Shown here: positions 1-64,000 of the stretch, piece by piece
Position numbering within the stretch: position 1 is the stretch's first letter
How the letters are laid out: each line of letters opens with the position of its first letter
IMG/VR virus record: IMGVR_UViG_3300028676_000003
Span: 248,001 to 312,000 of that record
Strand: one strand, 5' to 3'
DNA length: 64,000 nucleotides
Program-made: the position numbers and the translations under genes
Notes under the pieces: model-generated
The model's input: only the letters and a program-made list of their open reading frames with translations
Told to the model about the DNA's origin: nothing
The model's database searches: none

Positions 1-331
1 GCTTATCAGAGCAGAAAAGAGTCCAATGTCAGCCAAAGCCGTAATGAATGAAAATCAGGAACATATCAAGGTTAAGAAACACGGACCTAAAGATGTTATG
101 AATATGAAAATGTGTTTAATGTTGAAATTGAATCAACATCAAGAGCTTATCAAAGAACTAATAGATACTGGCGATGCAATGATAGTAGAAGATGTTACCA
201 AGAGAGGTAATATCGGTGGTAATCTATTTTGGGGTGCTATGCTAGTTGATGGAGAATGGGTAGGAGAAAATAAGTTAGGTCAACTATGGATGGACCTACG
301 AGAAGTTTATAAACAAAAAAATACCTTATGA
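1..331 (+). CDS. NADAR (YbiA-like) family protein, 5'-truncated by window edge
   Basis: Frame is open from base 2. KLNQH..L...LIDTGD..IVE...FWG....GENKLG.LWM.LR is the NADAR C-terminal signature. Confidence 0.85.
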   Translation, partial: LIRAEKSPMSAKAVMNENQEHIKVKKHGPKDVMNMKMCLMLKLNQHQELIKELIDTGDAMIVEDVTKRGNIGGNLFWGAMLVDGEWVGENKLGQLWMDLREVYKQKNTL

Positions 332-684
332 TGAATAACAAGGTCAGAAAATTAGACTTAAGTGTAAAGTTTTTACAAATGGGTCAAGCGTTACAGCAAG
401 AAGGTGAAGAAATTGAGGATGATGAAATAGCAATGTTAGGTACACTGCTTATTTTTGTAGGGTCCTTAGCATTAAATGATAAAGATTTGAATCAATTTGC
501 TGATATAGTAGAAATGTTTACCGCAAAAAAGACATTTGATAACTTAGCAAGAACACAACCTCAAATTATGGCACTCATTAACGGTGTAGCCGATGGTTAT
601 TCCTATGATGATTTAATAAATCGCCTTAAAAATAATAAAAAAAGAGAAGAAAACAACGAAGACGAAGAAAATATTGACGAATAA
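328..684 (+). CDS. hypothetical protein
   Basis: ORF overlaps the previous stop; codon usage fits its neighbours. Confidence 0.6.
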   Translation: MMNNKVRKLDLSVKFLQMGQALQQEGEEIEDDEIAMLGTLLIFVGSLALNDKDLNQFADIVEMFTAKKTFDNLARTQPQIMALINGVADGYSYDDLINRLKNNKKREENNEDEENIDE

Positions 685-736
685 TTTGCGTATTCCAATA
701 TAATGTTTTACCTTTGTCAAATAAAACAAAGAAATT

Positions 737-1861
737 ATGTTAGCAATACAAGAATATATCAAAAAACACGGAATAAATAAGGCAATTTCAGACTTTAATC
801 TAAAATCTAGAGAGTATGAAAACAAAATCTTATTGAAATACGACCAATTATCATCACCAACAATGATGGCAATGGCTGAAATGCAAGATTCTCGTGGTAT
901 TATCCTTGAAAAAGGAACTTGGAAGGTCTTATCACTTGCATTTAGAAAGTTCTTCAACTCAGAAGAAGGAAATGCACATAAAATTGATTGGAATACTGCC
1001 CGTGTACTAGAGAAACTAGATGGTACCCTTATACAATTGTATTGGGATGCACATAAAGGTAAGTGGTTTGCAGGTACTACAGGTACAGCAGAAGGTGAGG
1101 GTGAAGTGAATAATAAAAATGGTACTACATTTAATGACCTTTTTTTCCAAACAGTTGCTGAAAAATACAACTTGGATTTAAACAGACTTGATAAAAAATA
1201 CTGTTTTGTGTTCGAATTAACAACACCTTATAATATAGTAGTGAAGCCACACGGTGAATCATCTGCTACGTTATTAACTATTAGAAACCTTGAGACACTT
1301 GAAGAAGTTTGTTATGAAGAATTACTAAACCACGGTTCAGTATTAGGACTTCCAGTAGTTAAATCATTTGACCTTAATGCTAAGAACGTTGGAGCTTTGC
1401 TTCGTACATTCGAAAACATGCCATGGTCAGAAGAAGGTTATGTTGTTGTTGATGGAAACAATGATAGAATCAAGTGTAAAAACCCAGCTTATGTTGCGGT
1501 TCACCACTTAAAAGGTAAGTCAGCAGAACACAATATCATCACGATTGTTAAATCAAACGAGATTGAAGAATTTGGTTCTACTTTCCCTGAAAGAAAAGAA
1601 GAATTGTACAAGCTTAAGGCTAACTACGATATCCTTTTAGAAAAATTACTTGTAACTTGGGAAGAATTGAAATTACGTAAACCTAAGAATATCATGCCAG
1701 CCGAAAAGAAAAAATATGCGGCCGCTGTATTCGAAGTTTGCGAGAAACATGACTTAAAGCCATTTACAGGTTTATTCTTTGGACTAAACGATGGAAAGGT
1801 AGAAAGTGTTGAAAGCTTCCTTATGAACTACGACGATAAACTCTTATACAAGATGTTATGA
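737..1861 (+). CDS. RNA ligase, T4 Rnl1-like
   Basis: Motifs KFFN, EKLDGTLI (motif I), FELTTPYN.IV, EGYVV and RIKCKNPAY; preceded by a TACCTTTGT promoter at 709. Confidence 0.85.
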   Translation: MLAIQEYIKKHGINKAISDFNLKSREYENKILLKYDQLSSPTMMAMAEMQDSRGIILEKGTWKVLSLAFRKFFNSEEGNAHKIDWNTARVLEKLDGTLIQLYWDAHKGKWFAGTTGTAEGEGEVNNKNGTTFNDLFFQTVAEKYNLDLNRLDKKYCFVFELTTPYNIVVKPHGESSATLLTIRNLETLEEVCYEELLNHGSVLGLPVVKSFDLNAKNVGALLRTFENMPWSEEGYVVVDGNNDRIKCKNPAYVAVHHLKGKSAEHNIITIVKSNEIEEFGSTFPERKEELYKLKANYDILLEKLLVTWEELKLRKPKNIMPAEKKKYAAAVFEVCEKHDLKPFTGLFFGLNDGKVESVESFLMNYDDKLLYKML

Positions 1862-2033
1862 TTGAGCAAAAACACTTAGAAGCTGTGATTAAATCAATTA
1901 GAGAAAAACACTCTGATTTTGTGATAGTCACAGCTACTCAACCACCAAGACCTGAATCATCAATTCCACCTAGAAGACTAGGACGAGGTGATGAACTCGA
2001 CATAGTAATTATTGACTATATATCCTTAATAAA

Positions 2034-2285
2034 ATGAGAGAAAATATAACGGCAGAATGGGCCAAAGAAACAGCAACAAATATCTTAAATCAAAAGATTA
2101 AAACTCAAATCACAAAGTGTTTAGATTCAATTGAATCAGCAGTAAAAGAGAATAGGTTTAATTGTACTTATTACGGTGATTTAGACCAATTTGCAATCGC
2201 TGAAATTAAAAAACGTGGATTCGGTATTGACCAAGATGGAAATTGGAATCAACAAGACGGAACCTCATATACAATAACTTGGTAA
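2034..2285 (+). CDS. hypothetical protein
   Basis: ORF within an operon. Confidence 0.6.
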   Translation: MRENITAEWAKETATNILNQKIKTQITKCLDSIESAVKENRFNCTYYGDLDQFAIAEIKKRGFGIDQDGNWNQQDGTSYTITW

Positions 2286-2297
2286 AACAAAGAAATC

Positions 2298-2798
2298 ATG
2301 ACATATACAGAAAAAACATACCGTGAAGCAAGAATGGTAGGAGTAAAAGCCCATTCAAATCAATCATATGATGAAATATTTCCATATGAAAAACACTTAG
2401 ATGATGTTGTTGATGTTCTTAAAAGATTTGGTTTCTCAGGAAAATTTATCGTTGCAGGATATCTTCATGATTCAATTGAAGATGATGGTATCAGTTATAA
2501 CGATATCAACAAACACTTTGGTAGAGAAATTGCTGAAATGGTTTATTGTGTAAGTGATGAGTCAGGTCGTAATCGTGCTGAGAAAAAAGCTAAAACTCTT
2601 CCTAAAACTGCAAGCAACCCTGATGCTATTATCTTGAAGTTAGCTGATAGAATTGCCAATGTTGAACATGCTGGTAAAATTGGTATGTATTCTAAAGAAT
2701 ATGGAGAATTTAAAGAAGCTTTATTTGGTAGTTCAAAAGATGAAGCAAAAGCAATGTGGGAACATTTAGATAATTTATTACTAAAAGAGTTGGTTTAA
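2298..2798 (+). CDS. HD-domain small alarmone ((p)ppGpp) hydrolase, MESH1/SAH-like
   Basis: AH..Q....PY..H...V, LHD.IED, FG.EIA..V..VSD and ILKLADRIAN are typical of SpoT-type HD domains. Confidence 0.85.
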   Translation: MTYTEKTYREARMVGVKAHSNQSYDEIFPYEKHLDDVVDVLKRFGFSGKFIVAGYLHDSIEDDGISYNDINKHFGREIAEMVYCVSDESGRNRAEKKAKTLPKTASNPDAIILKLADRIANVEHAGKIGMYSKEYGEFKEALFGSSKDEAKAMWEHLDNLLLKELV

Positions 2799-3004
2799 TC
2801 AAATATTAGTTGTACATTTGTACTCTAATTTAAAAACAAGTATTATGGCAGGTGAAATAATCGGAGAAATATTAGTTGGTGCAATTGAACTAGCGGCAGA
2901 AATCGCAATAGATGAAAAGAAGCCAGGATGTGGATGCGCAATTATCATTGCCTTGCTATTAATACTAGGTTTTGGAATTTATTACTTTAACTAAAAACAA
3001 AAAT

Positions 3005-4429
3005 ATGAAAATTAAACAAATTCTTGATGAAATCGCTGGTTTCAGTGGTAAATTGGATAAAGCGAAAGCCTTAACCAAATATAAAGACAATCAATTATTA
3101 AAAGATGTGATTTATCTTGCGCATTCGCCTAGGATTAAATTCTTTATTAAACAAATACCTGAGTATCAGTTCATCGAAGCAACAACTTCACTTGAAGACG
3201 CTTTAAATGACTTAAAACAAATCTCCGACAGATTTTACACAGGTGCGGCCGCTACAGAATTCCTTTTAGGTTTACTATCTTATACGGACCCTGATGATGC
3301 TTACGTAATTGAACGTATCATTGATAAAAATCTTAAGATAGGAATGGACACAGGTATCAATAAGGTAATCCCTAAATTGATTGAAGAAACTCCTTATCAA
3401 GGTGCTACATCATTCTCAGAGAAGGGTGCATCTAAGTTATTAGATAGAAAATCTAGAACTGATAAAAATGGAGTTACAAGTCATGTGATTTCACAGATTA
3501 AAGCTGATGGTTCTTACCGTAATGCAATCATAATTGATGGAAAGGTAGAACTCTTATCAAGACAAGGAGAAGTTTCAACTCTTACAGGTGCCAAGTTCTT
3601 AGATGAACTAGCTCAAATGCCTGACTGTGTTCTAAATGGTGAACTTACTGTTGATGGAATAGAAAACCGTGCAATTGCAAACGGAGTTGTTTCTAGCATC
3701 ATGGATATCACTCAGAAAGCAGAAGAAAGAGGTGAAGTAGAAACAGCTAAGAAAATCAAAGCCTTTACTGAAAAACACGGTGATATGGCAGAAATGATTA
3801 ATAGGTTACGCTTCACGGTTTGGGATATGATTAGTGTAGATGAATACTTAAAAGCAAGTTCAGATTTTCCATATTTGAACCGTTTTACTGGTCTTCAAAC
3901 ACTTTTGATTGAAAAAGCTTTCACAAATATTGAATTGATTGAAACTCTTTTTATTGACTCTTATGAAGAAGCAATGAATCATTTCTTAGACGCTCAAAAA
4001 AGAGGTCTTGAAGGAACAATCATCAAATCAAGTACTGCTGGTTGGAAAGATGGGAAACCAACTTACCAAATCAAAATGAAACTTGAAATGGATATGGACT
4101 TAAGAATCATCGGATTCAACTATGGTACCAAAGGTACTAAGAATGAGCATGTTATTAGTGTTCTACAGTTGGAAAGTGAAGATGGGTTATTGAAGACTAA
4201 TCCTGGTGGAATGACTGAGGCTATGATGGCTGATATCACTGAAAGACAAGATGAACTAATGGGAACAATCGTTCAAATTAGATGTTGCGGGTTATCTCAA
4301 ACAGATAAAGGTTGGTCAACACAACACCCAAGTATTGTTGAACTAAGAACAGATAAAGACTCTTGTGACACACTTGAATCTTGTATCGCTATTGAGAATA
4401 TGGCAAAAACACTAAACGTAAAAAAATAA
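3005..4429 (+). CDS. ATP-dependent DNA ligase (T4 gp30-like)
   Basis: QIKADG (motif I), LNGEL, FTVWD, EGTIIK and IKMK, with a C-terminal OB fold ending HP....R.DK. ATG at 3005 chosen over the upstream TTG. Confidence 0.9.
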   Translation: MKIKQILDEIAGFSGKLDKAKALTKYKDNQLLKDVIYLAHSPRIKFFIKQIPEYQFIEATTSLEDALNDLKQISDRFYTGAAATEFLLGLLSYTDPDDAYVIERIIDKNLKIGMDTGINKVIPKLIEETPYQGATSFSEKGASKLLDRKSRTDKNGVTSHVISQIKADGSYRNAIIIDGKVELLSRQGEVSTLTGAKFLDELAQMPDCVLNGELTVDGIENRAIANGVVSSIMDITQKAEERGEVETAKKIKAFTEKHGDMAEMINRLRFTVWDMISVDEYLKASSDFPYLNRFTGLQTLLIEKAFTNIELIETLFIDSYEEAMNHFLDAQKRGLEGTIIKSSTAGWKDGKPTYQIKMKLEMDMDLRIIGFNYGTKGTKNEHVISVLQLESEDGLLKTNPGGMTEAMMADITERQDELMGTIVQIRCCGLSQTDKGWSTQHPSIVELRTDKDSCDTLESCIAIENMAKTLNVKK

Positions 4430-4611
4430 TGGAAACAATCGGTATCATCATAGGAGTAATAGTAGCTGTTATTCTTGTAGCAGGGTTAATTACCTATGCA
4501 GTAGTAGCTTATAGTATTTGGAAAGTTAAAAAAAGAGCTGAGAAGTTCATATCTGAAAAAGGTGTAGAGACTGCTGTTAAAATAACTCAAAAGTTATTAG
4601 ATAAAAAATAG
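4429..4611 (+). CDS. small membrane protein
   Basis: N-terminal hydrophobic helix and basic tail. Confidence 0.55.
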   Translation: METIGIIIGVIVAVILVAGLITYAVVAYSIWKVKKRAEKFISEKGVETAVKITQKLLDKK

Positions 4612-4661
4612 GATATTAGTTTTAATAATGATACCTTTGTATTCAAATATTAAAACAATAT

Positions 4662-4922
4662 ATGAAGAAATACTTTATCATTGCCTTATCAGCTTTTTGT
4701 TTGGAATTGGTTACTACAATGTACATCAATGGTGTTGCTGACAAAAACACTCTCCAAACACTCTTTTTCGCCTTTGTTAGTCCTTTTATGTCACTACCAT
4801 TTGTAATGTATGTAATTGAAGCTAAAGGCTTAAACGATAGAATAAAAATGGCATTCTGTTCGGGTACTGGTTACGCAATCGGAGTGTTAGTATGTATGAA
4901 TTTTTTAATGAAACACATTTAA
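4662..4922 (+). CDS. small multi-pass membrane protein
   Basis: Three hydrophobic segments; promoter at 4632. Confidence 0.6.
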   Translation: MKKYFIIALSAFCLELVTTMYINGVADKNTLQTLFFAFVSPFMSLPFVMYVIEAKGLNDRIKMAFCSGTGYAIGVLVCMNFLMKHI

Positions 4923-4924
4923 TT

Positions 4925-5173
4925 ATGAAAAAACTATTATTAATATTACTAGCTGTATTAGCTATATCTTGTAACCCTGATATTGAACAGGTAAAAAAGG
5001 TTAAGGTGGGAATATCTACCAATGAATTAAAGTATCTATTGGGTGAACCATTTGATATTGAGGTCCATAATGGATATGAAGAATGGTATTTTATGTACAG
5101 TGTAAATGGTCATAATGATGGTTTTAAGGTTACAGTAGAAAATTCAAAAGTCGCAGATTTTTATAGTTATTAA
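4925..5173 (+). CDS. lipoprotein, SmpA/BamE-like domain
   Basis: MKK + hydrophobic stretch + LAISC lipobox; VKVG.S..E...LLGEP.......EEW.Y pattern. Confidence 0.55.
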   Translation: MKKLLLILLAVLAISCNPDIEQVKKVKVGISTNELKYLLGEPFDIEVHNGYEEWYFMYSVNGHNDGFKVTVENSKVADFYSY

Positions 5174-5192
5174 TCAAAATTCAAAAACAAAT

Positions 5193-5747
5193 ATGAAAAA
5201 ATTAATTTTATTCGCTATCCTATTGGTTAGTTCGTTAACATTCGCTCAAAAGAAACATGCACCACACGGTGTTGCCGTAAAAACAAACACAGCTGAAGCA
5301 ACCGACTCAACTTCAACTGAAAAACCTAAATGGAAAAACTATATTGCCGTTGGAATATCAGTTTCAAGTGGAAACACTTATGATACTAATGAAAATAAGT
5401 ATACATTTAGTGAATCAGCTTATCCAAGTGTTGAATTTGGATTCTCAAAAGGAAATCTTGCCGCTGGTTTAGCAGTAGGACGTGGTTCTTTTAAAGGATT
5501 AGGTGCAAAAGAAGACCAATTAGGTAATTATTACGCTGAAATTAGAATTACACCATCATTTCCGTTAGGAATCATAGATGCGAATGTAGTTTTTGGTGCG
5601 GGTTCATACCTAGTATCATCAAAAGGAACCTTTATTGAGTATGGTTCAGGTATTTCTTATACCGTTGGTAACTATACATATGGTATCGGTTACTCAAATT
5701 GGGATGGGGTAGATTATATCTCTCCAAGCCTTAGTTACAGTTTCTAA
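5193..5747 (+). CDS. secreted/outer-membrane beta-barrel-like protein
   Basis: Bacteroidota-type signal peptide (FAQ), alternating beta strands and a C-terminal Phe (SYSF). Confidence 0.55.
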   Translation: MKKLILFAILLVSSLTFAQKKHAPHGVAVKTNTAEATDSTSTEKPKWKNYIAVGISVSSGNTYDTNENKYTFSESAYPSVEFGFSKGNLAAGLAVGRGSFKGLGAKEDQLGNYYAEIRITPSFPLGIIDANVVFGAGSYLVSSKGTFIEYGSGISYTVGNYTYGIGYSNWDGVDYISPSLSYSF

Positions 5748-5825
5748 GAAACAAAAATATAATAATAACTTTGGTTGGTAGAAATACCATCTGAATGGAG
5801 CAAAGCAAAAAAATTATAAGATTAA

Positions 5826-6872
5826 ATGAAGAAAATGATTAAATTTCCGTCTATCGAGCAGTTTCGTACAATTAACGCAACTATCCTTAGACAATTCAAT
5901 TTCGTCGGTTTAGACGAAACGGGAGAAGCTATCTACGATACAAACCTCCCAAAACCAAAGCTTTGGTTCAAAGGTAGTGTAAAATTACATGGTACAAATG
6001 CCGCTGTTTGTTACAATACCGCAGGTGGTTTATGGGCACAATCACGTGAAAGCATAATCACAGTTGAAAATGATAATGCAGGGTTCGCATTCTTTGTGGA
6101 AAGTAACAAAGACGCATTCAACCAATTATTCCGTAAAATTCAAGACGAAACAAGTGTTAGTTTTGAACATAATACGGTAAGTATCTATGGTGAGTGGTGC
6201 GGTGGAAACATCCAAAAAGGTGTTGCGATTACAAACTTGCCTAAGTCATTTTTCATCTTTGGTGTGAAAATCTCACCAATTCGTACAAAAGAGCAAGAAG
6301 AAGATAACAAAGAAGTATCATTTTGGGTAGAGTCAAACTATTTAGAGGTTCCTGAAAATAGAATCTACAATGTTGACAGTTTCCAAACATATGCTATTGA
6401 AATCGACTTCAATAACCCTCAATTAGTACAAGACAAATTAACTGAATTAACACTTGCTGTAGAAGCAGAGTGTCCGATTGGAAAAGCTTTCGGATTCTCA
6501 GGTGTTGGTGAAGGTATTGTTTGGAAAACGGAATTGGATGGAGAGGTCCATAGATTCAAAGTTAAGGGTGATAAACACTCTAGTTCTAAGAGCGAGAAGA
6601 TTGTTAGTATTGACGTTGAAAAATTGGAATCAATCCAAAAATTCATCGAATATGCTGTAACAGAAAGTCGCTTCAAACAAGGTCTTGAAAATGTATTCCC
6701 AAATGAAGAACCTATCGAAATCAAAAAGATGGGTGAACTTATCAAATGGGTAGTTAATGACGTTATCAAAGAAGAGACCGACACAATGGTAGCTAACAAT
6801 ATCGAACCAAAAGAGGTTAATAAATACATCTCTACAAGGGTACGTGAAATGTTCATGGCACTAAGTGTTTAA
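5826..6872 (+). CDS. RNA ligase, Rnl2 family
   Basis: Motifs KFPSIEQF, VKLHGTNA, IYGEWCG, GEGIVW and FKVKG. Confidence 0.85.
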   Translation: MKKMIKFPSIEQFRTINATILRQFNFVGLDETGEAIYDTNLPKPKLWFKGSVKLHGTNAAVCYNTAGGLWAQSRESIITVENDNAGFAFFVESNKDAFNQLFRKIQDETSVSFEHNTVSIYGEWCGGNIQKGVAITNLPKSFFIFGVKISPIRTKEQEEDNKEVSFWVESNYLEVPENRIYNVDSFQTYAIEIDFNNPQLVQDKLTELTLAVEAECPIGKAFGFSGVGEGIVWKTELDGEVHRFKVKGDKHSSSKSEKIVSIDVEKLESIQKFIEYAVTESRFKQGLENVFPNEEPIEIKKMGELIKWVVNDVIKEETDTMVANNIEPKEVNKYISTRVREMFMALSV

Positions 6873-6939
6873 TCCAAAGATAGAGGGGTAAAACCCTTTA
6901 TTTTTGCTAAAAAAGTAGTATCTTTAATAAAAGAAAATT

Positions 6940-8292
6940 ATGAATTCAAAATTATTTATTGCCGACAAAATTAAGGTCGGATTTAACCCAAGACCTGATA
7001 CTTATACTGGTTTACTAGGGTATGTTATAGGGTTTGATGGTAAGAAATGGCGTAAAGAACCTTCGTGGGAAGGTTGGCGATATAAATATGTAACTGACGA
7101 AGATTATGAATCTCAGAAGTTGGATGAATATAATAGAGCTACAGCCAATGCTACTCAAAGCTATAACCACATTTTAGCGCAAAAGGCGATTGACTATAAG
7201 GGTTGTTCACAATGGAGCATTGACCAATACAAGAAAGATGCCGCATTAACTCTAGAACAATACATTCTTCAACGTATTGGTACTTATGATGAGTATGAAA
7301 AGAGCTTTAAGAATATTTCATCAAATAGAAAAAATTCTATGGATGAAAACATCAAACCAAAAGAATTTGAAAACGTTCCAACAGAAGGTTTCGTTCTTAA
7401 CAAAAAGGTTGGTGGTTATTCTAATGGTTGGGACCACAGGTCAACTTATTGTAGAGTTTATGACCCTCGTGGGTTCGAATTCGAGATAAATGTACCAAAT
7501 CTTCTTTATATCCTTGAGCAATGTAACTCTATGAAAGGTAAAGGACTTGAAGGTGAATTTGTTTACGCTTGGGATGGGAAAGACTTGGTATTATTACCAA
7601 CTTCTAGTCAAGAGTACGTTTCATCAGCTAAGTTTACCAAGTTACAATCAGGTAAGGTATCTTCAAAAGAATTGGTTGCTGGTAATACTTACAAGACAAA
7701 ATCAATGGATGATTATATCTATTTAGGTAGATTTAACCACTTCAACAACAAAAGACACTATTGGAGAGACAAGTCTAAGGATTGTAAAAAATCTCACGTA
7801 TTTGTAAGCGTTGATAACCCTAAGAATTTCTATGCGGTTACTTCTTTGACTAATTTTGTTCAAATTGTAAGTGATGTTCCAATTTCAAATTATGCTGAGT
7901 TATATGATAACTTCATTGCATCTGATGAATACTACGATATTGAAACTCGTTTTGAAACAGAAATGGAAATTGAAACAAACCCTGATAAAGCAGGTCATTT
8001 CGGTGATTTCTATGTTAAGATTAGCGATAATCAATACAAGATGTACGAAGGTGGAGCGAATGTTGATTGGGTAGGTGGTTCAACTTACTATACAAGAGAC
8101 AGAAAACGAACAATTACTGGGTATTACACTCAATATAAGGGTATATTAACCTTTAAAGGTAATGGTGAATTTACTATTAAAAAAGTAAGTGAAGACATGA
8201 AAAATAAATTGACTCTTGGTGATGTAAAAGCACTAAATCCACTTTATTTAGAGGTTAAAACAAATAACGGAAATCAAAAAATAAATTTTTAA
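6940..8292 (+). CDS. hypothetical phage protein
   Basis: 450-aa ORF with no motif I recognise. Confidence 0.7.
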   Translation: MNSKLFIADKIKVGFNPRPDTYTGLLGYVIGFDGKKWRKEPSWEGWRYKYVTDEDYESQKLDEYNRATANATQSYNHILAQKAIDYKGCSQWSIDQYKKDAALTLEQYILQRIGTYDEYEKSFKNISSNRKNSMDENIKPKEFENVPTEGFVLNKKVGGYSNGWDHRSTYCRVYDPRGFEFEINVPNLLYILEQCNSMKGKGLEGEFVYAWDGKDLVLLPTSSQEYVSSAKFTKLQSGKVSSKELVAGNTYKTKSMDDYIYLGRFNHFNNKRHYWRDKSKDCKKSHVFVSVDNPKNFYAVTSLTNFVQIVSDVPISNYAELYDNFIASDEYYDIETRFETEMEIETNPDKAGHFGDFYVKISDNQYKMYEGGANVDWVGGSTYYTRDRKRTITGYYTQYKGILTFKGNGEFTIKKVSEDMKNKLTLGDVKALNPLYLEVKTNNGNQKINF

Positions 8293-8293
8293 G

Positions 8294-8734
8294 ATGGCTA
8301 TAGAAAAAGATAAAATTATCCAAGGATTATACAATTTAATCGAAGATAAAAAGAAAGAAATCGCAAAAGCTGAAAAGCCAAGTTGGGAAACCAATTGCGT
8401 TTTCAAATATAATAAAGAATCTCAAACAGGTACAAATCTACAAGTTTGTTCAAGTGTTGAGGAATTGGTTCACATGTTAGGTTTCTTAATCGAGAAACAG
8501 ACGGCATTTGATGCGGCTCAAAAGATTCTTGGAACTAGCGTTAAGTTTAAATGGTTAGGATTTTCATTCAAAGATTGGCAATCAGACATTCAAACTAGAG
8601 TTGCTAAGCTTGAAATTACAGCTAAGAAAAGAGAAATAGAAGTTCTTGAAGGAAAACTTAATGGTCTTGATTTAAGTAAAGAAGTAAGAGAATTAATGGA
8701 ATTAGAGAATATCAAAAAACTTCTTGGACAATAA
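8294..8734 (+). CDS. hypothetical protein (coiled-coil)
   Basis: Translationally coupled to the previous ORF. Confidence 0.65.
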   Translation: MAIEKDKIIQGLYNLIEDKKKEIAKAEKPSWETNCVFKYNKESQTGTNLQVCSSVEELVHMLGFLIEKQTAFDAAQKILGTSVKFKWLGFSFKDWQSDIQTRVAKLEITAKKREIEVLEGKLNGLDLSKEVRELMELENIKKLLGQ

Positions 8735-8943
8735 TGGCTAGTATTAAAAACGAAGTCTACAGACTAAAGAAACATGCTGTAATAGCAAAAGATGTTGAAA
8801 TGCCAGCAGGTCAAGTAGTTGAAATAGTAATGGATGTTGTTTACGTTAACGGGTATATGGTTGCGCCACCTGCGCAACCATTATTCTATAAATGGATAGT
8901 CGATAATCCAAGTCTATTCGACATTATTACAAAAAAGTATTAA
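8734..8943 (+). CDS. hypothetical protein
   Basis: TAATG overlap with the previous stop. Confidence 0.6.
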   Translation: MASIKNEVYRLKKHAVIAKDVEMPAGQVVEIVMDVVYVNGYMVAPPAQPLFYKWIVDNPSLFDIITKKY

Positions 8944-8997
8944 AAAAATTTGTGTAGGTAAAAAGATTATATTACCTTTGTAAAAAATAACGATAAT

Positions 8998-10284
8998 ATG
9001 ATAACAAACGAGAATGGTTTAAGATATGCTAAATTGATGCACGTTTCAGTTGATAACGGTCATACAGATAATAGCAATAAAGTTTATATCATGGAAGAAC
9101 TTTCCAATGGTACAATCAAATGTGAATACGGTAGAGTCGGTAATTCGATGGCCGTAGATATCAAACCCGCAAGCAAATGGGATGCAACCTATAAGCAGAA
9201 AACAAGCAAAACGAAGGGTTACACTGATGTAACTGAGTTTATGGCTGAACCTGTTGTAGATGCCGCTAAACCTTCAGGTAACAACCTGATTGATGATATT
9301 CCTGATGCTCTTGTTAAAGAACTTATTAAACGTTTAAGCGACTTCGCAAACAAATCGATTCAACAAAACTATAAGGTAACTCAAGATGCAGTATCTGAGG
9401 CCCAAGTAGTTGCGGCTCAAGCTTTATTAACTAGAATTACAACAACAGTTGCAGTTGGAGTTAGTAAAAATGACTTGAATGAAATGCTTATGCAATTATA
9501 TACGATAATCCCTCGTAACATGAGAAATGTTAAGGATTATTTGTTAGATGAAATCAAAACTGCCGATGATGTAAATCAAGCATTAGAGTTCTTGAATAAA
9601 GAACAAGCTACTCTTGATACAATGGCTGGTCAAGTTGATTTAATAAAGAAACAGAAGCCTGTAGTTGATACTGAAACCAAAGAAGTGAAACCATCAACAT
9701 ATACTATTCTTGACCAAATGGGTATTACAGCTGAGGTTGTAAATGATGCTCCAACTATCAAGATGGTAAGAGATATGCTTGAAGGACATGGTAGAAAACT
9801 TCACAGAGTCTACGCAATTACCAATAAGAAATCACAACCGCTTTACGATACCAAATTGGATTCAAGCAAAAACAAATTGGTTGAACACTTGTTCCACGGT
9901 TCAAGAAATGCCAATTGGTTTAACATTCTTCAAACTGGTCTTATGATTAGACCTTCGGGAGCTGGTTATAATGGTTCTATGTTTGATGATGGTATCTACT
10001 TCGCTAACGATGCAGATAAATCAATGGGTTACACCGATGGTGGTCGTTGGGCAGGTGGTGGAAACGCAAGTTACACTTACTTAGGTGTATTTAGCGTTCA
10101 CTTAGGAAACCAATTACACGTTCATAGACATGATTCTTCATGTTACAAAATTGGAACCAAGTGTAGAAACGAGGGTTATGATTCGGTTTATGCTCACAAA
10201 GGAGCTTCACTTAGAAAAGATGAGTTAATTATTTATAATTCTGCTCAGTGTACTGTTAAATATTTAGTAGAACTTAAAAATTAA
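8998..10284 (+). CDS. PARP-family ADP-ribosyltransferase (WGR + regulatory + catalytic domains)
   Basis: N-terminal NKVY...EYGRVG...KGY (WGR), LYTIIP (regulatory), then LFHGSR..N...IL..GL, GSMFDDGIYFA....KS.GY and DELIIY (H-Y-E triad). Confidence 0.9.
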   Translation: MITNENGLRYAKLMHVSVDNGHTDNSNKVYIMEELSNGTIKCEYGRVGNSMAVDIKPASKWDATYKQKTSKTKGYTDVTEFMAEPVVDAAKPSGNNLIDDIPDALVKELIKRLSDFANKSIQQNYKVTQDAVSEAQVVAAQALLTRITTTVAVGVSKNDLNEMLMQLYTIIPRNMRNVKDYLLDEIKTADDVNQALEFLNKEQATLDTMAGQVDLIKKQKPVVDTETKEVKPSTYTILDQMGITAEVVNDAPTIKMVRDMLEGHGRKLHRVYAITNKKSQPLYDTKLDSSKNKLVEHLFHGSRNANWFNILQTGLMIRPSGAGYNGSMFDDGIYFANDADKSMGYTDGGRWAGGGNASYTYLGVFSVHLGNQLHVHRHDSSCYKIGTKCRNEGYDSVYAHKGASLRKDELIIYNSAQCTVKYLVELKN

Positions 10285-10287
10285 GAA

Positions 10288-11340
10288 ATGGGTTATTTAA
10301 GAAATAAATTCATCCAAGTAGGTGATACATTCAAGGCTGAACAAGAAACATTTCATTTTCATAGAGGCATGACTTATACTGTAAGTCATGTTTTCAATGA
10401 TAATGGTAACTTCCGTTTTTTCATTACAGATAAACATGGATTAGATATTGAATATCGTGAATACTACTTTGCACCAACTGCTAAAACAGCTACTGCATCG
10501 CATGAACGTCAAAAGAAAGCTAGACTTGATTTCTTTTGGGATAATTGTCAAACATCTTTTGTTTTGAATAAATCCTATCATTATAACTTCGAAACAACTG
10601 AGTTTTTCGACTTCGAAAACAGAGCAGTATTTGGTGGTCAAGGAATGGAAGGTGTAAAAGCAAGAATTTCAAGATACAAAAAACAAATGGTTGATGAAAG
10701 ATGGAGACACCATAAAGTTGAAGGTACAGAAGCAAACTTTTATAATAAAGAAGATTTTTATAAATATTTCAAAAATATTGATGTTGTTGATGATTTGAGA
10801 ATAAATGGATTATATTCTGACCCGCAATCGGCTATAGATATGAATTATTTTATGCTTAGTGTTCCACATTTCGATGAAACGTTACTTACTAGACCCCAAA
10901 CTCTTGAAATGACAGAAATCAATCAATATGTTCATAGAACACCTATGGAACTTGATGGTTTTATTGACCTTGTTGCTGATGTTATCTTCGATGAAGAAGT
11001 ACTTTCTGATGAAAATAAGCTGATAGTAAGCAACGTAATGGAAGCTTTCGAGCTTTTACCTAAATCTTATGGGCCAACAGCGGCCTCTAAGTTGCTTATG
11101 GGTAAAGAGAAGAAAGAAAACAAGACTGTTAAGCATTTATCAGGAACTTGTACAACTCTTAAACAACCGCAAATATTCACATTATGTGATATGGTTGAGT
11201 CTTACTTATACGTTAATGGTATCTTTGTAACAAAAGATGAATACAGCAACGGTGTAGAGTGGAGAGGTGACTATGAGTTCATTGGTTCTAAGATGGTTAA
11301 CTTTGAAAAATTAACAATTCTTAAAAGCATGTTAAGATGA
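10288..11340 (+). CDS. hypothetical protein
   Basis: 350-aa ORF. Confidence 0.65.
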   Translation: MGYLRNKFIQVGDTFKAEQETFHFHRGMTYTVSHVFNDNGNFRFFITDKHGLDIEYREYYFAPTAKTATASHERQKKARLDFFWDNCQTSFVLNKSYHYNFETTEFFDFENRAVFGGQGMEGVKARISRYKKQMVDERWRHHKVEGTEANFYNKEDFYKYFKNIDVVDDLRINGLYSDPQSAIDMNYFMLSVPHFDETLLTRPQTLEMTEINQYVHRTPMELDGFIDLVADVIFDEEVLSDENKLIVSNVMEAFELLPKSYGPTAASKLLMGKEKKENKTVKHLSGTCTTLKQPQIFTLCDMVESYLYVNGIFVTKDEYSNGVEWRGDYEFIGSKMVNFEKLTILKSMLR

Positions 11341-11525
11341 AATTCGAATTAAACGAAAAAGAGGTTCAAAATCTTGAAGAACTTAAGTCAGCTGTAAAAT
11401 TAATACATGATGATACTGGAACTATTACTTACTCATTTGTAGAAGGTGCGATAGGAACAACAGTTAAGGTTACCTTCGAAAAACATAATATAACCAAGGA
11501 TATAACTGATTATAACTCTTGGTAA
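11337..11525 (+). CDS. small hypothetical phage protein
   Basis: ATGA overlap; TYSF...IG..V.V......DITDY.SW pattern. Confidence 0.6.
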   Translation: MKFELNEKEVQNLEELKSAVKLIHDDTGTITYSFVEGAIGTTVKVTFEKHNITKDITDYNSW

Positions 11526-11540
11526 ACAAAGAAAATAAAA

Positions 11541-12260
11541 ATGAAAAAAACAGGATATGATTGGTGTGTAGATGCCAATCTTCGAATACTTGATTTAATC
11601 AATTGGGACACAGAAATGGCTGATTGTGATGAATCATACTTTACAGAACTTATCGATGTACAAGAATTTTATCGTCGTTTAGCTCTTTGCAGAGTTAAGG
11701 CTAATTCTATGCCTCGTAAGACAGATTTATTCTTGGAATATAGAATGTATGGGTTTACACCTTATCAGTTACTTGGGATTCAAAAAGGAATTCAATTTGG
11801 TCACGCAGTTGTTGATTATGGACGTATGGTTGAGAAATCAGGTGATAAGAAAGCCAAGGCAATCTATGATAAATTTGCTGATTCAGACAAAACATTTATC
11901 GTTTTGGACGGTGGTTCAACAAATACCAATCCTGAAAGACTTGGAACCCTAAATCAATTGATGAATGAAGCCTTAGAGAATGATGTTCTATTACAAGCAT
12001 TTTATGAGCCTGATTTAGGAGACCAATTAACTGGTTTTGTATTCTTGGTTGATGAAAGAGCATACGATAAAAAGAAATATCCAAGCTTTGTAGGGACTCC
12101 ATTTCCATGGCCTTTGAATAAGAAGCCATCGGAGAAAGAATACTCTAAATGGGAAGCTGAAAACGCTAAAAACTATGCTTCTTGGGAAGAAAAGATTGGT
12201 GGTCCAAAGAACGCCTTTTTAAGAACATTTCTAGAAGGAAAAAGACTAGCTATGGGTTAA
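11541..12260 (+). CDS. peptidyl-tRNA hydrolase type 2 (PTH2)-like protein
   Basis: GIQ.GHA ... KT.IVL.G ... F.EPDLGDQLT matches the PTH2-like pattern. Confidence 0.55.
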   Translation: MKKTGYDWCVDANLRILDLINWDTEMADCDESYFTELIDVQEFYRRLALCRVKANSMPRKTDLFLEYRMYGFTPYQLLGIQKGIQFGHAVVDYGRMVEKSGDKKAKAIYDKFADSDKTFIVLDGGSTNTNPERLGTLNQLMNEALENDVLLQAFYEPDLGDQLTGFVFLVDERAYDKKKYPSFVGTPFPWPLNKKPSEKEYSKWEAENAKNYASWEEKIGGPKNAFLRTFLEGKRLAMG

Positions 12261-12297
12261 AATATTGACTTTTATATCATTTTTCGTATATTTGTGT

Positions 12298-12927
12298 ATG
12301 GAAAATGATATAAATTTTAATTTAATAGTGTTTTATCTTGATAGATATTATGACATTATAAACAACACAATCTATAACAAATTATTTGATAAAGATGAAT
12401 GGGGTTATGAAACGATAGAAGAACTTACACAAGTTCTTAGTATCGATGAAGCCTTAGTTAAAGAAGTTGTTGAATCTTGGGTTTTATCGAAGGGTTTACC
12501 TTTAGATAAATGGGAAAGTGCATATGAACCTAAGATGCTTAAAACTATATTCAACCCTCAAAGAAGACTTGAATTAGAAAGAATTATCGGTAAAAGTGCT
12601 GAGGCTCAGGTAACAGCTATGTTAGCTCAAGCGATAGCTGATGAAATCGATAGTGAAATTCTTAGAATGCTTAAAAAAAAAGTGAAGACAGCGGAATTAT
12701 TATCGGAATTGCTTAAGTGTTTAGGTTATACATTTGGACCAGTATACTATGACCCGATTACCTACGCACAAAACAGGAAGATACTAACATCCACAGAATA
12801 TAGAATGATTCATGAACAACAAAATAACCCTTACTGGCAAGATTGGTTTCGAGCCCGAAGACAAGACGAAGAAACACAAAAATCAAGCCTCTTGGAAGAG
12901 AATGGCGATGATTTACTTAGATGGTGA
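12298..12927 (+). CDS. hypothetical protein containing a T4-gp23 major-capsid-like segment
   Basis: KMLKT.F.P....EL....G.SAEA....ML...IA.EID.EILR resembles the conserved gp23 segment; the rest is unrelated and far too short for a capsid protein. Confidence 0.5.
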   Translation: MENDINFNLIVFYLDRYYDIINNTIYNKLFDKDEWGYETIEELTQVLSIDEALVKEVVESWVLSKGLPLDKWESAYEPKMLKTIFNPQRRLELERIIGKSAEAQVTAMLAQAIADEIDSEILRMLKKKVKTAELLSELLKCLGYTFGPVYYDPITYAQNRKILTSTEYRMIHEQQNNPYWQDWFRARRQDEETQKSSLLEENGDDLLRW

Positions 12928-13333
12928 TATTACAGACTACTATGCTTGGTTTATTAAACAAAGATACGGTATTACTCTAAATAAACCGCTACGTGGTGCT
13001 CATATTTCATTCATTAACGACAGCATAAGAGACTTAACTCTTAATGGTAAAAGAACCCAAGAAGAAGCTGATTGTATTTGGAATAAGGTTAAAAAGAAGT
13101 ATCACGGTAAAAAAATTGAAGTCGTTTTGGACTTAGACCCTAAGACAGACGACAGAACGTGGTGGTTAAACATACCACACGAAGACAGAGCAGATATTCA
13201 AGCAATTAGAGATGAACTTGGCTTAGGTAGACCATTTTTCGGACTACACATGAGCGTAGGTTACGCTAATGAAAGAAATATCGAACAAAGTATGTACATA
13301 CACGAATTAATCAAAAAAGGTTTTATAAAATGA
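12812..13333 (+). CDS. 2H phosphoesterase-like protein
   Basis: Two HxS motifs (GAHISF, GLHMSV) about 80 aa apart. Confidence 0.6.
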   Translation: MNNKITLTGKIGFEPEDKTKKHKNQASWKRMAMIYLDGDITDYYAWFIKQRYGITLNKPLRGAHISFINDSIRDLTLNGKRTQEEADCIWNKVKKKYHGKKIEVVLDLDPKTDDRTWWLNIPHEDRADIQAIRDELGLGRPFFGLHMSVGYANERNIEQSMYIHELIKKGFIK

Positions 13334-14595
13334 AAAAGAAAGTAGTAATTATCGGTGGTGGAACATTTTCACATGTAAGAACTCACTTGGCGTTGGCAAC
13401 TCCTGCTTGGGGTACAACAGCAAGAGCTCTTTATGAGAAATGTCAAGCAAAATTTACGCATATGGATGTTGAGCTTATCCTTACAAAGATGGCTGATTAC
13501 AAATCCGATATCGTAACAAACGAGGATGTTTCTGAATTAATAGATAAACTAATTCAAGACAATACAGTAAAAGCAATCTTCTTCAATGTCGCAATGTGTG
13601 ATTTTGACGGACAAATCGGATTAACTCAATCAGGTAAGTACGAACCAAGGCTTGAATCACGTGAAAAACCAGGTCACGGTTACAAAATTTGGCTACATCC
13701 AGCAGACAAGGTTATCAATAAGATTAGAAAACATCGTAAAGACATTTTCCTTGTTGGTTTCAAAACAACATCAAACGGAACACAAGACGAGCAATTCAAC
13801 AAGGGTCTTAACCTAATGAAGAAAAGTTCAGCAAATCTTGTTCTTGCAAATGACGTTGTAACACGTAAAAACTTTATCATTACTCCCGAAGAAGGTGTTT
13901 ACGGTAAAGATATGACTCGTGATGAGTGTCTTGAGGAGTTGGTTGATATTGCTTATCACAGAACACATTTAAGCTTCACAAACTCTACTGTTATTGCTGG
14001 GAATCCAGTGCCATGGTCTGACGAAAGAGTTCCATCAACACTTAGAAGTGTAGTTGATTGGTGCATCGAAAAGAATGCTTATAAAGAGTTCAATGGAGCA
14101 ACAACAGGTCACTTTGCGGCCAAGTTAGGGGATAACAAATTCCTTACATCTATTCGTAAGACCAACTTCAATGACATTGGAAGCAATGGAATGGTACTGG
14201 TTGAAACAGATGGTGATGATTCAGTTATTGCTTATGGTGTTAAGCCAAGTGTTGGTGGACAATCACAAAGAATTATCTTTGATAAATTCAAAGAAACTGA
14301 TTGTATCGTGCATTTCCACTGTCCATTAAAAGAAAACCATTTAGATAACATTCCAGTCGTTTCTCAAAGAGAATATGAGTGCGGTAGCCACGAGTGTGGT
14401 GAGAATACTGCTAGAGGACTTGGAGTCTTTGGTAATCTTTTATGTGTAATGCTTGATAATCACGGTCCAAATATCGTGTTTAACAATAGCATTGACCCTC
14501 AAGAGGTTATTACCTTTATTGAGAATAACTTCGATTTATCAAGTTCAACATCAGGATTTCAAAAGGTAACTCTAGGAATCCCTCAATTGGTGTAA
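13330..14595 (+). CDS. fusion of a CoaB/phosphopantothenate-cysteine-ligase-like domain and a class II aldolase/adducin-like domain
   Basis: N-term V.I.GGGT, VAMCDF, KVI..IRK....FLVGFK.T, ANLVLAND. C-term GHFA......FLTS, KPS, IVHFH, LDNHG. Confidence 0.75.
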   Translation: MKKKVVIIGGGTFSHVRTHLALATPAWGTTARALYEKCQAKFTHMDVELILTKMADYKSDIVTNEDVSELIDKLIQDNTVKAIFFNVAMCDFDGQIGLTQSGKYEPRLESREKPGHGYKIWLHPADKVINKIRKHRKDIFLVGFKTTSNGTQDEQFNKGLNLMKKSSANLVLANDVVTRKNFIITPEEGVYGKDMTRDECLEELVDIAYHRTHLSFTNSTVIAGNPVPWSDERVPSTLRSVVDWCIEKNAYKEFNGATTGHFAAKLGDNKFLTSIRKTNFNDIGSNGMVLVETDGDDSVIAYGVKPSVGGQSQRIIFDKFKETDCIVHFHCPLKENHLDNIPVVSQREYECGSHECGENTARGLGVFGNLLCVMLDNHGPNIVFNNSIDPQEVITFIENNFDLSSSTSGFQKVTLGIPQLV

Positions 14596-14596
14596 G

Positions 14597-15139
14597 ATGA
14601 TAGATTACAAACTACTAGATGATTCAATCCTTTATTATGAAGCTCACGGCTTTAAAAGGATTGAATCGCCTTGGTTAGTGACTGATGCAGTTGATTCAAT
14701 CACAAGACCACCTAATGTTGAGCCATATGTCGTTGGAGCTAAGAAGAAAAACCTTATAGCTTCAGGAGAACAAGCCTTTTTGTATCTTTATCTTAAAGAA
14801 TACTTACCAATGGGTAAGTTTCAAACAACAACACCTTGTTTCAGAAACGATTCATTCGATTTTACACATACAAAATACTTCATGAAAAATGAACTTATTC
14901 AAACTGATATTACTACAAAAAGTCAGTTGGATGAAGTAGTTGAAATAGCACTTGGGTTCTTCGAGAAACACTTTGATAACTTAAGGATAGAATATACTGG
15001 CGATGGTTACGATATCATGAAAGATAACTACGAGCTTGGAAGCTACGGAATCAGAGAGTGTGAATTCCTTAAATGGATATACGCTACTGGCTGTGCAGAA
15101 CCAAGAACGTCAAAATTAATAAAATTATACAATGGATAA
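14597..15139 (+). CDS. stand-alone class II aminoacyl-tRNA-synthetase-like catalytic domain
   Basis: Motif 1 GFKRIESPW, motif 2 TPCFRND....H..YFMKNEL, ELGSYG and motif 3 ATGCAEPR. No anticodon-binding domain. Confidence 0.75.
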   Translation: MIDYKLLDDSILYYEAHGFKRIESPWLVTDAVDSITRPPNVEPYVVGAKKKNLIASGEQAFLYLYLKEYLPMGKFQTTTPCFRNDSFDFTHTKYFMKNELIQTDITTKSQLDEVVEIALGFFEKHFDNLRIEYTGDGYDIMKDNYELGSYGIRECEFLKWIYATGCAEPRTSKLIKLYNG

Positions 15140-15698
15140 AGCACAATTGCTTGATATCGATTTCCTTAAGGCTAATCATACAAGAATCTATTACTTTGGA
15201 CTTGGATTTATTCAAGTTGTACTAAATCAATACGAACGAGTTCATTTCTATTCGGATGAACTAGCTAAAATTGCTGTAGACGAAGGTTTTCATAACCATC
15301 GATACAATTTCACATCAATAATCCTTAAAGGTGAATTCTTGCAAGGTAGATACCAATTAATTCCAGGAGATTCTCACATTCTTTCTAACGTTAACTGTAG
15401 TAAAGACAAGGAGTTAACCTATGGTAGTGAAATTCCTGTAGGTTTAAAAAGAATTGAACGTTCAGAACGTGACGTAGCTGAAGTCTACTATGAAGGTGAT
15501 ATCTATGACATTATGTATAATGAGTTTCATAAGGTAGCTTCAAGTGGAAATACCATTACTTATTTAAAGCGAAGTGACTATATCATGGAGTTTGCACAAG
15601 TTATTCGTCAAAAAGATAAAGAATTGGTTTGTCCATTTTCAATTAGTTTCACAGAAGATGAGTTATGGGCCAAGATTGAAGAAATAATCAAAAATTAA
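15132..15698 (+). CDS. cupin-fold protein
   Basis: HNHRYNFTS.IL.G ... FHKV cupin metal motifs. Confidence 0.65.
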   Translation: MDKAQLLDIDFLKANHTRIYYFGLGFIQVVLNQYERVHFYSDELAKIAVDEGFHNHRYNFTSIILKGEFLQGRYQLIPGDSHILSNVNCSKDKELTYGSEIPVGLKRIERSERDVAEVYYEGDIYDIMYNEFHKVASSGNTITYLKRSDYIMEFAQVIRQKDKELVCPFSISFTEDELWAKIEEIIKN

Positions 15699-15699
15699 G

Positions 15700-15942
15700 A
15701 TGGGATATCACACAAGAGACATAGAAAAGGGTGTTTTAGGACAATTTTCTAAGATTAAAGAAGAATTTCAAGAAGCTGAAGATGCTTTCATTCAAAATGA
15801 TGATATTCTTATGATTGTTGAATTGGCTGATATGGTTGGAGCAATTGAAGAATATGTGAAAAAATGGAACTTGGATTTACTAAGCTTGAAACAGTTCTCA
15901 GACAAGACAAAATCGGCTTTTAGAGACGGAACAAGAAAATAA
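15700..15942 (+). CDS. MazG-like nucleotide pyrophosphohydrolase
   Basis: KI.EE..E..DA........ELAD..GAI. Confidence 0.7.
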   Translation: MGYHTRDIEKGVLGQFSKIKEEFQEAEDAFIQNDDILMIVELADMVGAIEEYVKKWNLDLLSLKQFSDKTKSAFRDGTRK

Positions 15943-16009
15943 TGTTAAAAATATTTGGTAGTTTGGATTATTATGTATACCTTTGCTCTGTAATCTAAAA
16001 ACAAATAAA

Positions 16010-16459
16010 ATGAAAAAATTAATATTAGTATTATTCTTATTACCAATGTTGTCATTTGCTCAAAATCAAGTTGACGCTTTGGTTGGTTATAAAGCAGTGG
16101 AAGTAAACTTTTCAGTTAGAACGGAAACTCTTAATTACGGAATCGGTGTATCAGCAGTTGATGCTCAATTAGCAGAAAAACGTGCAAATGACAACGATAT
16201 GTTCTATAATCACCGATTTACTCAGTCTTATGTTCCAGCGGTCTTCGGATTACTTGGTGGACAATTTGATGAGTTTCAAATGGTTGGAAAAATTGGAACC
16301 GCTTATGTTAAACAAAATATAAACGACAAAAAAGATGATAAACATTTCTTTTTTGCTGTTGGGGTTGAATTTGGTTATGATATCAACGATACTATCGGTA
16401 TAAAGGCAAGTTTCGACAACGTAAACAGTTTCATGGGTGGTTTAATTGTTAAAATATAA
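16010..16459 (+). CDS. secreted/outer-membrane protein
   Basis: Signal peptide ending FAQ; beta-rich; promoter at 15978. Confidence 0.55.
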   Translation: MKKLILVLFLLPMLSFAQNQVDALVGYKAVEVNFSVRTETLNYGIGVSAVDAQLAEKRANDNDMFYNHRFTQSYVPAVFGLLGGQFDEFQMVGKIGTAYVKQNINDKKDDKHFFFAVGVEFGYDINDTIGIKASFDNVNSFMGGLIVKI

Positions 16460-16461
16460 AC

Positions 16462-16782
16462 ATGAGTAAACTAAAAGTAATTGGAGCTATTACTCCAAAA
16501 GAGATTCTAGATAACCTAGATAAAATCATTCCACAAGTAGTATTTGATGCGGTTAATCAAATATTAGCGGAACAATATCGTGGAAGTCAGATTAGCATCA
16601 AACAAAAGGAAATAATCACAAGGATTCAACGCTTAGATAAAAAACTAACCGATAAGGTAATCTATGATAACAAATACATGGATTTTGAAAAGGTATATCG
16701 AGAAAGCGGTTGGGTTGTTGGATATGATAAACCTGGGTATAATGAGTCGTATGATGCTTATTTTACCTTTAAAGCAAAATAA
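16462..16782 (+). CDS. hypothetical phage protein
   Basis: ORF ending GW.V.YDKPGYNESY.AYF.F. Confidence 0.65.
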   Translation: MSKLKVIGAITPKEILDNLDKIIPQVVFDAVNQILAEQYRGSQISIKQKEIITRIQRLDKKLTDKVIYDNKYMDFEKVYRESGWVVGYDKPGYNESYDAYFTFKAK

Positions 16783-16784
16783 AA

Positions 16785-17135
16785 ATGAGTAAAATCACCA
16801 AACTAGAAGGAAAAGCGATATTAGCTAATACAACACCAGTTGAGAATTTTTCTGATGTTTTAGCCTTTATTTGTAAAGACACACAGCGAAGTATAAGACT
16901 AACATCTTATATGAGAGATGGTTTAACTGAGTTATTCGGAAAGCACAATCAACGCTTTAAAGGAAACCACTATTATTATGTTTGGGTTTTAGAATTCAAT
17001 GGTAATGTTTTTCATCTTTATACACATAAAGATAGAGGAACAGATATTGAAATTATTCATGAACATGAAAATAAAACTGAGATTTGTCTTTCATTTCTAA
17101 CTGAGTTGGATAAATTATTAAAAGAAAATGAGTAA
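16785..17135 (+). CDS. hypothetical protein
   Basis: ORF within an operon. Confidence 0.6.
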   Translation: MSKITKLEGKAILANTTPVENFSDVLAFICKDTQRSIRLTSYMRDGLTELFGKHNQRFKGNHYYYVWVLEFNGNVFHLYTHKDRGTDIEIIHEHENKTEICLSFLTELDKLLKENE

Positions 17136-17484
17136 ACAAACATACGATAATAAAGCAATTAGAGATTATATCAGAGATAATAGACATTATACTGATGAAA
17201 TGGTAGCAGATAAATTTGGAGTTTCTACTGGAGTTGTAAGTGCAAATAAAGCTCATATTACTATGGGTACAGATACCGATAATCCACAAAAAAGAGCAGA
17301 ACCTAAATTTGCAAAAACCTATCTTAAACAGTTAATTCTTATAAAAACTAGTGCTTATCATTTAATTATTGATGAGAATGGTGGTTATATGAGACTAGAT
17401 TTAAAGAATCGTAAACTTTCAAAATTAACTGATGAACAAGCTAAAGCTATTATGCTAAATAGACTACATGAAACATATAATTAA
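17128..17484 (+). CDS. hypothetical protein, possible N-terminal HTH
   Basis: TDEMVADKFGVSTGVV resembles an HTH. Confidence 0.5.
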   Translation: MSKQTYDNKAIRDYIRDNRHYTDEMVADKFGVSTGVVSANKAHITMGTDTDNPQKRAEPKFAKTYLKQLILIKTSAYHLIIDENGGYMRLDLKNRKLSKLTDEQAKAIMLNRLHETYN

Positions 17485-18412
17485 AGACATATTGTTTGGA
17501 CTTGCTGTTGGAGACGCTTTAGGTGTTCCAGTTGAGTTTCTATCAAGAGAAGAAATTGCAAGTAATCCAGTAACTGACATGCGTGAGTTCGGAACACACC
17601 ACCAACCCAAGGGAACTTGGTCTGATGATGCTTCACTAGCGTTTTGCTTGGCTGAATCACTTACCAAGGGTTATGATATCCAAGACATTGCGAATAACTT
17701 CGTTAAATGGAAGTATGCAAACCTATGGACTGCAAGAGATGTTGTATTTGATATCGGAATTGCTACAAGTGCCGCAATTGACAGAGTTTATCGAAAAACA
17801 AATCCTATTGAATGCGGTGGTGCTGATATTTCATCAAATGGTAATGGTTCTTTAATGAGAATCCTACCACTTTTGCCTGAATTAAAAAATCTAAGTATTG
17901 AAGATTCATTCAAAAAGGTAAGTGATGTTTCGTCTATTACACATAGACACCCAATTTCACTTATTTCATGTTTTTATTACATGGAATATGCTAATTTTTT
18001 AGCAACAGGAAATGATAGATTTGAATCATATCATTTGTTACGAAGACACTTCAGAACAATGGCCGAAGGAATGGGATTTGATGAAGAAACGATAAATAAA
18101 TTGAGCCGTTTGACTGATGAAAATATATTTGACATTCCAATGGACAAGATTCATAGTAGTGGATATGTGATTCATAGTCTTGAAGCAAGCATTTATAATA
18201 TTTTAACAACAAATTCTTATTCAGAAGCTGTTTTACAAGCCGTGAATATGGGTCAAGATACAGATACAACGGCCGCTATTACTGGTGGACTTGCTGGAAT
18301 GATATATGGATTTGATTCAATCCCAAAAGAATGGATAAATGAATTGGCTAGAAAAGAGGATATCTTGGACTTGGCCGATAGATACGAAAAAAAATTAAAA
18401 GAAAATGAGTAA
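17468..18412 (+). CDS. ADP-ribosylglycohydrolase (DraG/ARH family)
   Basis: GLAVGDALGVPVEF, GTWSDD, GNGSLMRI.P, SSITH and N.G.DTDTTAAITGGLAG. Confidence 0.95.
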   Translation: MKHIIKDILFGLAVGDALGVPVEFLSREEIASNPVTDMREFGTHHQPKGTWSDDASLAFCLAESLTKGYDIQDIANNFVKWKYANLWTARDVVFDIGIATSAAIDRVYRKTNPIECGGADISSNGNGSLMRILPLLPELKNLSIEDSFKKVSDVSSITHRHPISLISCFYYMEYANFLATGNDRFESYHLLRRHFRTMAEGMGFDEETINKLSRLTDENIFDIPMDKIHSSGYVIHSLEASIYNILTTNSYSEAVLQAVNMGQDTDTTAAITGGLAGMIYGFDSIPKEWINELARKEDILDLADRYEKKLKENE

Positions 18413-19637
18413 ACAAATCACACACGAATTCCTAGTAGAGAATGGACTGATATTATTCGAAACCATTATTGGTTCACAAGCATACGGTACTCAAACACCT
18501 GCAAGTGATATTGATAAGAAATTCGTGTATATCCTTCCTGAAGACTACATCTTAGGAACTGGTTATGTTGAACAAATCAACGTAAACAAAGATTACACAG
18601 GATGGGAGATTAGGCGTTTCTTATAACTTATGGGTTCAAACAATCCAACAGTACTAGAGCTTTTAAATAGCCCTGCTGACTGTATTATCTCAAAGCATCC
18701 TCTTTTTGACCTTATTCTTGAAAATAAAGACAAGTTTATCACCAAAATCTGTAAAGATTCGTTTGGTGGTTATGCAAGACAACAAATCAAGAAAGCAAAG
18801 GGCCTAAACAAGAAACAAAATTGGGAACACGATAAGGTAGTGAGAAAAGACCTATTAGATTTCTGTTATGTTATTGAAGGAGATAAATCAATTCCTTGGA
18901 GAAAATGGAACAACGGAAAATATGATGAAAAATTCATTGGTGCCGTAAATCTTCCAAACGCAAGAGACGTTTATGCTTTACACTACGATACAGTTGGTGA
19001 ATTGACTCATTCTGAGATTCATCCTGTTAAAGACAGAGAATACAGAAAAATTATTCTTAAAGAAGCTGGTAAACCAATGGGATTAGGATATAAAGGACTT
19101 ATCAACACTGGACAAGAAGACTCAGAAGGTAAGATTAACTATGGTATTTCAAACCAATTACGTCTATCTAGTATTCCAAAAGATGAAAAGGTTATTTGTA
19201 ACATAGTTTACAACAAAGATGGTTATTCAGAACACTGTAAAGATTTCAAAGAGTATGAAGAATGGTTGGAAAATCGTAATGAAGCTCGTTATGTTGAAAC
19301 ACAAGAACACGGTCAAAGAATTGATGGTAAGAATATGATGCATTGTATGCGACTTATCAAAATGTCTCAAGAAATCGGAGAAGGTAAAGGTATCATCGTT
19401 AGAAGACCTGATGCTCAAGAACTTCTTAAAATTAGACGTGGTGAGGTTGATTTAGAAACACTTATTGCGCTTGCCGATGAAGAGATTGAAAAGATGGATA
19501 AAATCTTTGATAATTCAAACCTTCCATCAAGCGTTGACAAGAAACTTGTTAACCAACTATTAATAAAAATCCGTAAAGGGTTCTATAAAAAAGAAAAAAA
19601 ATCATGGATATCTACTCTGCTCCAAAAGATACGATAA
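18405..19637 (+). pseudogene. DNA-pol-beta-superfamily nucleotidyltransferase (RlaP/YcgL-like) interrupted by an in-frame TAA at 18624-18626
   Basis: GSQAYG..TP.SD.D lies in the first ORF and continues in the same frame as WEIRRFL*LMGSNNP.VLELL; C-term DGKNMMHC.RL. Confidence 0.75.
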
Positions 19638-20158
19638 GAACAAATTCAGGGTTATTCATCAACGTGTTTGAGACTGACCCTGATACTATCATAATCGAAG
19701 ATGTTGCTCACGCACTAGCACACATGCCAAGATTTGGTGCTCACTTGGATGAATTTTATTCAGTTGCGCAACATAGCGTATATTGCTTTAATCTTGCAAT
19801 AATGCATGGACTTGAATACGGCCTAGCCGCTCTTCTTCACGATGCAAGTGAAGCATATATTCTAGATATGCCAACACCAATCAAGAGACACTTACCTGAT
19901 TATCAGGCGGTGGAACACAAGTTGATGATGGCTATTGCAAAGAAATTTGGTTTCGAGTTTCCATTGAATCCTGTTATTAAAGAAGTTGATAAAGAAGCAT
20001 TGGATTATGAGTATAAGAATATGGTAAACGAAGATACTAAGGGTCTTGACCCTAATTTCGTTATCATGACACCAAAAGAGGCTAAAGCTGAATTCCTAGC
20101 AATGTTTCAATTGATTCAAAAATATCTTGCAAAACAAGAGGTACACGAGGTTGATTAA
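19604..20158 (+). CDS. HD-domain 5'-deoxynucleotidase (YfbR-like)
   Basis: I.DVAHALA..PRF.AH...FYSVAQHS ... LLHDASEAY..D.PTP.K. Confidence 0.85.
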   Translation: MDIYSAPKDTIRTNSGLFINVFETDPDTIIIEDVAHALAHMPRFGAHLDEFYSVAQHSVYCFNLAIMHGLEYGLAALLHDASEAYILDMPTPIKRHLPDYQAVEHKLMMAIAKKFGFEFPLNPVIKEVDKEALDYEYKNMVNEDTKGLDPNFVIMTPKEAKAEFLAMFQLIQKYLAKQEVHEVD

Positions 20159-20481
20159 TCAACAAAAGGATTATGTTTTTGTAGAAATTTGATGTTATCA
20201 TCAGCAATTTCACAATCACCAATAAAAGCAAATACTTCTTCATCTGATAACTTACGCCATTCGTTTTTGGCTTCAGTTTTAGATGAAAAGTGCTTACGGT
20301 GCATCCAACGTTCTACTTTAAGGTAGTTGTTAGATTCGTAGAATTTAAGTAAGACGATTTTATCAGGATTACCTGTTTGAAGCTGTTTTACCCTCTTTTT
20401 CGGGTCGTTCTTGGTAATTCCAATTTTGTGTTTTTCGACACCATCTGTGTCGGTGCATAATAGTAAGTAGACATATCCCAT
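20155..20481 (-). CDS. GIY-YIG nuclease family protein (T5orf172/Mug113-like)
   Basis: GYVYL.......KIGIT.....R..QLQTGNP ... E...H ... EW. Confidence 0.8.
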   Translation of the reverse strand: MGYVYLLLCTDTDGVEKHKIGITKNDPKKRVKQLQTGNPDKIVLLKFYESNNYLKVERWMHRKHFSSKTEAKNEWRKLSDEEVFAFIGDCEIADDNIKFLQKHNPFVD

Positions 20482-20558
20482 AATACAAAGATACGAAGAA
20501 ATACCTGGTAGGTCAAGTAGTATCGAATAAAAAATTTAAAAAATAATTACAAAAAAGC

Positions 20559-20590
20559 TTGACTTATAAGAAAAAAGTTAGTACCTTTGT
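20559..20590 (+). promoter_or_regulatory. Bacteroidota sigma70-type promoter (TTG-N20-TACCTTTG) driving tRNA array 1
   Basis: TTG at 20559 and TACCTTTGT at 20582. The same 23-nt offset recurs at 29464/29487, 49350/49373 and 50543/50566, and about 25 TAcctTTGt copies precede genes across the window. Confidence 0.8.
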
Positions 20591-20642
20591 ATAACATTTA
20601 GAAATAAGTGTATATTTATAAACAAACAATAAACTAAAAATT

Positions 20643-20717
20643 ATGAAAACTTTAGCAAGCTTATTAGTCATTTTATTATGTTCACTAGTCGTGAACAGGG
20701 TGGGTTATGCCTGTTAA
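20643..20717 (+). CDS. leader peptide 1 (MKTLASLLVILLCSLVVNRVGYAC), Leu/Val/Cys-rich attenuator
   Basis: 24-aa ORF between promoter and terminator; 12 of 24 residues are L, V or C. Confidence 0.8.
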   Translation: MKTLASLLVILLCSLVVNRVGYAC

Positions 20718-20744
20718 GTAGAGTTATTTTTACTTAAACAATAT

Positions 20745-20781
20745 AATCCCATCTATTAAAATTAGATGGGATTTTTTTTTT
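20745..20781 (+). terminator. intrinsic terminator/attenuator of array 1
   Basis: AATCCCATCTA-loop-TAGATGGGATT plus T-run. Leader segment GGGTGGGTTAT (20698-20708) can pair with the 5' arm. Confidence 0.85.
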
Positions 20782-20789
20782 ACATATAT

Positions 20790-20872
20790 GCCGTGGTACC
20801 AAAGTGGTTGAATGGGGTGGTCTGCAAAACCATTAGCGAAAGCTCTCGTCGGTTCGAATCCGACCCACGGTT
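20790..20872 (+). tRNA. tRNA-Cys(GCA) with a long variable arm
   Basis: Cloverleaf, loop CTGCAAA, variable hairpin AGCGAAAGCT, T-loop TTCGAAT. Confidence 0.85.
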
Positions 20873-20886
20873 CAAAAAAGAGTATT

Positions 20887-21261
20887 ATGAATGAAATAGA
20901 AATCAAAAAAGACTTATATAAGTCTAAAGCAATGGCTAAATTTAGTCATTACAAAGCTGGTGAATTGTTTTACAATGTTGAACTGATAGACGGAATATAT
21001 CAATTCCCAATCTCAACAGTAGAAGATAAAGAAACTGAAGTGCTTTACGAAGTTAAGGTTGTTTCAAATAACATAGATGGTGAAAAGGCTTCTAAACAAG
21101 CAGAGCCTATCAAGATTATTGTTAATGAGAAACAATTATCAGAAGACTTAGGAGAAACTGAATTTGCTAATGAAATTAAGGGTTCTGAGTTGATTAGATG
21201 GATATTCAAAGCTATCAAGGCTGAAAAGATAAGAAAAATTGGTACCAAGCCAGTTCGTTAA
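20887..21261 (+). CDS. hypothetical protein
   Basis: Start reassigned to ATG 20887 because the track start lies inside tRNA-Cys. Confidence 0.6.
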   Translation: MNEIEIKKDLYKSKAMAKFSHYKAGELFYNVELIDGIYQFPISTVEDKETEVLYEVKVVSNNIDGEKASKQAEPIKIIVNEKQLSEDLGETEFANEIKGSELIRWIFKAIKAEKIRKIGTKPVR

Positions 21262-21315
21262 AACGGAGAAATAATTGGGTATCAAGGATAAAATAGGTAA
21301 CTCAGGTTACCATTT

Positions 21316-21387
21316 GGGAGTGTAGCTCAGAGGAAGAGCGGTTGTGTTACATACAACAGGTCGGGATTTCAAAATTCCCCGTTCCCA
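21316..21387 (+). tRNA. tRNA-Val(TAC)
   Basis: Stem GTTGT/ACAAC, loop GTTACAT. Confidence 0.85.
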
Positions 21388-21565
21388 CAAAAATAACGTA
21401 AACTAAAAAATACTGAATATGGATTTTAATTGTGTATATTGCAAAAAGTCTCACGGGGTTATGACAATAGTTGACGGAAATATGGTTCATCTATCCTGCT
21501 TGAAAGATTATATTGCTGAAAATGAGTATGATAGTGAAGTAGAAGAAATTCTTGAAGAATAAATC

Positions 21566-21639
21566 GTCGAGGTGGTGAAATTGGTAAACACGGTAAGTTC
21601 AAACCTTACATGCTGAGGGTTCGAGTCCCTTCTTCGATA
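21566..21639 (+). tRNA. tRNA-Leu(CAA), short variable loop
   Basis: GTAAG-TTCAAAC-CTTAC, Leu-type D arm, variable region only ATGCT. Confidence 0.85.
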
Positions 21640-21748
21640 CTGTTCTTGCACAAAGTGTAAGGGACTTGGGTGGGTGACTAGAGTCAATATGTTCACTGCA
21701 ATCGCAATCCCTAAAGTTGCGCTCCCCATCTACGGGATGGGGTATTTT

Positions 21749-21822
21749 GGCCCTGTAGCCCAATTGGTAGAGGCATCAGATTTAAATCCTGTATAGTGTG
21801 GGTTCGAATCCCATCGGGGCTA
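21749..21822 (+). tRNA. tRNA-Leu(TAA), short variable loop, weak anticodon stem
   Basis: TCAGA-TTTAAAT-CCTGT, canonical T arm. Confidence 0.7.
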
Positions 21823-21879
21823 CTACATCTCCCTAGGGAGAAGGTGCTGGTTGATGAGCTGACCTTATAGCTCATATTT

Positions 21880-21959
21880 GTCGGGGTGATGAAATTGGTA
21901 GACATGAGGTCCTTAAACGGCCTTGCTTAAGCATACGGGTTCGAGTCCCGTTCCCGATA
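21880..21959 (+). tRNA. tRNA-Leu(TAA)
   Basis: AGGTC-CTTAAAC-GGCCT, variable arm TGCTTAAGCA. Confidence 0.9.
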
Positions 21960-21974
21960 CTAAAAAGAAATAAA

Positions 21975-22190
21975 ATGGGAAAAATATTAGAAATAACAGA
22001 AAAGGTACCACAGGTTGCAAAGCTTCCTGATGGAGTTTACAACGGAACTTGGGGTGGTTATGTAATTGAACTTGTTTATCAAGGTAAAACATTTCAACTT
22101 AAAACAGAAGAAGGTGTCAGAGGTATGGGATTCAAGGTAGTTGTATTTGTAAAGGACGGAGTAGCAACCTATGAAGAAATAAATAACTAA
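21975..22190 (+). CDS. hypothetical protein
   Basis: ORF between tRNAs. Confidence 0.6.
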   Translation: MGKILEITEKVPQVAKLPDGVYNGTWGGYVIELVYQGKTFQLKTEEGVRGMGFKVVVFVKDGVATYEEINN

Positions 22191-22196
22191 AATAAT

Positions 22197-22270
22197 GCAC
22201 GTGTAGCCCAATTGGAAGAGGCGATGGTCTTAGAAGCCATACAGTGTGGGTTCGAATCCCATCATGTGTA
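22197..22270 (+). tRNA. tRNA-Leu(TAG), short variable loop
   Basis: ATGGT-CTTAGAA-GCCAT. Confidence 0.85.
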
Positions 22271-22539
22271 CAAAAACAAAGAAAATGGGAATATTAAAAA
22301 TTCATAATGCAGGATTAACAGGGTATTATTTGGAGCAAACTCTTGGTGGTAAACCTCTTATAGATTCAGGACTTATAATTAGTCAAGAAGACGATGATTC
22401 AGATGAACCATCAACAATTGAGCTTCATTATACTGATGAAAAGGACCTAGAAGCTAAGGTATCAATAATTATTGAAATGTTAACTGATAAATAATAGGAA
22501 ATGTCATTTATTTGTTATACCTTTGTAAAAAATTAAGCT

Positions 22540-22950
22540 ATGGATAATGTAATACTACTAGATTTAGACGGAGTTCTGATAACAACGAAGCCTTGGGAAT
22601 CAGATGTAATTATTGAAGACGGATTTGCCCAATTCAACGAAAAATCAGTTGCAAAGCTAAACGAATACTTGGAATCAACAGGCTACGATATAGTATTAAC
22701 TTCATCAAGACGTTATACGACTGAAATAGACCAAATGAACGAGTTTTTCAAGGCAAGAGGTATCAAAGGACAGATAATTCAATATCTTCCGTTATATGAC
22801 CTAGATTTGCGTTATTCAAGATATGATGAGGTAATGAGATTCATTATGAAGCATAGGCCTGAGAATTATTTGGTAATTGATGATGATAAGTCTCTTGCGA
22901 AGTTAGGTAACAACAAATGGATTAAAACTGACCCAATGATTGGTTTATGA
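22540..22950 (+). CDS. HAD-family phosphatase (HAD_SAK-like)
   Basis: LLDLDGVL, IVLTSSRR, R..E, YLVIDDD, TDP..GL. Confidence 0.8.
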   Translation: MDNVILLDLDGVLITTKPWESDVIIEDGFAQFNEKSVAKLNEYLESTGYDIVLTSSRRYTTEIDQMNEFFKARGIKGQIIQYLPLYDLDLRYSRYDEVMRFIMKHRPENYLVIDDDKSLAKLGNNKWIKTDPMIGL

Positions 22951-23183
22951 TAAGATATTTTTGCGATAACAAAAGACATATTGTATGTTTACCTTATTCC
23001 GTTGAAAATCTTCATAAGATGGCTGAGGACTTGGGTTTAAACAGAAGATGGTTTCATAAAGGGAAAAATAACAATTCTCATTATGATATGCCGATAAAAG
23101 AAATAGCAGTTATTACTGCAAAGTGTGAATTAGTAACCAGTGAAGAAATAGTTGATATTATACGTGGAAGATTTACAAAATAA
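22947..23183 (+). CDS. DUF4031-like protein
   Basis: LH.MA..LGL.RRWFH.......HYD.P. Confidence 0.6.
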   Translation: MIRYFCDNKRHIVCLPYSVENLHKMAEDLGLNRRWFHKGKNNNSHYDMPIKEIAVITAKCELVTSEEIVDIIRGRFTK

Positions 23184-23348
23184 GTTAGAAATACTAAATA
23201 GCAATTATTGGGAACATTTCAAGTTTGCTAAGGACTTGGCAGGGTTTTTAGCCCATGACCATCCTAGAAGACGAAGAATAGAAGAGAAGTTAAACGAAAT
23301 GGTTGATGAAATTCAAGAATTGAATCGACTATTACAAAATAAAAACAA

Positions 23349-23424
23349 GGGAGTATAGCTCAGTTGGTTCAGCAGCGTCTCGTTTACACCGAGAAGGTCG
23401 GGGGTTCGAATCCCTCTACTCCTA
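23349..23424 (+). tRNA. tRNA-Val(TAC)
   Basis: TCTCG-TTTACAC-CGAGA. Confidence 0.9.
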
Positions 23425-23428
23425 CTAA

Positions 23429-23507
23429 AAGATAGTTTCAGCAAGCAAACGGTTAAAAATTTGTCTCATAAACAAACTGAGTGGTTCAATCCCACAAAAC
23501 TATCTTG
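23429..23507 (+). ncRNA. CAGCAA-stem element (skipping-rope-like) enclosing a Met(CAT) anticodon arm and a T arm
   Basis: AAGATAGTT.CAGCAA ... TTTGT-CTCATAA-ACAAA, GTGG-TTCAATC-CCAC ... AACTATCTT-G. Confidence 0.6.
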
Positions 23508-23512
23508 AATTT

Positions 23513-23595
23513 GGCCGAGTGGTGGAATTGGTAGACACGCTAGTTTAAGAAGCTAGTGCTGTAATGGCATGCGGGTTCGAGTCCCGCCTTGGTCA
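23513..23595 (+). tRNA. tRNA-Leu(AAG), A34
   Basis: CTAGT-TTAAGAA-GCTAG, Leu D arm, long variable arm. Confidence 0.85.
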
Positions 23596-23617
23596 CAAAC
23601 GTTTTAAATAAATTATT

Positions 23618-24886
23618 ATGGAAAATACAGAATATGTCTGTGTAATGTTCCCTTATCCTTCAGGAGATGGATTACATGTTGGGCATGTCTATAACTACGC
23701 AATCGTCGATAGTTATTGCCGATGGAAACGTTACAATAAAATTCCAGTCTTTCAACCATTTGGATATGATTCATTTGGATTGCCAGCGGAAAACTACGCA
23801 AAAAAGGTCGGTAGAGACCCAAAAGAAGTCACTTACGAAAATATCGCAAAGTTCCGTAAACAAATGGAACGAATGAACACTCAATATGAAGAATTATTAG
23901 TTACATCTGATGAATCTTACTATGTATGGAGTCAAAGATTATTTACTGAATTACATAGCAGAGGGTTAGCCTACCAAAAGATGGGTCCTGTAAATCATTG
24001 TTCAAGCTGTGAAACAGTCTTGGCTAATGAACAAGTTAAGGACGACCATTGTGAAAGATGTGGTACAAGAGTAGAAATCAAAGATTTAAACCAATGGTAT
24101 TTCAAAATTACTGACTATAAGCAACGATTAATTGATAACTTGGATAAGATTGATTATCCTGAGAAAACAAAGAAACAGCAATTGCATTGGTTAGAGAACT
24201 TAAATGATTGGTGTGTTTCAAGACAGCGAAAATGGGGAACTCCAATACCGTTGATTGATTCAGAAGACACCTTAGATACATTCGTTGATAGTTCATTCTA
24301 TTTTTTAAGATACTTGGACCCAAATAACTTAGAAGAATTGGTTGATATCAATAAAGCTAAGCAAGTTGACTTATATGTTGGTGGAAACGAACATGCTTGT
24401 ATGCACTTGATTTATGCTAGGTTTATCACGATGTTCTTACATGATTGTGGTTATATCCCTTTTGATGAGCCTTTTAAGAAGGTAATTCACCAAGGAATGA
24501 TTACTCATAATGGAGAAAAAATGTCCAAGTCAAAAGGCAACGTAATAAATCCTGATGATTATGACCCTGATGAATTGAGGTTATATTCAATGTTTATCGG
24601 CCATTATTTTGACGGTGGAGATTGGGATGATTCAAAGATTAGCGGAATTAGACGTTTTATTGGAAGATTTGGTAAATGGACAAATGAATCTACTCAAGAA
24701 GGTGAAACTATTGACTTAACAGCATTTAAAGAGACTATTAATGGTTATGTAATATCGTTTAAGTTCAATAAGGTTGTTAGTACATTCATGGAGTTTTACA
24801 ACAAGAATAAGAACAAAACATTAAGTGTATCAACAGCTAACGATTTGATTGAAATCTTACGTGTGTTTGCACCGAGTTTTAAATAA
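23618..24886 (+). CDS. leuS: minimal leucyl-tRNA synthetase (no CP1 editing domain, truncated C-terminus)
   Basis: MFPYPSG.GLHVGH, GYDSFGLPAEN, Zn knuckle, DWCVSRQR.WGTPIP, DTFVDSS.YFLRY, GG.EHA.MHL.YARF and KMSKS; only 422 aa. Confidence 0.9.
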   Translation: MENTEYVCVMFPYPSGDGLHVGHVYNYAIVDSYCRWKRYNKIPVFQPFGYDSFGLPAENYAKKVGRDPKEVTYENIAKFRKQMERMNTQYEELLVTSDESYYVWSQRLFTELHSRGLAYQKMGPVNHCSSCETVLANEQVKDDHCERCGTRVEIKDLNQWYFKITDYKQRLIDNLDKIDYPEKTKKQQLHWLENLNDWCVSRQRKWGTPIPLIDSEDTLDTFVDSSFYFLRYLDPNNLEELVDINKAKQVDLYVGGNEHACMHLIYARFITMFLHDCGYIPFDEPFKKVIHQGMITHNGEKMSKSKGNVINPDDYDPDELRLYSMFIGHYFDGGDWDDSKISGIRRFIGRFGKWTNESTQEGETIDLTAFKETINGYVISFKFNKVVSTFMEFYNKNKNKTLSVSTANDLIEILRVFAPSFK

Positions 24887-24892
24887 AATAAT

Positions 24893-25747
24893 ATGAAAAA
24901 AGTATTGGTTACTGGCGCAAATAGTCAGTTAGCATCTGAAATCAAGGAACTAGAGCTTAATTATCCTAGACTTGAATTCATCTTTGCTGATAAGACAGAA
25001 TTTCCGCTGGACAAGAAAGAAGACATAATTACTAACTTTAAGAAGATAAAGCCCGATGTTGTAATCAATTGTGCGGCTTATACCGCAGTTGATAAGGCAG
25101 AAGACGATACAATGACAGCAGACGCTGTAAATCGTTTAGGTGTAGGTATTCTTGCCAAGTTATGTCATGAATCTGACACACAACTAATCCACATTTCAAC
25201 AGACTACGTATTTGATGGTGAATCTCCGATTCCTTATAAAGAAGACGATATTCCAAATCCAAAAAATGCTTATGGTCTTACGAAACTAGCGGGTGAAATG
25301 GTTTGTCAAGAGAATTGTCCTAATAGTGTCGTAATCAGAACATCTTGGTTGTATTCCATCTTTGGAAACAATTTCGTGAAGACAATGCTTAGACTAATGA
25401 GTGAAAGAGATACCTTCGGTGTTGTAAATGACCAAATTGGTTCTCCAACATATGCTGGCGACTTGGCTCAAGCTATCATGGATATCATAGAGTTTAAGAC
25501 TTGGATTGGTGGAATATATCACTATTCAAATGAAGGTAATATTTCATGGTTTGAATTTGCACTAGCAATCAAAGAAATAGCTGAAGAGACTTGTAATATC
25601 AAGCCAATTGATTCATCAAGTTATCCAACACCAGCAAAGCGACCCAATTATTCGTTACTAGATAATACCAAGATACAAGAAGTCTATGGAATACAAACCA
25701 TTGATTATCTGATAAGTCTGAGAAGGATGATGGAAAAACTAGGTTAA
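24893..25747 (+). CDS. rfbD: dTDP-4-dehydrorhamnose reductase
   Basis: LVTGA..QL, NCAAYTAVDKAE, HISTDYVFDG, YG.TKL.GE, DQIGSPTY, PAKRP.YS.L. Confidence 0.95.
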   Translation: MKKVLVTGANSQLASEIKELELNYPRLEFIFADKTEFPLDKKEDIITNFKKIKPDVVINCAAYTAVDKAEDDTMTADAVNRLGVGILAKLCHESDTQLIHISTDYVFDGESPIPYKEDDIPNPKNAYGLTKLAGEMVCQENCPNSVVIRTSWLYSIFGNNFVKTMLRLMSERDTFGVVNDQIGSPTYAGDLAQAIMDIIEFKTWIGGIYHYSNEGNISWFEFALAIKEIAEETCNIKPIDSSSYPTPAKRPNYSLLDNTKIQEVYGIQTIDYLISLRRMMEKLG

Positions 25748-25785
25748 GTAGCTTCATTTTTATATGTTATTGGATATTTATTAGT

Positions 25786-26130
25786 ATGGAAACAAAATCA
25801 CTAATAAAAAAACTACTACATGAAAATCTTTTAAAAGAGGAATTCAATTATGAAATAGAACACCTAGATAGCTACAATGGACAAGATAATTACGAATTGG
25901 GGTTATATCAAGACGGTGAAATCATTGGACTTGTTCAATATACAATTTATAACGATATCTTAAAGGTTAGCGATATTCTTGTTAGACCTGAATATCGTAG
26001 GCAAGGAATGGGTTCAAGAATGATGCAATACATTAAAACCAAGCATCCAACAGCTAAATATGAACCATCAATGATGACTGATTTAGGAGCCCAATTTAAA
26101 CATAAGGAAATACAAGATTTAAATAAATAA
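25786..26130 (+). CDS. GNAT-family acetyltransferase
   Basis: I.VRPEYRRQGMGS motif A. Confidence 0.75.
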   Translation: METKSLIKKLLHENLLKEEFNYEIEHLDSYNGQDNYELGLYQDGEIIGLVQYTIYNDILKVSDILVRPEYRRQGMGSRMMQYIKTKHPTAKYEPSMMTDLGAQFKHKEIQDLNK

Positions 26131-26195
26131 AAAAAATAAGCTAATGATTAGGTTCGTTAGCTTTTTTTATTTACCTTTGTTAAAAATTAAACGAT

Positions 26196-26753
26196 ATGGA
26201 AACAACATTTAAGATTTCAAAAGCAGGTAAGTATATCGATATCAAGTATATCGTAGGAATTCAATTACCAATGTCAGTATATGACAATGTACTTGTTAGC
26301 TCAGCTAAAGAAGGACGAAAGTTGATTCAACTAATTCGTGATTTTGAGAAAGGTGTTAAGGAAGAGCTTGTTAAACAAGGTATTGACTTGGATTACCGAA
26401 TGATTATGATTAGACATTTACAAGTAATTGATTCTATTGCCAGTGGCCTAGATATCAGAAGCAAAATGTCGGTTGCAGAATTATCAGATAGATTTGTATT
26501 CGGATATAAAAGAATGTACGATACAATGATTGATGAAGTTGAAGAAACTCTCAAATATTTCAATGAAGTTAAAGCTGAGAGTTCTTATGTGAAGGATTGG
26601 AGACGCTTTGATAAGTACAATGAATATATTAGAGATTACTCATTGAATTATCCAAAGATTAGTTCAGATGATTTTGGAAAGGACCCATTAAAAAATATGC
26701 AAGCACTAGCAAATGAAATGCTTGAAACATTAATTAAAGACAGAAAAAAATGA
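26196..26753 (+). CDS. hypothetical protein
   Basis: ORF after promoter at 26172. Confidence 0.6.
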   Translation: METTFKISKAGKYIDIKYIVGIQLPMSVYDNVLVSSAKEGRKLIQLIRDFEKGVKEELVKQGIDLDYRMIMIRHLQVIDSIASGLDIRSKMSVAELSDRFVFGYKRMYDTMIDEVEETLKYFNEVKAESSYVKDWRRFDKYNEYIRDYSLNYPKISSDDFGKDPLKNMQALANEMLETLIKDRKK

Positions 26754-27433
26754 AAAATATAGTTTTTGTTGCTGATATTGCAGATGATATCGACGACTTA
26801 ATAGCAATCGAATACTTAGCCGTAAATGGTTATTTAAAATGCTTGGTATTAGACGGTAAAAGCAACGATGAATCAAGAGAAAAATATCTATCAGATTTAG
26901 GTGTTACCGTAACAAGTGAAATTCCAACAGATACAAAGATTATCTTCTGTGGTGGAGCACTAACTAAGATTGCTGATTTTGTTAAAACTAATGAAATCGA
27001 CTTATTGGTTGCAAACGGTGGATTTGCTGGTAGTAATGTAGTAGCAGAACCACTTGAGAAGTTTAGAGGAAAGAATAAAATCAGAACCTACAACTTCAAT
27101 ATGGATATTCTAGCAACACTTGAAGTAATCAACTCACCAAATATTAATGAAACGATACTAGTTTCAAAAAATGTGTGTCACAGCGCAGAAAATGTAATTG
27201 GTAAGATACACACTGATGAATTTTTAAAGAATCACGAATTGAGTGATACCAAGCGTTTACACGATTTATTGATGGTTAAAGAAGGTGTTAATTACTTGAA
27301 TAACAACGAAATGATTTGTGAATACTTAAATGTAAACCCAATCATTGAGCCGAGATATCCTGACAATATGTCTTTATGGGGTTCAGAGCCGAATCCAACA
27401 TCAAAAATAAAAATAAGTATAAAATACAAATAA
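26750..27433 (+). CDS. nucleoside-hydrolase-like (IUNH) protein
   Basis: ADI..DIDD..A, GG.LT, GG, .NFN.D, LHD. Confidence 0.6.
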   Translation: MKNIVFVADIADDIDDLIAIEYLAVNGYLKCLVLDGKSNDESREKYLSDLGVTVTSEIPTDTKIIFCGGALTKIADFVKTNEIDLLVANGGFAGSNVVAEPLEKFRGKNKIRTYNFNMDILATLEVINSPNINETILVSKNVCHSAENVIGKIHTDEFLKNHELSDTKRLHDLLMVKEGVNYLNNNEMICEYLNVNPIIEPRYPDNMSLWGSEPNPTSKIKISIKYK

Positions 27434-27434
27434 A

Positions 27435-27965
27435 ATGAAAACACTAGTAATACATCCGAAAGACGCATCCACAGATTTCTTGAAAAAGATATATGATGGA
27501 AGAGGTTGGACTGAAGTTAACTCTAGAATACCTAAGCGTGACATGAAAACTCTTATAAAAGAGCACGACAGGGTTATCATACTTGGACATGGTACTGAAA
27601 AGGGGTTATTTGACCCTGAAACGTACCTGCCACTTATAGATAGCAACTACGTTTATTTACTTAGAGAGAAACAAGTCATAGCCATATGGTGTAACGCTGA
27701 CGTTTTCTTCTTGAAATATGGTCTTAAAGGACTATACACTGGAATGATAATATCTGAGTATGGTGAAGCACTGCTTGAATGTGTTACAACAACTTACCAA
27801 GAAATAGACGAATCTAACTTATTGTTTGGAAGAGCTATGCAAGAGGGAATAACACAAGATGGTTTTGATTTAGAGAAGATACTTGAGGTTTATACTAGTG
27901 ATGGTCTAAACAGACCAATGGATTTCAACAAAACCAAGATATACAAGACAAGTATCGATGAATAA
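27435..27965 (+). CDS. hypothetical protein (caspase/CHAT-like HG...C dyad possible)
   Basis: ILGHGT ... AIWCNAD. Confidence 0.5.
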   Translation: MKTLVIHPKDASTDFLKKIYDGRGWTEVNSRIPKRDMKTLIKEHDRVIILGHGTEKGLFDPETYLPLIDSNYVYLLREKQVIAIWCNADVFFLKYGLKGLYTGMIISEYGEALLECVTTTYQEIDESNLLFGRAMQEGITQDGFDLEKILEVYTSDGLNRPMDFNKTKIYKTSIDE

Positions 27966-28302
27966 GGTTGTTAACCTTAAAAAGGAGTCTTATGATGTGT
28001 TTATTGGTCGAGGTAGCAAGTGGGGTAATCCTTTTACACATATAAAGGATAAAAAGACCCTTGCAGATTTTGTTGTTGAAACACGAGAAGAAGCAATCGA
28101 GAGTTATAGAGAGTATCTAGCAGGAAATCAAGAACTGTTAGATTCTTTAGATGAATTGGAAGGAAAAACTCTAGGATGTTATTGTAAGCCTGAATCATGT
28201 CATGGCGATATCATCTTAGAGTTCCTAACAAAGAGAAAAATGGTTAAATTTTTAAAAAATAAAGATGAAAACAAGGGAAGGCAGAATAATAACGCTTTAT
28301 AA
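27958..28302 (+). CDS. DUF4326 family protein
   Basis: YDVFIGR.SKWGNPF ... L.GK.LGCYCKP..CHGD. Confidence 0.85.
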   Translation: MNKVVNLKKESYDVFIGRGSKWGNPFTHIKDKKTLADFVVETREEAIESYREYLAGNQELLDSLDELEGKTLGCYCKPESCHGDIILEFLTKRKMVKFLKNKDENKGRQNNNAL

Positions 28303-28900
28303 TGCGAATAATAACGATACTTCATGGACCCACAAGTTTATGATTGTTGATGTTAGAACATATAAACACTTGGCAACACCATTTACTATACCTGATGATT
28401 TTGAAAAGAATTTCAATAGTCTTCATGTACTTGTTGAAGTTGATAATAACGACTTACCTATTCTAGATGAAAATGGCAAGTGTAAGCTACATAAAAAGAC
28501 AATGAATATCAGAGAGTACTTAAGCTTTTTTGGTCCTTCTAAAGAGATTAAACAGCGTATGAGTAACGGTCAGATAAAGATAAACAATAAGGTTGTTAAA
28601 AGCTTTGATGTTGAGTGTGCATTTGACTATGATGCTGAAGATGTTGCAATAGTTGAATTGGCTGATTTCCTTATGGATTGTGGACTTGATTTAAAACAAT
28701 TAAATCTTTTGAAGTCCTACGCAGGATTGAATATCATGGATTTCTTCGGAACGCCTACAATTCAAGAAGGTCCAACAAATATCCATAAGTTCAAGTTCTT
28801 AGAAAAATATATCCTGATTTCAGTATCAAAGAGAGAACACTATGTTGTTTTAAATGATGAATATCCAAGCAGGGTTCCTTATCAATTATTATGGGCCTGA
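28265..28900 (+). CDS. hypothetical protein with an S4-like segment
   Basis: S.EIKQ....GQIKIN.K.V resembles an S4 RNA-binding motif. Confidence 0.5.
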   Translation: MKTREGRIITLYNANNNDTSWTHKFMIVDVRTYKHLATPFTIPDDFEKNFNSLHVLVEVDNNDLPILDENGKCKLHKKTMNIREYLSFFGPSKEIKQRMSNGQIKINNKVVKSFDVECAFDYDAEDVAIVELADFLMDCGLDLKQLNLLKSYAGLNIMDFFGTPTIQEGPTNIHKFKFLEKYILISVSKREHYVVLNDEYPSRVPYQLLWA

Positions 28901-28949
28901 TACTTGTATCTAAATGAATAAAATAGTATCTTTGTTAAAAGACAAAAAT

Positions 28950-29435
28950 ATGACAAAAAAGAAAACACTTTATTTAGACATGGATGGTGTAATAGCCAAC
29001 TTTGATAAGATGATTCACGATTTACACCCTGAATTACTTGAAATTACGGATTACGACGAAAGGTCAGATATGATTGACAAGGTAGCGATGGAAAACCCAA
29101 ATTTATTTTGTGAATTGGAACCAATCGAAGGAGCAATCGAAGCTGTAAACAAATTATTCGAAATATTCGATGTTTATTTCTTATCTACTCCAATGTACGA
29201 AATCCCTGAGAGTTATATGGGTAAAAGAATTTGGCTTGAAAAGCACTTCGGTGAAAAAGCTAAAAAGAGACTAACGCTAACACATAGAAAGGACCTTTCA
29301 ATAGGTGAGTTCTTGGTTGATGATAGAATCAAAAATGGAGCTGGTGAGTTTACAGGTAAACATATTCACTTTGCAACACCTGAATTCCCAAATTGGGAAA
29401 CAACACTTAAATACTTAGAAGACAATGTTTTATAA
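28950..29435 (+). CDS. 5'(3')-deoxyribonucleotidase (NT5C, HAD)
   Basis: LYLDMDGVIANF, K..WL..HF, LVDDR..N...F.G..IHF. Confidence 0.85.
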   Translation: MTKKKTLYLDMDGVIANFDKMIHDLHPELLEITDYDERSDMIDKVAMENPNLFCELEPIEGAIEAVNKLFEIFDVYFLSTPMYEIPESYMGKRIWLEKHFGEKAKKRLTLTHRKDLSIGEFLVDDRIKNGAGEFTGKHIHFATPEFPNWETTLKYLEDNVL

Positions 29436-29463
29436 AATAATTTAAAAATAATCATTAAAAAAC

Positions 29464-29495
29464 TTGACTTATGTACTAACTTTTAGTACCTTTGT
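29464..29495 (+). promoter_or_regulatory. promoter upstream of leader 2
   Basis: TTGACT ... TACCTTTGT, followed by ATATTTAT at 29498. Confidence 0.8.
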
Positions 29496-29530
29496 ATATA
29501 TTTATTAAACAAACGAATAAACACAATATT

Positions 29531-29614
29531 ATGAGAACACTTACAAACATATTTGATTTTGCATTTACAGCAGCCGAAGAGGATTACTCTTGGGAAGGTC
29601 AACTAGTGTCGTAA
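29531..29614 (+). CDS. leader peptide 2 (MRTLTNIFDFAFTAAEEDYSWEGQLVS), Phe/Asp/Ala/Glu-rich attenuator
   Basis: 27-aa ORF; codons 8-18 (FDFAFTAAEED) are 10/11 F, D, A or E. Confidence 0.8.
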   Translation: MRTLTNIFDFAFTAAEEDYSWEGQLVS

Positions 29615-29640
29615 GTTAAGTAATATTAACAATACAATCA

Positions 29641-29674
29641 AGAGTCTGACCATAAAACGTCAGACTTTTTTTTT
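29641..29674 (+). terminator. intrinsic terminator/attenuator of array 2
   Basis: AGTCTGAC-loop-GTCAGACT plus T-run. Leader segment GGTCAACT (29597-29604) can pair with the 5' arm. Confidence 0.8.
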
Positions 29675-29749
29675 GGAAAAAATGTTCTTTAAAATTTTGA
29701 AATTAAGAAAATAAGTATTACCTTTGTATCATCAAAAAATATAAGGATT

Positions 29750-30205
29750 ATGAAAAAGTTTTTACAATATTTAACGCTTAGGGATTTTAATGATGAATTT
29801 TTATTTCCATCACCAATTGGACATATTGTTTTTGTGATATTATTTGTAATATTCGTAGGAACATGTAGTCATAAAAGACAAAATGAAGAACCAAAGGTAA
29901 ACCATATCATAATGGAAGATGCTGTACAAGTTGGTGATTCAATCGAAGCTCCATGGGCTGAGAAAACAGATTCAACGGAAGTCGAGTTTAGTGTTCCAAA
30001 AGGAACATATTGGTCAAGCGAAGAAACAAAGTTACCAAGAGGTATTGTTAAAGTAACTGACCACGCTCATGGTAGTAATGGTAAAAGTGATAACAAAAGT
30101 GATAATTATGTTACTATAAAGGGAACCGATGGTCAGTTAACTATTGTTAGAGATGTTGAGATTGATTTATATTTGAATCTTCAAGTTGGAGATACAATTA
30201 AATAA
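29750..30205 (+). CDS. membrane-anchored hypothetical protein
   Basis: One hydrophobic helix; own promoter at about 29719. Confidence 0.6.
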   Translation: MKKFLQYLTLRDFNDEFLFPSPIGHIVFVILFVIFVGTCSHKRQNEEPKVNHIIMEDAVQVGDSIEAPWAEKTDSTEVEFSVPKGTYWSSEETKLPRGIVKVTDHAHGSNGKSDNKSDNYVTIKGTDGQLTIVRDVEIDLYLNLQVGDTIK

Positions 30206-30277
30206 AAAAAATATCAAAAAACATTAGGTTATTAAATTTAAAAGTTATACCTTTGTACTATCAAAATAACGAAAGAT

Positions 30278-30562
30278 ATGATAAGAATACTAGTAGAATT
30301 TGAGTTTATTCCTGAGCATACAGAAGAAGCTAAAAAGCTTATAAAAGAGTTAGCAATCAAATCAGCTCAAGAAAAAGGATGTGTGATGTATCATGCACTT
30401 GAAAGTCTTAATGATGAAAATTCAGTGATACTTTATGAAAGTTTCGCAGATAAAGAAGCACAAGACTTCCATAAAACGACAAGTCATTACAAGGAAATCT
30501 TGCAAGAGAAATTACCAAGCTTGATTAAAGAACGTAAGGTTCGTTTCTTGGAAATATTATAA
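30278..30562 (+). CDS. antibiotic biosynthesis monooxygenase (ABM/YgiN-like) protein
   Basis: S..E.GC..Y ... LYE.F.D.EA...H..T.HY. Confidence 0.85.
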   Translation: MIRILVEFEFIPEHTEEAKKLIKELAIKSAQEKGCVMYHALESLNDENSVILYESFADKEAQDFHKTTSHYKEILQEKLPSLIKERKVRFLEIL

Positions 30563-30567
30563 TAATT

Positions 30568-30640
30568 GGTACCTTAGCTCAGTTGGTAGAGCACCGCACT
30601 GAAGATGCGGGTGTCGCTGGTTCGAATCCAGCAGGTACCA
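30568..30640 (+). tRNA. tRNA-Phe(GAA)
   Basis: CCGCA-CTGAAGA-TGCGG. Confidence 0.9.
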
Positions 30641-30700
30641 CAAATGTGACTGAGTTTTTCTATGGCTCACAAAGGGATGCATCCCTACATAGAAGCAATT

Positions 30701-30773
30701 GGTACTGTAGCTCAATTGGTAGAGCACTCGTCTGAAGAGCGGGGTGTTGTGGGTTCGAGTCCCACTGGTACCA
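30701..30773 (+). tRNA. tRNA-Phe(GAA)
   Basis: CTCGT-CTGAAGA-GCGGG. Confidence 0.9.
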
Positions 30774-30836
30774 CAAACTCATTAATGCCGTTGATGGTGT
30801 GCTCAAGAGTATAAAAACCGCAGTAACCATCATTTT

Positions 30837-30909
30837 GGTCTATTCGTCTAGTCGGTCAGGACGTGCCCCTTTCACGGGTAAAACACGGGTTCGAATCCCG
30901 TATAGACTA
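30837..30909 (+). tRNA. tRNA-Glu(TTC)
   Basis: TGCCC-CTTTCAC-GGGTA. Confidence 0.9.
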
Positions 30910-30911
30910 CT

Positions 30912-31059
30912 GGGAATGTACGTTCAGCGGTCCGATTGGCTCTTAGGAGATGGTTTAAAACAATTGGGAAGTGTGTCAAGAAATTGATTGGGTAAAAACA
31001 CTATCAGAACGACTCCCGTGAAGGGGAGAAAGTCGCAGGTTCGAATCCTGTCGTTCCTA
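30912..31059 (+). ncRNA. tRNA-like RNA with an ~80-nt D-loop and a 6-nt anticodon loop
   Basis: GGGAATG/CGTTCCT acceptor, CGTTC/GAACG D stem, CTCCC-GTGAAG-GGGAG, T arm TTCGAAT. Confidence 0.6.
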
Positions 31060-31129
31060 CTATGAAGTACCTACGGCAATAGGTATAACAGAGCCAACGA
31101 ATTTGAATTGCCGTTTGAAGGTGTTGGTA

Positions 31130-31200
31130 GAAGCGTTCGTCTAGTGGACCAGGACACAGCCAATGGGGCTGAAACACAGGTTCGAGTCCTGTACGCTTTG
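31130..31200 (+). ncRNA. Glu-type tRNA body with a 5-nt anticodon loop
   Basis: GAAGCGT/ACGCTTT, D arm GTCTAGTGGACCAGGAC, CAGCC-AATGG-GGCTG. Confidence 0.65.
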
Positions 31201-31290
31201 CAATTAAGAGCACGTGGAAGTACGATAGCCCCCACAGTATAGAAAAAAACTAAGGTATCGTTGACTTCATGGTGGAAAGAAACCATATTT

Positions 31291-31362
31291 GGTCCTATCG
31301 TCTAGGGGTCAGGACACTAGGTTTTCAGCCTATAAACGAGGGTTCGATTCCCTCTAGGACTA
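31291..31362 (+). tRNA. tRNA-Glu(TTC)
   Basis: CTAGG-TTTTCAG-CCTAT. Confidence 0.85.
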
Positions 31363-31364
31363 CA

Positions 31365-31420
31365 AGAGACTGTTACTAATTTATAGGACTCCGAGTGAGG
31401 GGAAGCGTAGAATTAGAATT
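31365..31420 (+). repeat. inter-tRNA motif, copy 1 (AGACTGTT..TAATTYATAG...GCGTAGAATTA)
   Basis: Further copies at 52482-52545 and 52826-52881. Confidence 0.75.
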
Positions 31421-31423
31421 TTT

Positions 31424-31496
31424 GGAGCAGAGGTGTTGATGGTAACATACTCCCCTGTCACGGGATAGATTGAGGGTTCGACTCCCTTGTGCTCCG
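31424..31496 (+). tRNA. tRNA-Asp(GTC)
   Basis: CTCCC-CTGTCAC-GGGAT. Confidence 0.85.
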
Positions 31497-31652
31497 CAAG
31501 TCTATTAGGGTCGGCTGGAGACAAAGAGACTAAAATCATAAGGGTTCTAGTAGGGGTTGTGAACCGTATAATGACACATGACGTTGGGAAGTATAGCCAA
31601 AATGACACTCGGAAAGACGAAGGTTTGATGTTGAACCATATCAACATAATTC

Positions 31653-31725
31653 GGATGTGAGGTCAAATGGTTAAGATATCACCCTGTCACGGTGTTTGGA
31701 GCGGGTTCGAATCCCGTCACATCCG
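31653..31725 (+). tRNA. tRNA-Asp(GTC)
   Basis: Loop CTGTCAC, acceptor GGATGTG/CACATCC. Confidence 0.85.
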
Positions 31726-31731
31726 CAAATT

Positions 31732-31862
31732 GGAAATGTTACCCCAAAGCATGAGATTAATCAGAATGCGAGTCTATCAATGATAACGAAACCTTGATAG
31801 ATTTAGGAATAAGGGTACCTCTAATGGGATTTCGTTTGCAGGTTCGAGTCCTGCCATTTCCG
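31732..31862 (+). ncRNA. tRNA-like RNA with an expanded interior
   Basis: Perfect acceptor GGAAATG/CATTTCC and T arm GCAGG-TTCGAGT-CCTGC, with about 100 nt between and no clean anticodon arm. Confidence 0.55.
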
Positions 31863-31944
31863 CAATAATGTAACAAAAAAAATTGAGTTATGAAAACAAT
31901 GCGTAAATTCAGTCTCTTCTAAGGTCAAATCCTTACAAGAGAAA

Positions 31945-32646
31945 ATGAGTAAAAACACAAAAAAAGAAAGTTATAAGCCTTTTATTAAGCTTATTAACGA
32001 AAGAGCTAAAATTTGGAAGCTTATCGATGATTTAGGTTACATCGAGTTAGAAGAACCTATTCATCACGGTTACGATTCGTTTTTCGTATTAAGAGACGAT
32101 ATTTCAAGAAGAAAAGATGCTCCTTTATTAGAAGATTTGTTAAAGAATTATACTAGTGTTGCATGGTGTAGAAATAAAGACTTCATTGTCAAAAGAAGAG
32201 GTAAGAAAGAAAAAATTGAACCTAGTCTTGTTCACGTAAGTGTAGCGGCATATTTGTTATTTTCACCAAAGAAACAAGAGTTCTTTACCAAGCACTTCAT
32301 TAGAGGTTGGCATAGTGTTCGAGAAGTATATTGTCTTAATTTACCAAGACACTATTACGTAATCAAAAAGAAAAAAAGTTACATTACACATAGAAAGGTA
32401 ATGGATGCTCAATTGCAAAGTGACTTGGACTTGGTTTATGACCAAATCAACGAAATCACAGAAGTTTCAAACCCTTATAACAATCCTTGTGGTTGGGATG
32501 TAAGATTTTGGAACAAGGCTTCAAGAAGAAAAGATAATGTTATAACTAGCAATATCAAAAACCACTTCGATGGAGAACTTGATAGTGATTTATTAGAATA
32601 TGGTCTTTCTGAGAAAGCAAGACATGGAGCAAATTGGTATCGATAA
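31945..32646 (+). CDS. basic hypothetical protein
   Basis: 233-aa K/R-rich ORF. Confidence 0.65.
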   Translation: MSKNTKKESYKPFIKLINERAKIWKLIDDLGYIELEEPIHHGYDSFFVLRDDISRRKDAPLLEDLLKNYTSVAWCRNKDFIVKRRGKKEKIEPSLVHVSVAAYLLFSPKKQEFFTKHFIRGWHSVREVYCLNLPRHYYVIKKKKSYITHRKVMDAQLQSDLDLVYDQINEITEVSNPYNNPCGWDVRFWNKASRRKDNVITSNIKNHFDGELDSDLLEYGLSEKARHGANWYR

Positions 32647-32863
32647 AATACAGAAATGGTTAACGATGTGACCTCTATTTATAAGTCATGTTGTTGCCAT
32701 ATGTAACAAAATTTAGATAATAACTCGGAGACGAGCATGCGAAAGGTACCCACAGAGGGTCTAAGTCCGATTGATACGATACATAAGAACAGTTTCATAG
32801 GTTCCCAGCTGAATAAGGTAAGAGGGTATAAAATCATATCGTTCAAAATCTAAATTTTTTAAT

Positions 32864-32935
32864 GGCCCGTTCGTCTAGGGGTTAGGACGACTGGTTTTCG
32901 ACCAGTAAACAGGGGTTCGATTCCCCTACGGGCTG
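32864..32935 (+). tRNA. tRNA-Glu(TTC)
   Basis: ACTGG-TTTTCGA-CCAGT. Confidence 0.9.
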
Positions 32936-33034
32936 CAATAATTGGTTGACGAAAATACTCTTGCTGGAACAAGGGTAGAAGTAGTTGGATATTATATATT
33001 TGAAGCAAGGATTCCAGTCTGAGCGGAGAGTATC

Positions 33035-33105
33035 TTGGTACTAGTTTAATTGGAAAAAACGGGTGCGCTGAGCATTTAATATGGGTTCGAGTCCCATGTA
33101 TCGAA
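33035..33105 (+). ncRNA. tRNA-like RNA with a 5-nt anticodon loop
   Basis: TTGGTAC/GTATCGA, D stem GTTT/AAAC, GGTGC-GCTGA-GCATT, T arm ATGGG-TTCGAGT-CCCAT. Confidence 0.6.
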
Positions 33106-33334
33106 CTAATTTCAACTGAAGATAAATGTAAGTATCGTGCTTAATAACCACGGAAACCTTGGTGAGGGGTCCATAGTCATCACTTATATCATTGCTAAGA
33201 ATGAGTATTTATTGTAAGATATTTAAAACATCATTTATTCGGCCAATGTGGTTGATTTATAAGTGATTAAATAGGGTGTAGAGACGTTTGATGCTCTACT
33301 AGGTATTCCACTTAGAAATGGATTGAAATTTTAA

Positions 33335-33408
33335 GGGGTCTTAGCTCAGCTGGCTAGAGCATCTGCCTTGCACGTAGAAGGTCGTGGGTTCGACTCCCAC
33401 AGGCTCCA
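33335..33408 (+). tRNA. tRNA-Ala(TGC)
   Basis: TCTGC-CTTGCAC-GTAGA, G3:U70. Confidence 0.9.
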
Positions 33409-33533
33409 CAAAGTTAACAAATACAAAAGTTCCCGAACGGTAGTAGGGCTTAGGTGAAGCGGAGTTCGAAACTCCAAATGAATCTGTTCGACTCAGGCTC
33501 GTGCTTGGTGTGCAAGAAACTAAGTTTGTTAAT

Positions 33534-33618
33534 GGGAGTGTAGCTCAGTTGGTAGAGCAGGATGTATAGGAATGCATACTTTAAATCTGTGTCAATGGTT
33601 CGATTCCATTCACTCTTA
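33534..33618 (+). ncRNA. tRNA-like RNA with an enlarged anticodon arm
   Basis: Canonical D arm (AGCTCAGTTGGTAGAGC) and T arm; about 20 nt in the anticodon-loop position. Confidence 0.6.
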
Positions 33619-33627
33619 CAAAATATT

Positions 33628-33700
33628 GGGGAAGTAGCTCAACTGGCTGAGCGTTACCTTTGCAAGGTAAAGGATGCGGGTTCGAATCCCGTCTTCTCCA
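33628..33700 (+). tRNA. tRNA-Ala(TGC)
   Basis: TTACC-TTTGCAA-GGTAA, G3:U70. Confidence 0.9.
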
Positions 33701-34104
33701 CTAAAAGTTTTAAAGATGGCAAAAACCGTTATAGATAAAGCGAAAGAGCTTATCGAAGAAGTAGGAAAAGAAAAAGCAATTGAGTATTTTCAGAAAAGAA
33801 TCAGTGATATCGGAGAACCTAAATCATTTGAGGATATTTGTATGATAACGGGTAACAAAACGGCCATAGCCTATATTAATGGCGAAATTAAATCAAAAAA
33901 GAAATAAAATGTTAGGAGTAGTAATTGAAGTTGTTGAAGGACCATTGAAACATACTAATGGTTATTCTGTTAAGGTTAAGGCAATGAATCCTGATGGAAA
34001 GGTATTTGATTACCAATTCATTAAGAATCATAAAGCTGATGCAGAGATTATAATTCCTGGTTGGAGTTGGGAAATGAAGTTTAAACGTAAAAATTGGATA
34101 TAAG

Positions 34105-34902
34105 ATGAGAACAAGAGTAGCACCGTCACCAACTGGAATTTTCCATTTGGGAACACTTAGAACAGCATTATTAAACTATTTACTGGCTAAGGCAAACGGT
34201 GGTGATTTCATTCTCCGTATTGATGATACCGATGTAGTTAGAAATGATGATAAATACATAGATTATATCTATGACCAAATGAAACACTTTGGCCTTAATC
34301 ATGACCTAACGTTTAAACAGTCAGATAGACTAGCACGATATGCAGAAGTTGCCAATAAGATTGGTTTTGCTTCACCTGATGGAATAAAGTTGAATATGGG
34401 TGACTATGATATGGTTATTCTTAGAACAAATGGATATCCAACATATAACTTTGCAAGTATTCTTGATGATTATGACTACGATATCACTGATTTTGTCAGA
34501 GGTGTAGACCACATCAACAATCTAGATAAACAAAAACATATTTGGGACTTGATTGCAAGTGTTTATGGTGATAAGCCTTTTCCAAATGTAATTCATGCTG
34601 GATTGTTATTTGATGGGAAGAGTAAGTTATCGAAAAGAAGCGGAAACGGAACGACAGCTGACTATGTTGACTTTGATAAGGATGCATTATTAAATTGGTT
34701 GTTTAAGATGGGTTGGTCTCATAAGGACCCGAATTTCGATAGAGATTTTCCTTTTTTACTGATGATTCAAATGATTGCTTTCTTTAATGATGGTAATATC
34801 ACGAAATCTAACTGTAAGATTGATAGACCAAAGCTTGATTTTTTGAATAAAAAACATAAAAACTTTAAGAAATTCAAAGAAAGTTTTGGTGAATTCAAAT
34901 AA
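34105..34902 (+). CDS. glutamyl-tRNA-synthetase-family catalytic domain only (GluRS/GluQ-like)
   Basis: RTRVAPSPTG.FHLGTLR, LRIDDTD, PTYNFA..DD..ITD.VRG.DH, KLSKR. 265 aa with no anticodon-binding domain. Confidence 0.85.
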   Translation: MRTRVAPSPTGIFHLGTLRTALLNYLLAKANGGDFILRIDDTDVVRNDDKYIDYIYDQMKHFGLNHDLTFKQSDRLARYAEVANKIGFASPDGIKLNMGDYDMVILRTNGYPTYNFASILDDYDYDITDFVRGVDHINNLDKQKHIWDLIASVYGDKPFPNVIHAGLLFDGKSKLSKRSGNGTTADYVDFDKDALLNWLFKMGWSHKDPNFDRDFPFLLMIQMIAFFNDGNITKSNCKIDRPKLDFLNKKHKNFKKFKESFGEFK

Positions 34903-34941
34903 AAGTTATACCTTTGTCCTCTAATCTTAAAACATAAGAAA

Positions 34942-35472
34942 ATGGCAAAAGTTGAAATAAATGCAGTTTTTTACGATTCTCCTGAAGGAGCATATGTATA
35001 TTGTGTCTTAGACCCAAGTATTGATGGTGAAGAATATGTTAAAAATTTAAATGAAAGAGCCGCTGAATATAATAAAGATGTTGAAAAATATCAAGAATTG
35101 ATTCAAGAGCTAAAAACCAAACATAAATGGTTTGCTTCATTTAAAGAAGTTACTGGTGCGGATATGTTAAATGCTCGTGAACCAAAATTTCCAGCCAATA
35201 TGCCAAAAGGTGTAAAGAATGCTGAAGAAGCATATCCTGAAATTGCCCTTGAAAGACAAAGAAGACGTGAAATAAATGCTGTAAATATTGAAATTAACAA
35301 TAAATACGGTAATGAAGTTAGGGAAAAAGTTGAACTAGAATCGAAAGATTTAAAGGATGAAATTAAATCAAAATGGGGTGAATTTACTGGCTTTGATAGT
35401 CATTTTCATTCATTTGAAAAGATTTACTATAAATTCTTTTTATCACCATGTGATTATATAACAAAAGACTAA
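34942..35472 (+). CDS. hypothetical protein
   Basis: ORF after promoter at 34909. Confidence 0.6.
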   Translation: MAKVEINAVFYDSPEGAYVYCVLDPSIDGEEYVKNLNERAAEYNKDVEKYQELIQELKTKHKWFASFKEVTGADMLNAREPKFPANMPKGVKNAEEAYPEIALERQRRREINAVNIEINNKYGNEVREKVELESKDLKDEIKSKWGEFTGFDSHFHSFEKIYYKFFLSPCDYITKD

Positions 35473-35976
35473 TGAGATGTAGTATTCGTAGGTTAATCGG
35501 ACTTAATTTCATGTCAGAATCAATTGACATGAAAAATAAGAAGAAGTTACAAAGACAATTTAAGATTCTTTTTGAGCATACAGGGTTATTAGACCCAAAT
35601 ACAAAGCTTACAAAAGAAGAAGATAAAGCAACTGGAGCAATCCTAAAGATACTCATTCAAATGGGTCATACTAATTGGTATGCAAAGTTTGATGTGTTGG
35701 TATTGTATGAGACTCTTGTACAATTTCTAAAAGACATTTGGACAGACAAAAAAATAATAAATAAGGATGGTGTAGAAGAAGACTTGAACGATAAAGCTGT
35801 TTTAGCTTTTATTAGCATCCATTTTAAAGGAATAAAAAGACAATGAAAAATTTACAATTAGGGGGTGACGGCTTGGGAGCCATCTAACCAAACAACAACG
35901 TATTGATTTACGAAAACAAGAAATCGGAAGTAAGCATGACAGAAAGCTTACCAAATACTCAGACAGTTTTAACGAA

Positions 35977-36357
35977 ATGTTTACCTTTTTCCTACAATCA
36001 TATAGGAAAGGACTCTTGACCTTTTGTGGGTCCATTGTCAAGGTAGAATTCGATATCAACTCAACAGAAGCTAAGAACACCTTTAGGAAATTCGACAACG
36101 GAGACTATAAGATGAAAGATATTGTTTCAAAGCATCCTAATATGGTCAAGGCTGTAATCATAGGTAAAAAAGCTTGGGGACTTTGGGTAGGCCAATGGAC
36201 TGATGGTATAGTTGAAGGAACCTTCACACCGATGGAAATACTTCAAGAATTTGAGGATAAGGGTATTGTGATACCTAAGCCTTTATTGAATGAATTTAAC
36301 AAGATGATTGTAAAAAAATTCAAAAAAAAGTACCCCGAAAGTTTTGTTATTAAATAA
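35977..36357 (+). CDS. hypothetical protein (frame open from about 35869; true start uncertain)
   Basis: A protein-like open frame extends upstream of the ATG. Confidence 0.5.
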   Translation: MFTFFLQSYRKGLLTFCGSIVKVEFDINSTEAKNTFRKFDNGDYKMKDIVSKHPNMVKAVIIGKKAWGLWVGQWTDGIVEGTFTPMEILQEFEDKGIVIPKPLLNEFNKMIVKKFKKKYPESFVIK

Positions 36358-36847
36358 ATTAGTTGTACCTTTGTAATGTAATAAAAATTAAACTATGAGA
36401 AATTTAAAAAAGCGATTTTTTCAATATTTGGCCGATTATATAATCGAGAGGTTACGATTCGAGTTGAATAGTCAATTCTATAATGAGAAGGTTTTTTACT
36501 TCTATTTAGAAATGGGAATATGTTTAGATTTTTATTGTACGGAGTATTTTAACGTAGAATTAGACTAAAAAAAAAATAAGTTTTAGTTGCAAGTTAAAAA
36601 AACGTTTCGTACCTTTGTTAAAGAAAAAGAAATTAGGTTAGGTTAGGTTAATAAATTTTGGTTTTTGGTTTTGAATTGCGTTTGTCACAAGTAAATGTTA
36701 ATTGATTTCGGTAAGATTAGCATTCGTCATGCTTGTGACGTTTTTAGATTGAATTAGGTTAAACTCGTTAGTTCTATTAGGGCCTGTCGTCATGGCAGAT
36801 AATCATAGGGAATTACGTCAGAACGTCCTACAGACGTAACTAACACT

Positions 36848-36919
36848 GGAGATGTAGCTCAGTTGGTAGAGCGGCCCCTCAAACGGGGTGTGTCGCAGGT
36901 TCGAACCCTGCCGTCTCCA
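36848..36919 (+). ncRNA. tRNA with a 6-nt anticodon loop
   Basis: Canonical body, GCCCC-TCAAAC-GGGGT. Confidence 0.7.
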
Positions 36920-37077
36920 CTTCTTCGATGAAAGGTGGTGCCTTCCTTTAAATCTCGGCATAGATTTTTGTTAGTTCAGCCTAGGTTCCAAGACCAAAAA
37001 ATGAATTGGTGTTTATTACTTTAAACCAAGTTAAAGAAAAGTATTCGGGTAACAACTTGGAAATTGTTACTCATCAG

Positions 37078-37150
37078 GGTGGGATAGCTCAGTTGGTAGA
37101 GCACTAGCCTGAAGAGCTAGGTGTCGTTGGTTCGAATCCAACTCTCACCA
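37078..37150 (+). tRNA. tRNA-Phe(GAA)
   Basis: CTAGC-CTGAAGA-GCTAG. Confidence 0.9.
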
Positions 37151-37463
37151 CATGGTTAAAATATATCAGGACCTAGGAAGCCTTATATGTGGATACCTTG
37201 AGTGGTTCACTACTCCCAATGTGAAGTTGGTGTCGTACTTTAACCGACACGGGTTTATGTCTTTTTAACCCTGTCTTCCAAGAGAAAAACAAAAGATTGG
37301 TTACATGACATGACCAAGAAGCGTTCAAAAAATGTCATCGAGTAGTAACTTGGAATTACTACTCAATTTTCGGGAATGACGTTAGGGCTAACAGGTTGCA
37401 AGACTGAATACTAGTAGTTGAGGAGTTCGACTCTCCTCTTCCCGTCAAAAATTAAAATTAAGT

Positions 37464-37637
37464 ATGGCAACGATTGCAAAAAAGTCTAGACAAGCTAGAG
37501 CGTTAAATGTTCTTGAACAACAACTGAAAAATGGTGTAAAAACCCAAAAGAAAACAACAAACACAAAGATTCCTTTGACTGACGCTGATGTTAAGCGTAT
37601 CAACAAAGAAATCGAAGTTCTAAAAACACGAGTGTAA
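37464..37637 (+). CDS. small basic protein (57 aa)
   Basis: MATIAKKSRQARALNVLEQQLK...; below the ORF track cut-off. Confidence 0.55.
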   Translation: MATIAKKSRQARALNVLEQQLKNGVKTQKKTTNTKIPLTDADVKRINKEIEVLKTRV

Positions 37638-37643
37638 TAACAC

Positions 37644-37688
37644 GTTGCTTTGTCAGCCCACGTATAGGTTCAAGTCCTGTAAGCAACA
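37644..37688 (+). ncRNA. tRNA minihelix (acceptor stem + T arm only)
   Basis: GTTGCTT/AAGCAAC-A with ATAGG-TTCAAGT-CCTGT, joined by 13 nt. Confidence 0.55.
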
Positions 37689-37893
37689 CTAGGAAGATGG
37701 ATATTTCATCCTTCTAATACACTGGGTATTAGAGCATTAAAAAGTTCGTTAATTTATTGGGAATCAAGAAGTTACAAACAAAAATAAATGAAAATAATTC
37801 GTTTATTCACTTGACTTTTGATGTTAATTATAGTATCTTTGTATTATAAATTAGTATAATATAATAACATAAATAAACACACAAAAAGAAAGA

Positions 37894-38529
37894 ATGGCAG
37901 TAACAAAACCAACAGCGAAAAAAGGAAGCGTAGCTACAGAGCAAATCGTAGGGCAAGCGGCTCAACAAATCACTAAAGCAGTAGCAGAATTAGCAGGAGC
38001 TACAAAAACTATCGAAACACTTGTTTCTCAATCTGAGGAATTAACACTTTTGGTAGCTAACAAAGAAGAACAAATTAAAGATTTAGATGTTCAATTCGCA
38101 GAAAAAGAGCGTCAATTAAACGTTAACTTGGATTTAAGTTTCAAAGCTAACGCTGAGAAAATGGTAAGCGAAAATTTATCTGCAAATGGTAAAGTAGCTA
38201 TCTCTTCTACAGAATTGAAAGAATTACGTTCTGAGTTAGAAACTGTAAAATCAGGTACAGAAGCATTAGTGAAAAAAGAGACTGCAATCATTGCGTCTAC
38301 GTTGAAATCTCAACACGAGAATGAAATCAAATTGATTCACTCTGAAAACAAAGCTATTGCCGCTGAAAACGCTGCTAAGTTAGGTTCGTTAACAAAACAA
38401 AACGAGTTCTTAGAAGAGCAAGTAACTAAATTGTACTTACAATTAGACGCTGAAAGAGCGGCTGGTACAGAAAGAGCAAAAGCTGGTTCAATCGGGAACA
38501 TCACTGTTGGAGAAACAGGTCGTAAGTAA
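37894..38529 (+). CDS. coiled-coil hypothetical protein
   Basis: A/E/K/L-rich helical protein; promoter at 37833. Confidence 0.7.
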   Translation: MAVTKPTAKKGSVATEQIVGQAAQQITKAVAELAGATKTIETLVSQSEELTLLVANKEEQIKDLDVQFAEKERQLNVNLDLSFKANAEKMVSENLSANGKVAISSTELKELRSELETVKSGTEALVKKETAIIASTLKSQHENEIKLIHSENKAIAAENAAKLGSLTKQNEFLEEQVTKLYLQLDAERAAGTERAKAGSIGNITVGETGRK

Positions 38530-38589
38530 TCGTTGACAAAAAGAAAGGTCGTCTAAATCGTAATTGGTTTAGACACCACAAGGTATAAA

Positions 38590-38722
38590 AAAATTCGTTC
38601 AGCATAAAAAGCAATTCCAAACTTCGGGTCGTAGGTTCGAGTCCTACCCTCTCCACTAGGGTTATAATCGGAGAGGTAGCTCGGTCGGATTAGAGCAGAA
38701 GTCAGCAAAAAAAGCAATTTTG
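38590..38722 (+). ncRNA. circularly permuted tRNA (3' half precedes 5' half) flanked by 18-nt direct repeats
   Basis: 3' half ACTTC-GGGTC-GTAGG-TTCGAGT-CCTAC-CCTCTCC-A (38621-38655), 14-nt linker, 5' half GGAGAGG-TA-GCTC...GAGC-A-GAAGT (38670-38702). Confidence 0.75.
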
Positions 38723-38731
38723 ATACCCCAT

Positions 38732-38850
38732 ATAGTAGTCGTCTAGTGGACAAAGACACCGCCCCTGTATTCGTGTATGAGGTTCGACTCCTCTTTAGCA
38801 GTGGTGGTATGACGTAGGTGGAAACATTGGTTCAAATCCAATCTGCTGTA
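38732..38850 (+). ncRNA. Glu/Asp-type tRNA body with an ~50-nt insertion in the anticodon loop
   Basis: ATAGTAG/CTGCTGT, D arm GTCTAGTGGACAAAGAC; the CCGCC/GGTGG stem encloses a second T-arm (GAGG-TTCGACT-CCTC). Confidence 0.6.
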
Positions 38851-38884
38851 CAAAAGGTTCCTCTTGCCTTACAAGAGAATAAAA

Positions 38885-39013
38885 AAGATTATTTCAGCAA
38901 TCAAACAAAAAAAATCTATTTGAAAGAGAGCGGAGGGGTTCGACTCCCCATTTGTCTATAAGAGGTATGACAATTTGTTGTAACGGTAGCACTAATAAAA
39001 AAAATTAATCTTG
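38885..39013 (+). ncRNA. CAGCAA-stem element enclosing a permuted Gln(TTG)-like tRNA
   Basis: AAGATTA...CAGCAA, anticodon arm, GGGG-TTCGACT-CCCC, TTGTC-linker-GACAA, D arm TTGTAACGGTAGCA, closing TAATCTT-G. Confidence 0.6.
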
Positions 39014-39023
39014 ATTCTCACAT

Positions 39024-39094
39024 ACTTCTGTCGTCTAAGTGTTAGGATGCCCTCGTTGTAGAGGGTGATAGTGGTTCAAATCCATTCGGAAGTG
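39024..39094 (+). ncRNA. Glu-type tRNA body with a 6-nt anticodon loop
   Basis: ACTTCTG/CGGAAGT, CCCTC-GTTGTA-GAGGG. Confidence 0.65.
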
Positions 39095-39240
39095 CAAATA
39101 CTGACCTCCACTTCAGTAATTATTTCGTTTTTTAGAGGTGGCTCCCTTTCCACAATTGTGGATATAACCAAAAATTGCTGTGGCAGACCACGGGCATCTG
39201 ATAGGTCAACTATCTATACAGGGGGCGAAACTAAATGTTT

Positions 39241-39292
39241 TAAAATAACTCATCATTTATTTGGTGGGTTATTTTTTTTTACGTACCTTTGT
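39241..39292 (+). terminator. terminator-promoter cassette closing array 2 (duplicated at 55357-55409)
   Basis: AATAACTCATCA-TTTATT-TGGTGGGTTATT, T-run, then TACCTTTGT. Confidence 0.75.
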
Positions 39293-39410
39293 TATATAGA
39301 AATAAGGACTTAAAAAAGTTTTAAAAATATTTTACAAAAAGCTTGTTTATATGAAAATAAAGTAATACCTTTGTTCTCGATATAAATGTTAATTTTAAAA
39401 CAATCTAATT

Positions 39411-40187
39411 ATGGCGTTTAAAAATTTATTTATCAAAAGCGATGAGAGTCCTGATGATAAACCAGTAGAAAAACAAATAGTGAAAAAACAAACAGAACAA
39501 CCAATCAAGTTCCCGACAGCATCAAGGAATGAAGAAGTAGAAACACCTTCATTTGCAAGACCTGCCGCAGGATTTGGATTCGGAGATGCACCTGCAACAC
39601 CTAGTGCGCCAGTAACTCCAAGCTTTGCCCCATCATTTTCAACTCAACCAACAAGTTCAGGTGAAGTGACGCAAGAGCAAGTTGAAAATGCTTATAAGAT
39701 ATACGAAAAAGGTTTCGAATCACTTAACCAACCAGGTTATGACTTCTTCGAATACTTCAAAGCAGTAAGTGCTGGTGGTGTGAATAACCCGCCAATTTAT
39801 GAGATGGCTCTTGCCATGGCTCATAGTACTGACCCAAGCGTTACCAAAGAGAAATTACTTTCTCAGTCAGAATTCTATATCACAGAAATCAACAAGGTTT
39901 TTGAAGATTTTTCTGCCAAGGGTAATGGTAAAAAACAAGAAATTATCAATCAGAAGTCTTATGAAAACCAAGCATTGGTAAATGAGGTAAGTAACATTAG
40001 AGAACAAATTGATGCTCTTACAGTTACCCTTAAAGACAGAGAGTCTAAGCTTAATCGTATTGATGCAACATATGCTGATAAGATTAACGACATTGATGGT
40101 AAGATAAATGCCAACGTTCTTGCAAAAGACAAAATTATCGGAGCAATTCAAACCGTTAAAAACGGAATATCAATTAATATTAAATAA
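39411..40187 (+). CDS. hypothetical protein (Pro-rich linker, coiled-coil C-terminus), first gene of the ABC/OmpA operon
   Basis: PGYDFFEY motif and coiled-coil. Confidence 0.7.
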   Translation: MAFKNLFIKSDESPDDKPVEKQIVKKQTEQPIKFPTASRNEEVETPSFARPAAGFGFGDAPATPSAPVTPSFAPSFSTQPTSSGEVTQEQVENAYKIYEKGFESLNQPGYDFFEYFKAVSAGGVNNPPIYEMALAMAHSTDPSVTKEKLLSQSEFYITEINKVFEDFSAKGNGKKQEIINQKSYENQALVNEVSNIREQIDALTVTLKDRESKLNRIDATYADKINDIDGKINANVLAKDKIIGAIQTVKNGISINIK

Positions 40188-40194
40188 CTAAAAA

Positions 40195-41310
40195 ATGAGT
40201 ACAACACCGACATTTAATGCGAAGTTTATGGACTTGCCTATCGTAAAATCTTTAGGACAAGAACAATTAGTTACCAAAGTGGATAACTTTAGAAAAGGAG
40301 AAAAAGGATTATATAATGTGTTAAGAATTGGTACATATGGTGCCATTGGTTATGGGATTTGGACATACGTTCTGCCAATAGCTTTCGTAGCATTAGGACA
40401 GCTTATAGCATTAGCTATTACAGCGGCTCTTGCATTATTCTTATTCTTTGCGGCCCCTGCAATCTTCTCTTGGATTAGAATTGCGGCTAGAGCACTACAC
40501 AAAAGTGCTATCAAATACGACCCTTTCAAGCAATTGGAAATCGAAAAACAGAAGTTGATTGCGAATCAAACAACATTTCGTGTTGCTAAGCAAAACATCA
40601 AATCACTTCAATCTGATATGGGTAGTTCTGCTGAAAGAATGAAAAAAGAAGCTGAAACAGCTAATGAAAACATTTTCAGACTTGAAGGTAAAGCTGAATC
40701 TCTTAGAACAAAAATGAAAGAGATGGTTGAAAGATTGGGTGTTGATGCAAAACAAGAAGATGAGTATGTAGGATATGCCTCTCAACTTAATAAGGTTCTT
40801 GGTGATGCACAACGTGTTATCAATAAAGAAAAACAATCTAAAGACTTTATGGATAAATACCAAGCTCGTGAGCAAGTAATGAGAAAAATGTCACAAAAGT
40901 TGGTAATGGTTGAAAGTGTAATGGAAAACAAAATTGCCGATTTTGATGCAACAGTTGAGTTCTTGAAAAATGACTACGAATTCGCACAAAAATCAAATGC
41001 CGCTACATATGCCGCTAAGAGTGCAATTGGATTTAGTGGTGGTTGGGAACGTGACTATGCATTAGAAGTAATTGCTGAGTCTATCTCTAACGATACTGCT
41101 ATGACAGCGGGTAACTTAAGAGACATTGAAAGTCTTACATCTAACTACGATTTAAATTCTGACGATTTGTTCCTTAAATTGGACCAAGCGGCTGATAGAT
41201 TGAGAGTTGATGATGGACTAGGAGACTTCAACAAGTACAAAAATCCTGATTACGTAATGACTGAGAAAGATAAAAGAAACTCAGGTGGATTTGACGATAT
41301 GTTCAACTAA
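40195..41310 (+). CDS. membrane-anchored coiled-coil protein (PspA-like architecture)
   Basis: Two TM helices followed by a long coiled-coil. Confidence 0.65.
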   Translation: MSTTPTFNAKFMDLPIVKSLGQEQLVTKVDNFRKGEKGLYNVLRIGTYGAIGYGIWTYVLPIAFVALGQLIALAITAALALFLFFAAPAIFSWIRIAARALHKSAIKYDPFKQLEIEKQKLIANQTTFRVAKQNIKSLQSDMGSSAERMKKEAETANENIFRLEGKAESLRTKMKEMVERLGVDAKQEDEYVGYASQLNKVLGDAQRVINKEKQSKDFMDKYQAREQVMRKMSQKLVMVESVMENKIADFDATVEFLKNDYEFAQKSNAATYAAKSAIGFSGGWERDYALEVIAESISNDTAMTAGNLRDIESLTSNYDLNSDDLFLKLDQAADRLRVDDGLGDFNKYKNPDYVMTEKDKRNSGGFDDMFN

Positions 41311-41575
41311 GAACATCGAAAATATAAAAACTGTTCGATTAGCAGTTCGTGACTTATCATCCGAATGTGAAGTGGTGGACAATATAAAGTGGACGGCCGA
41401 GCCAAATTGAGTAAGTAGGAAGTTGCTGTGTTTTAGAGGGATAAGCTAAGTTTTTAACAGACAACGAAAAAAATTATTAAAAACTTTACAAAAAGTTTGG
41501 TAGTGTCAAAAATAATACATACCTTTGTAGAGTTAAAATTAATAAGTAAAACAATAACGTAAAAATTAAAACAAC

Positions 41576-43390
41576 ATGGAAAAAAAATCATTTTGGTCAA
41601 GTTTGACTAATTTAGCTAAGGGTGGAATTATCGTCGTAGCTACAGCATTAATCGTAGGAGTGGTTGCATTTGTATCACCTGGGTTGAGAGTTGCAGTGTC
41701 ACAGACACTAGAGTTTAAAGCAATCAATAGCGACAACTTAAACAACGTAACAGCAGGTGCAAAATTACCTTTACCTTCGGAATCAGTATCTTCAAAATTT
41801 GCTGACAAAGGTTTAATCAGAATTGCAGAATATGCATGGAATGGTAACTCAGCGATGATTGCCGCAAATGGTGGACCTCGTACCACAGAAGGAAGTCTTA
41901 TGGAAGCTTCGGGTGTAAACCTTGAAATTGTAAGACAAGATATGGTTGGTGGACTTAGAGATATGCAGTTAAAGTTCATTGAAGAATTGGACAAAGGTGC
42001 TACATATCCACAATCAGATAAATCAGCAGTAGCTGTTAGTATCATGGGTGACGGTGTACCGTTCTATATCACGACAACACAAAAAGCGATTGACGACAAA
42101 TTCGGTAAAGATAAGTATCACGTACAAGTAATTGGTGCATACGGTTTATCTTACGGTGAAGATAAGTTAATCGGGCCTAAAAAATGGAGAGATAACCCAC
42201 AAACTATGAAAGGTGCTCTTGTATCAAGTGTAATTGGTGATGGGGATTGGGTTGTAGCTTGTAACTTTGCTTTCGCAAACAAAATCAAGGTAAATCCTGA
42301 CCCAACAACTTACGATGCTGAAGCGTTAAACTTCGTTCCTTCACAAGATGATGATTATATCAACTCTGTTAAAGAATTAATCAAATCACAAAAAAGTGGG
42401 TTTAAGATTCCTTTAGACGTGGTTAAAGATGGTAAACGTACTGGTGAGAAAATCAACAAAGCTATTGATGGTGCTACTACTTGGACTCCTGGGGATAAGT
42501 TAGCATTTGACAACTTAGACGGTTTCACTGACGTTGCTTCAACAAAAGATTTCGTTAACCAAATGGCTACGACTCTTGTAATTGTTAAAGAATGGGCTAT
42601 CGCTCACGAAAAAGAAGTTGTAGGTTTGTTAAAATCAACTTATGTTGCCGCTAATCAAATCAAACAATACGACGAATGGGCTGTTAAAGCTTCTGAAGCT
42701 GTAGCTAAAACTTATGACTTAGAAACTCCAAAATATTGGTATGACTTATTTAAAGGTCAAAAAGGTTCTAAAGGTGGTGTTGATTTCAATGTAGGTGGTA
42801 CAAGAGTATTCAACTATGCTGATGCTGTTCAATACTACGGTATTACTGACGGAAAAAACAGATACGAAGCAGTTTATAACCAAGTATCTAGCTATTTAAC
42901 TGACTTGAACCCAATGGGATTCAATGAAAGTAATAAAGATGGTGTTGTAAAATACGAAGATGCAGTTAACTTGTACTTCTTGAAAAGCATTACAAATATC
43001 GATGCAGGTAAGATTGAGAAAATCTCTTATACAGCTGAGAAAACTAATGTATTGGCAAGTGGACAATGGAATATCAATTTCCAAACTGGTAGCTCAAATA
43101 TCGCAGGTTCTGACAAGGATTTAGAGACAATCTATAACTTACTTGTTCAATCTGAAGAGTCTAAATTGAAAATCGTAGGATTTACTGATAATGTTGGTAA
43201 CTCTGAAAGCAACGTAGCCTTGTCTAAAGGTCGTGCTAACTCAGTAGTTCAATACTTAACAAATAGAGGTATCGATTCTGAAAGATTCCAATTGGTTGAC
43301 GGTAAAGGTGATGCAAATCCAGTAGCTGACAACTCAACTGCACAAGGAAAAGCCAAAAATAGACGTGTGGAAATCACTCTATTAAACTAA
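41576..43390 (+). CDS. ABC substrate-binding (SsuA/THI5-like) protein fused to an OmpA peptidoglycan-binding domain
   Basis: N-terminal TM. C-terminal INFQTGS ... VGFTDNVG...N..LS..RA.SV..YL...GI ... KNRRVEI. Confidence 0.85.
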   Translation: MEKKSFWSSLTNLAKGGIIVVATALIVGVVAFVSPGLRVAVSQTLEFKAINSDNLNNVTAGAKLPLPSESVSSKFADKGLIRIAEYAWNGNSAMIAANGGPRTTEGSLMEASGVNLEIVRQDMVGGLRDMQLKFIEELDKGATYPQSDKSAVAVSIMGDGVPFYITTTQKAIDDKFGKDKYHVQVIGAYGLSYGEDKLIGPKKWRDNPQTMKGALVSSVIGDGDWVVACNFAFANKIKVNPDPTTYDAEALNFVPSQDDDYINSVKELIKSQKSGFKIPLDVVKDGKRTGEKINKAIDGATTWTPGDKLAFDNLDGFTDVASTKDFVNQMATTLVIVKEWAIAHEKEVVGLLKSTYVAANQIKQYDEWAVKASEAVAKTYDLETPKYWYDLFKGQKGSKGGVDFNVGGTRVFNYADAVQYYGITDGKNRYEAVYNQVSSYLTDLNPMGFNESNKDGVVKYEDAVNLYFLKSITNIDAGKIEKISYTAEKTNVLASGQWNINFQTGSSNIAGSDKDLETIYNLLVQSEESKLKIVGFTDNVGNSESNVALSKGRANSVVQYLTNRGIDSERFQLVDGKGDANPVADNSTAQGKAKNRRVEITLLN

Positions 43391-43430
43391 TACGTTCTCT
43401 TCTTCAGAACGTCTCAATTTTTAAAGTTAA

Positions 43431-43458
43431 AAACCCTAGAGAAATCTAGGGTTTTTTT
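43431..43458 (+). terminator. intrinsic terminator
   Basis: AAACCCTAGA-GAAA-TCTAGGGTTT plus T-run. Confidence 0.8.
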
Positions 43459-43538
43459 ATTAAAAATACTTGCATATATGAAATAAGTTTCATACCTTTG
43501 TAAGGTAATAAGAATAACACAAAATTAAATACAATAAA

Positions 43539-43901
43539 ATGGAAGTAGTCGGAAAGATTAAAGAAGTAAATGCAGAACAACAAGTTAGTGCCGCATTTAA
43601 AAAAAGAGAATTAGTTGTTACAACTGATGAGCAATATCCTCAACACATTTTGATTGAGTTCAATCAAGATAAATGCGATTTGTTAAGCTCATACAAAAAA
43701 GGTGAAGCTGTTAAGGTTTCTATCAACTTAAGAGGAAGAGAATGGGTTAACCCACAAGGTGAAACTCGTTATTTCAACTCAATCCAAGGATGGAGAATTG
43801 AAAGAGTAGGTTCTGAAACACCTGCAACGCCTCAAGCAACTCCTGCTCAAGCATTTGAACCAGCTGTTAGCGGTGATGAGCCTGATGATTTGCCTTTCTA
43901 A
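43539..43901 (+). CDS. DUF3127 family (Bacteroidota SSB-like OB-fold) protein
   Basis: F.KRELVVTT.EQYPQ.I.IEF.QDK, INLRGREW, YFNSIQGWRIE, acidic DDLPF tail. Confidence 0.9.
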   Translation: MEVVGKIKEVNAEQQVSAAFKKRELVVTTDEQYPQHILIEFNQDKCDLLSSYKKGEAVKVSINLRGREWVNPQGETRYFNSIQGWRIERVGSETPATPQATPAQAFEPAVSGDEPDDLPF

Positions 43902-43982
43902 TCATCGAAACAATGGATAATCATCGGTAACTCGATTGGTTATCCACAAGAATACAAAGTAAAAACCATTAAAAATTAAAAA

Positions 43983-44756
43983 ATGAAAAAATTCTTTAAA
44001 CCTTTCGAAGGTATTAGCGATACAAACCGAAGCTCAATAATTGGTGGTTGGTTAGTATGTTTACTCTTATTTTGGGTTGCTTGCGCAAGCATTGGTACAA
44101 CTCACTTATTTCCAACACCTTCACAAGTAGGTAATGGATTTGTTAGCCTTTGGAAAGATGGACTTATTGTTCATATTGGAAGCTCTATTTGGTTATGTGC
44201 CAAGGCAGTTTTCTTTTCAGTAGCAATTGCATTAGCTTTTGCATATTCTTCAACAATTTCAGCTTTTAAGCCAATTGCTTTATTCGTATCTAAGCTTAGA
44301 TTCTTACCTTTAACAGGTATCGCTTTCTACTTATCATTACTATTTAATGATGCTAGAAACTTACAAGTTGCTGTATTGGTTGTTTTCATGACAACATTCT
44401 TAACAACAAGTCTTATGCAGATGATTAAGGATATCGCACCTGAAGAGTTTGACCACGCAAGAACGCTTGGTTGTTCAAGATGGGAAATGCTTTGGGAAGT
44501 TGTAATAAAGGGTCGTATTGACTATGTTTTTGAGTTGGTTAGACAAAACTTAGCTATCGTATGGATGATGCTTGTAACAGTTGAATCTATCCTTGTAGCG
44601 GCTGGTGGTCTTGGTTTCCTTATCAAGAATAACGATAAATTGGGTGATGCAGGTAAGGTTATTGCATTACAAATCATAATCGTTCTTGTAGGATTACTTT
44701 TAGACTTCGTTATCACTAAGATACGTAAAACAGTCTTCCGTTACTCAAACTACTAA
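43983..44756 (+). CDS. ABC transporter permease (SsuC/TauC-like)
   Basis: FPTP, about 6 TM helices, EAA loop (DHARTLGCS), GGLG. Confidence 0.85.
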   Translation: MKKFFKPFEGISDTNRSSIIGGWLVCLLLFWVACASIGTTHLFPTPSQVGNGFVSLWKDGLIVHIGSSIWLCAKAVFFSVAIALAFAYSSTISAFKPIALFVSKLRFLPLTGIAFYLSLLFNDARNLQVAVLVVFMTTFLTTSLMQMIKDIAPEEFDHARTLGCSRWEMLWEVVIKGRIDYVFELVRQNLAIVWMMLVTVESILVAAGGLGFLIKNNDKLGDAGKVIALQIIIVLVGLLLDFVITKIRKTVFRYSNY

Positions 44757-44850
44757 TGAGTTATTTTATCTCATTCATTTCAGGTATGTTCGGGTATATT
44801 ATCGGAGCTTATTTGATGGATATTTTTTTAAAACGTAAAAACAAAAACAA

Positions 44851-45675
44851 ATGAAACAATATAGTCAAGAAGAAGTAATTCTTAACCTTTCAGACGTAAG
44901 TCTTGGATATGGTGGAAAACCAATCCTTAAACACGTTAATCTTACTGAGTTTAACGTCACTAGAGAAGGTCATGATTCAACAGGACAAATCATTGCATTT
45001 ATCGGTCGTTCAGGTAGAGGTAAATCAACACTTTTTAAAGGTCTTACTGGTCTATTACAACCAATTGAAGGACAAATCCTTATTACAAACGCAAACACAG
45101 AAGACAAAGATGATGCAAAGATTCTTTCTGAAGGTGATGTTGGATTTGTAGACCAAAAATACACGCTTTTTAGACACAAAACCATCACGGAAATCTGTCA
45201 ATATGCATTAAGAAAATCTAACGCTCCAAAGGCAGAAAAAGATGCTCTAATCACCGATTACTTAACTCAATGGGGTCTATTAGAACACAAGAACAAATAC
45301 TCTTGTGAGTTATCAGGTGGACAGAGACAAAGAACTGCTATCATTGAGCAAATGCTTACATCTAAGCACTTTATGATTCTTGATGAACCATTCTCAGGAC
45401 TTGACGTTGGAAACATCGAAAAGGTAAAAGAGAATTTCCAAAGAATTAGTGATGCAGATGAATTGAATACAATTATTTTCTCTACTCACGATATCCGTTT
45501 AGCAGTTGAATTAGCTGACAGTATCTACATCATTGGTTTCCCTGAAGGTGAAACCGAGTTTAGTACAGTTGTTGGTCACTATGACTTGAAAAAAATGGGT
45601 CTTGCTTGGGAAGAATACGGAAGCGGTCATGTCGCTCTTGAAAGAGATATCAAAGAACTATTATTGAAATCATAA
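44851..45675 (+). CDS. ABC transporter ATPase (SsuB/TauB-like)
   Basis: GRSGRGKST, LSGGQRQR, ILDEPFSGLD, STHD. Confidence 0.95.
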   Translation: MKQYSQEEVILNLSDVSLGYGGKPILKHVNLTEFNVTREGHDSTGQIIAFIGRSGRGKSTLFKGLTGLLQPIEGQILITNANTEDKDDAKILSEGDVGFVDQKYTLFRHKTITEICQYALRKSNAPKAEKDALITDYLTQWGLLEHKNKYSCELSGGQRQRTAIIEQMLTSKHFMILDEPFSGLDVGNIEKVKENFQRISDADELNTIIFSTHDIRLAVELADSIYIIGFPEGETEFSTVVGHYDLKKMGLAWEEYGSGHVALERDIKELLLKS

Positions 45676-46055
45676 TGGCTGAACAAGTAAATTTTTGGAA
45701 ATCAGAGGATGGAAGTCTTCATAAGACTGAAGCCGAAGCAGTAGAAGCAGATATCGCACATTTAGGTGGTGATGGTGAATTCTATAATTTGATAGTTGAA
45801 AAGCTTGAGAAGTGTAATGAATCAATTAGTTTCAGACATGATGCGATTCCACCAAGAATTGCGTATCGTTTGATGTATTCAGGCTATATTGGTCAATTAT
45901 ATACATGGCACAGCAACGCTGATTCAGCTGACCAATATCAAATCATATTCTATAAGAAAGGTGTAAAACCAACAACTCAATTGAATATGGTGATTCAACA
46001 TGAAAAAACTGAAAAGTATAAACACTTTAAAGAGTTATATGCTAATAGTCAGTGA
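45675..46055 (+). CDS. hypothetical protein
   Basis: Translationally coupled ORF. Confidence 0.55.
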   Translation: MAEQVNFWKSEDGSLHKTEAEAVEADIAHLGGDGEFYNLIVEKLEKCNESISFRHDAIPPRIAYRLMYSGYIGQLYTWHSNADSADQYQIIFYKKGVKPTTQLNMVIQHEKTEKYKHFKELYANSQ

Positions 46056-46404
46056 TAGAGCCATTTGGTTCTTTGAGTTGATACTTGGTAAAGGAATAAG
46101 GGGCCTAGCATTTTGGCCCTTTATCTTTGTACCATCGACAACAGTCGTTGATGAGGTTCTGCTAAATCACGAACGTATTCATTTAAAGCAACAACTCGAA
46201 ATGCTGATTATACCGTTTTATATATGGTATTTGATTGCATTAAGGCGAAAGGGTTATATGGGTATTAGCTTTGAAAAAGAAGCATACGCCAATGAGAGAG
46301 ACTTAGGTTATTTAACCAAAAGAAAGAATTATTCATTTTTAAAATATCAAAATGAAAATAGAAATAAACAAAATAAAAACAGTACCAAAGGGTTTAGGTT
46401 TTAA
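46039..46404 (+). CDS. HExxH-motif protein
   Basis: LNHERIHLKQQ ... ISFEKEAY. Confidence 0.65.
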   Translation: MLIVSDRAIWFFELILGKGIRGLAFWPFIFVPSTTVVDEVLLNHERIHLKQQLEMLIIPFYIWYLIALRRKGYMGISFEKEAYANERDLGYLTKRKNYSFLKYQNENRNKQNKNSTKGFRF

Positions 46405-47527
46405 TTTCTGCGTTTACGGTGAACCATCTGAAGAAATTCAAAAATGGTGTAAGTATTGGGATTTTAAAACAGAACCATCAGGTCCATATACCAATATTAT
46501 CCTTACAGATGATGTTGACATTAAAAATATCTTTGTTGGTCCTAAGAAATACCATTATATTGATGGTTTTAGCCCAAATCTTAACAAGAACCTACATGTA
46601 GGTCACTTATCAAATCTTGTATTAGCAAATGCGTTCCAACACTTGGGTCTTGGAGATGAATTTATCTCGATATTTGGTGATACGCTAAATGGTGAGGTTA
46701 CCAAAGATGAGGCTTATTACAATTTCCTTAAAATGACCAAGTTTTTTGGTTATAAGGTTGATAAAGAGTATTTTGCTTCTGAAATGAAGCTTGATGAAAA
46801 GCTTTTAAAAGACGGCCAAGGTGACTATGAAGGTTCAAAGGTATTTGACTTAGAAGATGAACAAATCGTAGGTATTAAATCCAGCGGAGCAACAACATAC
46901 TTCTATCAAGACGTAGCACTAGCTAATGAATTGAGTGCTTCTACCTTGTATCTAACTGGCTTGGAGCAAGAAAATCATTTTAATTCGCTTAAGAAGTTAT
47001 TTCCAAATAACAATCATATCGGTCTTGGACTTGTTTATCTTGATGGTAAAAAGATGTCTAGCAGTGAAGGAAATATCATTTATATGAATGAGTTCATTCA
47101 TGGACTTATGGAAAAGTTTAATCATGATGCTGGTGTTGTAGCTAATATTATTATTGGACAAATCCTTAAATCTGAGCCAAAGTCAAAGAAAACAATTGAT
47201 TCTAGTCTTATAGATAATCCAAGATTATCATTAGGATTATACTTGAGCTACACGTTAGCACATGTTAAGAGTTGTGGTGTCACAACCAAGCAGATTTATA
47301 AGTATCAATCTAAAAAGTTACAATTTGCTGAATTAAGAGCTAAAACAAACTTATCACCAAATGTCTTATTTGATGAATTGGTGAGCCATTGTAAACATAT
47401 CAACGCTTTATATGAGACTCATTATATCAAGGGGAATGAAGAGAACATTGAGTTGTTTTCTAATTTGATTTCTGACTTGGAGTTGGGTATGTTGAGAGTG
47501 GGTATGTATTCAGTAGAAAAAGTTTAA
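46352..47527 (+). CDS. argS: arginyl-tRNA synthetase (compact)
   Basis: FSPNLNK.LHVGH, KS.G.TTY..QD, EQ..HF, KMSSSEG, YL.Y..A; C-term LGM...G. Confidence 0.85.
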   Translation: MKIEINKIKTVPKGLGFNFCVYGEPSEEIQKWCKYWDFKTEPSGPYTNIILTDDVDIKNIFVGPKKYHYIDGFSPNLNKNLHVGHLSNLVLANAFQHLGLGDEFISIFGDTLNGEVTKDEAYYNFLKMTKFFGYKVDKEYFASEMKLDEKLLKDGQGDYEGSKVFDLEDEQIVGIKSSGATTYFYQDVALANELSASTLYLTGLEQENHFNSLKKLFPNNNHIGLGLVYLDGKKMSSSEGNIIYMNEFIHGLMEKFNHDAGVVANIIIGQILKSEPKSKKTIDSSLIDNPRLSLGLYLSYTLAHVKSCGVTTKQIYKYQSKKLQFAELRAKTNLSPNVLFDELVSHCKHINALYETHYIKGNEENIELFSNLISDLELGMLRVGMYSVEKV

Positions 47528-47685
47528 AAATATTTCAAAAAAGGCTTGTTTTTTAATTAAAAATGATGTACCTTTGCTCTAACGAAACACATTTATTCTT
47601 TTAGTTGATATTTATAGTAAAATAAAATTACAGTTTTAAAGAAAATACAAGATTGTAGTTATACTTAAATACCAAAACATGGATA

Positions 47686-48141
47686 GTGAAGAAAAGAGTG
47701 ACACGAAAAATGATGGCGACTATCAGTCTAATGATAGCGACCTTCCTAAACCCTTTTGGGTTCGACATATTGGTTTACAAACTGACAGAGTTGACAAACG
47801 ATTATTGGACTACAATGTATGTTCTATATTCATTGGCCTTTCTATCATTTTGCTTAGCTTATCCATTTTTTAGATATGGAAAAAGGCTAATTGGAAATTT
47901 ACTTATTACACTAGCGTTATTCCTTAACCCGCTGGGCTACGATATTATCGTTTATGGAATTACACTGTTAACTAAGAGCTATTGGATAACAATGAGTATT
48001 ATGTATGCTTTGGCTGTCATTTTCTTTGGATTATTTGTTCACTTGAGTGATATGGATTTGAAAAAGAAACTAAGAGTCAACACAAAGATAATAATTCGAA
48101 ACATTAAAAACAAACTTAAAAGCTATGAACAAGTTCAATAA
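47686..48141 (+). CDS. membrane protein with an internal duplication
   Basis: The unit FLNP.G.DI.VY..T.LT..YW.TM...Y.LA occurs twice. Confidence 0.65.
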   Translation: MKKRVTRKMMATISLMIATFLNPFGFDILVYKLTELTNDYWTTMYVLYSLAFLSFCLAYPFFRYGKRLIGNLLITLALFLNPLGYDIIVYGITLLTKSYWITMSIMYALAVIFFGLFVHLSDMDLKKKLRVNTKIIIRNIKNKLKSYEQVQ

Positions 48142-48544
48142 TTTTTTTAACAAGTTTTTCGGAAAAAAAACCGAACAACCTAAAAAACCGATTAATCAAC
48201 TACCACAACCTGATGATGCATTTATCGAAAGCATTATGGGTTCATTAAAGCTAATGAAGGAGCTGAGTGAAAACAACGGAGACCCAAGTGTTTCTTTAGG
48301 ACCACCTGACAGAATTGACTATTCTGAAAGAGATGGATTGTATTTCAGAGACCTTGTATGGATTCAAAATGGTGGTAAAGGAGAAATCCACAGCCAAGAA
48401 ATGTCAGATGTTCCATTTGACAGAGAAGAATTAAAGGTAAAAGAAAATAAGCCTGAAACTCTTGAAGACCGTTTAGCTGACGCATTGAAAAATGAAGATT
48501 ACGAGGCGGCCGCTAGTCTAAGAGACGAAATGAATAAAAAGTAA
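48125..48544 (+). CDS. UVR-domain protein
   Basis: C-terminal L..AL.NEDYE.AA.LRDE. Confidence 0.7.
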   Translation: MNKFNNFFNKFFGKKTEQPKKPINQLPQPDDAFIESIMGSLKLMKELSENNGDPSVSLGPPDRIDYSERDGLYFRDLVWIQNGGKGEIHSQEMSDVPFDREELKVKENKPETLEDRLADALKNEDYEAAASLRDEMNKK

Positions 48545-48627
48545 AAAAAAAAGTTAAAATAAATTTGGTAGTTTAAAATAATATTTGTACCTTTGTAATG
48601 TAAAAATATTAACAAATAAATTAAACT

Positions 48628-49035
48628 ATGAAAAAATTTTTATTAATTGGATTATTCTTAATCTTTAGTTTACCTTCGTTTTCACAGGCATTAGCAAATG
48701 GCTATTACTACAAATCGGATATCAAAGTATATTCAAGTGGTACATCAAACACTTATACATATCACTTCTATGTGAATGCAAGTGGTGAGATTAGACAAAT
48801 TGATTTTGCTAAAAACCAATACATGTCATTCAAGACATATGGTACTGTATCTAACGCTCAATCAAGTGCTTATACTTGGGCCAATGATGGTGGTATTTGG
48901 TCAGAAACACAAACATTTGTGTTTACCAAAGACAAATCAACTGGTGACCTTAGTGTCTTCTTGATGAGAGTAGTACAAAATGAGGGTCAAGACCCTTGGC
49001 AAAGCTACGGTGTTGGAGTTGTTGAAAAACTCTGA
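48628..49035 (+). CDS. secreted hypothetical protein
   Basis: Signal peptide ending FSQ. Confidence 0.6.
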   Translation: MKKFLLIGLFLIFSLPSFSQALANGYYYKSDIKVYSSGTSNTYTYHFYVNASGEIRQIDFAKNQYMSFKTYGTVSNAQSSAYTWANDGGIWSETQTFVFTKDKSTGDLSVFLMRVVQNEGQDPWQSYGVGVVEKL

Positions 49036-49098
49036 GGGAGCTTAGTATTAAGAAAAATATAGTTGGTTATCAATTCTTACTTAGTAGAATTGAAACAA

Positions 49099-49315
49099 GG
49101 GGAATCGTTGTAAGGTAAGCATGTACTGTGGAGAACGGTATGCAATCAAGACGAGTATCAATAATAGGTGAGGATGGTGTACAACAGAGCCATTAACGAT
49201 TGATACTGGTGGAGATAGTTCAGAAGATACCTAAGAAATCACTGGTTAGCGCAATCAGAATGAACTAAGGGATGATATGGGTGAAAGCTTGGGGGTTCGA
49301 GTCCTTCATTCCCTA
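49099..49315 (+). ncRNA. ~215-nt RNA with a tRNA-like acceptor and T arm
   Basis: GGGGAAT/ATTCCCT-A and GGGGG-TTCGAGT-CCTTC, with a multi-hairpin interior. Confidence 0.55.
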
Positions 49316-49387
49316 CTAGAAAAAAAATAAAAAATAATTGGTAAAACACTTGACTTGTAAAGAAAATTGTCGTACCTTTGTAGTATA

Positions 49388-50195
49388 TTAATAAGATGTT
49401 GGTTCGCCCATGCTTTTTAACATAAGGCCGCTTATGGTCTTCAGGATAAACATAGTGATATGTAGAAAGCGATTTAGCGGAAGCAAGATTGCGTTGGGAA
49501 TTTATTACCAATCCGAGTAAGCGATGATAAACGCAGTGTTTATGTAAAGGCAACAAGAGACAAAATCTGTTGGAGTTGGAAGTAAACATTATAGCCCAAA
49601 TTTTGATTCATGGGTTATTGAGTACGAAAGTATAATAGAGGTTTATCAGGATTTGGTGAATAACTGTAAAAGGGGAATAAGCTGGGTCCAGTATTTAGAT
49701 TATGGTGTAGCTGAAAGGTGATATTAATCGAAGGTACCATGTTCGAGAGAGCATATCGGGGTGTCGTTAGCTGGGCTACTCAAAAGGTAGTACGTTAGCA
49801 AATCTGAGGACACATCCTGAACTGAAATGAATCGATGCAATTTATTTAGGTTTTTAACCTGAAATATCTTTTAAGAAAAGGAAATTTTATAAAAAGCAAA
49901 AGTTCCTCAGAACATGATTTGAAAAATGAGTTATACTGTTGTAAAATACAGTTGTTGCTAGGCCGCAAGCCAAAGTGACAAAATAAAGTAAGTAGTTCTA
50001 AGCTAATAGCCCGCAAGCTATGCAGACTCGCAAGGTCAGTCGGATGAAAATGGAGTTTATATAGAATCATGTAGTGATTGCAGAATCGTATATCTGTCTC
50101 ATTGTTGACTATTCCTGTAGCAATATAGGTGTGTGTAACAAACCGAAAGGTTTCAAAACGTCAACAGTATAGCTGAACACTCAGGCGACTACAAA
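49388..50195 (+). ncRNA. large structured ncRNA, GOLLD-like
   Basis: About 800 nt with no plausible + ORF and its own promoter (49350-49381). Many GNRA-capped hairpins (GCAA, GAAA) and a CTCAAAAGG element, next to tRNAs. Family assignment is from memory only. Confidence 0.55.
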
Positions 50196-50253
50196 ATTTT
50201 GGGGATAACCTTTAATCGGTTCATAAGGCGTAAAACCTTATATCCCCACACAT

Positions 50254-50326
50254 TCCGTGTTAGAGCAGTCAGGTAGCTCGCTCCCGTGTGAGGGAGAGGT
50301 CAGGGGTTCGAATCCTTTACACGGTA
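50254..50326 (+). ncRNA. initiator-like tRNA body with a 6-nt anticodon loop
   Basis: 1:72 mismatch, D stem GAGC/GCTC, CTCCC-GTGTGA-GGGAG. Confidence 0.65.
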
Positions 50327-50542
50327 CTAATTTTTACTAGACATATTAATTAAATTCGGGAGCAATACATATAGTATTGAATAGGTGGAAACCCTTATGC
50401 TCCCACTAGGCTTCGTAATTAGGAAATATGGATGCGGTTAAAAGAAACGACCAAAGATAAGGTTTCACGGCAAAAGGCTCTATTCGTTAACCAGCGAGCT
50501 TTTACTTATCTTTGGAAATTTCAAAAAAAAATGACAAAAGGC

Positions 50543-50574
50543 TTGCTTTTTACAAAAATAGTTAGTACCTTTGT
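50543..50574 (+). promoter_or_regulatory. promoter upstream of leader 3
   Basis: TTG ... TACCTTTGT; ATATTTAT at 50625. Confidence 0.8.
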
Positions 50575-50665
50575 ATAAGAAATAAAAAAATAAACAGAAA
50601 AACAAAACTTTTGCTAAAAGCAATATATTTATAATAAACGTAGAAATACACAACAAACAGAAATT

Positions 50666-50773
50666 ATGACAACAAGTACCACATATCAAACGCAAAAACA
50701 ACAACCTAAAGGCGGGAAGCCTTATGGCTTGGCTGGGTGTGTCAACAACTTGTTTGACTTAGTTACAATATAA
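50666..50773 (+). CDS. leader peptide 3 (MTTSTTYQTQKQQPKGGKPYGLAGCVNNLFDLVTI), Thr/Tyr/Gln/Lys/Pro/Gly-rich attenuator
   Basis: 35-aa ORF; codons 2-21 are 19/20 T, Y, Q, K, P or G. Confidence 0.85.
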   Translation: MTTSTTYQTQKQQPKGGKPYGLAGCVNNLFDLVTI

Positions 50774-50797
50774 TTAGTAGTAATACTGATTTTGTAG

Positions 50798-50832
50798 ACC
50801 CAGCTTAATGTAAAAATTAGGCTGGGTTTTTT
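50798..50832 (+). terminator. intrinsic terminator/attenuator of array 3
   Basis: ACCCAGCTTAAT-loop-ATTAGGCTGGGT plus T-run. The leader carries an identical GGCTGGGT at 50731-50738. Confidence 0.85.
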
Positions 50833-50837
50833 CATTT

Positions 50838-50910
50838 CGGGGGATAGCTTATATGGTAAAGCACTGACCGTTGGGGTCAGGAGAATGAGGTTCGAGTACT
50901 CATCTACCGA
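50838..50910 (+). tRNA. Pro-type tRNA body with an atypical anticodon loop (CGTTGGG)
   Basis: C1:G72, A73; CTGAC-CGTTGGG-GTCAG lacks U33. Confidence 0.6.
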
Positions 50911-51024
50911 CAAACACAAAACGGGTTAACCTCTGCGAACAGAAAGTACGAGGATGGAACAATTGGAAAGATATCGCTAGTTGCAAAGGGTTCGATTCCC
51001 TATAACCTGACAAAAGAATTAATC

Positions 51025-51315
51025 ATGAGTAAAGGAAATTGTGAATTATGTGAACGAGAGAAGGAATTGACCTTTCATCACCTAATACCTCAAATCAACC
51101 ACTCGAAGAATGCCTTTCAAAGGTTATTCAGTAAAGAGGATATGAAAACAAGAGGTCTTATGTTATGTAGAGAGTGTCATTCAATGATTCATCGAACGCT
51201 AGACAACAAAACACTCGGATTAGAGTACAATACAAAAGAATTATTACTCGGACATGAAGGAATCTTCAAGTTTGTAGAATGGGTTAAAAAACAAAACAAA
51301 AAAGTAAAAAAATAG
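51025..51315 (+). CDS. HNH-family protein
   Basis: CELC, TFHHLIP, LCRECHSMIH. Confidence 0.75.
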   Translation: MSKGNCELCEREKELTFHHLIPQINHSKNAFQRLFSKEDMKTRGLMLCRECHSMIHRTLDNKTLGLEYNTKELLLGHEGIFKFVEWVKKQNKKVKK

Positions 51316-51387
51316 AACAAATGAAAAATATTAAACGTATAAAGAATAAACAGTAACCACCTTCAAATCATGAGGGTGATATGATAT

Positions 51388-51458
51388 GCCCTCTAAGCTT
51401 TAAGGTGAAGCACGATACTTTTAATATCGGGAAAATGGTCCAATACCATTAGGGGGTA
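51388..51458 (+). tRNA. tRNA-Lys(TTT)
   Basis: CGATA-CTTTTAA-TATCG; divergent T loop. Confidence 0.75.
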
Positions 51459-51477
51459 CAAGTTTTAATAAACGAAT

Positions 51478-51550
51478 GCCCTCGAAACATTGCTGGCGAT
51501 GTACTCCGCTTTTAACGGAGGAATAATTGGTTCGATTCCAATCGGGGGTA
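51478..51550 (+). tRNA. tRNA-Lys(TTT)
   Basis: CTCCG-CTTTTAA-CGGAG. Confidence 0.85.
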
Positions 51551-51569
51551 CAAGACGAAAGTCGAATAC

Positions 51570-51644
51570 TCTCCTATGGCTGACTGGGTAAAGCACCATA
51601 CTTTTAATATGGCATCAATGTCGGTTCGAACCCGACTGGGAGAA
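51570..51644 (+). tRNA. tRNA-Lys(TTT)
   Basis: CCATA-CTTTTAA-TATGG. Confidence 0.85.
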
Positions 51645-51706
51645 CAAATTAAGTTTTTAACCTTTACTTTTGTTTAAAAGCGCATATTATTGTAATAAAA
51701 TTTATT

Positions 51707-52147
51707 ATGAAAATATGTGGAACATGTAAAGTACCGAAATCCGAAGAAGATTTCAACAAGAATAAAAGCAAACCAGATGGTTTAAATAGCATTTGTAGAG
51801 AATGTAGTAACAAACGGTCTAAACGATATTATACTGAGAATAAAGAACATCATATTGGTGTTATTAAAGATAGGAAGGTTAAAACATTAATCGATACTAG
51901 AACAAAAATTTTTGAGTATTTTAAAGAAAACCCGTGTATTGATTGTGGTGAAACAGACCCAATAGTACTAGAATTTGACCATCGAGACGATGTTATCAAA
52001 GAGAGAAATATTGCTGATTTAGTCGGAAATAGTTGTTCTTGGACGATGATTAAGAAAGAGATTGACAAGTGTGATGTAAGGTGTGCAAATTGCCACAGAA
52101 GAAGAACAGCAATCCAACAAGGTTGGTATAAAGGAGTTATATTATGA
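51707..52147 (+). CDS. HNH homing-endonuclease-like protein
   Basis: N-term CxxC Zn finger, CIDCG....LEFDH, KC...CANCHR. Confidence 0.8.
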   Translation: MKICGTCKVPKSEEDFNKNKSKPDGLNSICRECSNKRSKRYYTENKEHHIGVIKDRKVKTLIDTRTKIFEYFKENPCIDCGETDPIVLEFDHRDDVIKERNIADLVGNSCSWTMIKKEIDKCDVRCANCHRRRTAIQQGWYKGVIL

Positions 52148-52400
52148 CAGAACAAGAAAAGCACATAGCAGATAGTATGACATTATTTGCCGCTAACATA
52201 GCAGATTTTGAAGTAGGTGATTTAGTAAAAGAGGCGAATGGTATCGTGTCCAAGATAACGAACAAAACCATCAACTCTATTGAAGTGGAAATTGACAAGC
52301 TACCACTTAAAAAAAATGCGTCAAAAGAAAATATCGGGATTAAAGCAAGACAATGGTTTACCATGGAAAATTTTAATCGTAGATTTAAAAAGTAATTATT

Positions 52401-52476
52401 CGGGTGGTATAGGAGCCAGGTTTATCTAGTCGCACTTGGACTGCGAATCACGTGGGTTCGAATCCCACTCACCCGA
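52401..52476 (+). tRNA. tRNA-Pro(TGG)
   Basis: TCGCA-CTTGGAC-TGCGA. Confidence 0.85.
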
Positions 52477-52481
52477 CGAGA

Positions 52482-52545
52482 AGAGACTGTTATTAATTCA
52501 TAGAACACCATACTTAGTAAGTACTGGAAGCGTAGAATTAAAAAT
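52482..52545 (+). repeat. inter-tRNA motif, copy 2
   Basis: AGAGACTGTTATTAATTCATAG...GAAGCGTAGAATTAA. Confidence 0.75.
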
Positions 52546-52547
52546 TA

Positions 52548-52623
52548 CGAGATGTGGACTAATTGGCTAAGTCGCTTGCTTTGGGAGCAAGACATCGTGC
52601 AGGTTCGAGTCCTGTCATCTCGA
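52548..52623 (+). tRNA. tRNA-Pro(TGG)
   Basis: CTTGC-TTTGGGA-GCAAG. Confidence 0.9.
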
Positions 52624-52745
52624 CATACTGGGTTTTGATACCGATTTACCGTTAGGAAACGGAGCGTGAAGGGGTTCGTCAAACAAACTCTGCTCCCGAA
52701 ACAGAATTGAAGTGGGGTATGACGGATGCAGAGAGAGGCATATAT

Positions 52746-52817
52746 GCGGGAGTAGCTCAATGGTAGAGTTCCTGATTTCCAATCAGGTTGTTGCGAGTTC
52801 GAGCCTCGTCTTCCGCT
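52746..52817 (+). tRNA. tRNA-Gly(TCC)
   Basis: CCTGA-TTTCCAA-TCAGG. Confidence 0.9.
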
Positions 52818-52825
52818 CGAAGATA

Positions 52826-52881
52826 AGACTGTTGCTAATTCATAGGGTACCAAGGTAAAAACTGCGTAGAATTAGAAAATT
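52826..52881 (+). repeat. inter-tRNA motif, copy 3
   Basis: AAGACTGTTGCTAATTCATAG...TGCGTAGAATTAG. Confidence 0.75.
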
Positions 52882-52955
52882 GCGACCATCGCCTAGTTGG
52901 TATGGCATCTGACTTCCAATCAGAAATAGGGCGGGTTCGAGACCCGCTGGTCGCT
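52882..52955 (+). tRNA. tRNA-Gly(TCC)
   Basis: TCTGA-CTTCCAA-TCAGA. Confidence 0.9.
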
Positions 52956-52963
52956 CAAAATAT

Positions 52964-53038
52964 TGGCCTATGGTGTAATTGGCAACACTACTGTTTTTGG
53001 TGCAGTCATTCAAGGTTCGAGTCCTTGTGGGCCAACCA
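52964..53038 (+). tRNA. tRNA-Gln(TTG)
   Basis: ACTGT-TTTTGGT-GCAGT, encoded CCA. Confidence 0.9.
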
Positions 53039-53042
53039 ATAT

Positions 53043-53113
53043 TGGGGATTGATGTAATGGTAGCATACTTGGTTTTGAGCCAAACTGTATAAGTTCGACC
53101 CTTATATCCCTAA
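53043..53113 (+). tRNA. tRNA-Gln(TTG)
   Basis: CTTGG-TTTTGAG-CCAAA. Confidence 0.8.
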
Positions 53114-53116
53114 CTA

Positions 53117-53188
53117 TGTCAAGTAGTTTAATTGAGAAAACTCCCTGCGTTGGGCGGGGCGATTTGGGTTTGAATCCCGATTTGACAG
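53117..53188 (+). tRNA. Gln-like tRNA with an atypical anticodon loop (CGTTGGG)
   Basis: TGTCAAG/TTTGACA-G; CCCTG-CGTTGGG-CGGGG. Confidence 0.55.
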
Positions 53189-53197
53189 CAAAGATAA

Positions 53198-53257
53198 AAA
53201 ATGATTTCAGCAAATATTATCATCAAACTTTTAATTTGAAACAGATATATCATTTTG
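53198..53257 (+). ncRNA. CAGCAA-stem element enclosing a Lys(TTT) anticodon arm
   Basis: AAAATGAT..CAGCAA ... TCAAA-CTTTTAA-TTTGA ... ATCATTTT-G. Confidence 0.6.
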
Positions 53258-53265
53258 TTCTTTTT

Positions 53266-53344
53266 GGGTCTATGGCAGAGCGGTCGATTGCGACAGACTG
53301 TAAATCTGTTATTCCACACCGTGGTTCGAATCCACGTGGGCCCA
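53266..53344 (+). tRNA. tRNA-Tyr(GTA)
   Basis: ACAGA-CTGTAAA-TCTGT. Confidence 0.9.
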
Positions 53345-53404
53345 CTGGCGAGTATGTTGTTTTATGATTTTCAGGAAAAGGCGTTAGAGAAAAAAATCAA
53401 ATTT

Positions 53405-53486
53405 GGGGTATCGCCAAAGTAGGAGAGTTGGGACGGTCTGTAACACCGTTGCGAAAGCTGAGTAGGTTCGATTCCTACATGCCTCA
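53405..53486 (+). tRNA. tRNA-Tyr(GTA)
   Basis: ACGGT-CTGTAAC-ACCGT with a variable arm. Confidence 0.85.
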
Positions 53487-53549
53487 CTGAGCAGTTGTGG
53501 TCTGCTTGCAATTAAATTCCACCGTTTGATTCACGTAACGAATCACTAT

Positions 53550-53622
53550 GCTTCCGTAGCTCAATTGGTGGAGCATCTCATTTGTAACGAGAAGGTCGCA
53601 GGTTCGAAGCCTGTCGGGAGCT
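53550..53622 (+). tRNA. tRNA-Thr(TGT)
   Basis: TCTCA-TTTGTAA-CGAGA. Confidence 0.85.
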
Positions 53623-53773
53623 CAATAAGCAGGATATCGTAAGAAACGTCCACATAGGTTAATTACCTGTTGAAGAAAGGATAAAGACAGGGGCTCCTTT
53701 TAAGTCCTGCTGACGTTATTAAAAATCGTTGCACGTAGCGAACCAACCTAGTTATACGATTCTAGGTAAAATT

Positions 53774-53846
53774 GCCGATGTAGCTCAGTAGGTAGAGTAC
53801 CTGTTTTGTAAACAGATTGTCGCAGGTTCGATTCCTGTCATCGGCT
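53774..53846 (+). tRNA. tRNA-Thr(TGT)
   Basis: CCTGT-TTTGTAA-ACAGA. Confidence 0.9.
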
Positions 53847-54451
53847 CAAACATAAAAAAAAATTGATATGAAAGGACTTAAATTTATTCCACTAGTAGAA
53901 GTAAGTGAGGAAACCAAGGCTAAATTGGACCTTATGATGAAGAAAAGAGATGAGCGAATTCAATCAATGATTGATGATTATCGAAATGGTAGATTTGCAG
54001 AAGAAATGAAAAACCTGCCAAAAAATTAGGTTATTAAAAAGTTTATTTGTACCTTTGTAAGGTAATAATTAAACCGAACAAAATGACAAGAGAAGATTTT
54101 AGAATTGTACAAAAGTATTATGCAACTAGTAGCCTAGTTATGATTTTTTATGGTAGTGTTATCATTGAAAGTGTTGAAATCTATAAGAATTATTCAACGT
54201 TTGAAGATGAAGCAGACAAAGCGGCTAGACTAGCTGAGATGGGTAAAGAAGGTGGTAAAAAAGCTAAGCCAAAACCAATCAAGATGAAGTCTAAAAAAGA
54301 CGACCGTACCAAAGATGAAATTAGTGCTGAATGTGAGAGCAAAATCAAAAAATACATTGCGGCTAATAGCCAAAAATAAAAAACCGCTGGCGAAAGCCGA
54401 AGTGGCGTAATGATATCAGTCACGAGATGGTAAGCGGTGCCATCTCAAAAT

Positions 54452-54524
54452 GCGAGTGTAGCTCAGTTGGCAGAGCACCTGATTACCAATTAGGTTGTCG
54501 TGGGTTCGAATCCCATCACTCGCT
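54452..54524 (+). tRNA. tRNA-Gly(ACC), A34
   Basis: GCG-start, U73 Gly body; CCTGA-TTACCAA-TTAGG. Confidence 0.85.
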
Positions 54525-54562
54525 CTCTTGACTTTTTGGTACCATCTAGTATATTTATATAC

Positions 54563-55219
54563 ATGGGAAGAAAAGTAAAAAATATACATTACATTTATAA
54601 AATAACGTGTAATGTGACAGGAAGGTATTATGTAGGAATGCGTAGTACTTGTAAAGAAGATGATAATTACATGGGTTCAGGAAAAGTTCTCAGATATTCA
54701 ATACGAAAGTATGGTGTTGAAAACCATACAAAAGAAATTCTGAGTTATCATGAAACACGTGAGTTATTAGTTGAAGCTGAGATATTAGCTATTACTGCTG
54801 ATATGATTACAGATAAGAACTGTATGAATATTAGATTAGGTGGTTCAGGTGGTTTCACAAGTGAAGAAGCGAAAAAAGGTAGACTAGCGACAGATAAGAT
54901 TTTATTTGAAAAATTTGGTGATGATTTTAGAATAATAATAAACCAAAATTATCATAATAATATGTCTGAAACTGAAAAAATTGCTTTTAGTAATAAAGTA
55001 AAAGTTGGTCAACAAAGTAATGGCTATAATAATATAACTTTCAAGAATAAAAGGCATTCAGATAAAACAAAACAATTAATGTCTAAACCAAAAAATATTG
55101 GTGAAACAAATTCACAATTCGGAACTTGTTGGATAACTAAGGAAGGCATTAATAAGAAGATTAAGAAAGAAGACCTTGATACATTTATCACTGATGGATG
55201 GGTTCAAGGAAGAAAATAA
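54563..55219 (+). CDS. GIY-YIG homing endonuclease (Seg-like, NUMOD3-type tail)
   Basis: YIYKIT..VTGRYYVG, YMGSG, E, N.R.GG.GG, KRHSDKTK.LMS, WV.GR. Confidence 0.85.
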   Translation: MGRKVKNIHYIYKITCNVTGRYYVGMRSTCKEDDNYMGSGKVLRYSIRKYGVENHTKEILSYHETRELLVEAEILAITADMITDKNCMNIRLGGSGGFTSEEAKKGRLATDKILFEKFGDDFRIIINQNYHNNMSETEKIAFSNKVKVGQQSNGYNNITFKNKRHSDKTKQLMSKPKNIGETNSQFGTCWITKEGINKKIKKEDLDTFITDGWVQGRK

Positions 55220-55224
55220 CATAA

Positions 55225-55345
55225 GGGGGTATTAAAATATTGGCAAACGGCATTCTGCAATTTAAAAAAGAATGATTACTGCAAAATTCAAAAAAACAAT
55301 CTGTAACATTGAAATTAATACGTGGTTCGATTCCCGTTGCCCCCA
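55225..55345 (+). ncRNA. Tyr(GTA)-like tRNA interrupted between the D and anticodon arms by a CTGCAA-stem element with its arms in reversed order
   Basis: GGGGGTA/TGCCCCC-A acceptor; insert CATTCTG...AGAATG.TTACTGCAA; CAAT-CTGTAAC-ATTG; T loop TTCGATT. Confidence 0.6.
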
Positions 55346-55356
55346 CAAAACTTTTT

Positions 55357-55409
55357 TAAAAATAACTCATCATTTATTTGGTGGGTTATTTTTTTTTGCA
55401 TACCTTTGT
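55357..55409 (+). terminator. terminator-promoter cassette closing array 3
   Basis: Near-identical to 39241-39292. Confidence 0.75.
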
Positions 55410-56161
55410 AATCTAAATATAAGACAATTATCCCTAGTTTAAAATATACAGCATTTCAAATTCTATCATATGTTAAAAGTAATACATTTGATACCAAAGA
55501 ACGTTTATCTCAACACATTGAGTATTCACTAGAATCTATCAATGAACATACTAAGAGACCACAAAAAAAAGATTTTCTCTTAAACCAAGCGAGAGAAAGT
55601 GGTAGGACCCATTTTAAATTAATAGGTAAGGTCAACGATGGTGGTCTTCAATTGATGGAGTGGTGTGACGAAGCTTTCAACTTTGACGGTATGTGTTCGG
55701 ATATTGAAATTATCAAAACACATAAAGATGGTGAATATATGAAGAGAACATATACTATTGATGAATTACCTGAAGTAATAGATAGAGCCTTGAGTTGGTT
55801 CAATTCAATGAGAGCAAGAGAAGATTTTTGGGATGAATATTTACACATTTTAGCTATATGATAGAACCTACAAAATTAAATAAAGGAATATTTACGTTTT
55901 TCGTAAAGAATGGCTTAGACCATTCAGAAATGCATAGAATCTTAAAGTTTTATGCCAAGGAACATCTTGATAGAACCCTACCTACTAGAAGACACCTTAA
56001 ATGGTATGCTAGTGTTAGCGAAAAAGCTGGTGCGGACTTCGAGAATTTCAAAAAATGTTTTAATAAACACAAGCGAAGAAACAGAAGAAGAGCACAAACT
56101 TACGATGAGTGGTTTGTTGAATCTAGCCTTGATGGAACTTTCGCTTATAACGGCTCAGCAG

Positions 56162-56764
56162 ATGATTTGTAGTGTAGAAGAAGAATTATTCAACGAAATA
56201 AAGGATAAGCGTAACGGCAAGGAATCCAATTACTTAGAGAATCTATTACAAGAGATTTACGAAGCCGATTGCTACGACTTAAAGAAAGTTGAGAAGAAGT
56301 ATCATTGTAGTATCGATAGAAGCATTGATAAAGTACATCAACTTCAATCAAACTTTTATTACACGATTACTTCACCATGGATTAATGCTGAATTGAACCT
56401 AGAAGTTGAAAGTGGAATTAATAACGGAACTCAAATGAATTCTTATTCATTTGAAGGTGATGTAAGACCTGAAACCAAAACTGTTGAAGTCTTGAAGGAT
56501 GTTATTTTGAATGTTGAGAAATATAAAACATTCGAAGCTGAACGACAAGGTTTTACACTAGAAAAAGGTCAGCGGTTATTGAATGAACATAAAGCTAATA
56601 TTTTGAAGCTTCATAGTAACCAAAGCTACGACAATTATGTTACTGGCGGTGGAACAAATGTTACTGATAAACACTACGCTAACGAAGTTGAAAAACTAAG
56701 GAACTTAGGTCTTTATTGGGAATATGTCTATGAAGAAATCGAAATTCCAATTTATTACAAATAA
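56162..56764 (+). CDS. hypothetical protein
   Basis: Likely start is ATG 56162; the upstream part of the track ORF overlaps 55858-56172. Confidence 0.55.
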   Translation: MICSVEEELFNEIKDKRNGKESNYLENLLQEIYEADCYDLKKVEKKYHCSIDRSIDKVHQLQSNFYYTITSPWINAELNLEVESGINNGTQMNSYSFEGDVRPETKTVEVLKDVILNVEKYKTFEAERQGFTLEKGQRLLNEHKANILKLHSNQSYDNYVTGGGTNVTDKHYANEVEKLRNLGLYWEYVYEEIEIPIYYK

Positions 56765-57139
56765 GATGAAAGAAGAACATAAAGTTAAATTGGTAGATAT
56801 GCTTGGTGAGGAAAAAGCCAATCTAATCTTCAAGCAAGTAGAAGACCAAGCAAAGTTAAATGAAATTCACGAAAAGGCTAAAAAAGATGAAGAAGCAAGA
56901 ATGGTTAATGCCATGATTGATAAGGGTTATCTTATAAGTGGTGAATACTATTCGGGCCACAGGTTCCGTGGGAAGCACGTAGCAATGTGGGATGGTCAAG
57001 ATAATTGTTTTAGAACAATCAATTTCAAAATGGGAAGTTTTTTTGTTGAAAAGTTACCTTATTTTGGAGACGTTGCAGATACAAATCAAGATGGTTTTAT
57101 ACCATTTGATAGGATTGAAAAAAGAAAAATCTAGAAATT

Positions 57140-57514
57140 ATGAAATATACGTGGTTAGTTAAAAGAGTTAAAGCTGTTCAAGCCGTTAGAGATTATCTAG
57201 GTGTTGGTTATATTGAAGCAGTTTCAAAATACAATGAAATAATTGAGTTTTTAGATGGAACCAAAAATTTGGAGAACGAGCATAATCTACATAATTCATC
57301 ATTGGGTAGTATTGCTTTTGGTTTACGATATCGAGGAATCATTTCGTTTGAAACACAAGATGATGTCGAGGATAAAAAAGAACAAGAAAGACAGACGATT
57401 ATTTCTCATGAAAACAAAAAAGCTAAAGAATGGTTTGATAAACAAACTGAGTTTGACCAAGAAATGATTAATCGTTTAATTAGAATGAATCAAGTAGGCC
57501 CAGCAATGGGGTAA
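57140..57514 (+). CDS. paralog 1 of a tandem family with a ribosomal L7/L12-CTD-like motif
   Basis: AVQAVRDYLGVGYIEA; C-term A.EWF......QEMI..L. Confidence 0.55.
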   Translation: MKYTWLVKRVKAVQAVRDYLGVGYIEAVSKYNEIIEFLDGTKNLENEHNLHNSSLGSIAFGLRYRGIISFETQDDVEDKKEQERQTIISHENKKAKEWFDKQTEFDQEMINRLIRMNQVGPAMG

Positions 57515-57531
57515 AAAGAAAAATAATTAGT

Positions 57532-57915
57532 ATGGGACCAAAAGTAGATTTAAGAGATTTTAAATGGGTTTTAGAAAGAACAAAAGCAATTGTTGCTATT
57601 GGTAAAGAAGAAGGCATGGGTCTTACGGTTGCCAAAAACACCTATGAGAAGATAAATGCGATTGTTGCTGATGGAATTTATTCAGTAGATTCTAACACAC
57701 CTTTTGAGGACAGAAATTATATTTGTTTTTTGGAAAGACTAAAATATAGGGGTGTTTTGTCATATACTGAATGGGACTATCATAGGGAAGAACAAGCAGA
57801 ACGTTATCGACTTGAAGAAGAAACACATGCCAAGGCTGTTAAGTGGATGAAATCACTAAGCAAAGAGGAACAAGAAATGGTACAAACACTAATGAATGGA
57901 ATGATTCTTAGATAA
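57532..57915 (+). CDS. paralog 2 of the tandem family
   Basis: AIVAIGKEEGMGLTVAK; C-term A.KWM.SL..EEQEMVQTL. Confidence 0.55.
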   Translation: MGPKVDLRDFKWVLERTKAIVAIGKEEGMGLTVAKNTYEKINAIVADGIYSVDSNTPFEDRNYICFLERLKYRGVLSYTEWDYHREEQAERYRLEEETHAKAVKWMKSLSKEEQEMVQTLMNGMILR

Positions 57916-57926
57916 AAACAAAAATT

Positions 57927-58310
57927 ATGGTAGCAATATTAATAACATACAATAAATGGCTTACAGAGTCTAAGTTATTTGTAGTAAAAGAAGTGAAGAT
58001 GTTCGCAGGAATTGGACTTAAAGAGGCCAAGGATTTTGTGGACGAAATTGATAATAACATCCGTTTGGGTAAAACTATTTCTATTGGAAAAGGGAGTGAA
58101 ACACACGAAATACTAAAATTCTTAAAAGAGAAAGACTTACTTTCATTTGTGGAAGCTCATAAGACTGGGCTAAAGAAAGAAAATCATCGTGTGGTTGCTA
58201 AGCGTAGCAAGGAATATGATATAGCTAGGTCTTGGTTCGATTCTTTGCACCCAAAGAAACAAGCTATGATTCAAACGCTAATAAACGAAGAAAATGGCAT
58301 TTCAGGATAA
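57927..58310 (+). CDS. paralog 3, ribosomal L7/L12-CTD-like
   Basis: KL.VVKEVK.FAGIGLKEAKDFVD. Confidence 0.65.
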   Translation: MVAILITYNKWLTESKLFVVKEVKMFAGIGLKEAKDFVDEIDNNIRLGKTISIGKGSETHEILKFLKEKDLLSFVEAHKTGLKKENHRVVAKRSKEYDIARSWFDSLHPKKQAMIQTLINEENGISG

Positions 58311-58992
58311 ATACGGAAGAACCCTACATTTTGATTTTAGTCCTGGAACTACATCGGATGATAGAATAAATACAGAATGGAGAGAGCAGGTACAGAAGTT
58401 TCCTAAGCTGATTCATACTGAGAAACTAGACGGAGAAAACTCTTGTCTATCTCAATATGGTGTCTTTGCTAGGTCACATGCGGCACCTACACTACATCCA
58501 TGGGCTAACCACTTGAAAGAGAAGCAATCAGTAATTCAACATGACCTAAAAAGCATGGATTTTGAAATATTTGGTGAAAACCTATATGCTTTACACTCAA
58601 TCATTTACCCTGAACTTACAGCACATTTCTATGTGTTTGGAATTAGGGTCCTTGATAAGTGGCTTTCATGGGAAGAAACCAAGCAATGGGCTGGATTCTT
58701 TGATTTTCAAGTGGTTCCCGAATTGGGAATTCAAGATACAACTGAACCTGAACTAATAAAATCAAGGGTACTAGAATTAGGTAGTCAGCCAAGCGTATTT
58801 GGTTCACAACAAAATAATACTGACCCGCTTATTGATTGTACACGTGAAGGTATTGTAAGTAGGAATATAGACGAATACACAGTTGAAGGTTTCAAAGAGA
58901 ATATCTTCAAATATGTGAGAAAAGACCACGTTCAAACGGACGTTCATTGGAGTAAAACAATAACAAGAGCAAGACTAATACACGAATACTAA
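58294..58992 (+). CDS. RNA ligase family protein
   Basis: KY.RT.H..FSPG..SDD, TEKLDGEN, GENLYA.HSI.Y, REGIV, FKYVR..HVQTD.HW. Confidence 0.85.
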   Translation: MAFQDKYGRTLHFDFSPGTTSDDRINTEWREQVQKFPKLIHTEKLDGENSCLSQYGVFARSHAAPTLHPWANHLKEKQSVIQHDLKSMDFEIFGENLYALHSIIYPELTAHFYVFGIRVLDKWLSWEETKQWAGFFDFQVVPELGIQDTTEPELIKSRVLELGSQPSVFGSQQNNTDPLIDCTREGIVSRNIDEYTVEGFKENIFKYVRKDHVQTDVHWSKTITRARLIHEY

Positions 58993-59403
58993 TGTTAGAA
59001 ATATTTTTAACCATTTATATGGTATTGATTTGTGGAATACTTTTAAATATCTTAGCTGGAACAGCATTTGATAGTTATTATGATAGAAGCAAAAAAGGTT
59101 TTTTATTAGGATGTTCATTGCTAATAATAAGTTGGTTTATACATGGATTATTAATTCTATGGGGACATGGGAATTAGAAATCTAATTGGAGCGATTGCCT
59201 CAGCCCATCAACGAAATAAGACCAAACCAAGAGGTAAAGAGGAAAAAGAGGTTTTAGAGCCTGACCATACTGGTTTTGTCCCTTATACAAAAGGATGGAA
59301 AGAGAAGCACTTAGAATGGGCCAATGCTGGCTTATGTGGTGAGTGTGGTGAACCATCGGGTGATGAATTAGGTATTTGTAATGAATGCCGTTGGAGTTAA
59401 ATC

Positions 59404-59730
59404 ATGGGAAAGAAAGAAATTCGTAGAGACTTCAGAAATGACGTTTTTACAAGAGATAAAAATACCTGTAAAGTATGTGGTGAAGTCCGAGAGTTAAGTC
59501 TTTTGGATGCTCACCACATTACTGATAGAGGGGAGATGCCTAATGGTGGTTACGTCAAAGAAAATGGTATTACCGTTTGTAAGGAAGACTGCCATTTGAA
59601 GGTTGAATGGTTCCATATCACTGAAGGTAAAGAATGGGAAGAAGGACTTCACCCTGACGACTTGTATAAGATGATTGGTTCATCTAAGGAGTTGGCTATT
59701 CAAAAAAGTGAGAGATTGCTTGCGAGATAA
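59404..59730 (+). CDS. HNH endonuclease
   Basis: VF.RD..TCKVCG, LDAHHI, NGITVC..DCH. Confidence 0.8.
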   Translation: MGKKEIRRDFRNDVFTRDKNTCKVCGEVRELSLLDAHHITDRGEMPNGGYVKENGITVCKEDCHLKVEWFHITEGKEWEEGLHPDDLYKMIGSSKELAIQKSERLLAR

Positions 59731-59754
59731 CTTAATAATTTGTACCTTTGTAAT

Positions 59755-60471
59755 ATGGAATTTAAAAAGAAAGAAATAATCGGAATGATTCACTTGGCTG
59801 GCCCTGATGTGGTTGAAAAAGCTATGGAAGAAATCAAAATATATGAGGAAGAAGGTCTTTCAGGTATCATCATTGAAAATTATCACGGTAATACCAGTGA
59901 AGTTTTGAAGGTATTATCTCGATTAGAGCATCAACCAACTAGTCTTAGTGTAGGTATTAATATTCTACCTAATGAGTTCGAATTTGCTTTTAAGCTTTGT
60001 GATGATTATGAGTTTATTGATTTCATTCAATTAGACTATATCGCTGGTGCTTATGCTATTGGAGACAAGGTAATTAAGCTTGATGCAGATAAATTTATTG
60101 AGTTATCGATGAACCACAGCAAGGTTGAGGTTTACGGTGGCGTTTGGCCTAAATATTATAAACCATTGAAAGATAGTGTTCTTAGCGTTGATTTATTTGA
60201 TGCTGTTTTCCTTGGAAGTGCCGTTGTTGTAACTGGTGAAGGTACTGGTTATGAAACACCTCTTGATAAGGTGAAAGAATTTGCTACCCTAATTGATGGT
60301 AAGGCTCCGCTAATTGTTGGAGCAGGACTTACAGCTGAAAATGTTAAAGAGCAACTTGAATTTGCTCAAGGTGGTATTGTTGGTAGTGCTTTTAAACCTA
60401 ACGGTCGAACTCAGCAAATGGTTGATAGAGACTTGGTTAAAGCTTTTATGGACGAAGTAAAAAAACTATGA
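59755..60471 (+). CDS. BtpA/SgcQ-family TIM-barrel protein
   Basis: IGMIHL, IIENY, VGINIL.N, AVVVTG.GTG, IVG.G.T.EN, IVGSAFK. Confidence 0.85.
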   Translation: MEFKKKEIIGMIHLAGPDVVEKAMEEIKIYEEEGLSGIIIENYHGNTSEVLKVLSRLEHQPTSLSVGINILPNEFEFAFKLCDDYEFIDFIQLDYIAGAYAIGDKVIKLDADKFIELSMNHSKVEVYGGVWPKYYKPLKDSVLSVDLFDAVFLGSAVVVTGEGTGYETPLDKVKEFATLIDGKAPLIVGAGLTAENVKEQLEFAQGGIVGSAFKPNGRTQQMVDRDLVKAFMDEVKKL

Positions 60472-60472
60472 T

Positions 60473-60973
60473 ATGGAATGTAAAACTATTAAGTTCGTTA
60501 AAAAAAATGGTGAAGCAGTAATAGTAAATAAAGTAAAATATCCTAATTTTTTTGAAGCTGAAGCTCAAGCAAATGGAATAAATACACAATCTAAGGTATT
60601 CACTAAAAGAATGGCTTATCATTGTAGTATTTGTGGTCATTATCACGTTGGAACTTCGATTGAAGCACTAAAGAAACCGAAACCCAAAGATAAAAAAATA
60701 AAGCTTATTGGTGGTATCAAGATGCCGAAGGTAGTTGGTAGTATTGATTTACGATTGTTTAATAATCCACAACCAAGAGTCAAAAAAGTGATGAATAGCG
60801 TTTATGTTAATCGAAAAATTTATCATTATATGATAAAGATTAAGATTGTTGAAGTAATCTGCCCTGATGGAAAGAAAAAAAGACCTAAAATTGATAAAAT
60901 TCTTGGACAACAAAAAAAGCTTAACCAAAAAAAGATAATTGAATACATCTCTAAAGAGATAGCAAAAAAATAG
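60473..60973 (+). CDS. Zn-ribbon hypothetical protein
   Basis: AYHCSICGHYHVG; paralog of 62099-62374. Confidence 0.6.
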   Translation: MECKTIKFVKKNGEAVIVNKVKYPNFFEAEAQANGINTQSKVFTKRMAYHCSICGHYHVGTSIEALKKPKPKDKKIKLIGGIKMPKVVGSIDLRLFNNPQPRVKKVMNSVYVNRKIYHYMIKIKIVEVICPDGKKKRPKIDKILGQQKKLNQKKIIEYISKEIAKK

Positions 60974-60978
60974 AAATC

Positions 60979-62091
60979 ATGTGGAAGTTTAAGTATTACG
61001 ATATAGAGAAGGGTCCTGATTGGACAGCAATTGAAAGGAATTGCGAGTGGTTTCGTGATATGAAAGACGTTCCACAAGACAAGATATGGCATGCCGAAGG
61101 TGATGTTCAAATCCATACAAAAATGGTTTGTGAAGCACTTATCCAATTGTCTGAATTTCAAGAACTTAGTGAAGAAAAGAAACACATTATGTTTACAGGT
61201 GCGCTTATGCACGACATAGAGAAACGTTCTACAACTACAACTGAGTTCAAGAATGACAGAGAGTGTATTATTGCTCCTAAGCATGCTGAAAGAGGTGAGA
61301 AAACAGCAAGAGAAATTCTTTATATGGATTTTGATTGTCCTTATCATTCTAGAGAACAAATCTGTAAGATTGTTAAGTGGCACGGGAAGCCTCTACACGA
61401 TGCATCTAATAAGACACTTGCTAGACTAGCAACACAAGTTCAATTACCATTTCTAGCAATGATTGCAAAGGCCGATATTCTTGGCCGTATTTGTACTGAT
61501 GCTGAAGAACACTTGGAAAGAATTGAATTTTTCCAAATGCAAGCAGAAGACATTGGTTGTTGGGGTCGTACAATGTACTTTCAAAATCAATTGATTGAAT
61601 ATGAAGCTTTAAAAACGGGTAATTTATATTCACATCGTTTTGATGATACGAAGTTTGAGGTAATGATGATGTCCGCAATCCCAGGTTCAGGCAAAGACCA
61701 CTACGTTAAGAATAACCTTCAAGGGTGGCCTGTAATCAGTCTTGACGATATTAGAGCTGAGCTTAAGGTTAAGCCTTTAGATAAAAAGGGTAACGGACAA
61801 GTGATTCAACTAGCTAAAAAGAGAGCTAAGGAACTAATGGCTAAGCATACAAATTTTGTATGGAATGCCACAAATATAACTCAACAAATGAGAGGTCAGT
61901 TGATTGAGTTATTTGAAGAATATGGTGGAAAGGTAACAATTGTTTATATTGAGGTCCCTTATAAGACTCTTATCAAGCAAAATAACGATAGAGAAGCGAT
62001 AGTTCCTCAAAGTGTTATTGAAAAGATGATTAGAAAATGGGAACCACCTATTCGTGAAGAAGCATATAGAATATTAACTTTTACAAATTAA
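60979..62091 (+). CDS. HD phosphohydrolase + P-loop (AAA_33) kinase fusion, RNA end-healing type
   Basis: PQD..WHAEGDV..HT, LMHDIEK, AD..GR; then IPGSGKD, ISLDDIR, VWNATN.....R. Confidence 0.85.
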   Translation: MWKFKYYDIEKGPDWTAIERNCEWFRDMKDVPQDKIWHAEGDVQIHTKMVCEALIQLSEFQELSEEKKHIMFTGALMHDIEKRSTTTTEFKNDRECIIAPKHAERGEKTAREILYMDFDCPYHSREQICKIVKWHGKPLHDASNKTLARLATQVQLPFLAMIAKADILGRICTDAEEHLERIEFFQMQAEDIGCWGRTMYFQNQLIEYEALKTGNLYSHRFDDTKFEVMMMSAIPGSGKDHYVKNNLQGWPVISLDDIRAELKVKPLDKKGNGQVIQLAKKRAKELMAKHTNFVWNATNITQQMRGQLIELFEEYGGKVTIVYIEVPYKTLIKQNNDREAIVPQSVIEKMIRKWEPPIREEAYRILTFTN

Positions 62092-62098
62092 ATATGAT

Positions 62099-62374
62099 AT
62101 GGAATGCACAACCAAACACATCAACCCTGTTAGTGGGTTAGAAGAAGATAAACCTAAGAAACCGTTCAACACAAATGAACAAGCAATTTCACATGCTAAG
62201 TATGTAAATGGACTACCTGACAGAACCTACAAGGTTGTTGCCTATAAGTGCCCTGTTTGCTTCAAGTTTCATGTTGGACGTAATGGTAAACCACTCACCA
62301 AGAAGTATGTGGATAAAATAACAAAACCAAAGACATTCCAAGGGTTTAAAATTATTGGAAAAATTGAATTATGA
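62099..62374 (+). CDS. Zn-ribbon hypothetical protein
   Basis: AYKCPVCFKFHVG. Confidence 0.6.
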   Translation: MECTTKHINPVSGLEEDKPKKPFNTNEQAISHAKYVNGLPDRTYKVVAYKCPVCFKFHVGRNGKPLTKKYVDKITKPKTFQGFKIIGKIEL

Positions 62375-62796
62375 TTGAAAAATTTAGAATTATATTTGTA
62401 ACAGTTCTGTTAGTAGGACTATTTGCATATTCTATAAATGCTATACATTTCTTTATAAAGAATGACACATTTATTCATTATCAAGATTGTGGTAAGGTAG
62501 TAGGAAGTTCAAGTGAAGACAGACCAGTAAAACATGGAAGTGAAACTGAGTTTTATTTATTGATGCAATACGAAAAACAAGGCTTCAAAACTCAAGATGT
62601 TGGCGTTACAACCTATTACCAATACAAGGATGCTATCGGTAAGAAGCTATGTTTTGAACAATCAGAACCAAATCCAGCGATATCAACGATATCCGACCAC
62701 ATTAAACATTTCCTAGGAGTTTTCTTTATAGTTGTTTACGTTATAGTTTTTTTGGTTATATTTATAGGATGGTGCGCAGGCGACCTGAAAATATAA
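62371..62796 (+). CDS. membrane protein
   Basis: TM helices at both ends. Confidence 0.6.
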   Translation: MIEKFRIIFVTVLLVGLFAYSINAIHFFIKNDTFIHYQDCGKVVGSSSEDRPVKHGSETEFYLLMQYEKQGFKTQDVGVTTYYQYKDAIGKKLCFEQSEPNPAISTISDHIKHFLGVFFIVVYVIVFLVIFIGWCAGDLKI

Positions 62797-62821
62797 TAAC
62801 GAAAAGATTTATAACATATGA

Positions 62822-63394
62822 ATGAATATTAAACAAAGACTTAGAGAGGTTTTATTAGAAGCCGAAAAAAAGGACCACAAACGAGAGTATGGTTGCCTTA
62901 TGGTTTTCTTAGATGTTGACAAGAAAGCTTGGAAAGAATTACAAGATATGATTGACAAGGACGACTTGTATACAGAAAAAGACGATGATGGTTATGGTCT
63001 AGAAGATAAACCACACGTTACAGTACTTTACGGACTTCATGGAGAGATTGAAGATAAGGAATTAGAGGTTGAAATCAATAAGATTACAGAACCTAAGATT
63101 TCTTTTAAGAATATTTCAACATTTGAGGCCGATAAGTATGATGTATTGAAATTTGATGTATCGAGTAGCGACTTGGTTAAACTTAACAAGAAATTCAAGG
63201 AATTTCCACATACTAGTACGTTCCCTAATTATCATCCTCATTGTACAATTGCTTATCTGAAAAAGGGTGTTGCTGAAAAGTACATCAAAAAGGCTAAGGA
63301 TTTGGTTAAGATGGATATGGAACCTGAAAAGGTTGTTTATTCTAAGGTTGATGGAACTGAGAAGAATTATAAAATAAATAAAAAAGAGGCTTAA
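62822..63394 (+). CDS. 2H phosphoesterase, T4 gp57B/Acb1-like
   Basis: PHVTVLYG and YHPHCTIAY (two HxT motifs), with YDVLK between them. Confidence 0.75.
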   Translation: MNIKQRLREVLLEAEKKDHKREYGCLMVFLDVDKKAWKELQDMIDKDDLYTEKDDDGYGLEDKPHVTVLYGLHGEIEDKELEVEINKITEPKISFKNISTFEADKYDVLKFDVSSSDLVKLNKKFKEFPHTSTFPNYHPHCTIAYLKKGVAEKYIKKAKDLVKMDMEPEKVVYSKVDGTEKNYKINKKEA

Positions 63395-63406
63395 CACCTC
63401 TTTTTT

Positions 63407-63553
63407 TTATTTACCTTGACCTTTGTTTTTCTTAAGATAGTTCTTAGAACCTTTAAGTTTTGAGGCTTTTGATTTTGAGTGAACGCCTGGACGTTTCTTT
63501 CTTGTTTTGTGTACTTTTACACTTGTTGTAGTCCCTTTTGCTTTTGTTGCCAT
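63407..63553 (-). CDS. small very basic protein (48 aa)
   Basis: MATKAKG...KNKGQGK; TATTTATA motif upstream on the minus strand. Confidence 0.6.
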   Translation of the reverse strand: MATKAKGTTTSVKVHKTRKKRPGVHSKSKASKLKGSKNYLKKNKGQGK

Positions 63554-63625
63554 AGTATGTGTTTTTCTTATAAATACTTGCATACTTGGAAAAAAAATAG
63601 TACTTTTGTAAAAATAATTTAAAAT

Positions 63626-63946
63626 ATGAAAAATACAATTTACATTGACATTGACACAGACAGAGAACAAGTAATCCTTTTAGGAAAAGGAGCTGATTCT
63701 CCACCACCAACATCACCTGAAGAAGCCAAAGAAATGGTATTAAATGATGTTGAATGTATGACAGAAGCGTTGATATCACTGATGCATTTAGCACATGAAA
63801 ATAAGTTTGGAGACAAAGAAGTTTTATTTGATGGTGTGATGAAAAAATTCTTCGATTATCGTAAAACATTCAATGTTGAAGTAGACATTGACCAACCAAC
63901 AGAGCCTTCTGAAACAGAAGATAATACGAACGAAACTAATGAATAA
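63626..63946 (+). CDS. hypothetical protein
   Basis: ORF after the TTG...TACTTTTGT promoter. Confidence 0.6.
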   Translation: MKNTIYIDIDTDREQVILLGKGADSPPPTSPEEAKEMVLNDVECMTEALISLMHLAHENKFGDKEVLFDGVMKKFFDYRKTFNVEVDIDQPTEPSETEDNTNETNE

Positions 63947-64000
63947 TGGACGAATCAAGAAAGAAAGTGATTGCAACCATAAATTCATGCACGCAATTAC

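What the first reader, a model, noticed from the sequence alone, without database searches (positions are those of the whole stretch)
21566..24886. Minimal editing-less LeuRS beside short-variable-loop tRNA-Leu: a possible orthogonal pair
The 422-aa LeuRS joins KKQQLHW directly to L.DWCVSRQR (CP1 editing domain absent), has almost no CP2, and ends before the C-terminal domain that normally contacts the tRNA elbow and variable arm. Three of the five neighbouring tRNA-Leu (21566, 21749, 22197) lack the long arm typical of bacterial tRNA-Leu. Inference: a co-evolved, possibly error-prone phage pair.
Basis: partly seen in the sequence, partly recalled or inferred. Interest (0 to 1): 0.7.

Follow-up and report, generated by a model that had tools for sequence, protein, structure and literature searches.

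The report
Stripped-down phage LeuRS among tRNA-Leu genes
A 368-kb peat phage encodes a very small leucyl-tRNA synthetase (422 aa, with no editing domain and no C-terminal tRNA-binding domain) inside a cluster of tRNA-Leu genes, some of which lack the usual long arm; both features are real and conserved, but they occur independently of each other in other phages, so they are not a private matched pair.

Summary
It lacks the CP1 editing domain, a 47-aa CP2-region insert, the leucine-specific domain and the C-terminal domain. The truncation is genuine: the ORF ends at TAA, the genome reads as code 11, and no separate domain is encoded elsewhere. Three neighbouring tRNA-Leu have 5-nt variable loops, one has a stub arm and one a full arm.

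The enzyme belongs to a large, tightly conserved family (>120 clusters, 60 viral loci) that is essentially absent from cellular genomes.

The "co-evolved orthogonal pair" reading fails on distribution:
- The same short-arm tRNA-Leu type occurs in more than 100 cultured phages and 41 further viral contigs with no LeuRS (0 of 10 complete genomes).
- Two complete huge-phage genomes have the minimal LeuRS but only long or stub-arm tRNA-Leu.
- The short tRNAs keep every known bacterial LeuRS identity element.

Best reading: this is an auxiliary, editing-less LeuRS that does not discriminate by variable arm. It tops up charging of the phage's own tRNA-Leu set, which matches 97% of the phage's Leu codons. 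The arm-less tRNA-Leu are a separate, under-described tRNA type found across many phages.

The parts
21566..21640 (+). tRNA-Leu(CAA), 75 nt, 5-nt variable loop, 3-bp D stem with 11-nt D loop, G1.U72, A73. Its D-arm is nearly identical to that of the long-arm Leu(AAG).
   Evidence: ARAGORN; Rfam 59.1 bits; alignment. No blastn match in GenBank phages.
21749..21823 (+). tRNA-Leu(UAA), 75 nt, 5-nt variable loop, 'Moogle-type' D-arm (AGCCCAATTGGTAGAGGC), G1.U72, A73.
   Evidence: Rfam 54.2 bits.
21880..21960 (+). tRNA-Leu(UAA), 81 nt, 10-nt variable region able to form only a 2-bp stub hairpin. It is an intermediate between the long and short forms.
   Evidence: Rfam 44.3 bits. A similar 80-nt stub form, Leu(AAG), occurs in G005.
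22197..22271 (+). tRNA-Leu(UAG), 75 nt, 5-nt variable loop, Moogle-type D-arm. It is 76-83% identical over its full length to annotated tRNA-Leu of cultured phages.
   Evidence: Rfam 57.3 bits.
22540..22950 (+). 136-aa HAD phosphatase of the RNA-repair 'Swiss Army Knife' type (HAD_SAK_2), lying between the tRNA-Leu genes and the LeuRS.
   Evidence: Pfam PF18143, 2.2e-23.
22947..23183 (+). 78-aa DUF4031 protein.
   Evidence: Pfam PF13223, 1.9e-08.
23349..23425 (+). tRNA-Val(UAC).
   Evidence: Rfam 61.4 bits.
23513..23596 (+). tRNA-Leu(AAG), 84 nt, normal long variable arm (3-bp stem), A73. It ends 21 nt upstream of the LeuRS ATG.
   Evidence: Rfam 52.5 bits.
23618..24886 (+). Minimal bacterial-type LeuRS, 422 aa: Rossmann catalytic core, ZN1 zinc finger and a shortened helical anticodon-binding domain.
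23675..23686 (+). HIGH signature (H20-V-G-H23). H20, G22 and H23 are invariant in the family.
23999..24061 (+). ZN1 zinc-finger cysteines C128, C131, C145 and C148 (at least 90% conserved).
   Evidence: aligned to the E. coli ZN1 region.
24191..24208 (+). Site of the missing CP1 editing domain (L192-D197, 'LENLND'). About 200 residues are present here in cellular LeuRS.
   Evidence: No PF13603 in the protein or the genome.
24263..24268 (+). Site of a 47-residue deletion relative to the nearest cellular LeuRS (CP2-region insert between 'PIPL' and 'DTLDTF').
24503..24532 (+). Pentapeptide THNGE in place of the leucine-specific domain, followed by KMSKS (K301-S305).
   Evidence: Analogous to the GKDG linker of M. 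mobile LeuRS.

Best explanation
The ORF is a phage-specific, extremely reduced but catalytically complete LeuRS. It most likely works as an auxiliary charging enzyme for tRNA-Leu during infection. It keeps everything needed to make Leu-AMP and transfer it to A76: HIGH, KMSKS, the Leu pocket, ZN1 and a helical anticodon-binding domain. It has lost post-transfer editing (CP1) and the C-terminal elbow clamp. It also has no leucine-specific domain, the module that measures the variable arm. It should therefore charge tRNA-Leu whatever the arm length, covering the phage's long, stub and short forms and probably host tRNA-Leu too, with lower fidelity than a cellular LeuRS. The phage supplies tRNA-Leu for exactly its four dominant, AT-rich Leu codons and adds extra LeuRS capacity for its most used amino acid. 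The arm-less tRNA-Leu are a separate feature. They are a conserved, structurally selected tRNA type shared by many unrelated phages. They keep all bacterial Leu identity elements and are charged by host LeuRS in the many phages that have no LeuRS of their own. Why the arm was lost is inferred only; escape from host nucleases that cut the variable arm of type-II tRNAs is the most attractive idea. Shown here: the anatomy, family conservation, phage restriction, distribution tables, tRNA covariation and the codon match. Inferred: catalytic activity, indifference to the arm, error rate and the nuclease-escape rationale.
For: Catalytic completeness: HVGH, KMSKS, D51, E258/H259/H263 and the four ZN1 cysteines are invariant or at least 90% conserved in 20 family members at 65-77% identity. 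The model fits LeuRS structures at Z 34-37 and is closest in architecture to the CP1-less M. mobile LeuRS (TM 0.90). Family: more than 120 clusters of 410-437 aa at 64-94% identity on contigs up to 472 kb, and 60 IMG/VR loci. Among 185,579 species genomes there is only one 2.9-kb MAG contig. Link to tRNA-Leu: 15 of 22 tRNA-bearing loci have tRNA-Leu within 10 kb. Leu is 59 of 190 nearby tRNAs against 6 of 62 genome-wide. About 40 of those 59 are long-arm. Independence from short arms: G001 (482 kb) and G005 (519 kb), both complete, have the LeuRS, and their tRNA-Leu are 80-88 nt only. Short arms without LeuRS: 183 GenBank phage records match, and none of those genera has a LeuRS hit. Four were verified by ARAGORN. 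42 IMG/VR contigs carry the signature, only the phage's own duplicate has the LeuRS, and 0 of 10 complete records do. Identity elements U8, A14, A15, G18, G19, U48 and A73 are invariant and equal the E. coli LeuRS determinants; the long arm is dispensable (PMC9976931). tRNA function: 16 of 17 stem pairs show compensatory changes. Precedent: M. mobile LeuRS lacks CP1 and LSD yet is active, cross-charges E. coli tRNA-Leu and mischarges Ile; the LSD senses variable-arm size (PMC3643597). Codons: TTA, CTT, TTG and CTA make up 97% of Leu codons and match anticodons UAA x2, AAG, CAA and UAG; Leu is the top amino acid at 8.3%. Context: an RNA-repair HAD gene lies in the same island.
Against: No biochemical or expression data exist; only DNA runs from peat hold this sequence. 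From my own recollection of published deletion work, removing the C-terminal domain abolishes aminoacylation by E. coli LeuRS, so activity of a natural C-domain-less enzyme is not guaranteed. About 60% of related loci have no tRNA within 10 kb of the LeuRS, so the synteny is loose. The nearest tRNA is Leu in only 9 of 22 loci. Pfam does not recognise the anticodon-binding domain by sequence. Host LeuRS charging of short-arm tRNA-Leu is inferred from distribution and has not been measured. The host is unknown.
Confidence: 0.6

Rival explanations
1. One reading: the minimal LeuRS and the arm-less tRNA-Leu co-evolved as a private (orthogonal) pair, in which the enzyme is specialised for arm-less tRNAs that host LeuRS handles poorly.
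For: They are neighbours in this window. 11 of 16 related loci that have tRNA-Leu near the LeuRS include at least one short form. The enzyme lacks the LSD, which in E. coli LeuRS favours large variable-arm loops, so LSD-bearing host enzymes might disfavour arm-less tRNAs.
Against: Three of the four co-occurrence combinations are documented here (both features together, LeuRS only, short arm only). LeuRS without short tRNA-Leu: complete genomes G001 and G005. Short tRNA-Leu without LeuRS: more than 100 cultured phages and 0 of 10 complete IMG/VR genomes. The short tRNAs keep all bacterial Leu identity elements. Most tRNA-Leu next to the enzyme are long-arm, including its immediate neighbour. 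The absence of the LSD is shared with near cellular relatives, so it is not an adaptation to these tRNAs.
Confidence: 0.07
2. A soft version of the pair idea: the phage enzyme is not exclusive but is relatively better than LSD-bearing host LeuRS on arm-less or stub-arm tRNA-Leu. In phages that carry both, it would raise the charged fraction of nuclease-resistant tRNA-Leu.
For: LSD-containing LeuRS prefer tRNAs with a large variable-arm loop, and LSD-less enzymes show no preference. Host defences (retron-Eco7, Septu) cleave the variable loop of a type-II tRNA, and T5 tRNA-Tyr escapes through a distinct loop (PMC13096335). An RNA-repair gene lies in the island.
Against: The host LeuRS type is unknown. 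No nuclease targeting the tRNA-Leu arm has been shown in bacteria in what I read. The distribution shows that neither feature needs the other.
Confidence: 0.15
3. The protein is not a working tRNA-charging enzyme. It could be a LeuRS-derived paralog with another role, such as leucine adenylation for another acceptor, tRNA-Leu or mRNA binding, or interference with host LeuRS or leucine sensing.
For: It lacks the C-terminal domain, which from memory is needed by E. coli LeuRS. It scores below the NCBIfam equivalog cut-off. Most related loci are not next to tRNAs. The same genome has a 265-aa GluRS core resembling the non-canonical GluQRS class in size.
Against: All aminoacylation motifs, including KMSKS and the tRNA-side helical domain, are conserved under strong purifying selection across more than 120 clusters. 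tRNA-Leu genes are enriched around it. The CP1-less, LSD-less M. mobile enzyme is a bona fide LeuRS.
Confidence: 0.15
4. Artefact: a misassembled or decaying gene fragment and pseudo-tRNAs.
For: The sequence derives from a metagenome and no expression data exist.
Against: The same architecture recurs in more than 120 independent clusters and 60 viral contigs. The ORF is intact and the AF2 model is confident. The tRNAs show compensatory covariation and pass Rfam thresholds. The sequence is present in several independent peat runs.
Confidence: 0.01

Closest known systems
Mycoplasma mobile LeuRS (PDB 3ziu; Yan et al. 2013, PMC3643597)
   Same: It is a bacterial-type LeuRS that naturally lacks CP1 (short linker) and the leucine-specific domain (tetrapeptide GKDG; THNGE here). 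It is the best Foldseek match (TM 0.90). It is active, does not discriminate among tRNA-Leu, and mischarges Ile.
   Different: The M. mobile enzyme (637-aa chain) keeps the CP2-region insert, the full anticodon-binding domain and the C-terminal domain, and it is the cell's only LeuRS. The phage enzyme is 422 aa, lacks those parts and the N-terminal ~30 residues, and is auxiliary. Its sequence is no closer to M. mobile (37% identity) than to E. coli or T. thermophilus (40%), so the CP1 loss is independent.
Canonical bacterial LeuRS (E. coli 4aq7, T. thermophilus 1h3n; TIGR00396)
   Same: Same catalytic core, ZN1, HIGH and KMSKS motifs and Leu pocket, with 40% identity over aligned positions and Z 34-37. 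The nearest cellular sequences are 45-54% identical over the N-terminal half (Peribacteria, Clostridia, Gemmatimonadota).
   Different: About 395 residues are missing: the N-terminal extension, CP1, the 47-aa insert and the last 94 aa. It scores below the equivalog cut-off.
Arm-less tRNA-Leu of cultured phages (Mooglevirus/Felixounavirus, Bacillus phage P59, Vibrio phage V05, Streptomyces phage Tomas)
   Same: Same tRNA type as window 21749 and 22197: identical D-arm signature, 4-5-nt variable loop, G1.U72, A73 and Leu anticodons. tRNAscan isotype models rank Leu first for the Sf14 copies (PMC12482277).
   Different: Those phages are 87-160 kb, encode no LeuRS, and in the fetched tRNA arrays carry only short tRNA-Leu. 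This phage mixes short, stub and long forms.
Animal mitochondrial tRNA-Leu
   Same: It is the textbook case of tRNA-Leu without a long variable arm. Its identity rests on A73 and A14 (PMC9976931).
   Different: It is organellar, often structurally degenerate, and charged by a dedicated mitochondrial LeuRS that still has a C-terminal domain. The phage tRNAs have fully canonical D/T-loop cores.
Phage T5 tRNA-Tyr with an altered variable loop that resists retron-Eco7 (PMC13096335)
   Same: A phage-encoded type-II tRNA whose variable region differs from the host's, in a tRNA array with homing-endonuclease-like genes. A T5orf172/GIY-YIG gene lies at window 20155-20481.
   Different: Nuclease escape has been shown for tRNA-Tyr only. 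For tRNA-Leu it is my inference.

Membership tests
Bacterial-type leucyl-tRNA synthetase (TIGR00396 leuS_bact) | Class Ia Rossmann core with HIGH and KMSKS signatures and Leu-pocket residues | tested here: met
   HVGH 20-23, KMSKS 301-305, D51 and E258/H259/H263 are invariant in the family. LeuRS models far outscore Val, Ile and Met models.
Bacterial-type leucyl-tRNA synthetase (TIGR00396 leuS_bact) | CP1 editing domain inserted after the ZN1 domain | tested here: not met
   No PF13603 in the protein or the genome. The alignment skips about 190-200 residues.
Bacterial-type leucyl-tRNA synthetase (TIGR00396 leuS_bact) | C-terminal tRNA-elbow-binding domain | tested here: not met
   The model ends at E. 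coli residue ~769 of 860. The last 94 residues of the Peribacteria LeuRS have no counterpart. The ORF ends at TAA with the next gene 6 nt later.
Bacterial-type leucyl-tRNA synthetase (TIGR00396 leuS_bact) | Score above the curated equivalog cut-off | tested here: not met
   399.5 bits against a 548.4 cut-off.
Bacterial-type leucyl-tRNA synthetase (TIGR00396 leuS_bact) | Leucylation of tRNA-Leu | not testable with these tools
   Needs an aminoacylation assay or complementation.
Naturally CP1-less LeuRS (M. mobile type) | CP1 and LSD replaced by short linkers while the enzyme stays catalytically complete | tested here: met
   Junctions LENLND and THNGE. 3ziu is the top Foldseek hit. Compare.
Naturally CP1-less LeuRS (M. 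mobile type) | Retains the full anticodon-binding and C-terminal domains | tested here: not met
   The 3ziu chain range aligned is 34-550 of a longer chain and the phage protein ends earlier. PF08264 is not detected.
Orthogonal aaRS/tRNA pair | Enzyme and tRNA are co-inherited (each found only with the other) | tested here: not met
   LeuRS without short tRNA-Leu: G001 and G005. Short tRNA-Leu without LeuRS.
Orthogonal aaRS/tRNA pair | The tRNA lacks the identity elements used by the host synthetase | tested here: not met
   A73, A14, A15:U48, G18G19 and the T-loop are all invariant and equal the E. coli LeuRS determinants.
Orthogonal aaRS/tRNA pair | No cross-charging in either direction | not testable with these tools
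   Needs kinetics with host and phage enzymes.
tRNA-Leu (functional, class-I-like body) | Cloverleaf maintained by compensatory change, Leu anticodon, A73 | tested here: met
   16 of 17 pairs show double changes in 27 sequences. All 46 signature tRNAs carry Leu anticodons. RF00005 scores are 54-59 bits.
tRNA-Leu (canonical class II) | Long variable arm (stem-loop, at least ~11 nt) | tested here: not met
   The variable loop is 5 nt in 21566, 21749 and 22197, and a 10-nt stub in 21880. The feature is met only by 23513.

The most novel reading that the evidence does not exclude
Huge phages run a semi-private leucine channel. Host defences or phage-induced shut-off destroy or disable host type-II tRNA-Leu or host LeuRS. 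The phage replaces both: with tRNA-Leu stripped of the vulnerable variable arm, and with a LeuRS stripped of every module that needs that arm or that inhibitors can target (CP1, the site trapped by benzoxaborole-type compounds, and the LSD). The 265-aa GluRS core in the same genome would be a second instance of a general strategy of domain-minimised phage synthetases.
Probability: 0.12. Interest if true: 0.8.

Novelty: new variant of a known kind. Interest (0 to 1): 0.5.

Why it matters
At 422 residues this family is, as far as I could find, the smallest natural LeuRS architecture. It is also a natural experiment on which LeuRS domains are dispensable: it goes beyond M. mobile by also dropping the C-terminal tRNA clamp. 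If it is active, it matters for work on synthetase evolution and 'urzymes', for compact translation parts, and for understanding why huge phages carry synthetases. Separately, the survey shows that arm-less tRNA-Leu are common and conserved across unrelated phages. A recent authoritative review states that tRNA-Leu carry the long arm everywhere except animal mitochondria. That gap is directly testable in cultured E. coli, Shigella and Citrobacter phages. It may connect to newly found defences that cut the variable arm of type-II tRNAs.

Tried and rejected
Recoding as an explanation for the short ORF is rejected. The stop is TAA and code 11 gives 92% coding, despite a CTA-anticodon tRNA elsewhere in the genome.

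A split enzyme is rejected: no CP1 or Anticodon_1 domain is encoded anywhere in the genome.

A conserved partner gene next to the LeuRS was not found. The best neighbour cluster occurs in 10 of 60 loci and not in this genome.

blastn of the CAA short tRNA against GenBank phages gave no match.

The first viral pattern scan returned 0 because I mis-spaced the anticodon.

L084 looked like a CP1-less Peribacteria LeuRS from its match range, but it is a normal 817-aa enzyme.

Testing whether the nearest tRNA is Leu against the local background was not significant (p = 0.22). The enrichment only appears against the genome-wide share.

Five literature searches found no description of a truncated phage LeuRS or of arm-less phage tRNA-Leu. 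The library is incomplete, so this is absence of evidence only.

No RNA runs hold the sequence.

I did not run complex prediction, because a protein-RNA job gets no verdict and would not separate the hypotheses.

I did not build a phylogeny, because the database proteins carry no taxon names.

Full report
**1. What is there**

The window lies at 248,001-312,000 of a single 368,549-bp IMG/VR virus record. The record is 33.6% G+C, is rated 100% complete by CheckV, and comes from peat metagenomes. The genome carries 62 tRNA genes, 40 of them in the window.

The finding's region holds the following genes, all on the + strand:
- tRNA-Leu(CAA), 21566-21640
- tRNA-Leu(UAA), 21749-21823
- tRNA-Leu(UAA), 21880-21960
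- tRNA-Leu(UAG), 22197-22271
- an RNA-repair-type HAD gene (HAD_SAK_2), 22540-22950
- a DUF4031 gene, 22947-23183
- tRNA-Val(UAC), 23349-23425
- tRNA-Leu(AAG), 23513-23596
- 21 nt further on, a 422-aa ORF, 23618-24886, followed 6 nt later by an RmlD-like reductase gene

All eight tRNAs in 20,790-23,596 pass the Rfam tRNA model at 44-61 bits, against a gathering score of 29.

**2. The enzyme**

The ORF is a bacterial-type LeuRS. TIGR00396 scores 2.9e-119, well above the Val, Ile and Met models, but in four separate stretches and below the equivalog cut-off (399.5 against 548.4 bits).

Against E. coli LeuRS the HMMER alignment skips three blocks, and an explicit comparison with a near cellular relative (an 817-aa Candidatus Peribacteria LeuRS, L084) defines the losses:
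- the N-terminal ~30 residues
- about 200 residues of CP1, at the junction ...HWLE|NLNDW...
- a 47-residue insert between 'PIPL' and 'DTLDTF' (the CP2 region)
- the last 94 residues

[quoted passage not shown] The stretch 'HQG-IT--G-KMSKSKGN' aligns without a gap. That absence was therefore probably inherited from the cellular donor lineage and did not arise in the phage.

The AlphaFold model built on a 20-sequence family alignment is confident (pLDDT 88, pTM 0.87). Its best Foldseek match is the naturally CP1-less M. mobile LeuRS (TM 0.90). By VIA-align all 422 residues superpose on E. coli LeuRS 30-769 and T. thermophilus 28-789 (Z 34-37, about 40% identity). The helical anticodon-binding domain is thus largely retained, even though Pfam does not detect it by sequence. 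What is missing at the end is the C-terminal elbow-binding domain.

The catalytic signatures are intact and invariant or nearly so across the family: H20-V-G-H23, K301-M-S-K-S305, D51, E258/H259/H263 and the four ZN1 cysteines.

The truncation is not an artefact of the genetic code or of gene splitting. The stop is TAA. Code 11 already gives 92% stop-to-stop coding, and TAA ends 237 of 279 long ORFs. Neither the LeuRS editing domain nor an Anticodon_1 domain is encoded anywhere else in the genome.

**3. The family**

The 5.8-billion-protein search returned more than 120 clusters of 410-437 aa at 64-94% identity, on contigs up to 472 kb. At 50% clustering they collapse to one representative. 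The next neighbours are CP1-less forms of 530-640 aa that still have a recognisable anticodon-binding domain, then full-length LeuRS at 45-52% identity.

Sixty IMG/VR loci encode the minimal form. GenBank holds it in 635-kb and 735-kb 'uncultured phage' records.

In one genome per each of 185,579 prokaryote species, the only member is a 2.9-kb contig binned with a Bacteroidota MAG. Everything else found there is ordinary LeuRS. This is therefore a phage-specific, strongly conserved protein family and not a decaying fragment.

No neighbouring gene is conserved with it; the best cluster occurs in 10 of 60 loci.

**4. The tRNAs**

The three 75-nt tRNA-Leu have a 5-nt variable loop but otherwise the hallmarks of tRNA-Leu: a 3-bp D stem with an 11-nt D loop, and A73. 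The CAA gene has a D-arm almost identical to that of the long-arm AAG gene. The UAA and UAG genes are paralogs of each other. The 81-nt UAA gene has a 10-nt variable region that can form only a 2-bp stub, so it is an intermediate form.

Across 27 short tRNA-Leu from this phage, related huge phages and four cultured phages, 16 of 17 stem pairs show compensatory double substitutions. A73 is invariant. Pair 1-72 is G.U in 20 sequences and G-C in 7.

U8, A14, A15, G18, G19, the last variable-loop base U (the Levitt partner of A15) and A73 are invariant in short and long forms alike. According to the Giege and Eriani review, these are exactly the elements E. coli LeuRS uses. The review also says that the anticodon and long arm are dispensable, and that variants lacking both arms are still charged (PMC9976931).

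**5. Testing the 'co-evolved pair'**

Short without LeuRS:
- blastn of the UAG tRNA found 183 GenBank phage records, 100 of them covering at least 80% of the tRNA. They are annotated tRNA-Leu and come from Mooglevirus/Felixounavirus, Vibrio, Bacillus, Streptomyces, Mycobacterium and other phages.
- ARAGORN confirmed 76-79-nt tRNA-Leu (CCA included) with 4-7-nt variable loops in Citrobacter phage Michonne, Bacillus phage P59, Vibrio phage V05 and Streptomyces phage Tomas. In the same arrays Ser and Tyr tRNAs keep their long arms.
- None of those genera appears among the 45 records with any LeuRS or MetRS-like hit.
- A strict exact-match signature (D-arm, anticodon position, short spacing, T-loop) found 42 IMG/VR contigs. 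All 46 tRNAs carrying it have Leu anticodons.
- Searching the 42 whole records for the enzyme found it only in this phage's own near-duplicate. None of the 10 records at least 90% complete (41-254 kb) has it.

LeuRS without short:
- For two 100%-complete huge-phage genomes with the minimal LeuRS (G001, 482 kb; G005, 519 kb with terminal repeats) I located every RF00005 match and fetched all of those regions.
- Their tRNA-Leu are 83-84 nt (G001) and 80-88 nt (G005). None is arm-less.

Around the LeuRS in related phages, 19 tRNA-Leu are short and about 40 are long. Leu is enriched among nearby tRNAs (59 of 190 against 6 of 62 genome-wide), but the nearest tRNA is Leu in only 9 of 22 loci, and about 60% of loci have no tRNA nearby.

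So the enzyme is loosely tied to the tRNA-Leu cluster as a whole and has no specific tie to the arm-less members.

**6. Mechanism**

M. mobile LeuRS is the closest studied precedent. It lacks CP1 and the LSD, is active (kcat/Km about a tenth of E. coli LeuRS), charges E. coli and Mycoplasma tRNA-Leu equally, and mischarges Ile. The LSD, when present, is the part that senses variable-arm size (PMC3643597).

By analogy, the phage enzyme should activate leucine, charge tRNA-Leu whatever the arm, and lack post-transfer editing. Whether it copes without the C-terminal clamp is the main uncertainty. I recall, but did not verify here, that deleting the clamp inactivates E. coli LeuRS. Conservation of the family argues that the phage enzyme does cope.

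The phage's Leu codons are TTA 40%, CTT 28%, TTG 16% and CTA 13%. These match its anticodons UAA x2, AAG, CAA and UAG. Leu is its most frequent amino acid, at 8.3%. That fits a supply function: extra adaptors for AT-rich Leu codons plus extra charging capacity. Al-Shayeb et al. already proposed in general terms that huge-phage synthetases 'charge their own tRNA variants' (PMC7162821).

Why phages drop the arm is open. [quoted passage not shown] The island here also holds an RNA-repair HAD gene and a T5orf172/GIY-YIG gene. Escape from arm-directed nucleases is therefore a reasonable but untested idea.

**7. Comparison and novelty**

The enzyme works like, and is derived from, bacterial LeuRS. 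It fails the family's domain-architecture and score criteria (no CP1, no C-terminal domain, below cut-off). It goes further than the M. mobile type.

I found no paper describing it; JGI simply labels it leucyl-tRNA synthetase.

The arm-less phage tRNA-Leu are annotated in GenBank and were scored as Leu by isotype models in the Sf14 study, which does not mention the variable loop (PMC12482277). A 2023 review states that the long arm is universal outside animal mitochondria.

I therefore rate the finding as a new variant of a known kind. It comprises two real, conserved and under-described features, but the specific 'orthogonal pair' story is not supported.

**8. Verdict**

| Question | Verdict |
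|---|---|
| Observation | Confirmed |
| Best explanation | Auxiliary, editing-less LeuRS that does not discriminate by variable arm, serving the phage's tRNA-Leu set (confidence 0.6) |
| Interest | 0.5 |

Noticed in passing
window:34105-34902 (+): A second domain-minimised synthetase-like gene. It is a 265-aa GluRS catalytic core (TIGR00464, 204.8 bits, below the 290 cut-off; GluQRS models score 115 bits) with no anticodon-binding domain. It sits just after the tRNA-Glu/Gln/Asp/Ala cluster. It could be a minimal GluRS or a GluQRS-like tRNA modifier.
   Followed up: partly
window:20790-20873; genome 235169-235253, 236674-236757, 237373-237460 (upstream of the window); also G001 and G005 (L069-L078): tRNAs that are normally class I appear in a second copy with a long variable arm. 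Here these are Cys(GCA) 84 nt, His(GUG) 85, Ile(GAU) 84 and Asn(GUU) 88. In two other huge phages they are Asn 88/92, His 87/90, Lys 86/92, Glu 86/87, Thr 86, Trp 84/86, Met 86 and Gln 85, each beside a normal ~74-nt copy. This is the mirror image of the arm-less tRNA-Leu, it recurs across the clade, and it is unexplained.
   Followed up: partly
genome 228804-228879 (outside the window); two more in G001: A tRNA with anticodon CUA (amber-suppressor type), although the genome reads well in code 11 and TAG ends only 19 of 279 long ORFs. Stage-specific or partial TAG read-through was not examined.
   Followed up: partly
window:31130-31201, 54452-54525, 23513-23596: A34 anticodons that are unusual in bacteria: His(AUG), Gly(ACC) and Leu(AAG). 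This may imply A-to-I editing of more than tRNA-Arg, or unmodified A34 decoding.
   Followed up: no
window:33534-33619; also 39024-39095 and 50254-50327: ARAGORN calls an 86-nt tRNA with a 4-base anticodon (AGGA, 8-nt loop), and two tRNAs with 2-base anticodons (6-nt loops). These may be frameshift-type tRNAs or mis-folded calls. A similar 'AGAA' tRNA occurs in G005.
   Followed up: no
window:36848-36920: A further 73-nt 'tRNA-Leu(CAA)' of a different kind. It has a class-I body with a 4-bp D stem (GTAGCTCAGTTGGTAGAGC), A73 and an irregular anticodon stem that could also fold with a 6-nt loop. Its Leu identity is doubtful.
   Followed up: no
A3 alignment (27 short tRNA-Leu); The first acceptor pair is G1.U72 in most phage tRNA-Leu, both short and long (20 of 27 short; 28 of 46 signature tRNAs), and otherwise G-C. 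A wobble first pair next to A73 is conserved across unrelated phages, and its purpose is unknown.
   Followed up: partly
window:20155-20481 (-) and 22540-23183 (+): A T5orf172/MUG113 (GIY-YIG-like) gene, a HAD_SAK_2 RNA-repair phosphatase and a DUF4031 gene are interleaved with the tRNA genes. This resembles the homing-endonuclease and repair content of T4/T5-type tRNA regions.
   Followed up: no
G001:417828-417973, G001:7775-7880, G005:419546-419662, G005:459026-459122, L080 (G005:37497-37585): Several Rfam tRNA matches in related huge phages are 97-146 nt long, and one ARAGORN call has a 16-nt intron. These are probably intron-containing or otherwise interrupted tRNA genes.
   Followed up: no
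P0041 (616 aa): One family member is fused to a dephospho-CoA kinase / AAA_18 kinase domain (PF01121, PF13238), and a few others are 450-492 aa. The minimal LeuRS therefore sometimes acquires extra modules.
   Followed up: no

What the first reader, a model, noticed from the sequence alone, without database searches (positions are those of the whole stretch)
23429..23507. CAGCAA-stem element displaying a Met anticodon arm and a T arm
A 9-bp closing stem with CAGCAA and a 3' G encloses a perfect TTTGT-CTCATAA-ACAAA arm and a T-like hairpin, with no acceptor stem. It may be a decoy for anticodon nucleases or a partial member of the permuted-tRNA family.
Basis: partly seen in the sequence, partly recalled or inferred. 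Interest (0 to 1): 0.6.

Follow-up and report, generated by a model that had tools for sequence, protein, structure and literature searches.

The report
Phage Y-RNA-like tRNA-mimic RNA family
The flagged 79-base element is a conserved small RNA gene in a giant phage's tRNA array. It belongs to an apparently undescribed family that shares an end-stem plus a CAGCAA motif, carries pieces of tRNA, and is encoded beside a phage Ro60-like ring protein, much as Y RNAs are.

Summary
At 23429-23507 a 10-bp end stem encloses UUUCAGCAA, an unpaired spacer, a 5-bp/7-nt arm with CAU, and a T-like arm. An unpaired G follows.

It is not a tRNA gene or a decayed one. The Rfam tRNA model gives only 17 bits, and no D stem forms.

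It is one of at least five paralogues in this 368-kb phage. All share a "handle": an 8-bp terminal stem, UU(U/A)C(A/U)GCAA, and a 3' G. Their tRNA-derived cargo varies.

I found more than 25 further members in other phage contigs. Six are positional orthologues of this element, lying just upstream of tRNA-Leu(aag). All three helices covary across them.

The loop triplet varies (CAU, CAA, UAA, GUA), so the "Met anticodon" is not a conserved feature.

The phage encodes a DUF2828+DUF7788 protein whose model matches Ro60/TROVE structures over its full length. In this phage and six relatives an RNA with the same handle lies directly downstream of that gene. Another contig has six short members flanking the gene. 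Cronobacter phage S13 also has one.

My best reading is a divergent Y-RNA-like RNA paired with a Ro60-like protein. Binding, expression and function are untested. The shortest members resemble Dictyostelium Class I RNAs.

The parts
23349..23425 (+). tRNA-Val(tac), the upstream neighbour; it ends 3 nt before the element
   Evidence: ARAGORN; Rfam tRNA 61.4 bits. The order Val(tac) - element - Leu(aag) recurs in L409.
23429..23438 (+). 5' strand of the end stem. 23429-23436 is the 8-bp family register; 23437-23438 give two extra pairs in this copy.
   Evidence: Sequence. Handle stem 96-98% paired with compensatory changes. RNAalifold predicts it independently.
23436..23444 (+). Family motif TT(T/A)CAGCAA, here TTTCAGCAA; the proposed protein-binding determinant
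   Evidence: CAGCAA is invariant in alignments A1, A3 and A6. C(A/T)GCAA is found in RNAs next to the Ro60-like gene. 8 window matches against 2.2 expected.
23445..23459 (+). Unpaired D-region remnant; GGTTAAAAA lies at 23451-23459 (possible G18/G19 equivalents)
   Evidence: GG(T/A)TAAA is conserved in all 7 E1-type sequences. No D stem is possible.
23460..23476 (+). Anticodon-like arm: 5-bp stem and 7-nt loop CTCATAA (triplet CAT)
   Evidence: Sequence. The helix is 83% paired with 3 covarying pairs in A6. The triplet varies among orthologues. RNAalifold does not predict this arm in the consensus.
23480..23496 (+). T-like arm: 4-bp stem GTGG/CCAC, loop TTCAATC, A.A outside
   Evidence: GTTCAA is invariant; 3 covarying pairs. 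Predicted by RNAalifold.
23497..23506 (+). 3' strand of the end stem (family register 23499-23506)
23507..23507 (+). Unpaired G that closes the handle; present in every member
23513..23596 (+). tRNA-Leu(aag), the downstream neighbour; it starts 6 nt after the element
   Evidence: E1-type elements in L204, L265, L393 and L409 lie 3-4 nt upstream of a tRNA-Leu(aag).
38885..39013 (+). Paralogue E2: the same handle (AAGATTA/TAATCTT + G) around a circularly permuted tRNA-like cargo
   Evidence: Model R1 40.8 bits, E 9e-7 locally. Orthologues in L205, L215, L235, L253, L256 and L314. Their cargo matches the tRNA-like module of Rfam YrlA at 32.9 bits.
53198..53257 (+). Paralogue E3: the same handle around a TCAAA/CTTTTAA/TTTGA hairpin (triplet TTT), between tRNA-Gln and tRNA-Tyr
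   Evidence: R1 67 bits. Orthologues in L235, L236 and L261 lie in the same position. L235 has a stem that differs at five of its eight pairs, all five changes compensatory.

Best explanation
The element is a small structured RNA gene, not a tRNA gene.

Processing (inferred). It is transcribed within the tRNA-Val / element / tRNA-Leu precursor. It is probably released when the flanking tRNAs are processed.

The handle (shown by comparison). The two ends pair in an 8-10-bp stem. That stem, the adjoining single-stranded UUUCAGCAA and the unpaired 3' G form a 'handle' shared by a family of phage RNAs.

The protein partner. I infer that the handle is the docking site of the phage's Ro60-like ring protein (DUF2828+DUF7788; gene at G000:217073-218509, outside the window). 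This would parallel the basal stem and GGUCCGA / GNCGAAG motif of Y RNAs docking on Ro60. The Ro60-like fold and the gene-RNA adjacency are shown; the binding itself is inferred.

The cargo. The variable interior displays tRNA parts: a GG-containing D-loop remnant, an anticodon-like arm and a T arm. By analogy with bacterial YrlA / RYPER, it would let the particle engage a tRNA-binding factor. Candidates are an exoribonuclease, a tRNA repair or modification enzyme, or a tRNA-directed host nuclease. This last step is speculative.
For: Family and structure:
- The handle model finds only E4, E1, E3 and E2 in the whole genome.
- The descriptor scan and IMG/VR pattern scans give 22 distinct sequences, three of them this phage's own, plus further E1-type ones.
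- The handle stem is 96% paired, with 4 of 8 pairs showing double changes.
- The E1-type alignment of 7 sequences has 18 pairs at 90.5% paired, 9 with double changes, and 0/500 shuffles reach this.
- RNAalifold independently predicts the end stem and the T stem.
- Position is conserved next to tRNA-Leu(aag).

Protein partner:
- The own phage has a DUF2828+DUF7788 ORF.
- Its AlphaFold2 model (pLDDT 75) matches 13 Ro60/TROVE chains over full length. The best are Thermus phage phiLo Ro60 (E 1.5e-9, TM 0.56), Xenopus Ro60 with Y RNA, and D. radiodurans Rsr.
- The nearest non-DUF2828 clusters in the ESM Atlas are all TROVE + vWA_Ro60.
- The DxSxS MIDAS motif is invariant.

Adjacency:
- A 125-200-nt RNA with the same handle and its own terminator lies directly downstream of the gene in the own phage and six relatives. 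Four of those relatives were reached through the protein only.
- Six short members flank the gene in L046.
- A handle RNA with permuted tRNA-like cargo lies about 750 nt downstream of the gene in cultured Cronobacter phage S13.

Co-occurrence: 6 of 7 DUF2828-positive records examined have family RNAs. None of 4 complete DUF2828-negative relatives gives a hit.

Precedent: phage Ro60 binds phage Y-like RNAs (PMC12135203), and bacterial Y RNAs mimic tRNA (PMC4201824).
Against:
- This copy lies 53 kb from the Ro60-like gene.
- The handle motif differs from the known Ro60-binding motifs GGUCCGA / GNCGAAN0-1G / CGAA.
- Model R1 scores the gene-adjacent RNAs weakly. The best is 23.7 bits at E 0.097, and it does not hit the own phage's copy. 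Their membership therefore rests on inspection of the shared handle and on alignment A7.
- One relative (G009) has the protein but no detectable family RNA.
- Part of the co-occurrence sample was found through the RNA, so it is biased.
- Alignment A6 was fitted to the model's structure.
- The anticodon-like arm is not recovered by RNAalifold.
Confidence: 0.6

Rival explanations
1. Decaying tRNA gene: a tRNA-CAU copy that lost its D stem and is drifting, with no function.
For: - The Rfam tRNA model aligns over its full length at 17 bits.
- The element sits where a tRNA would sit in the array.
- The phage already has four tRNA-CAU genes, so a fifth would be dispensable.
- At 32-34% G+C it looks like spacer, whereas real tRNAs here are 50-59%.
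Against: - The element is kept at the same position in at least five other phages.
- Compensatory changes occur in all three helices, and the single-stranded blocks CAGCAA, GGUUAAA and GUUCAA are invariant.
- The same handle occurs on members with no tRNA-like interior (E4, the L046 set) and beside the Ro60-like gene.
- Damage is confined to the D region. Only one of the other 17 tRNA-register pairs is mismatched.
Confidence: 0.04
2. Working but unorthodox tRNA: a D-stem-less tRNA that is CCA-tailed, charged and used in decoding (AUG, or AUA after lysidine formation).
For: - The 7-nt loop has U33 and A37/A38.
- The T loop is canonical, and a GG is available for the T-loop contact.
- The end stem abuts the T stem in this copy.
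- ARAGORN calls the L421 orthologue a tRNA-Tyr.
- M. smegmatis YrlA is cleaved by RNase P and CCA-tailed.
Against: - The terminal stem is 8-10 bp, not 7.
- Orthologues have 6-9 unpaired bases between the T stem and the end stem, which breaks the acceptor/T coaxial helix.
- The triplet changes among positional orthologues, which a decoding tRNA would not tolerate at a fixed locus.
- The handle is shared with members that lack any T arm or anticodon arm.
Confidence: 0.07
3. Anticodon-nuclease decoy: the displayed anticodon-like arms soak up host tRNA-cleaving defence nucleases, with or without the ring protein.
For: - The phage invests in tRNA supply and repair: 62 tRNAs, an Rnl1-like RNA ligase, and an HD + AAA_33 kinase-like protein.
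- E3's UUU-loop hairpin is conserved in four phages. From my own knowledge, tRNA-Lys(UUU) is the PrrC target.
- The cargo is modular, as a decoy set would be.
Against: - The triplet in the E1 type is not conserved (CAU, CAA, UAA, GUA).
- E4 and the L046 members have no anticodon-like arm.
- Natural targets of such nucleases usually need modified bases. Nothing here tests that.
Confidence: 0.15
4. Processing punctuation: a structured spacer that only helps RNase P, RNase Z or RNase E separate neighbouring tRNAs.
For: It lies 3 and 6 nt from the flanking tRNAs. Other tRNA gaps of 60-70 nt in this phage also hold recurring structured sequences.
Against: - Family members beside the Ro60-like gene have their own promoter-like and terminator signals and no flanking tRNAs.
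- The six L046 members are not in a tRNA array.
- An invariant 9-nt single-stranded motif is not needed for such a role.
Confidence: 0.06

Closest known systems
Bacterial and phage Y RNAs (YrlA, Rfam RF02553; D. radiodurans Yrn1; Thermus phage phiLo Yrl1/Yrl2) with Ro60/Rsr
   Same: - The 5' and 3' ends pair in a basal stem.
- A conserved motif sits on the 5' strand next to that stem.
- The variable module mimics tRNA. The cargo of E2-type members matches the YrlA T arm / closed acceptor / D arm module at 32.9 bits.
- Family members are encoded beside a Ro60-fold protein on the same strand.
- There are several paralogues per genome.
   Different: - The motif is UU(U/A)C(A/U)GCAA, not GNCGAAN0-1G / CGAA.
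- The protein belongs to Pfam DUF2828+DUF7788, not TROVE (PF05731 gives no hit in this phage).
- Most copies are scattered inside tRNA arrays, far from the protein gene.
- Cargo ranges from nothing, to single tRNA arms, to a whole permuted tRNA.
- The Rfam YrlA model never matches the stem part.
Dictyostelium Class I RNAs (Rfam RF01414)
   Same: - A short terminal stem whose sequence varies while pairing is kept.
- A conserved motif directly 3' of the 5' strand. CCUUACAGCAA compares with (G)UUACAGCAA here.
- An A/U-rich variable middle.
- A length of about 60 nt.
- An AAG start and a C-U-G end.

E4 and its L428 orthologue match the model over its full length at 33.4 and 29.1 bits. Class I features are taken from PMC7919456.
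   Different: - Both scores are below the gathering score of 41.5.
- The E1, E2 and E3 types and the L046 set do not hit the model.
- The host is a bacteriophage, with no DUSE promoter.
- The known Class I partner is an RRM protein, Rnp1A.
- Class I RNAs were reported as restricted to Dictyostelia.
tRNA and tRNA pseudogenes (Rfam RF00005)
   Same: Array position, T loop, 7-nt loop with U33, and a 7-bp inner register of the end stem. The alignment covers the full model length.
   Different: 17 bits against a gathering score of 29. There is no D stem, C at position 8, low G+C, and a conserved non-tRNA motif. ARAGORN at default settings does not call it.
Phage T4 stable RNAs 'species 1 and 2' (rnaC, rnaD) in the T4 tRNA cluster (from my own knowledge, not checked here)
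   Same: Small stable RNAs of unknown role that are co-transcribed and co-processed with phage tRNAs.
   Different: No sequence comparison was made. T4 is not known to me to carry the handle or a DUF2828 gene.
Circularly permuted tRNA genes (red alga Cyanidioschyzon merolae; from my own knowledge)
   Same: E2-type cargo has the order anticodon-like arm, T arm, 3' acceptor strand, loop, 5' acceptor strand, D arm.
   Different: Here the acceptor is closed by a loop, as in YrlA. Nothing suggests maturation into a linear tRNA. E1 itself is not permuted.

Membership tests
tRNA (RF00005) | Score at or above the curated gathering threshold (29 bits) | tested here: not met
   17.0 bits, E 0.25 in a 131-nt search. 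Not listed in the 34.5-kb scan at E <= 5. Not called by ARAGORN.
tRNA (RF00005) | Cloverleaf with a D stem | tested here: not met
   The 21 nt between the end stem and the anticodon-like arm cannot form a 3-4-bp D stem in this copy or in any of the six orthologues.
tRNA (RF00005) | Continuous acceptor/T coaxial helix of 12 bp | tested here: not met
   The end stem is 8-10 bp. In L265, L393, L409 and L421, 6-9 unpaired bases separate it from the T stem.
tRNA (RF00005) | Aminoacylation and CCA end | not testable with these tools
   No CCA is encoded, but none of this phage's tRNAs encodes one.
Y RNA / YrlA (RF02553) | Basal stem joining the 5' and 3' ends | tested here: met
   8-bp stem, 96-98% paired with compensatory changes.
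Y RNA / YrlA (RF02553) | Ro60-binding motif GNCGAAN0-1G (bacteria) or GGUCCGA (animals) on the 5' strand | tested here: not met
   The motif in that position is UU(U/A)C(A/U)GCAA. Motif definitions come from PMC4201824.
Y RNA / YrlA (RF02553) | tRNA-like module (T arm, closed acceptor-like stem, D arm) | tested here: inconclusive
   E2-type members match model positions 24-84 at 32.9 bits (E 1.6e-5), below the gathering score of 69. E1 has only the T arm, a GG remnant and an extra anticodon-like arm.
Y RNA / YrlA (RF02553) | Encoded near a Ro60 orthologue, on the same strand | tested here: inconclusive
   This holds for the family: the gene-adjacent RNA in 7 phages, six members in L046, and one in phage S13. 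The protein has a Ro60 fold but belongs to a different Pfam family. This copy is 53 kb from the gene.
Y RNA / YrlA (RF02553) | Binds the Ro60 ring | not testable with these tools
   The complex predictor takes proteins only.
Dictyostelium Class I RNA (RF01414) | Score at or above the gathering threshold (41.5 bits) | tested here: not met
   E4 scores 33.4 bits and its L428 orthologue 29.1 bits. E1 gives no hit at E <= 10.
Dictyostelium Class I RNA (RF01414) | Short terminal stem plus an 11-nt motif next to its 5' strand, ~60 nt, CUGU end | tested here: inconclusive
   The stem and 8-9 of 11 motif bases are shared, and the end is YUG rather than CUGU. E4, E3 and the L046 members are 51-69 nt, but E1 is 79 nt and carries tRNA arms.
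Dictyostelium Class I RNA (RF01414) | Dictyostelid host with a DUSE promoter about 60 nt upstream | tested here: not met
   The record is a 368-kb phage with an OmpA-domain protein and rho-independent terminators. The elements lie inside tRNA operons.
CAGCAA-handle phage RNA family (defined here; models R1, R2) | 8-bp stem at positions -10 to -3 of the motif, UU(U/A)CAGCAA, and an unpaired G after the 3' strand | tested here: met
   All three features are present at 23429-23507. The R1 score of 73.5 bits is by construction. Independent members L204, L248, L261, L236, L265 and L235 score 43-64 bits.
CAGCAA-handle phage RNA family (defined here; models R1, R2) | Positional orthologues in other phages with covarying helices | tested here: met
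   L204, L265, L393, L409, L421 and L248.

The most novel reading that the evidence does not exclude
The handle (terminal stem + UUACAGCAA + 3' G) may be an ancient recognition module for DUF2828-type Ro60 paralogues, shared between phages and eukaryotes. If so, the Dictyostelium Class I RNAs, whose function has been unknown since their discovery, would be Y-RNA-like partners of a Ro60-like protein. Phages would use the same module as a programmable scaffold that presents interchangeable tRNA parts to host tRNA-directed enzymes or defence nucleases.
Probability: 0.1. Interest if true: 0.92.

Novelty: new variant of a known kind. Interest (0 to 1): 0.75.

Why it matters
- **An unexplained protein family gets a candidate partner.** DUF2828 proteins are very common in large phages. 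I found at least 6,923 homologues and 711 GenBank phage records, including cultured T4-like phages. They are annotated only as 'RNA-binding protein'. This work gives them a fold (Ro60) and a candidate RNA partner with a simple, testable recognition motif.
- **Spacers in phage tRNA arrays can be genes.** Some 'spacers' and odd 'tRNA-OTHER' features are conserved non-tRNA genes that mimic parts of tRNA. This affects tRNA annotation and ideas about why phages carry tRNA arrays.
- **Y RNAs are broader than thought.** The Y-RNA concept would extend to a new protein subfamily and a new binding motif.
- **It bears on tRNA-centred phage-host conflict.** The modular cargo suggests a way to direct a ring protein to different tRNA-binding targets.
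- **It opens a test for Class I RNAs.** The resemblance to Dictyostelium Class I RNAs offers a concrete experiment on an old open question.

Tried and rejected
- **Thermodynamic significance.** The MFE z-scores of E1-E4 are unremarkable (-0.1 to -1.4), so folding energy alone says nothing.
- **ARAGORN with lowered thresholds or in mitochondrial mode.** It gave only implausible folds of the element.
- **Recent duplicate of one of the phage's 62 tRNAs.** No close paralogue exists; the best global alignments are poor.
- **Synteny through the neighbouring LeuRS-like gene.** 35 related loci were found, but the tRNA array is not kept except in the same phage.
- **BLAST against GenBank phages.** Only the flanking tRNAs matched.
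- **Exact and gapped patterns built on the CAU loop plus T loop.** These found only the same phage, an ordinary tRNA-Met and a giant-virus permuted tRNA.
- **The 15-mer TTTCAGCAANCAAAC.** It gave chance matches only.
- **TTWCAGCAA sites in ten LeuRS-related phage records.** Those I fetched and read held no family member. Most sites in G006-G010 were not read, but model R1 found nothing in those five records.
- **Canonical Ro60 (TROVE PF05731) in the own phage.** Absent.
- **Single-sequence AlphaFold2 of the DUF2828 protein.** Too poor to use, pLDDT 41. It was redone with a 25-sequence alignment.
- **Model R1 on the RNAs beside the Ro60-like gene and on phages S13 and nt-1.** Weak or no hits, because of long inserts and motif variants. 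In nt-1 I did not look further.
- **Avesson et al. 2011 on Class I RNA-binding proteins.** Not held in the library.
- **Literature searches for DUF2828 / PF11443.** They returned only unrelated plant and tardigrade papers.

No alternative genetic code was used, although the phage carries a CUA-anticodon tRNA.
Full report
**Setting.** The window is bases 248001-312000 of a 368,549-bp IMG/VR virus record rated complete. It is a giant phage.
- ARAGORN finds 62 tRNA genes in the genome, 40 of them in the window. All the window's tRNA genes lie on the + strand. They include four tRNA-CAU genes and a CUA-anticodon tRNA.
- The window also encodes an Rnl1-like RNA ligase, a DNA ligase, a PARP-like protein, an OmpA-domain protein and an HD + AAA_33 kinase-like protein.
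- A 422-aa LeuRS-like ORF lies just downstream of the finding.

**The observation.**
- A perfect 10-bp stem joins 23429-23438 to 23497-23506.
- CAGCAA lies at 23439-23444.
- A 15-nt unpaired stretch ends in GGTTAAAAA.
- A perfect 5-bp arm carries the loop CTCATAA (23460-23476).
- A 4-bp T-like arm carries the loop TTCAATC (23481-23495).
- An unpaired G lies at 23507.

The element fills the gap between tRNA-Val(tac) and tRNA-Leu(aag), at 3 and 6 nt from them. Rfam at curated thresholds sees only tRNAs in the window and not this element. At relaxed thresholds the tRNA model aligns over its full length at 17 bits, well under the cut-off of 29, with the D arm treated as an insertion. Folding energy is unremarkable.

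**Not a tRNA copy.** The element has no close paralogue among the phage's tRNAs. It is A+T-rich at 32-34% G+C, against 50-59% for the real tRNAs shown. It cannot form a D stem.

**A family within the genome.** TT(T/A)CAGCAA is over-represented in the window: 8 matches against 2.2 expected. Four copies sit in tRNA-array gaps on the tRNA strand, each preceded by an A-rich strand that pairs with a downstream strand followed by G.
- E1 is the finding.
- E2 lies at 38885-39013.
- E3 lies at 53198-53257.
- E4 lies at G000:225237-225298, outside the window. It is the last element of a tRNA operon before a terminator.

In their alignment the 8-bp stem is in the same register relative to the motif. It is 96% paired, and four pairs show changes on both sides; slid controls give at most 52%. 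A covariance model of this handle (R1) finds only these four in the whole genome, at 76, 73.5, 67 and 41 bits. The next hit scores 27. With filters off, the model showed that E2's 3' strand lies 105 nt further on. E2 therefore encloses a circularly permuted tRNA-like module.

**The family outside this genome.** Relatives found through the LeuRS-like gene do not keep the array, and loop-based patterns found nothing. A degenerate pattern of the 5' half of the handle, followed by a descriptor scan of my own, gave 22 distinct sequences, three of them this phage's own E1, E3 and E4. The descriptor required an 8/8-paired stem in fixed register and a 3' G. A second pattern added more E1-type copies. 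Four cargo types recur:
- **E1 type:** a GG spacer, an anticodon-like arm and a T arm.
- **E3 type:** a UCAAA / CUUUUAN / UUUGA hairpin.
- **E2 type:** 125-130 nt with a permuted tRNA-like cargo.
- **Short type:** 51-69 nt with no obvious interior structure.

The L235 orthologue of E3 has a near-identical interior, but five of its eight stem pairs differ, all with compensatory changes (AGGGTGGT/ACCACCCT against AAAATGAT/ATCATTTT).

**The E1 type.** Seven distinct sequences were aligned to model R2.
- 18 pairs are 90.5% paired, and 9 have changes on both sides.
- None of 500 shuffles reaches any of the four informative measures.
- Slid controls give 33-46% pairing.
- The alignment was fitted to the model, which favours the structure. 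Even so, RNAalifold on the same alignment recovers the end stem and the T stem. It does not recover the anticodon-like arm.
- CAGCAA, GG(U/A)UAAA, GUUCAA and UCUUG are invariant.
- In L204, L265, L393 and L409 the element lies 3-4 nt upstream of tRNA-Leu(aag). L409 repeats the order Val(tac) / element / Leu(aag) seen in the window.
- The loop triplet is CAU here, CAA in L204, UAA in L265, L393, L409 and L248, and GUA in L421. The 'Met anticodon' is therefore not a conserved property.
- In four orthologues, 6-9 unpaired bases separate the T stem from the end stem. This is incompatible with a tRNA acceptor/T helix.

**Links to known RNA families.**
- E4 matches Rfam's Dictyostelium Class I RNA model over its full length at 33.4 bits (cut-off 41.5; E 2.6e-5 for the genome). 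Its orthologue in L428 scores 29.1 bits.
- Class I RNAs are defined by a short terminal stem with compensatory variation, an 11-nt motif next to its 5' strand, a variable middle, a length of about 60 nt, and conserved AAG and CUGU ends (PMC7919456). The short phage members share most of this.
- The cargo of E2-type members matches the tRNA-like module of the bacterial Y RNA YrlA: 32.9 bits, E 1.6e-5, model positions 24-84 of 114. It does not match the YrlA Ro-binding stem.
- A further YrlA-like module lies at window 38623-38700.

**The protein lead.**
- In contig L046, six short members flank a 491-aa ORF on the same strand. That ORF carries Pfam DUF2828 and DUF7788.
- The own phage has a 479-aa homologue at G000:217073-218509. 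It has no canonical TROVE protein.
- With DUF2828 clusters excluded, the nearest ESM Atlas clusters are all TROVE + vWA_Ro60 (score 0.93).
- A 25-sequence alignment keeps a DxSxS MIDAS motif.
- The AlphaFold2 model built on that alignment (pLDDT 75) has Ro60/TROVE chains as its 13 best PDB matches, aligned over full length. They include Thermus phage phiLo Ro60, Xenopus Ro60 bound to Y RNA, and D. radiodurans Rsr (E 1.5e-9 to 2.7e-5, TM up to 0.57). The next matches are isolated vWA domains.
- PHROGs and RefSeq call the family 'RNA-binding protein'.
- The family is large: at least 6,923 homologues, and 711 GenBank phage records.

**Gene-RNA adjacency.** Directly downstream of the Ro60-like gene lies a conserved 125-200-nt RNA. 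This holds in the own phage (G000:218564-218762) and in six relatives; four of the relatives were reached only through the protein.
- It begins AAAG(A/G/U)UG-NN-UN-C(A/U)GCAA.
- It ends CA(U/C)CUUG.
- Where the contig extends that far, its own terminator follows.
- The outer stem and the G are the same as in E1 and E2. One stem position covaries (GAUG/CAUC against GGUG/CACC).

R1 scores these RNAs weakly, so their membership rests on the shared handle as read from alignment A7.

Relative L428 also has an E4 orthologue after tRNA-Met, and another member in the same array.

In cultured Cronobacter phage S13 the gene is followed by three RNAs.
- Two are over-long 'tRNA' features whose anticodon arm is replaced by a module containing UAUUCAGCA.
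- The third has the full handle (AGGATGC ... TA-CAGCAA ... GCATCCT-G) around a permuted tRNA-like cargo.

Six of seven DUF2828-positive records examined hold family RNAs. None of four complete DUF2828-negative relatives gave an R1 hit. This sample is small and partly biased.

**Interpretation.** The element is a member of a phage RNA family built like a Y RNA. It has a basal stem, a conserved motif on the 5' side, and a tRNA-mimicking module, and the family is encoded with a Ro60-fold protein. Precedents exist.
- Bacterial Y RNAs mimic tRNA and lie within 4 kb of rsr (PMC4201824).
- Thermus phage Ro60 binds two phage Y-like RNAs and host PNPase (PMC12135203).

Four things are new here: the protein subfamily, the motif, the dispersal of paralogues inside tRNA arrays, and the modular cargo. 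I found no description of this family in Rfam 15 or in the searched literature.

Shown: the family, its conserved structure, the Ro60-like fold, and the adjacency. Inferred: processing from the tRNA precursor, binding of the handle by the ring protein, and any role of the cargo.

**Limits.** There is no expression evidence. The covariation sample is small, and the association with the protein is circumstantial. The Class I resemblance is sub-threshold and may be convergent.

The costly protein word search was used once. I used it because the mechanism rests on the identity of this protein and an alignment was needed for the fold.

Noticed in passing
window 49756-50187 (+): Full-length match to the GOLLD RNA model at 95.6 bits, E 5.5e-24, below the gathering score of 150. 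It lies just upstream of a tRNA-like gene at 50254-50327, as GOLLD RNAs often do in phages.
   Followed up: no
window 38623-38700 (+): Sub-threshold YrlA-like tRNA-like module (29.3 bits, E 0.016): T arm, closed acceptor and D arm, followed by another CAGCAA. It lies just upstream of a 119-nt tRNA-model hit (38732-38850) and of E2.
   Followed up: partly
window 31364-31423, 52478-52547, 52819-52881 (+): A second recurring spacer family between tRNAs, 60-70 nt long. It shares AGACTGTT..TAATT.ATAG ... GCGTAGAATTAGAA. No Rfam family hit it.
   Followed up: no
window 33534-33619, 31130-31201, 39024-39095, 50254-50327; G000:228804-228879: Unusual tRNAs: one with a 4-base anticodon (agga), a tRNA-His with anticodon ATG, two with 2-base 'anticodons' by ARAGORN, and a CUA-anticodon (amber-reading) tRNA outside the window.
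   Followed up: no
window 737-1861, 60979-62091, 8998-10284, 23618-24886: An RNA-repair and tRNA-related gene set: an Rnl1-like RNA ligase, an HD + AAA_33 (polynucleotide-kinase-like) protein, a PARP-like protein, and a short 422-aa LeuRS-like ORF whose relatives in 35 phage contigs are 60-70% identical.
   Followed up: partly
L432 (Cronobacter phage S13, NC_028773.1) 4396-4516 and 4526-4638: Two features annotated tRNA-Ser (121 nt) and tRNA-OTHER (113 nt) are tRNA-like RNAs with CCA ends. Their anticodon arm is replaced by a conserved module, ACGCAAACUGAYAAGUUUGUAUUCAGCA. They lie next to the Ro60-like gene and are probably mis-annotated partner RNAs.
   Followed up: partly
L011 (IMGVR_UViG_3300032236_002285), about 230-315 of the 700 nt upstream of its LeuRS gene: An 86-nt type-II (long variable arm) tRNA with a CAU anticodon and a weak D stem. 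It sits between tRNA-Leu(aag) and tRNA-Leu(caa), a positional analogue of the finding in a 476-kb relative.
   Followed up: no
L183 (giant-virus contig GVMAG-S-ERX556068-66) about 9000-9098; L190 216-330; L428 15972-16325: Three unrelated items: a probable circularly permuted tRNA in a giant-virus contig, a tRNA with a roughly 50-nt insertion in the anticodon region in phage G009, and a phage-encoded tmRNA (66 bits) in relative L428.
   Followed up: no
L425 (G009:76500-81500), downstream of its DUF2828 gene: This relative has the Ro60-like gene but no CAGCAA handle RNA. Instead, the downstream region holds two copies of a ...TTCCCCACCAATTG motif that look like tRNA 3' ends. It may be a different partner RNA.
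   Followed up: no

Follow-up and report, generated by a model that had tools for sequence, protein, structure and literature searches.

Leader-peptide attenuation as a probable control of a tRNA operon and its sister units in a huge phage with Bacteroidota-type promoters

Why does a short open reading frame, rich in codons for Phe, Asp, Ala and Glu and closed by an intrinsic terminator, stand ahead of phage tRNA genes for these same amino acids? The question arises at a locus in a 64,000-nt stretch of DNA, referred to as the window, which corresponds to bases 248001–312000 of a virus record of 368,549 bp with 33.6% G+C. The sequence of this record was recovered from peat, soil and freshwater metagenomes. 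The phage genome encodes 62 tRNA genes, located at 224978–302525 of the genome, as well as a tmRNA and a GOLLD RNA. The usual view of phage tRNA sets is that they correct codon usage constitutively or replace tRNAs that host defences have cut, and we know of essentially no account of how these often large sets are controlled. Our main reading, to which we give a probability of roughly 80%, is that a phage tRNA operon is gated at this locus by a transcription attenuator of the ribosome-mediated (leader-peptide) kind; the unit is denoted L3.

The L3 promoter is located at 29463–29494 on the + strand. Its −33 element, CTTGACTT (29463–29470), follows an A-rich stretch and is separated by 16 nt from the −7 element, TACCTTTG (29487–29494). 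The promoter consensus of Bacteroidota is TTG...TAnnTTTG (PMC7641319, PMC2483708), and the L3 promoter fits this sigma-A type, which was defined here by a −33 TTG and a −7 TAnnTTTG at a spacing of about 19 nt. The related word TACCTTTGT occurs 22 times in the window, with all 22 copies on the + strand, against 1.05 expected; the copies near the leader and the array are at 29487, 29719 and 30248. The match of TACCTTTGT and the upstream TTG to the Bacteroidota consensus suggests that a Bacteroidota host most likely supplies the RNA polymerase for this genome. Leaders L1 and L2, which are described below, and the GOLLD RNA are driven by the same promoter class as L3, and the −33 element of leader L4 is GCTTGCTT. 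A sigma-70 promoter scan of the window gave 80 sites against 72 expected and was uninformative. The search for close phage relatives in GenBank returned only tRNA-sized matches. The leader matches in metagenome-assembled genomes of Parafilimonas and Paraglaciecola were chance matches, so they give no clue to the host.

The leader open reading frame (29531–29614, + strand) starts 37 nt downstream of the promoter and consists of 27 codons, from an ATG at 29531 to a TAA at 29612–29614. Between the two, the 5' UTR contains an AU-rich motif, ATATTTATTAAAC (29498–29510, + strand), which is common to all four leaders of this genome and to their relatives, and which may aid the start of translation or mark the start of transcription. 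The first codons of the reading frame form the A-rich module MRTLTNI, which the other leaders have as well; the regulatory codon block FDFAFTAAEED follows at codons 8–18 (29552–29584, + strand). Ten of the 11 block codons are decoded by tRNAs of the downstream array, namely Phe(GAA), Asp(GUC), Ala(UGC) and Glu(UUC), and a content of 10 F/D/A/E residues in 12 is reached by random segments of the proteome in 149 of 100,000 trials. Region 2, the 5' strand of the predicted antiterminator (GGGAAGGTCAACT, 29592–29604, + strand), lies 8–20 nt ahead of the stop codon, so that a ribosome standing at the stop would mask it. The stop codon itself belongs to a small hairpin (29611–29635, + strand), the predicted tip of the antiterminator, which is found with changed sequence in nearly all relatives. 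The intrinsic terminator (29640–29674, + strand) has an 11-bp stem followed by 9 T and is divided into region 3, its 5' arm (29640–29650), a loop (29651–29658), region 4, its 3' arm (29659–29669), and the T-run (29666–29674). Every element of the FDFAFTAAEED leader and terminator described by the original prediction is present at this place.

The terminator fold has an energy of −14 kcal/mol and a z score of −5.65, and it was also recovered by a terminator scan; the leader as a whole folds with a z score of −4.0. The segment behind the codon block had been expected to pair with the terminator, and the calculated folds agree: GGTCAACT (29597–29604) pairs with AGTCTGACC (29643–29651) over 8 bp with one bulged C, which gives a predicted antiterminator that co-varies across the relatives. 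Taken as an isolated duplex, this pairing has an energy of −9.4 kcal/mol, no better than 17% of shuffles, and the L3 antiterminator is the weakest among the four units of the 368.5-kb phage. Without the terminator's 3' arm, the GGTCAACT/AGTCTGACC pairing becomes the minimum-energy fold at −13.0 kcal/mol; the z score of this antiterminator fold is −2.57, and 1 of 200 shuffles equalled it. Folding of the full-length leader instead pairs region 2 with region 1 (TTGATTTTGC, 29553–29562, + strand), which lies in the regulatory codons and is its predicted partner in ribosome-free RNA. The energy of this 1:2 helix is ordinary (z score of −1.27, with 21 of 200 shuffles as good), and the helix is part of the minimum-energy fold of L3 and of nearly all relatives. 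When the RNA covered by a ribosome was masked, the antiterminator pairing stayed available as long as the A site had not passed codon 16, and it was lost with the ribosome at codon 20 or later, or at the stop codon. As modelled, the 1:2, 2:3 and 3:4 layout of L3 is the classical attenuator arrangement.

Two genes lie between the L3 terminator and the first tRNA gene, both on the + strand. The first (29719–30205) has its own promoter, TACCTTTG at 29719–29726, and a reading frame at 29750–30205 for a protein of 151 aa with a hydrophobic N-terminus, for which no family match was found. The second (30248–30562), with its own promoter at 30248–30255 and a reading frame at 30278–30562, encodes a protein of 94 aa with an ABM domain (PF03992, E 6e-15) and ends 5 nt before tRNA-Phe without a terminator between them. 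Because of these two genes, the distance from the leader stop codon to the first tRNA is 954 nt in the window copy. In the relatives it is usually 63–270 nt, and a few other lineages, which carry different insertions, have distances of 461, 491 and 793 nt. The leader thus adjoins tRNA-Phe in most relatives, the synteny that had been proposed as a check, and the location of tRNA-Phe directly behind the terminator there marks the two window genes, which most relatives lack at this place, as lineage-specific insertions, one of the two possibilities that the original prediction had raised for them. The other, a bypass of control, also stands: both genes and their promoters are real, and the promoters at 29719 and 30248 can feed the array past the attenuator and probably bypass L3 control in part. 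The L3 copy in this genome may be only partly regulated.

The tRNA array of L3 (30568–33701, + strand) reads Phe, Phe, Glu, Glu, Asp, Asp, Glu, Gln(CUG), Ala, an odd tRNA and Ala. Its well-scoring members are two tRNA-Phe, three tRNA-Glu, two tRNA-Asp and two tRNA-Ala, so the four expected types are confirmed. The claim that the canonical tRNAs of the array are exactly these four goes a little too far, as the array also includes Gln(CUG) (33035–33106, 40 bits), the odd tRNA of 86 nt with an 8-nt anticodon loop (33534–33619, 45 bits) and one further call, "His(atg)", which came from ARAGORN alone. Neither Gln(CUG) nor the odd tRNA has a codon in the leader block. The array also contains a reading frame of 233 aa (31945–32646). 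The last gene of the L3 unit (34105–34902, + strand) encodes a GluRS-like catalytic core of 265 aa, which matches PF00749 with E 5e-45 and TIGR00464 with 205 bits, a score below the TIGR00464 cut-off, and which has no anticodon-binding domain. No consensus promoter or terminator was found inside the array at 30568–33701 or, more widely, between 30248 and 34909, where the next promoter past the GluRS-like gene is located. Array and GluRS-like gene thus form one transcription unit. As a synteny anchor this gene was rejected, since four of six related loci have no tRNA array nearby.

Reading downstream of every promoter of this class revealed four units of identical build in the genome. L1 lies outside the window at 234285–234386 of the genome, and its leader NIHMISISNWRRNSH precedes tRNAs for Ser, Trp, Asn, His, Ile, Met and Arg. 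The L2 unit, from its promoter through leader and terminator, extends over 20558–20782 on the + strand, with a leader of 24 codons (20643–20717) that contains LLVILLCSLVV and a terminator at 20745–20782; it precedes tRNAs for Cys, Val and Leu in the order Cys, Val, four Leu, Val, Leu. In L3, FDFAFTAAEED precedes tRNAs for Phe, Glu, Asp and Ala. The corresponding span of L4 is 50542–50832 on the + strand, with a leader of 35 codons (50666–50773) that contains TTYQTQKQQPKGGKPYG and a terminator at 50796–50832, and its tRNAs are Gln, Lys, Pro, Gly, Tyr and Thr. The first tRNA lies only 8 nt past the T-run in L2 (tRNA-Cys) and 6 nt past it in L4 (tRNA-Gln), and these two arrays, which have no other promoter, can therefore only be transcribed by read-through of the terminator. 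Cognate mini-synthetases close two of the arrays: the GluRS-like gene follows L3, and a LeuRS-like core (23618–24886; TIGR00396, 399 bits) follows L2. The L4 array has no directly attached synthetase. A scan of both strands of the whole genome for a promoter, a reading frame of 15–50 aa and a terminator returned the four units and only one other.

The regulatory sets of the four leaders, NIHMSWR, LVC, FDAE and TYQKPG, are disjoint and jointly contain all 20 amino acids. Counted over codons 2–21, 58 of the 80 leader codons match the array behind their own leader, compared with 20.0 ± 3.8 when residues were shuffled among the leaders, and none of 200,000 shuffles reached 58. The true assignment of leaders to arrays is the best of the 24 possible. 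The leader codon counts also track the copy numbers of the tRNA genes, with a Pearson r of 0.66. Even isoacceptor families are sampled separately: the L1 leader contains AGA and CGT for Arg and TCG and AGC/AGT for Ser, and these match tRNAs with the anticodons UCU, ACG, UGA and GCU. Most leader codons end in A or T, and most phage tRNAs have U34 anticodons. In all four units, a segment shortly ahead of the stop codon is complementary to an arm of the unit's own terminator (ACGGGT, GGGTGGGTTAT, GGTCAACT and GGCTGGGT, respectively), and these segments are unrelated to each other in sequence. The match between leader codons and downstream tRNAs that was first seen at L3 therefore holds in all four units, as it does in the regrouped units of two other huge phages described below.

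Relatives of the L3 leader were retrieved from IMG/VR and from metagenome contigs with an 18-mer and a 21-mer of the codon block, and chance hits were removed. The FDAE leader is found in 34 distinct metagenome sequences, which share the pattern M-(K/R)-T-x-x-N-I-FDFAF-(F)-AAE-(E/A)-D and all have a terminator. The downstream arrays whose tRNAs could be identified are of the Phe/Glu/Asp/Ala type; they start with tRNA-Phe, or with tRNA-Glu in two contigs, and continue with Glu, Asp and Ala as far as the contigs reach. The relatives carry 11–13 F/D/A/E codons in a row, and the substitutions within the block are synonymous or remain within the set, as for Glu17 and Ala, for an inserted Glu, and for Thr13 of the window, which is Phe elsewhere. 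This rule is broken once, by an Asn inserted in one relative. In the L4 family, the order of the residues is permuted and their composition is kept, which is as would be predicted from selection on codon content rather than on peptide sequence. Relatives also keep the leaders of L1, L2 and L4 together with the arrays behind them. A 464-kb relative (G002) has 7 tRNAs and one promoter of the class, and no leader was found behind that promoter. Searches of sequencing runs for transcripts returned DNA metagenomes (peat, soil, freshwater) and, as the only RNA-labelled material, two contig sets, which cover 150–190 nt without direction and are silent on termination.

Conservation within the L3 family extends to the RNA. 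Start codon and reading frame are both kept, as is the placement of the stop with respect to region 2. The segment GGGAAGGTCAACTA is kept despite a 1-nt deletion, by which the window reads W-E-G-Q-L and the relatives L-G-R-S-T; since the segment is conserved across reading frames, selection must act on the RNA there. Region 2 likewise keeps its bases across this difference in frame. When the 3' arm is left out, nearly all members share one long stem formed by region 2 and the terminator arm, with a second helix of TTGTCA and TGATAA and with the stop-codon hairpin as its tip. Region 2 changes together with the terminator, as in the pairs TGGTCA/TGACCA, GGTCGA/TCGACC, AGGGTC/GACCCT and GGTCAAAC/GTTTGGC, and one member with a wholly different terminator pairs TTAGGG with CCCTA. 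This co-variation was measured by folding each sequence separately and by pairing each region 2 with its own and with other terminator arms. Pairing with the own arm averages −10.57 kcal/mol against −8.85 kcal/mol with the other arms, and none of 100,000 permutations over 22 distinct arms gave such a difference. The core GGTCA/TGACC is mostly conserved, rather than co-varying, in most family members. RNAalifold applied to 15 members yielded only this 5-bp GGTCA/TGACC helix with one compensatory change, a consensus that is limited because the terminators align poorly.

Homologous units with different groupings of amino acids are present in two other huge phages. A weak tRNA match led to LR745206.1, a published uncultured huge phage of 634,780 bp with 61 tRNAs, where at least seven units begin with this A-rich start module. 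Its leaders and arrays are HKNFSKSHKWF before His, Phe, Trp and Lys; SKSSSRSSS before Arg and Ser; SYESYYEE before Glu and Tyr; ISIAVIGNGAGAI before Ile, Gly and Ala; MNLNMTMNLTLNVVNITL (T/M/N/L/V/I) before Asn, Arg, Leu, Val, Ile, Thr and Met; PVNPQPQDQDP before Pro and Asp; and QQIQQQQ before Gln. Each leader matches its array, and the true assignment of leaders to arrays ranks first among 5,040 permutations. Six of the seven units have a late segment of the reading frame that is complementary to the 5' arm of the terminator, for example, CTGAGGGTT with AACCCTCAG. None of these arrays has a directly attached synthetase. The 642-kb phage LR756502.1 has a P/D unit and a Q unit, and the tRNA region of Agrobacterium phage Atu_ph07 contained no convincing unit. 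The co-variation of leader and array content across these different partitions is the strongest argument that the leaders read the decoding of their own tRNAs. No description of the units in the published LR745206.1 and LR756502.1 was found in the searchable literature.

The anatomy of the unit, the match between leaders and arrays, the conservation, the co-variation of the two antiterminator strands and the L2 and L4 arrays without another promoter are direct observations, and the leader-peptide attenuator of the original prediction gains support from the conservation, the co-variation and the match. From these, we infer that the position of the ribosome decides on termination and that scarcity gives read-through. 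The host RNA polymerase would start at 29463–29494 and transcribe the 27-codon leader under coupling of transcription and translation, which is assumed for the presumably Bacteroidota host. When charged tRNAs for Phe, Asp, Ala and Glu are plentiful, the ribosome would reach the stop codon at 29612 and cover region 2 (29592–29604); the hairpin at 29640–29669 would then form, and transcription would end at the T-run. When any codon of the set is read slowly, the ribosome would stall within codons 8–18 and leave region 2 free to pair with the 5' arm of the terminator, which would permit read-through into the array and the GluRS-like gene. Since the product is tRNA itself, the outcome would be negative feedback on the decoding capacity for each codon set, by which tRNAs are made when they are limiting. 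The three sister units would serve the other 16 amino acids in the same manner. As the physiological trigger, the codon demand of an AT-rich phage, the loss of host tRNAs late in infection or the action of tRNA-cutting host enzymes may be considered. With 33.6% G+C, the phage may have a codon demand beyond the supply of its host, and the A- or T-ending leader codons and the U34 tRNAs fit this possibility.

The alternative that survives best accepts the same mechanism and changes the signal: the leader would sense amino-acid supply through tRNA charging, rather than the abundance or integrity of tRNA, and would report starvation of the host, with the mini-synthetase and the co-transcribed proteins as the main products. 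This is possible and remains a good deal less likely than a response to the tRNAs themselves. The classical trp, his and pheST attenuators sense charged tRNA, and the synthetase-like genes that close two of the arrays each correspond to one amino acid of the leader, which would suit a response to supply. However, amino-acid starvation is not relieved by extra tRNA. The genes after the terminators are overwhelmingly tRNA genes, whose copy numbers are tracked by the leader codons, and the arrays of L4 and of LR745206.1 lack an attached synthetase.

According to a second alternative, which we consider quite improbable, a terminator of fixed leakiness would set a low, constant level of the array, and the reading frame would serve for ribosome loading, for protection of the RNA or for a peptide acting in trans. 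Examples from other systems, in which a leader peptide or the RNA of a terminated attenuator can have a role in trans (PMC6614838, PMC7298713), lend this alternative some plausibility. It leaves unexplained, however, why leader codons correspond to array tRNAs in 4 + 7 + 2 units and why sequence-unrelated units each carry, before the stop codon, a segment complementary to their own terminator arm. Slightly less probable still is an independent gene for a small protein that has its own promoter and ends in a constitutive terminator, with the array transcribed only from 29719 and 30248 and the resemblance between leader and array being coincidental. The strong terminator and the two consensus promoters ahead of tRNA-Phe would agree with such an arrangement in the window. 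In most relatives, however, tRNA-Phe follows the terminator with no room for a promoter, and the gaps of 8 and 6 nt in L2 and L4 argue likewise. The composition match was reached by none of the 200,000 shuffles and was re-created in other groupings elsewhere, and part of the tail of the reading frame is conserved as RNA across reading frames.

The least probable alternative, which we rejected, is a riboswitch, T-box-like or protein-mediated, to which tRNA or a factor would bind directly, irrespective of translation. T-box leaders also switch between terminator and antiterminator on tRNA, but neither a T-box nor another Rfam leader family was matched at E ≤ 0.01 in window 19000–56000 or in L045, a single specifier codon cannot explain blocks of 3 to 7 amino acids, and the phage leaders conserve a start codon, a reading frame and the place of its stop with respect to region 2. 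T-box leaders resemble the phage units as modelled in switching termination on tRNA status and in controlling aminoacylation genes. Unlike the phage units, they bind uncharged tRNA directly, without a ribosome, and have one specifier codon and a conserved T-box sequence; these hallmarks are absent from the phage units, and the T-box model RF00230, for which no match at E ≤ 0.01 was found, is replaced here by a conserved translatable reading frame.

The leader-peptide attenuator remains the preferred reading, and in the modelled folds L3 has the structure of this class; the regulated genes, tRNA-Phe, Glu, Asp and Ala and the GluRS-like gene, are tied to the same amino acids as the leader. Like the phage units, the trp, his, leu, thr, ilv and pheA leaders consist of a short reading frame with a cluster of regulatory codons, a region 2 that pairs with the 5' arm of the terminator or, as predicted for the phage units at an ordinary energy, with region 1, a stop codon placed for the masking of region 2 and an intrinsic terminator before the regulated genes. 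The ilv and thr leaders also combine several amino acids in one leader, as in the phage units. In contrast to the biosynthetic leaders, the phage units would control tRNA genes and a mini-synthetase instead of biosynthetic enzymes, so that the sensed molecule would be the product; their blocks hold 3–7 amino acids each and all 20 jointly; and they are phage-encoded with Bacteroidota-type promoters. They also match no Rfam leader: Phe_leader, Leu_leader, His_leader, Thr_leader and Trp_leader gave no match at E ≤ 0.01 (window 19000–56000, L045).

By analogy, L3 would work most closely like the pheST (pheM) attenuator of E. coli. There, Phe codons in the pheM leader regulate a translation gene that is cognate to them, and the parallel in the phage is formed by the LeuRS-like and GluRS-like genes with which the arrays of L2 and L3 close. 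The pheM leader senses one amino acid and has a synthetase as its target, whereas L3 combines Phe with Asp, Ala and Glu and would mainly control tRNAs. For the tRNA arrays, the nearest concept is the trn operon of Anabaena, in which 26 tRNA genes are repressed by TrcR and induced under translational stress (PMC10272220). There, as proposed for the phage units, an accessory tRNA array is kept off until translation is stressed. The Anabaena operon, however, is controlled as a whole array by a protein repressor at initiation, whereas the phage units would be controlled by attenuation for each codon set and sub-array. Four features set the phage units apart from the known systems: tRNA genes as the target, multi-amino-acid leaders, coverage of the whole code and a phage as the carrier. 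A search of the searchable full-text literature, outside of which most subscription journals lie, found no description of leader-peptide attenuators ahead of tRNA genes.

If the main reading is correct, these would be the first tRNA genes under ribosome-mediated attenuation, and attenuation would be extended to targets for which the sensed molecule is also the regulated product. The phage would gauge its decoding capacity for each codon set and answer with the matching tRNAs, and the sensor would have been re-programmed many times by changes of the codon block, with four groupings in this genome and at least seven in LR745206.1. In a broader form, which we hold to be reasonably probable, huge phages with Bacteroidota-type promoters would possess a modular network that follows tRNA demand codon by codon, with a "bar-coded" leader before every array, sometimes a cognate mini-synthetase, and each subset of tRNAs transcribed only when its own codons are limiting. 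Such units could serve as compact, re-programmable sensors of tRNA availability in synthetic biology and as a sequence signature for the annotation of huge-phage genomes. The window also encodes Rnl1-like and Rnl2-like RNA ligases, which hint at a conflict with tRNA-cutting host enzymes.

An AU-rich motif, ATATTTAT[A/T]AAAC, is conserved between the promoter and the leader ORF in every unit, and occurs at positions 29498-29510, 20623-20636 and 50626-50639 of the window. In LR745206.1, a huge phage genome of 634,780 bp, TAATATATAAGAAAYA is found directly 5' of the ATG in place of this motif, upstream of each unit (loci L080-L083). A small hairpin is additionally present in the 5' UTR of the leaders of many relatives.

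Some units of LR745206.1 lie directly 3' of the preceding tRNA (L083:2139-2255 and L081:2631-2758). The Gln leader of this genome is without a promoter of its own, and the sole promoter candidate of its Ser/Arg leader is a weak TAnnTTTG match located 28 nt 5' of the ATG. From such cases, attenuators seem to operate in series within a single transcription unit as well.

In the window, the Cys/Val/Leu array behind the leader L2 is interrupted at 22518-23300 by an inserted protein-coding ORF with a consensus promoter; therefore, L2, too, has a possible bypass, as this internal promoter can serve the more distal tRNAs of the array as well as the LeuRS-like gene independently of the attenuator. The LeuRS-like gene encodes a truncated catalytic core of 422 aa (23618-24886; TIGR00396, 399 bits, E = 3e-119), which begins 22 nt downstream of the final tRNA-Leu and is the counterpart of the GluRS-like core that follows the Phe/Glu/Asp/Ala array. 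A weak ArgRS-like ORF is located at 46352-47527. In the L1 unit, a short conserved ORF (about 60 aa; genome 234447-234647; L045:12447-12647, in the stretch of the same genome outside the window) lies between the terminator and the first tRNA-Ser, with the same placement in the relative G001, and it would be expected to be co-regulated with the L1 array.

The Phe/Glu/Asp/Ala array also contains a tRNA of 86 nt with an 8-nt anticodon loop (33534-33619), whose position after tRNA-Ala is kept in relatives, a Gln(CUG) tRNA (33035-33106), a 'His(atg)' tRNA called by ARAGORN only (31130-31201), as well as a tRNA-like remnant that retains its T-arm intact (30990-31062).

Immediately upstream of the L4 unit is a GOLLD RNA (49756-50187; RF02032, E = 6e-24), which scores 95.6 bits, less than the curated cut-off of 150, and is preceded by a promoter of the CTTGACTT/TACCTTTG class to which the leader promoters also belong (region 49349-50187). 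Also encoded by the phage is a tmRNA, whose gene precedes the tRNA region (L045:1384-1758, genome 223383-223757; RF00023, 66 bits, above the cut-off). A gap of about 330 nt separates a leader-class promoter from the Met-Pro-Met tRNAs (genome 224621-224977; L045:2621-2977); neither a leader-type ORF nor an Rfam match is present there, and the stretch may be a novel structured RNA. A tRNA with the CUA anticodon of an amber suppressor, labeled 'Pyl' by ARAGORN (L045:6805-6879, genome 228804-228879), has its own promoter directly 5' and may be a sign that TAG is recoded in part of the genome. The stop codon is TAA in all four leaders, L1-L4.

Genes for an Rnl1-like RNA ligase (737-1861), an ATP-dependent ligase-domain protein (2972-4429), an Rnl2-like RNA ligase (5826-6872) and a PARP catalytic-domain protein (8998-10284) all lie within one region of the window; as a toolkit, they suggest tRNA repair or counter-defence.
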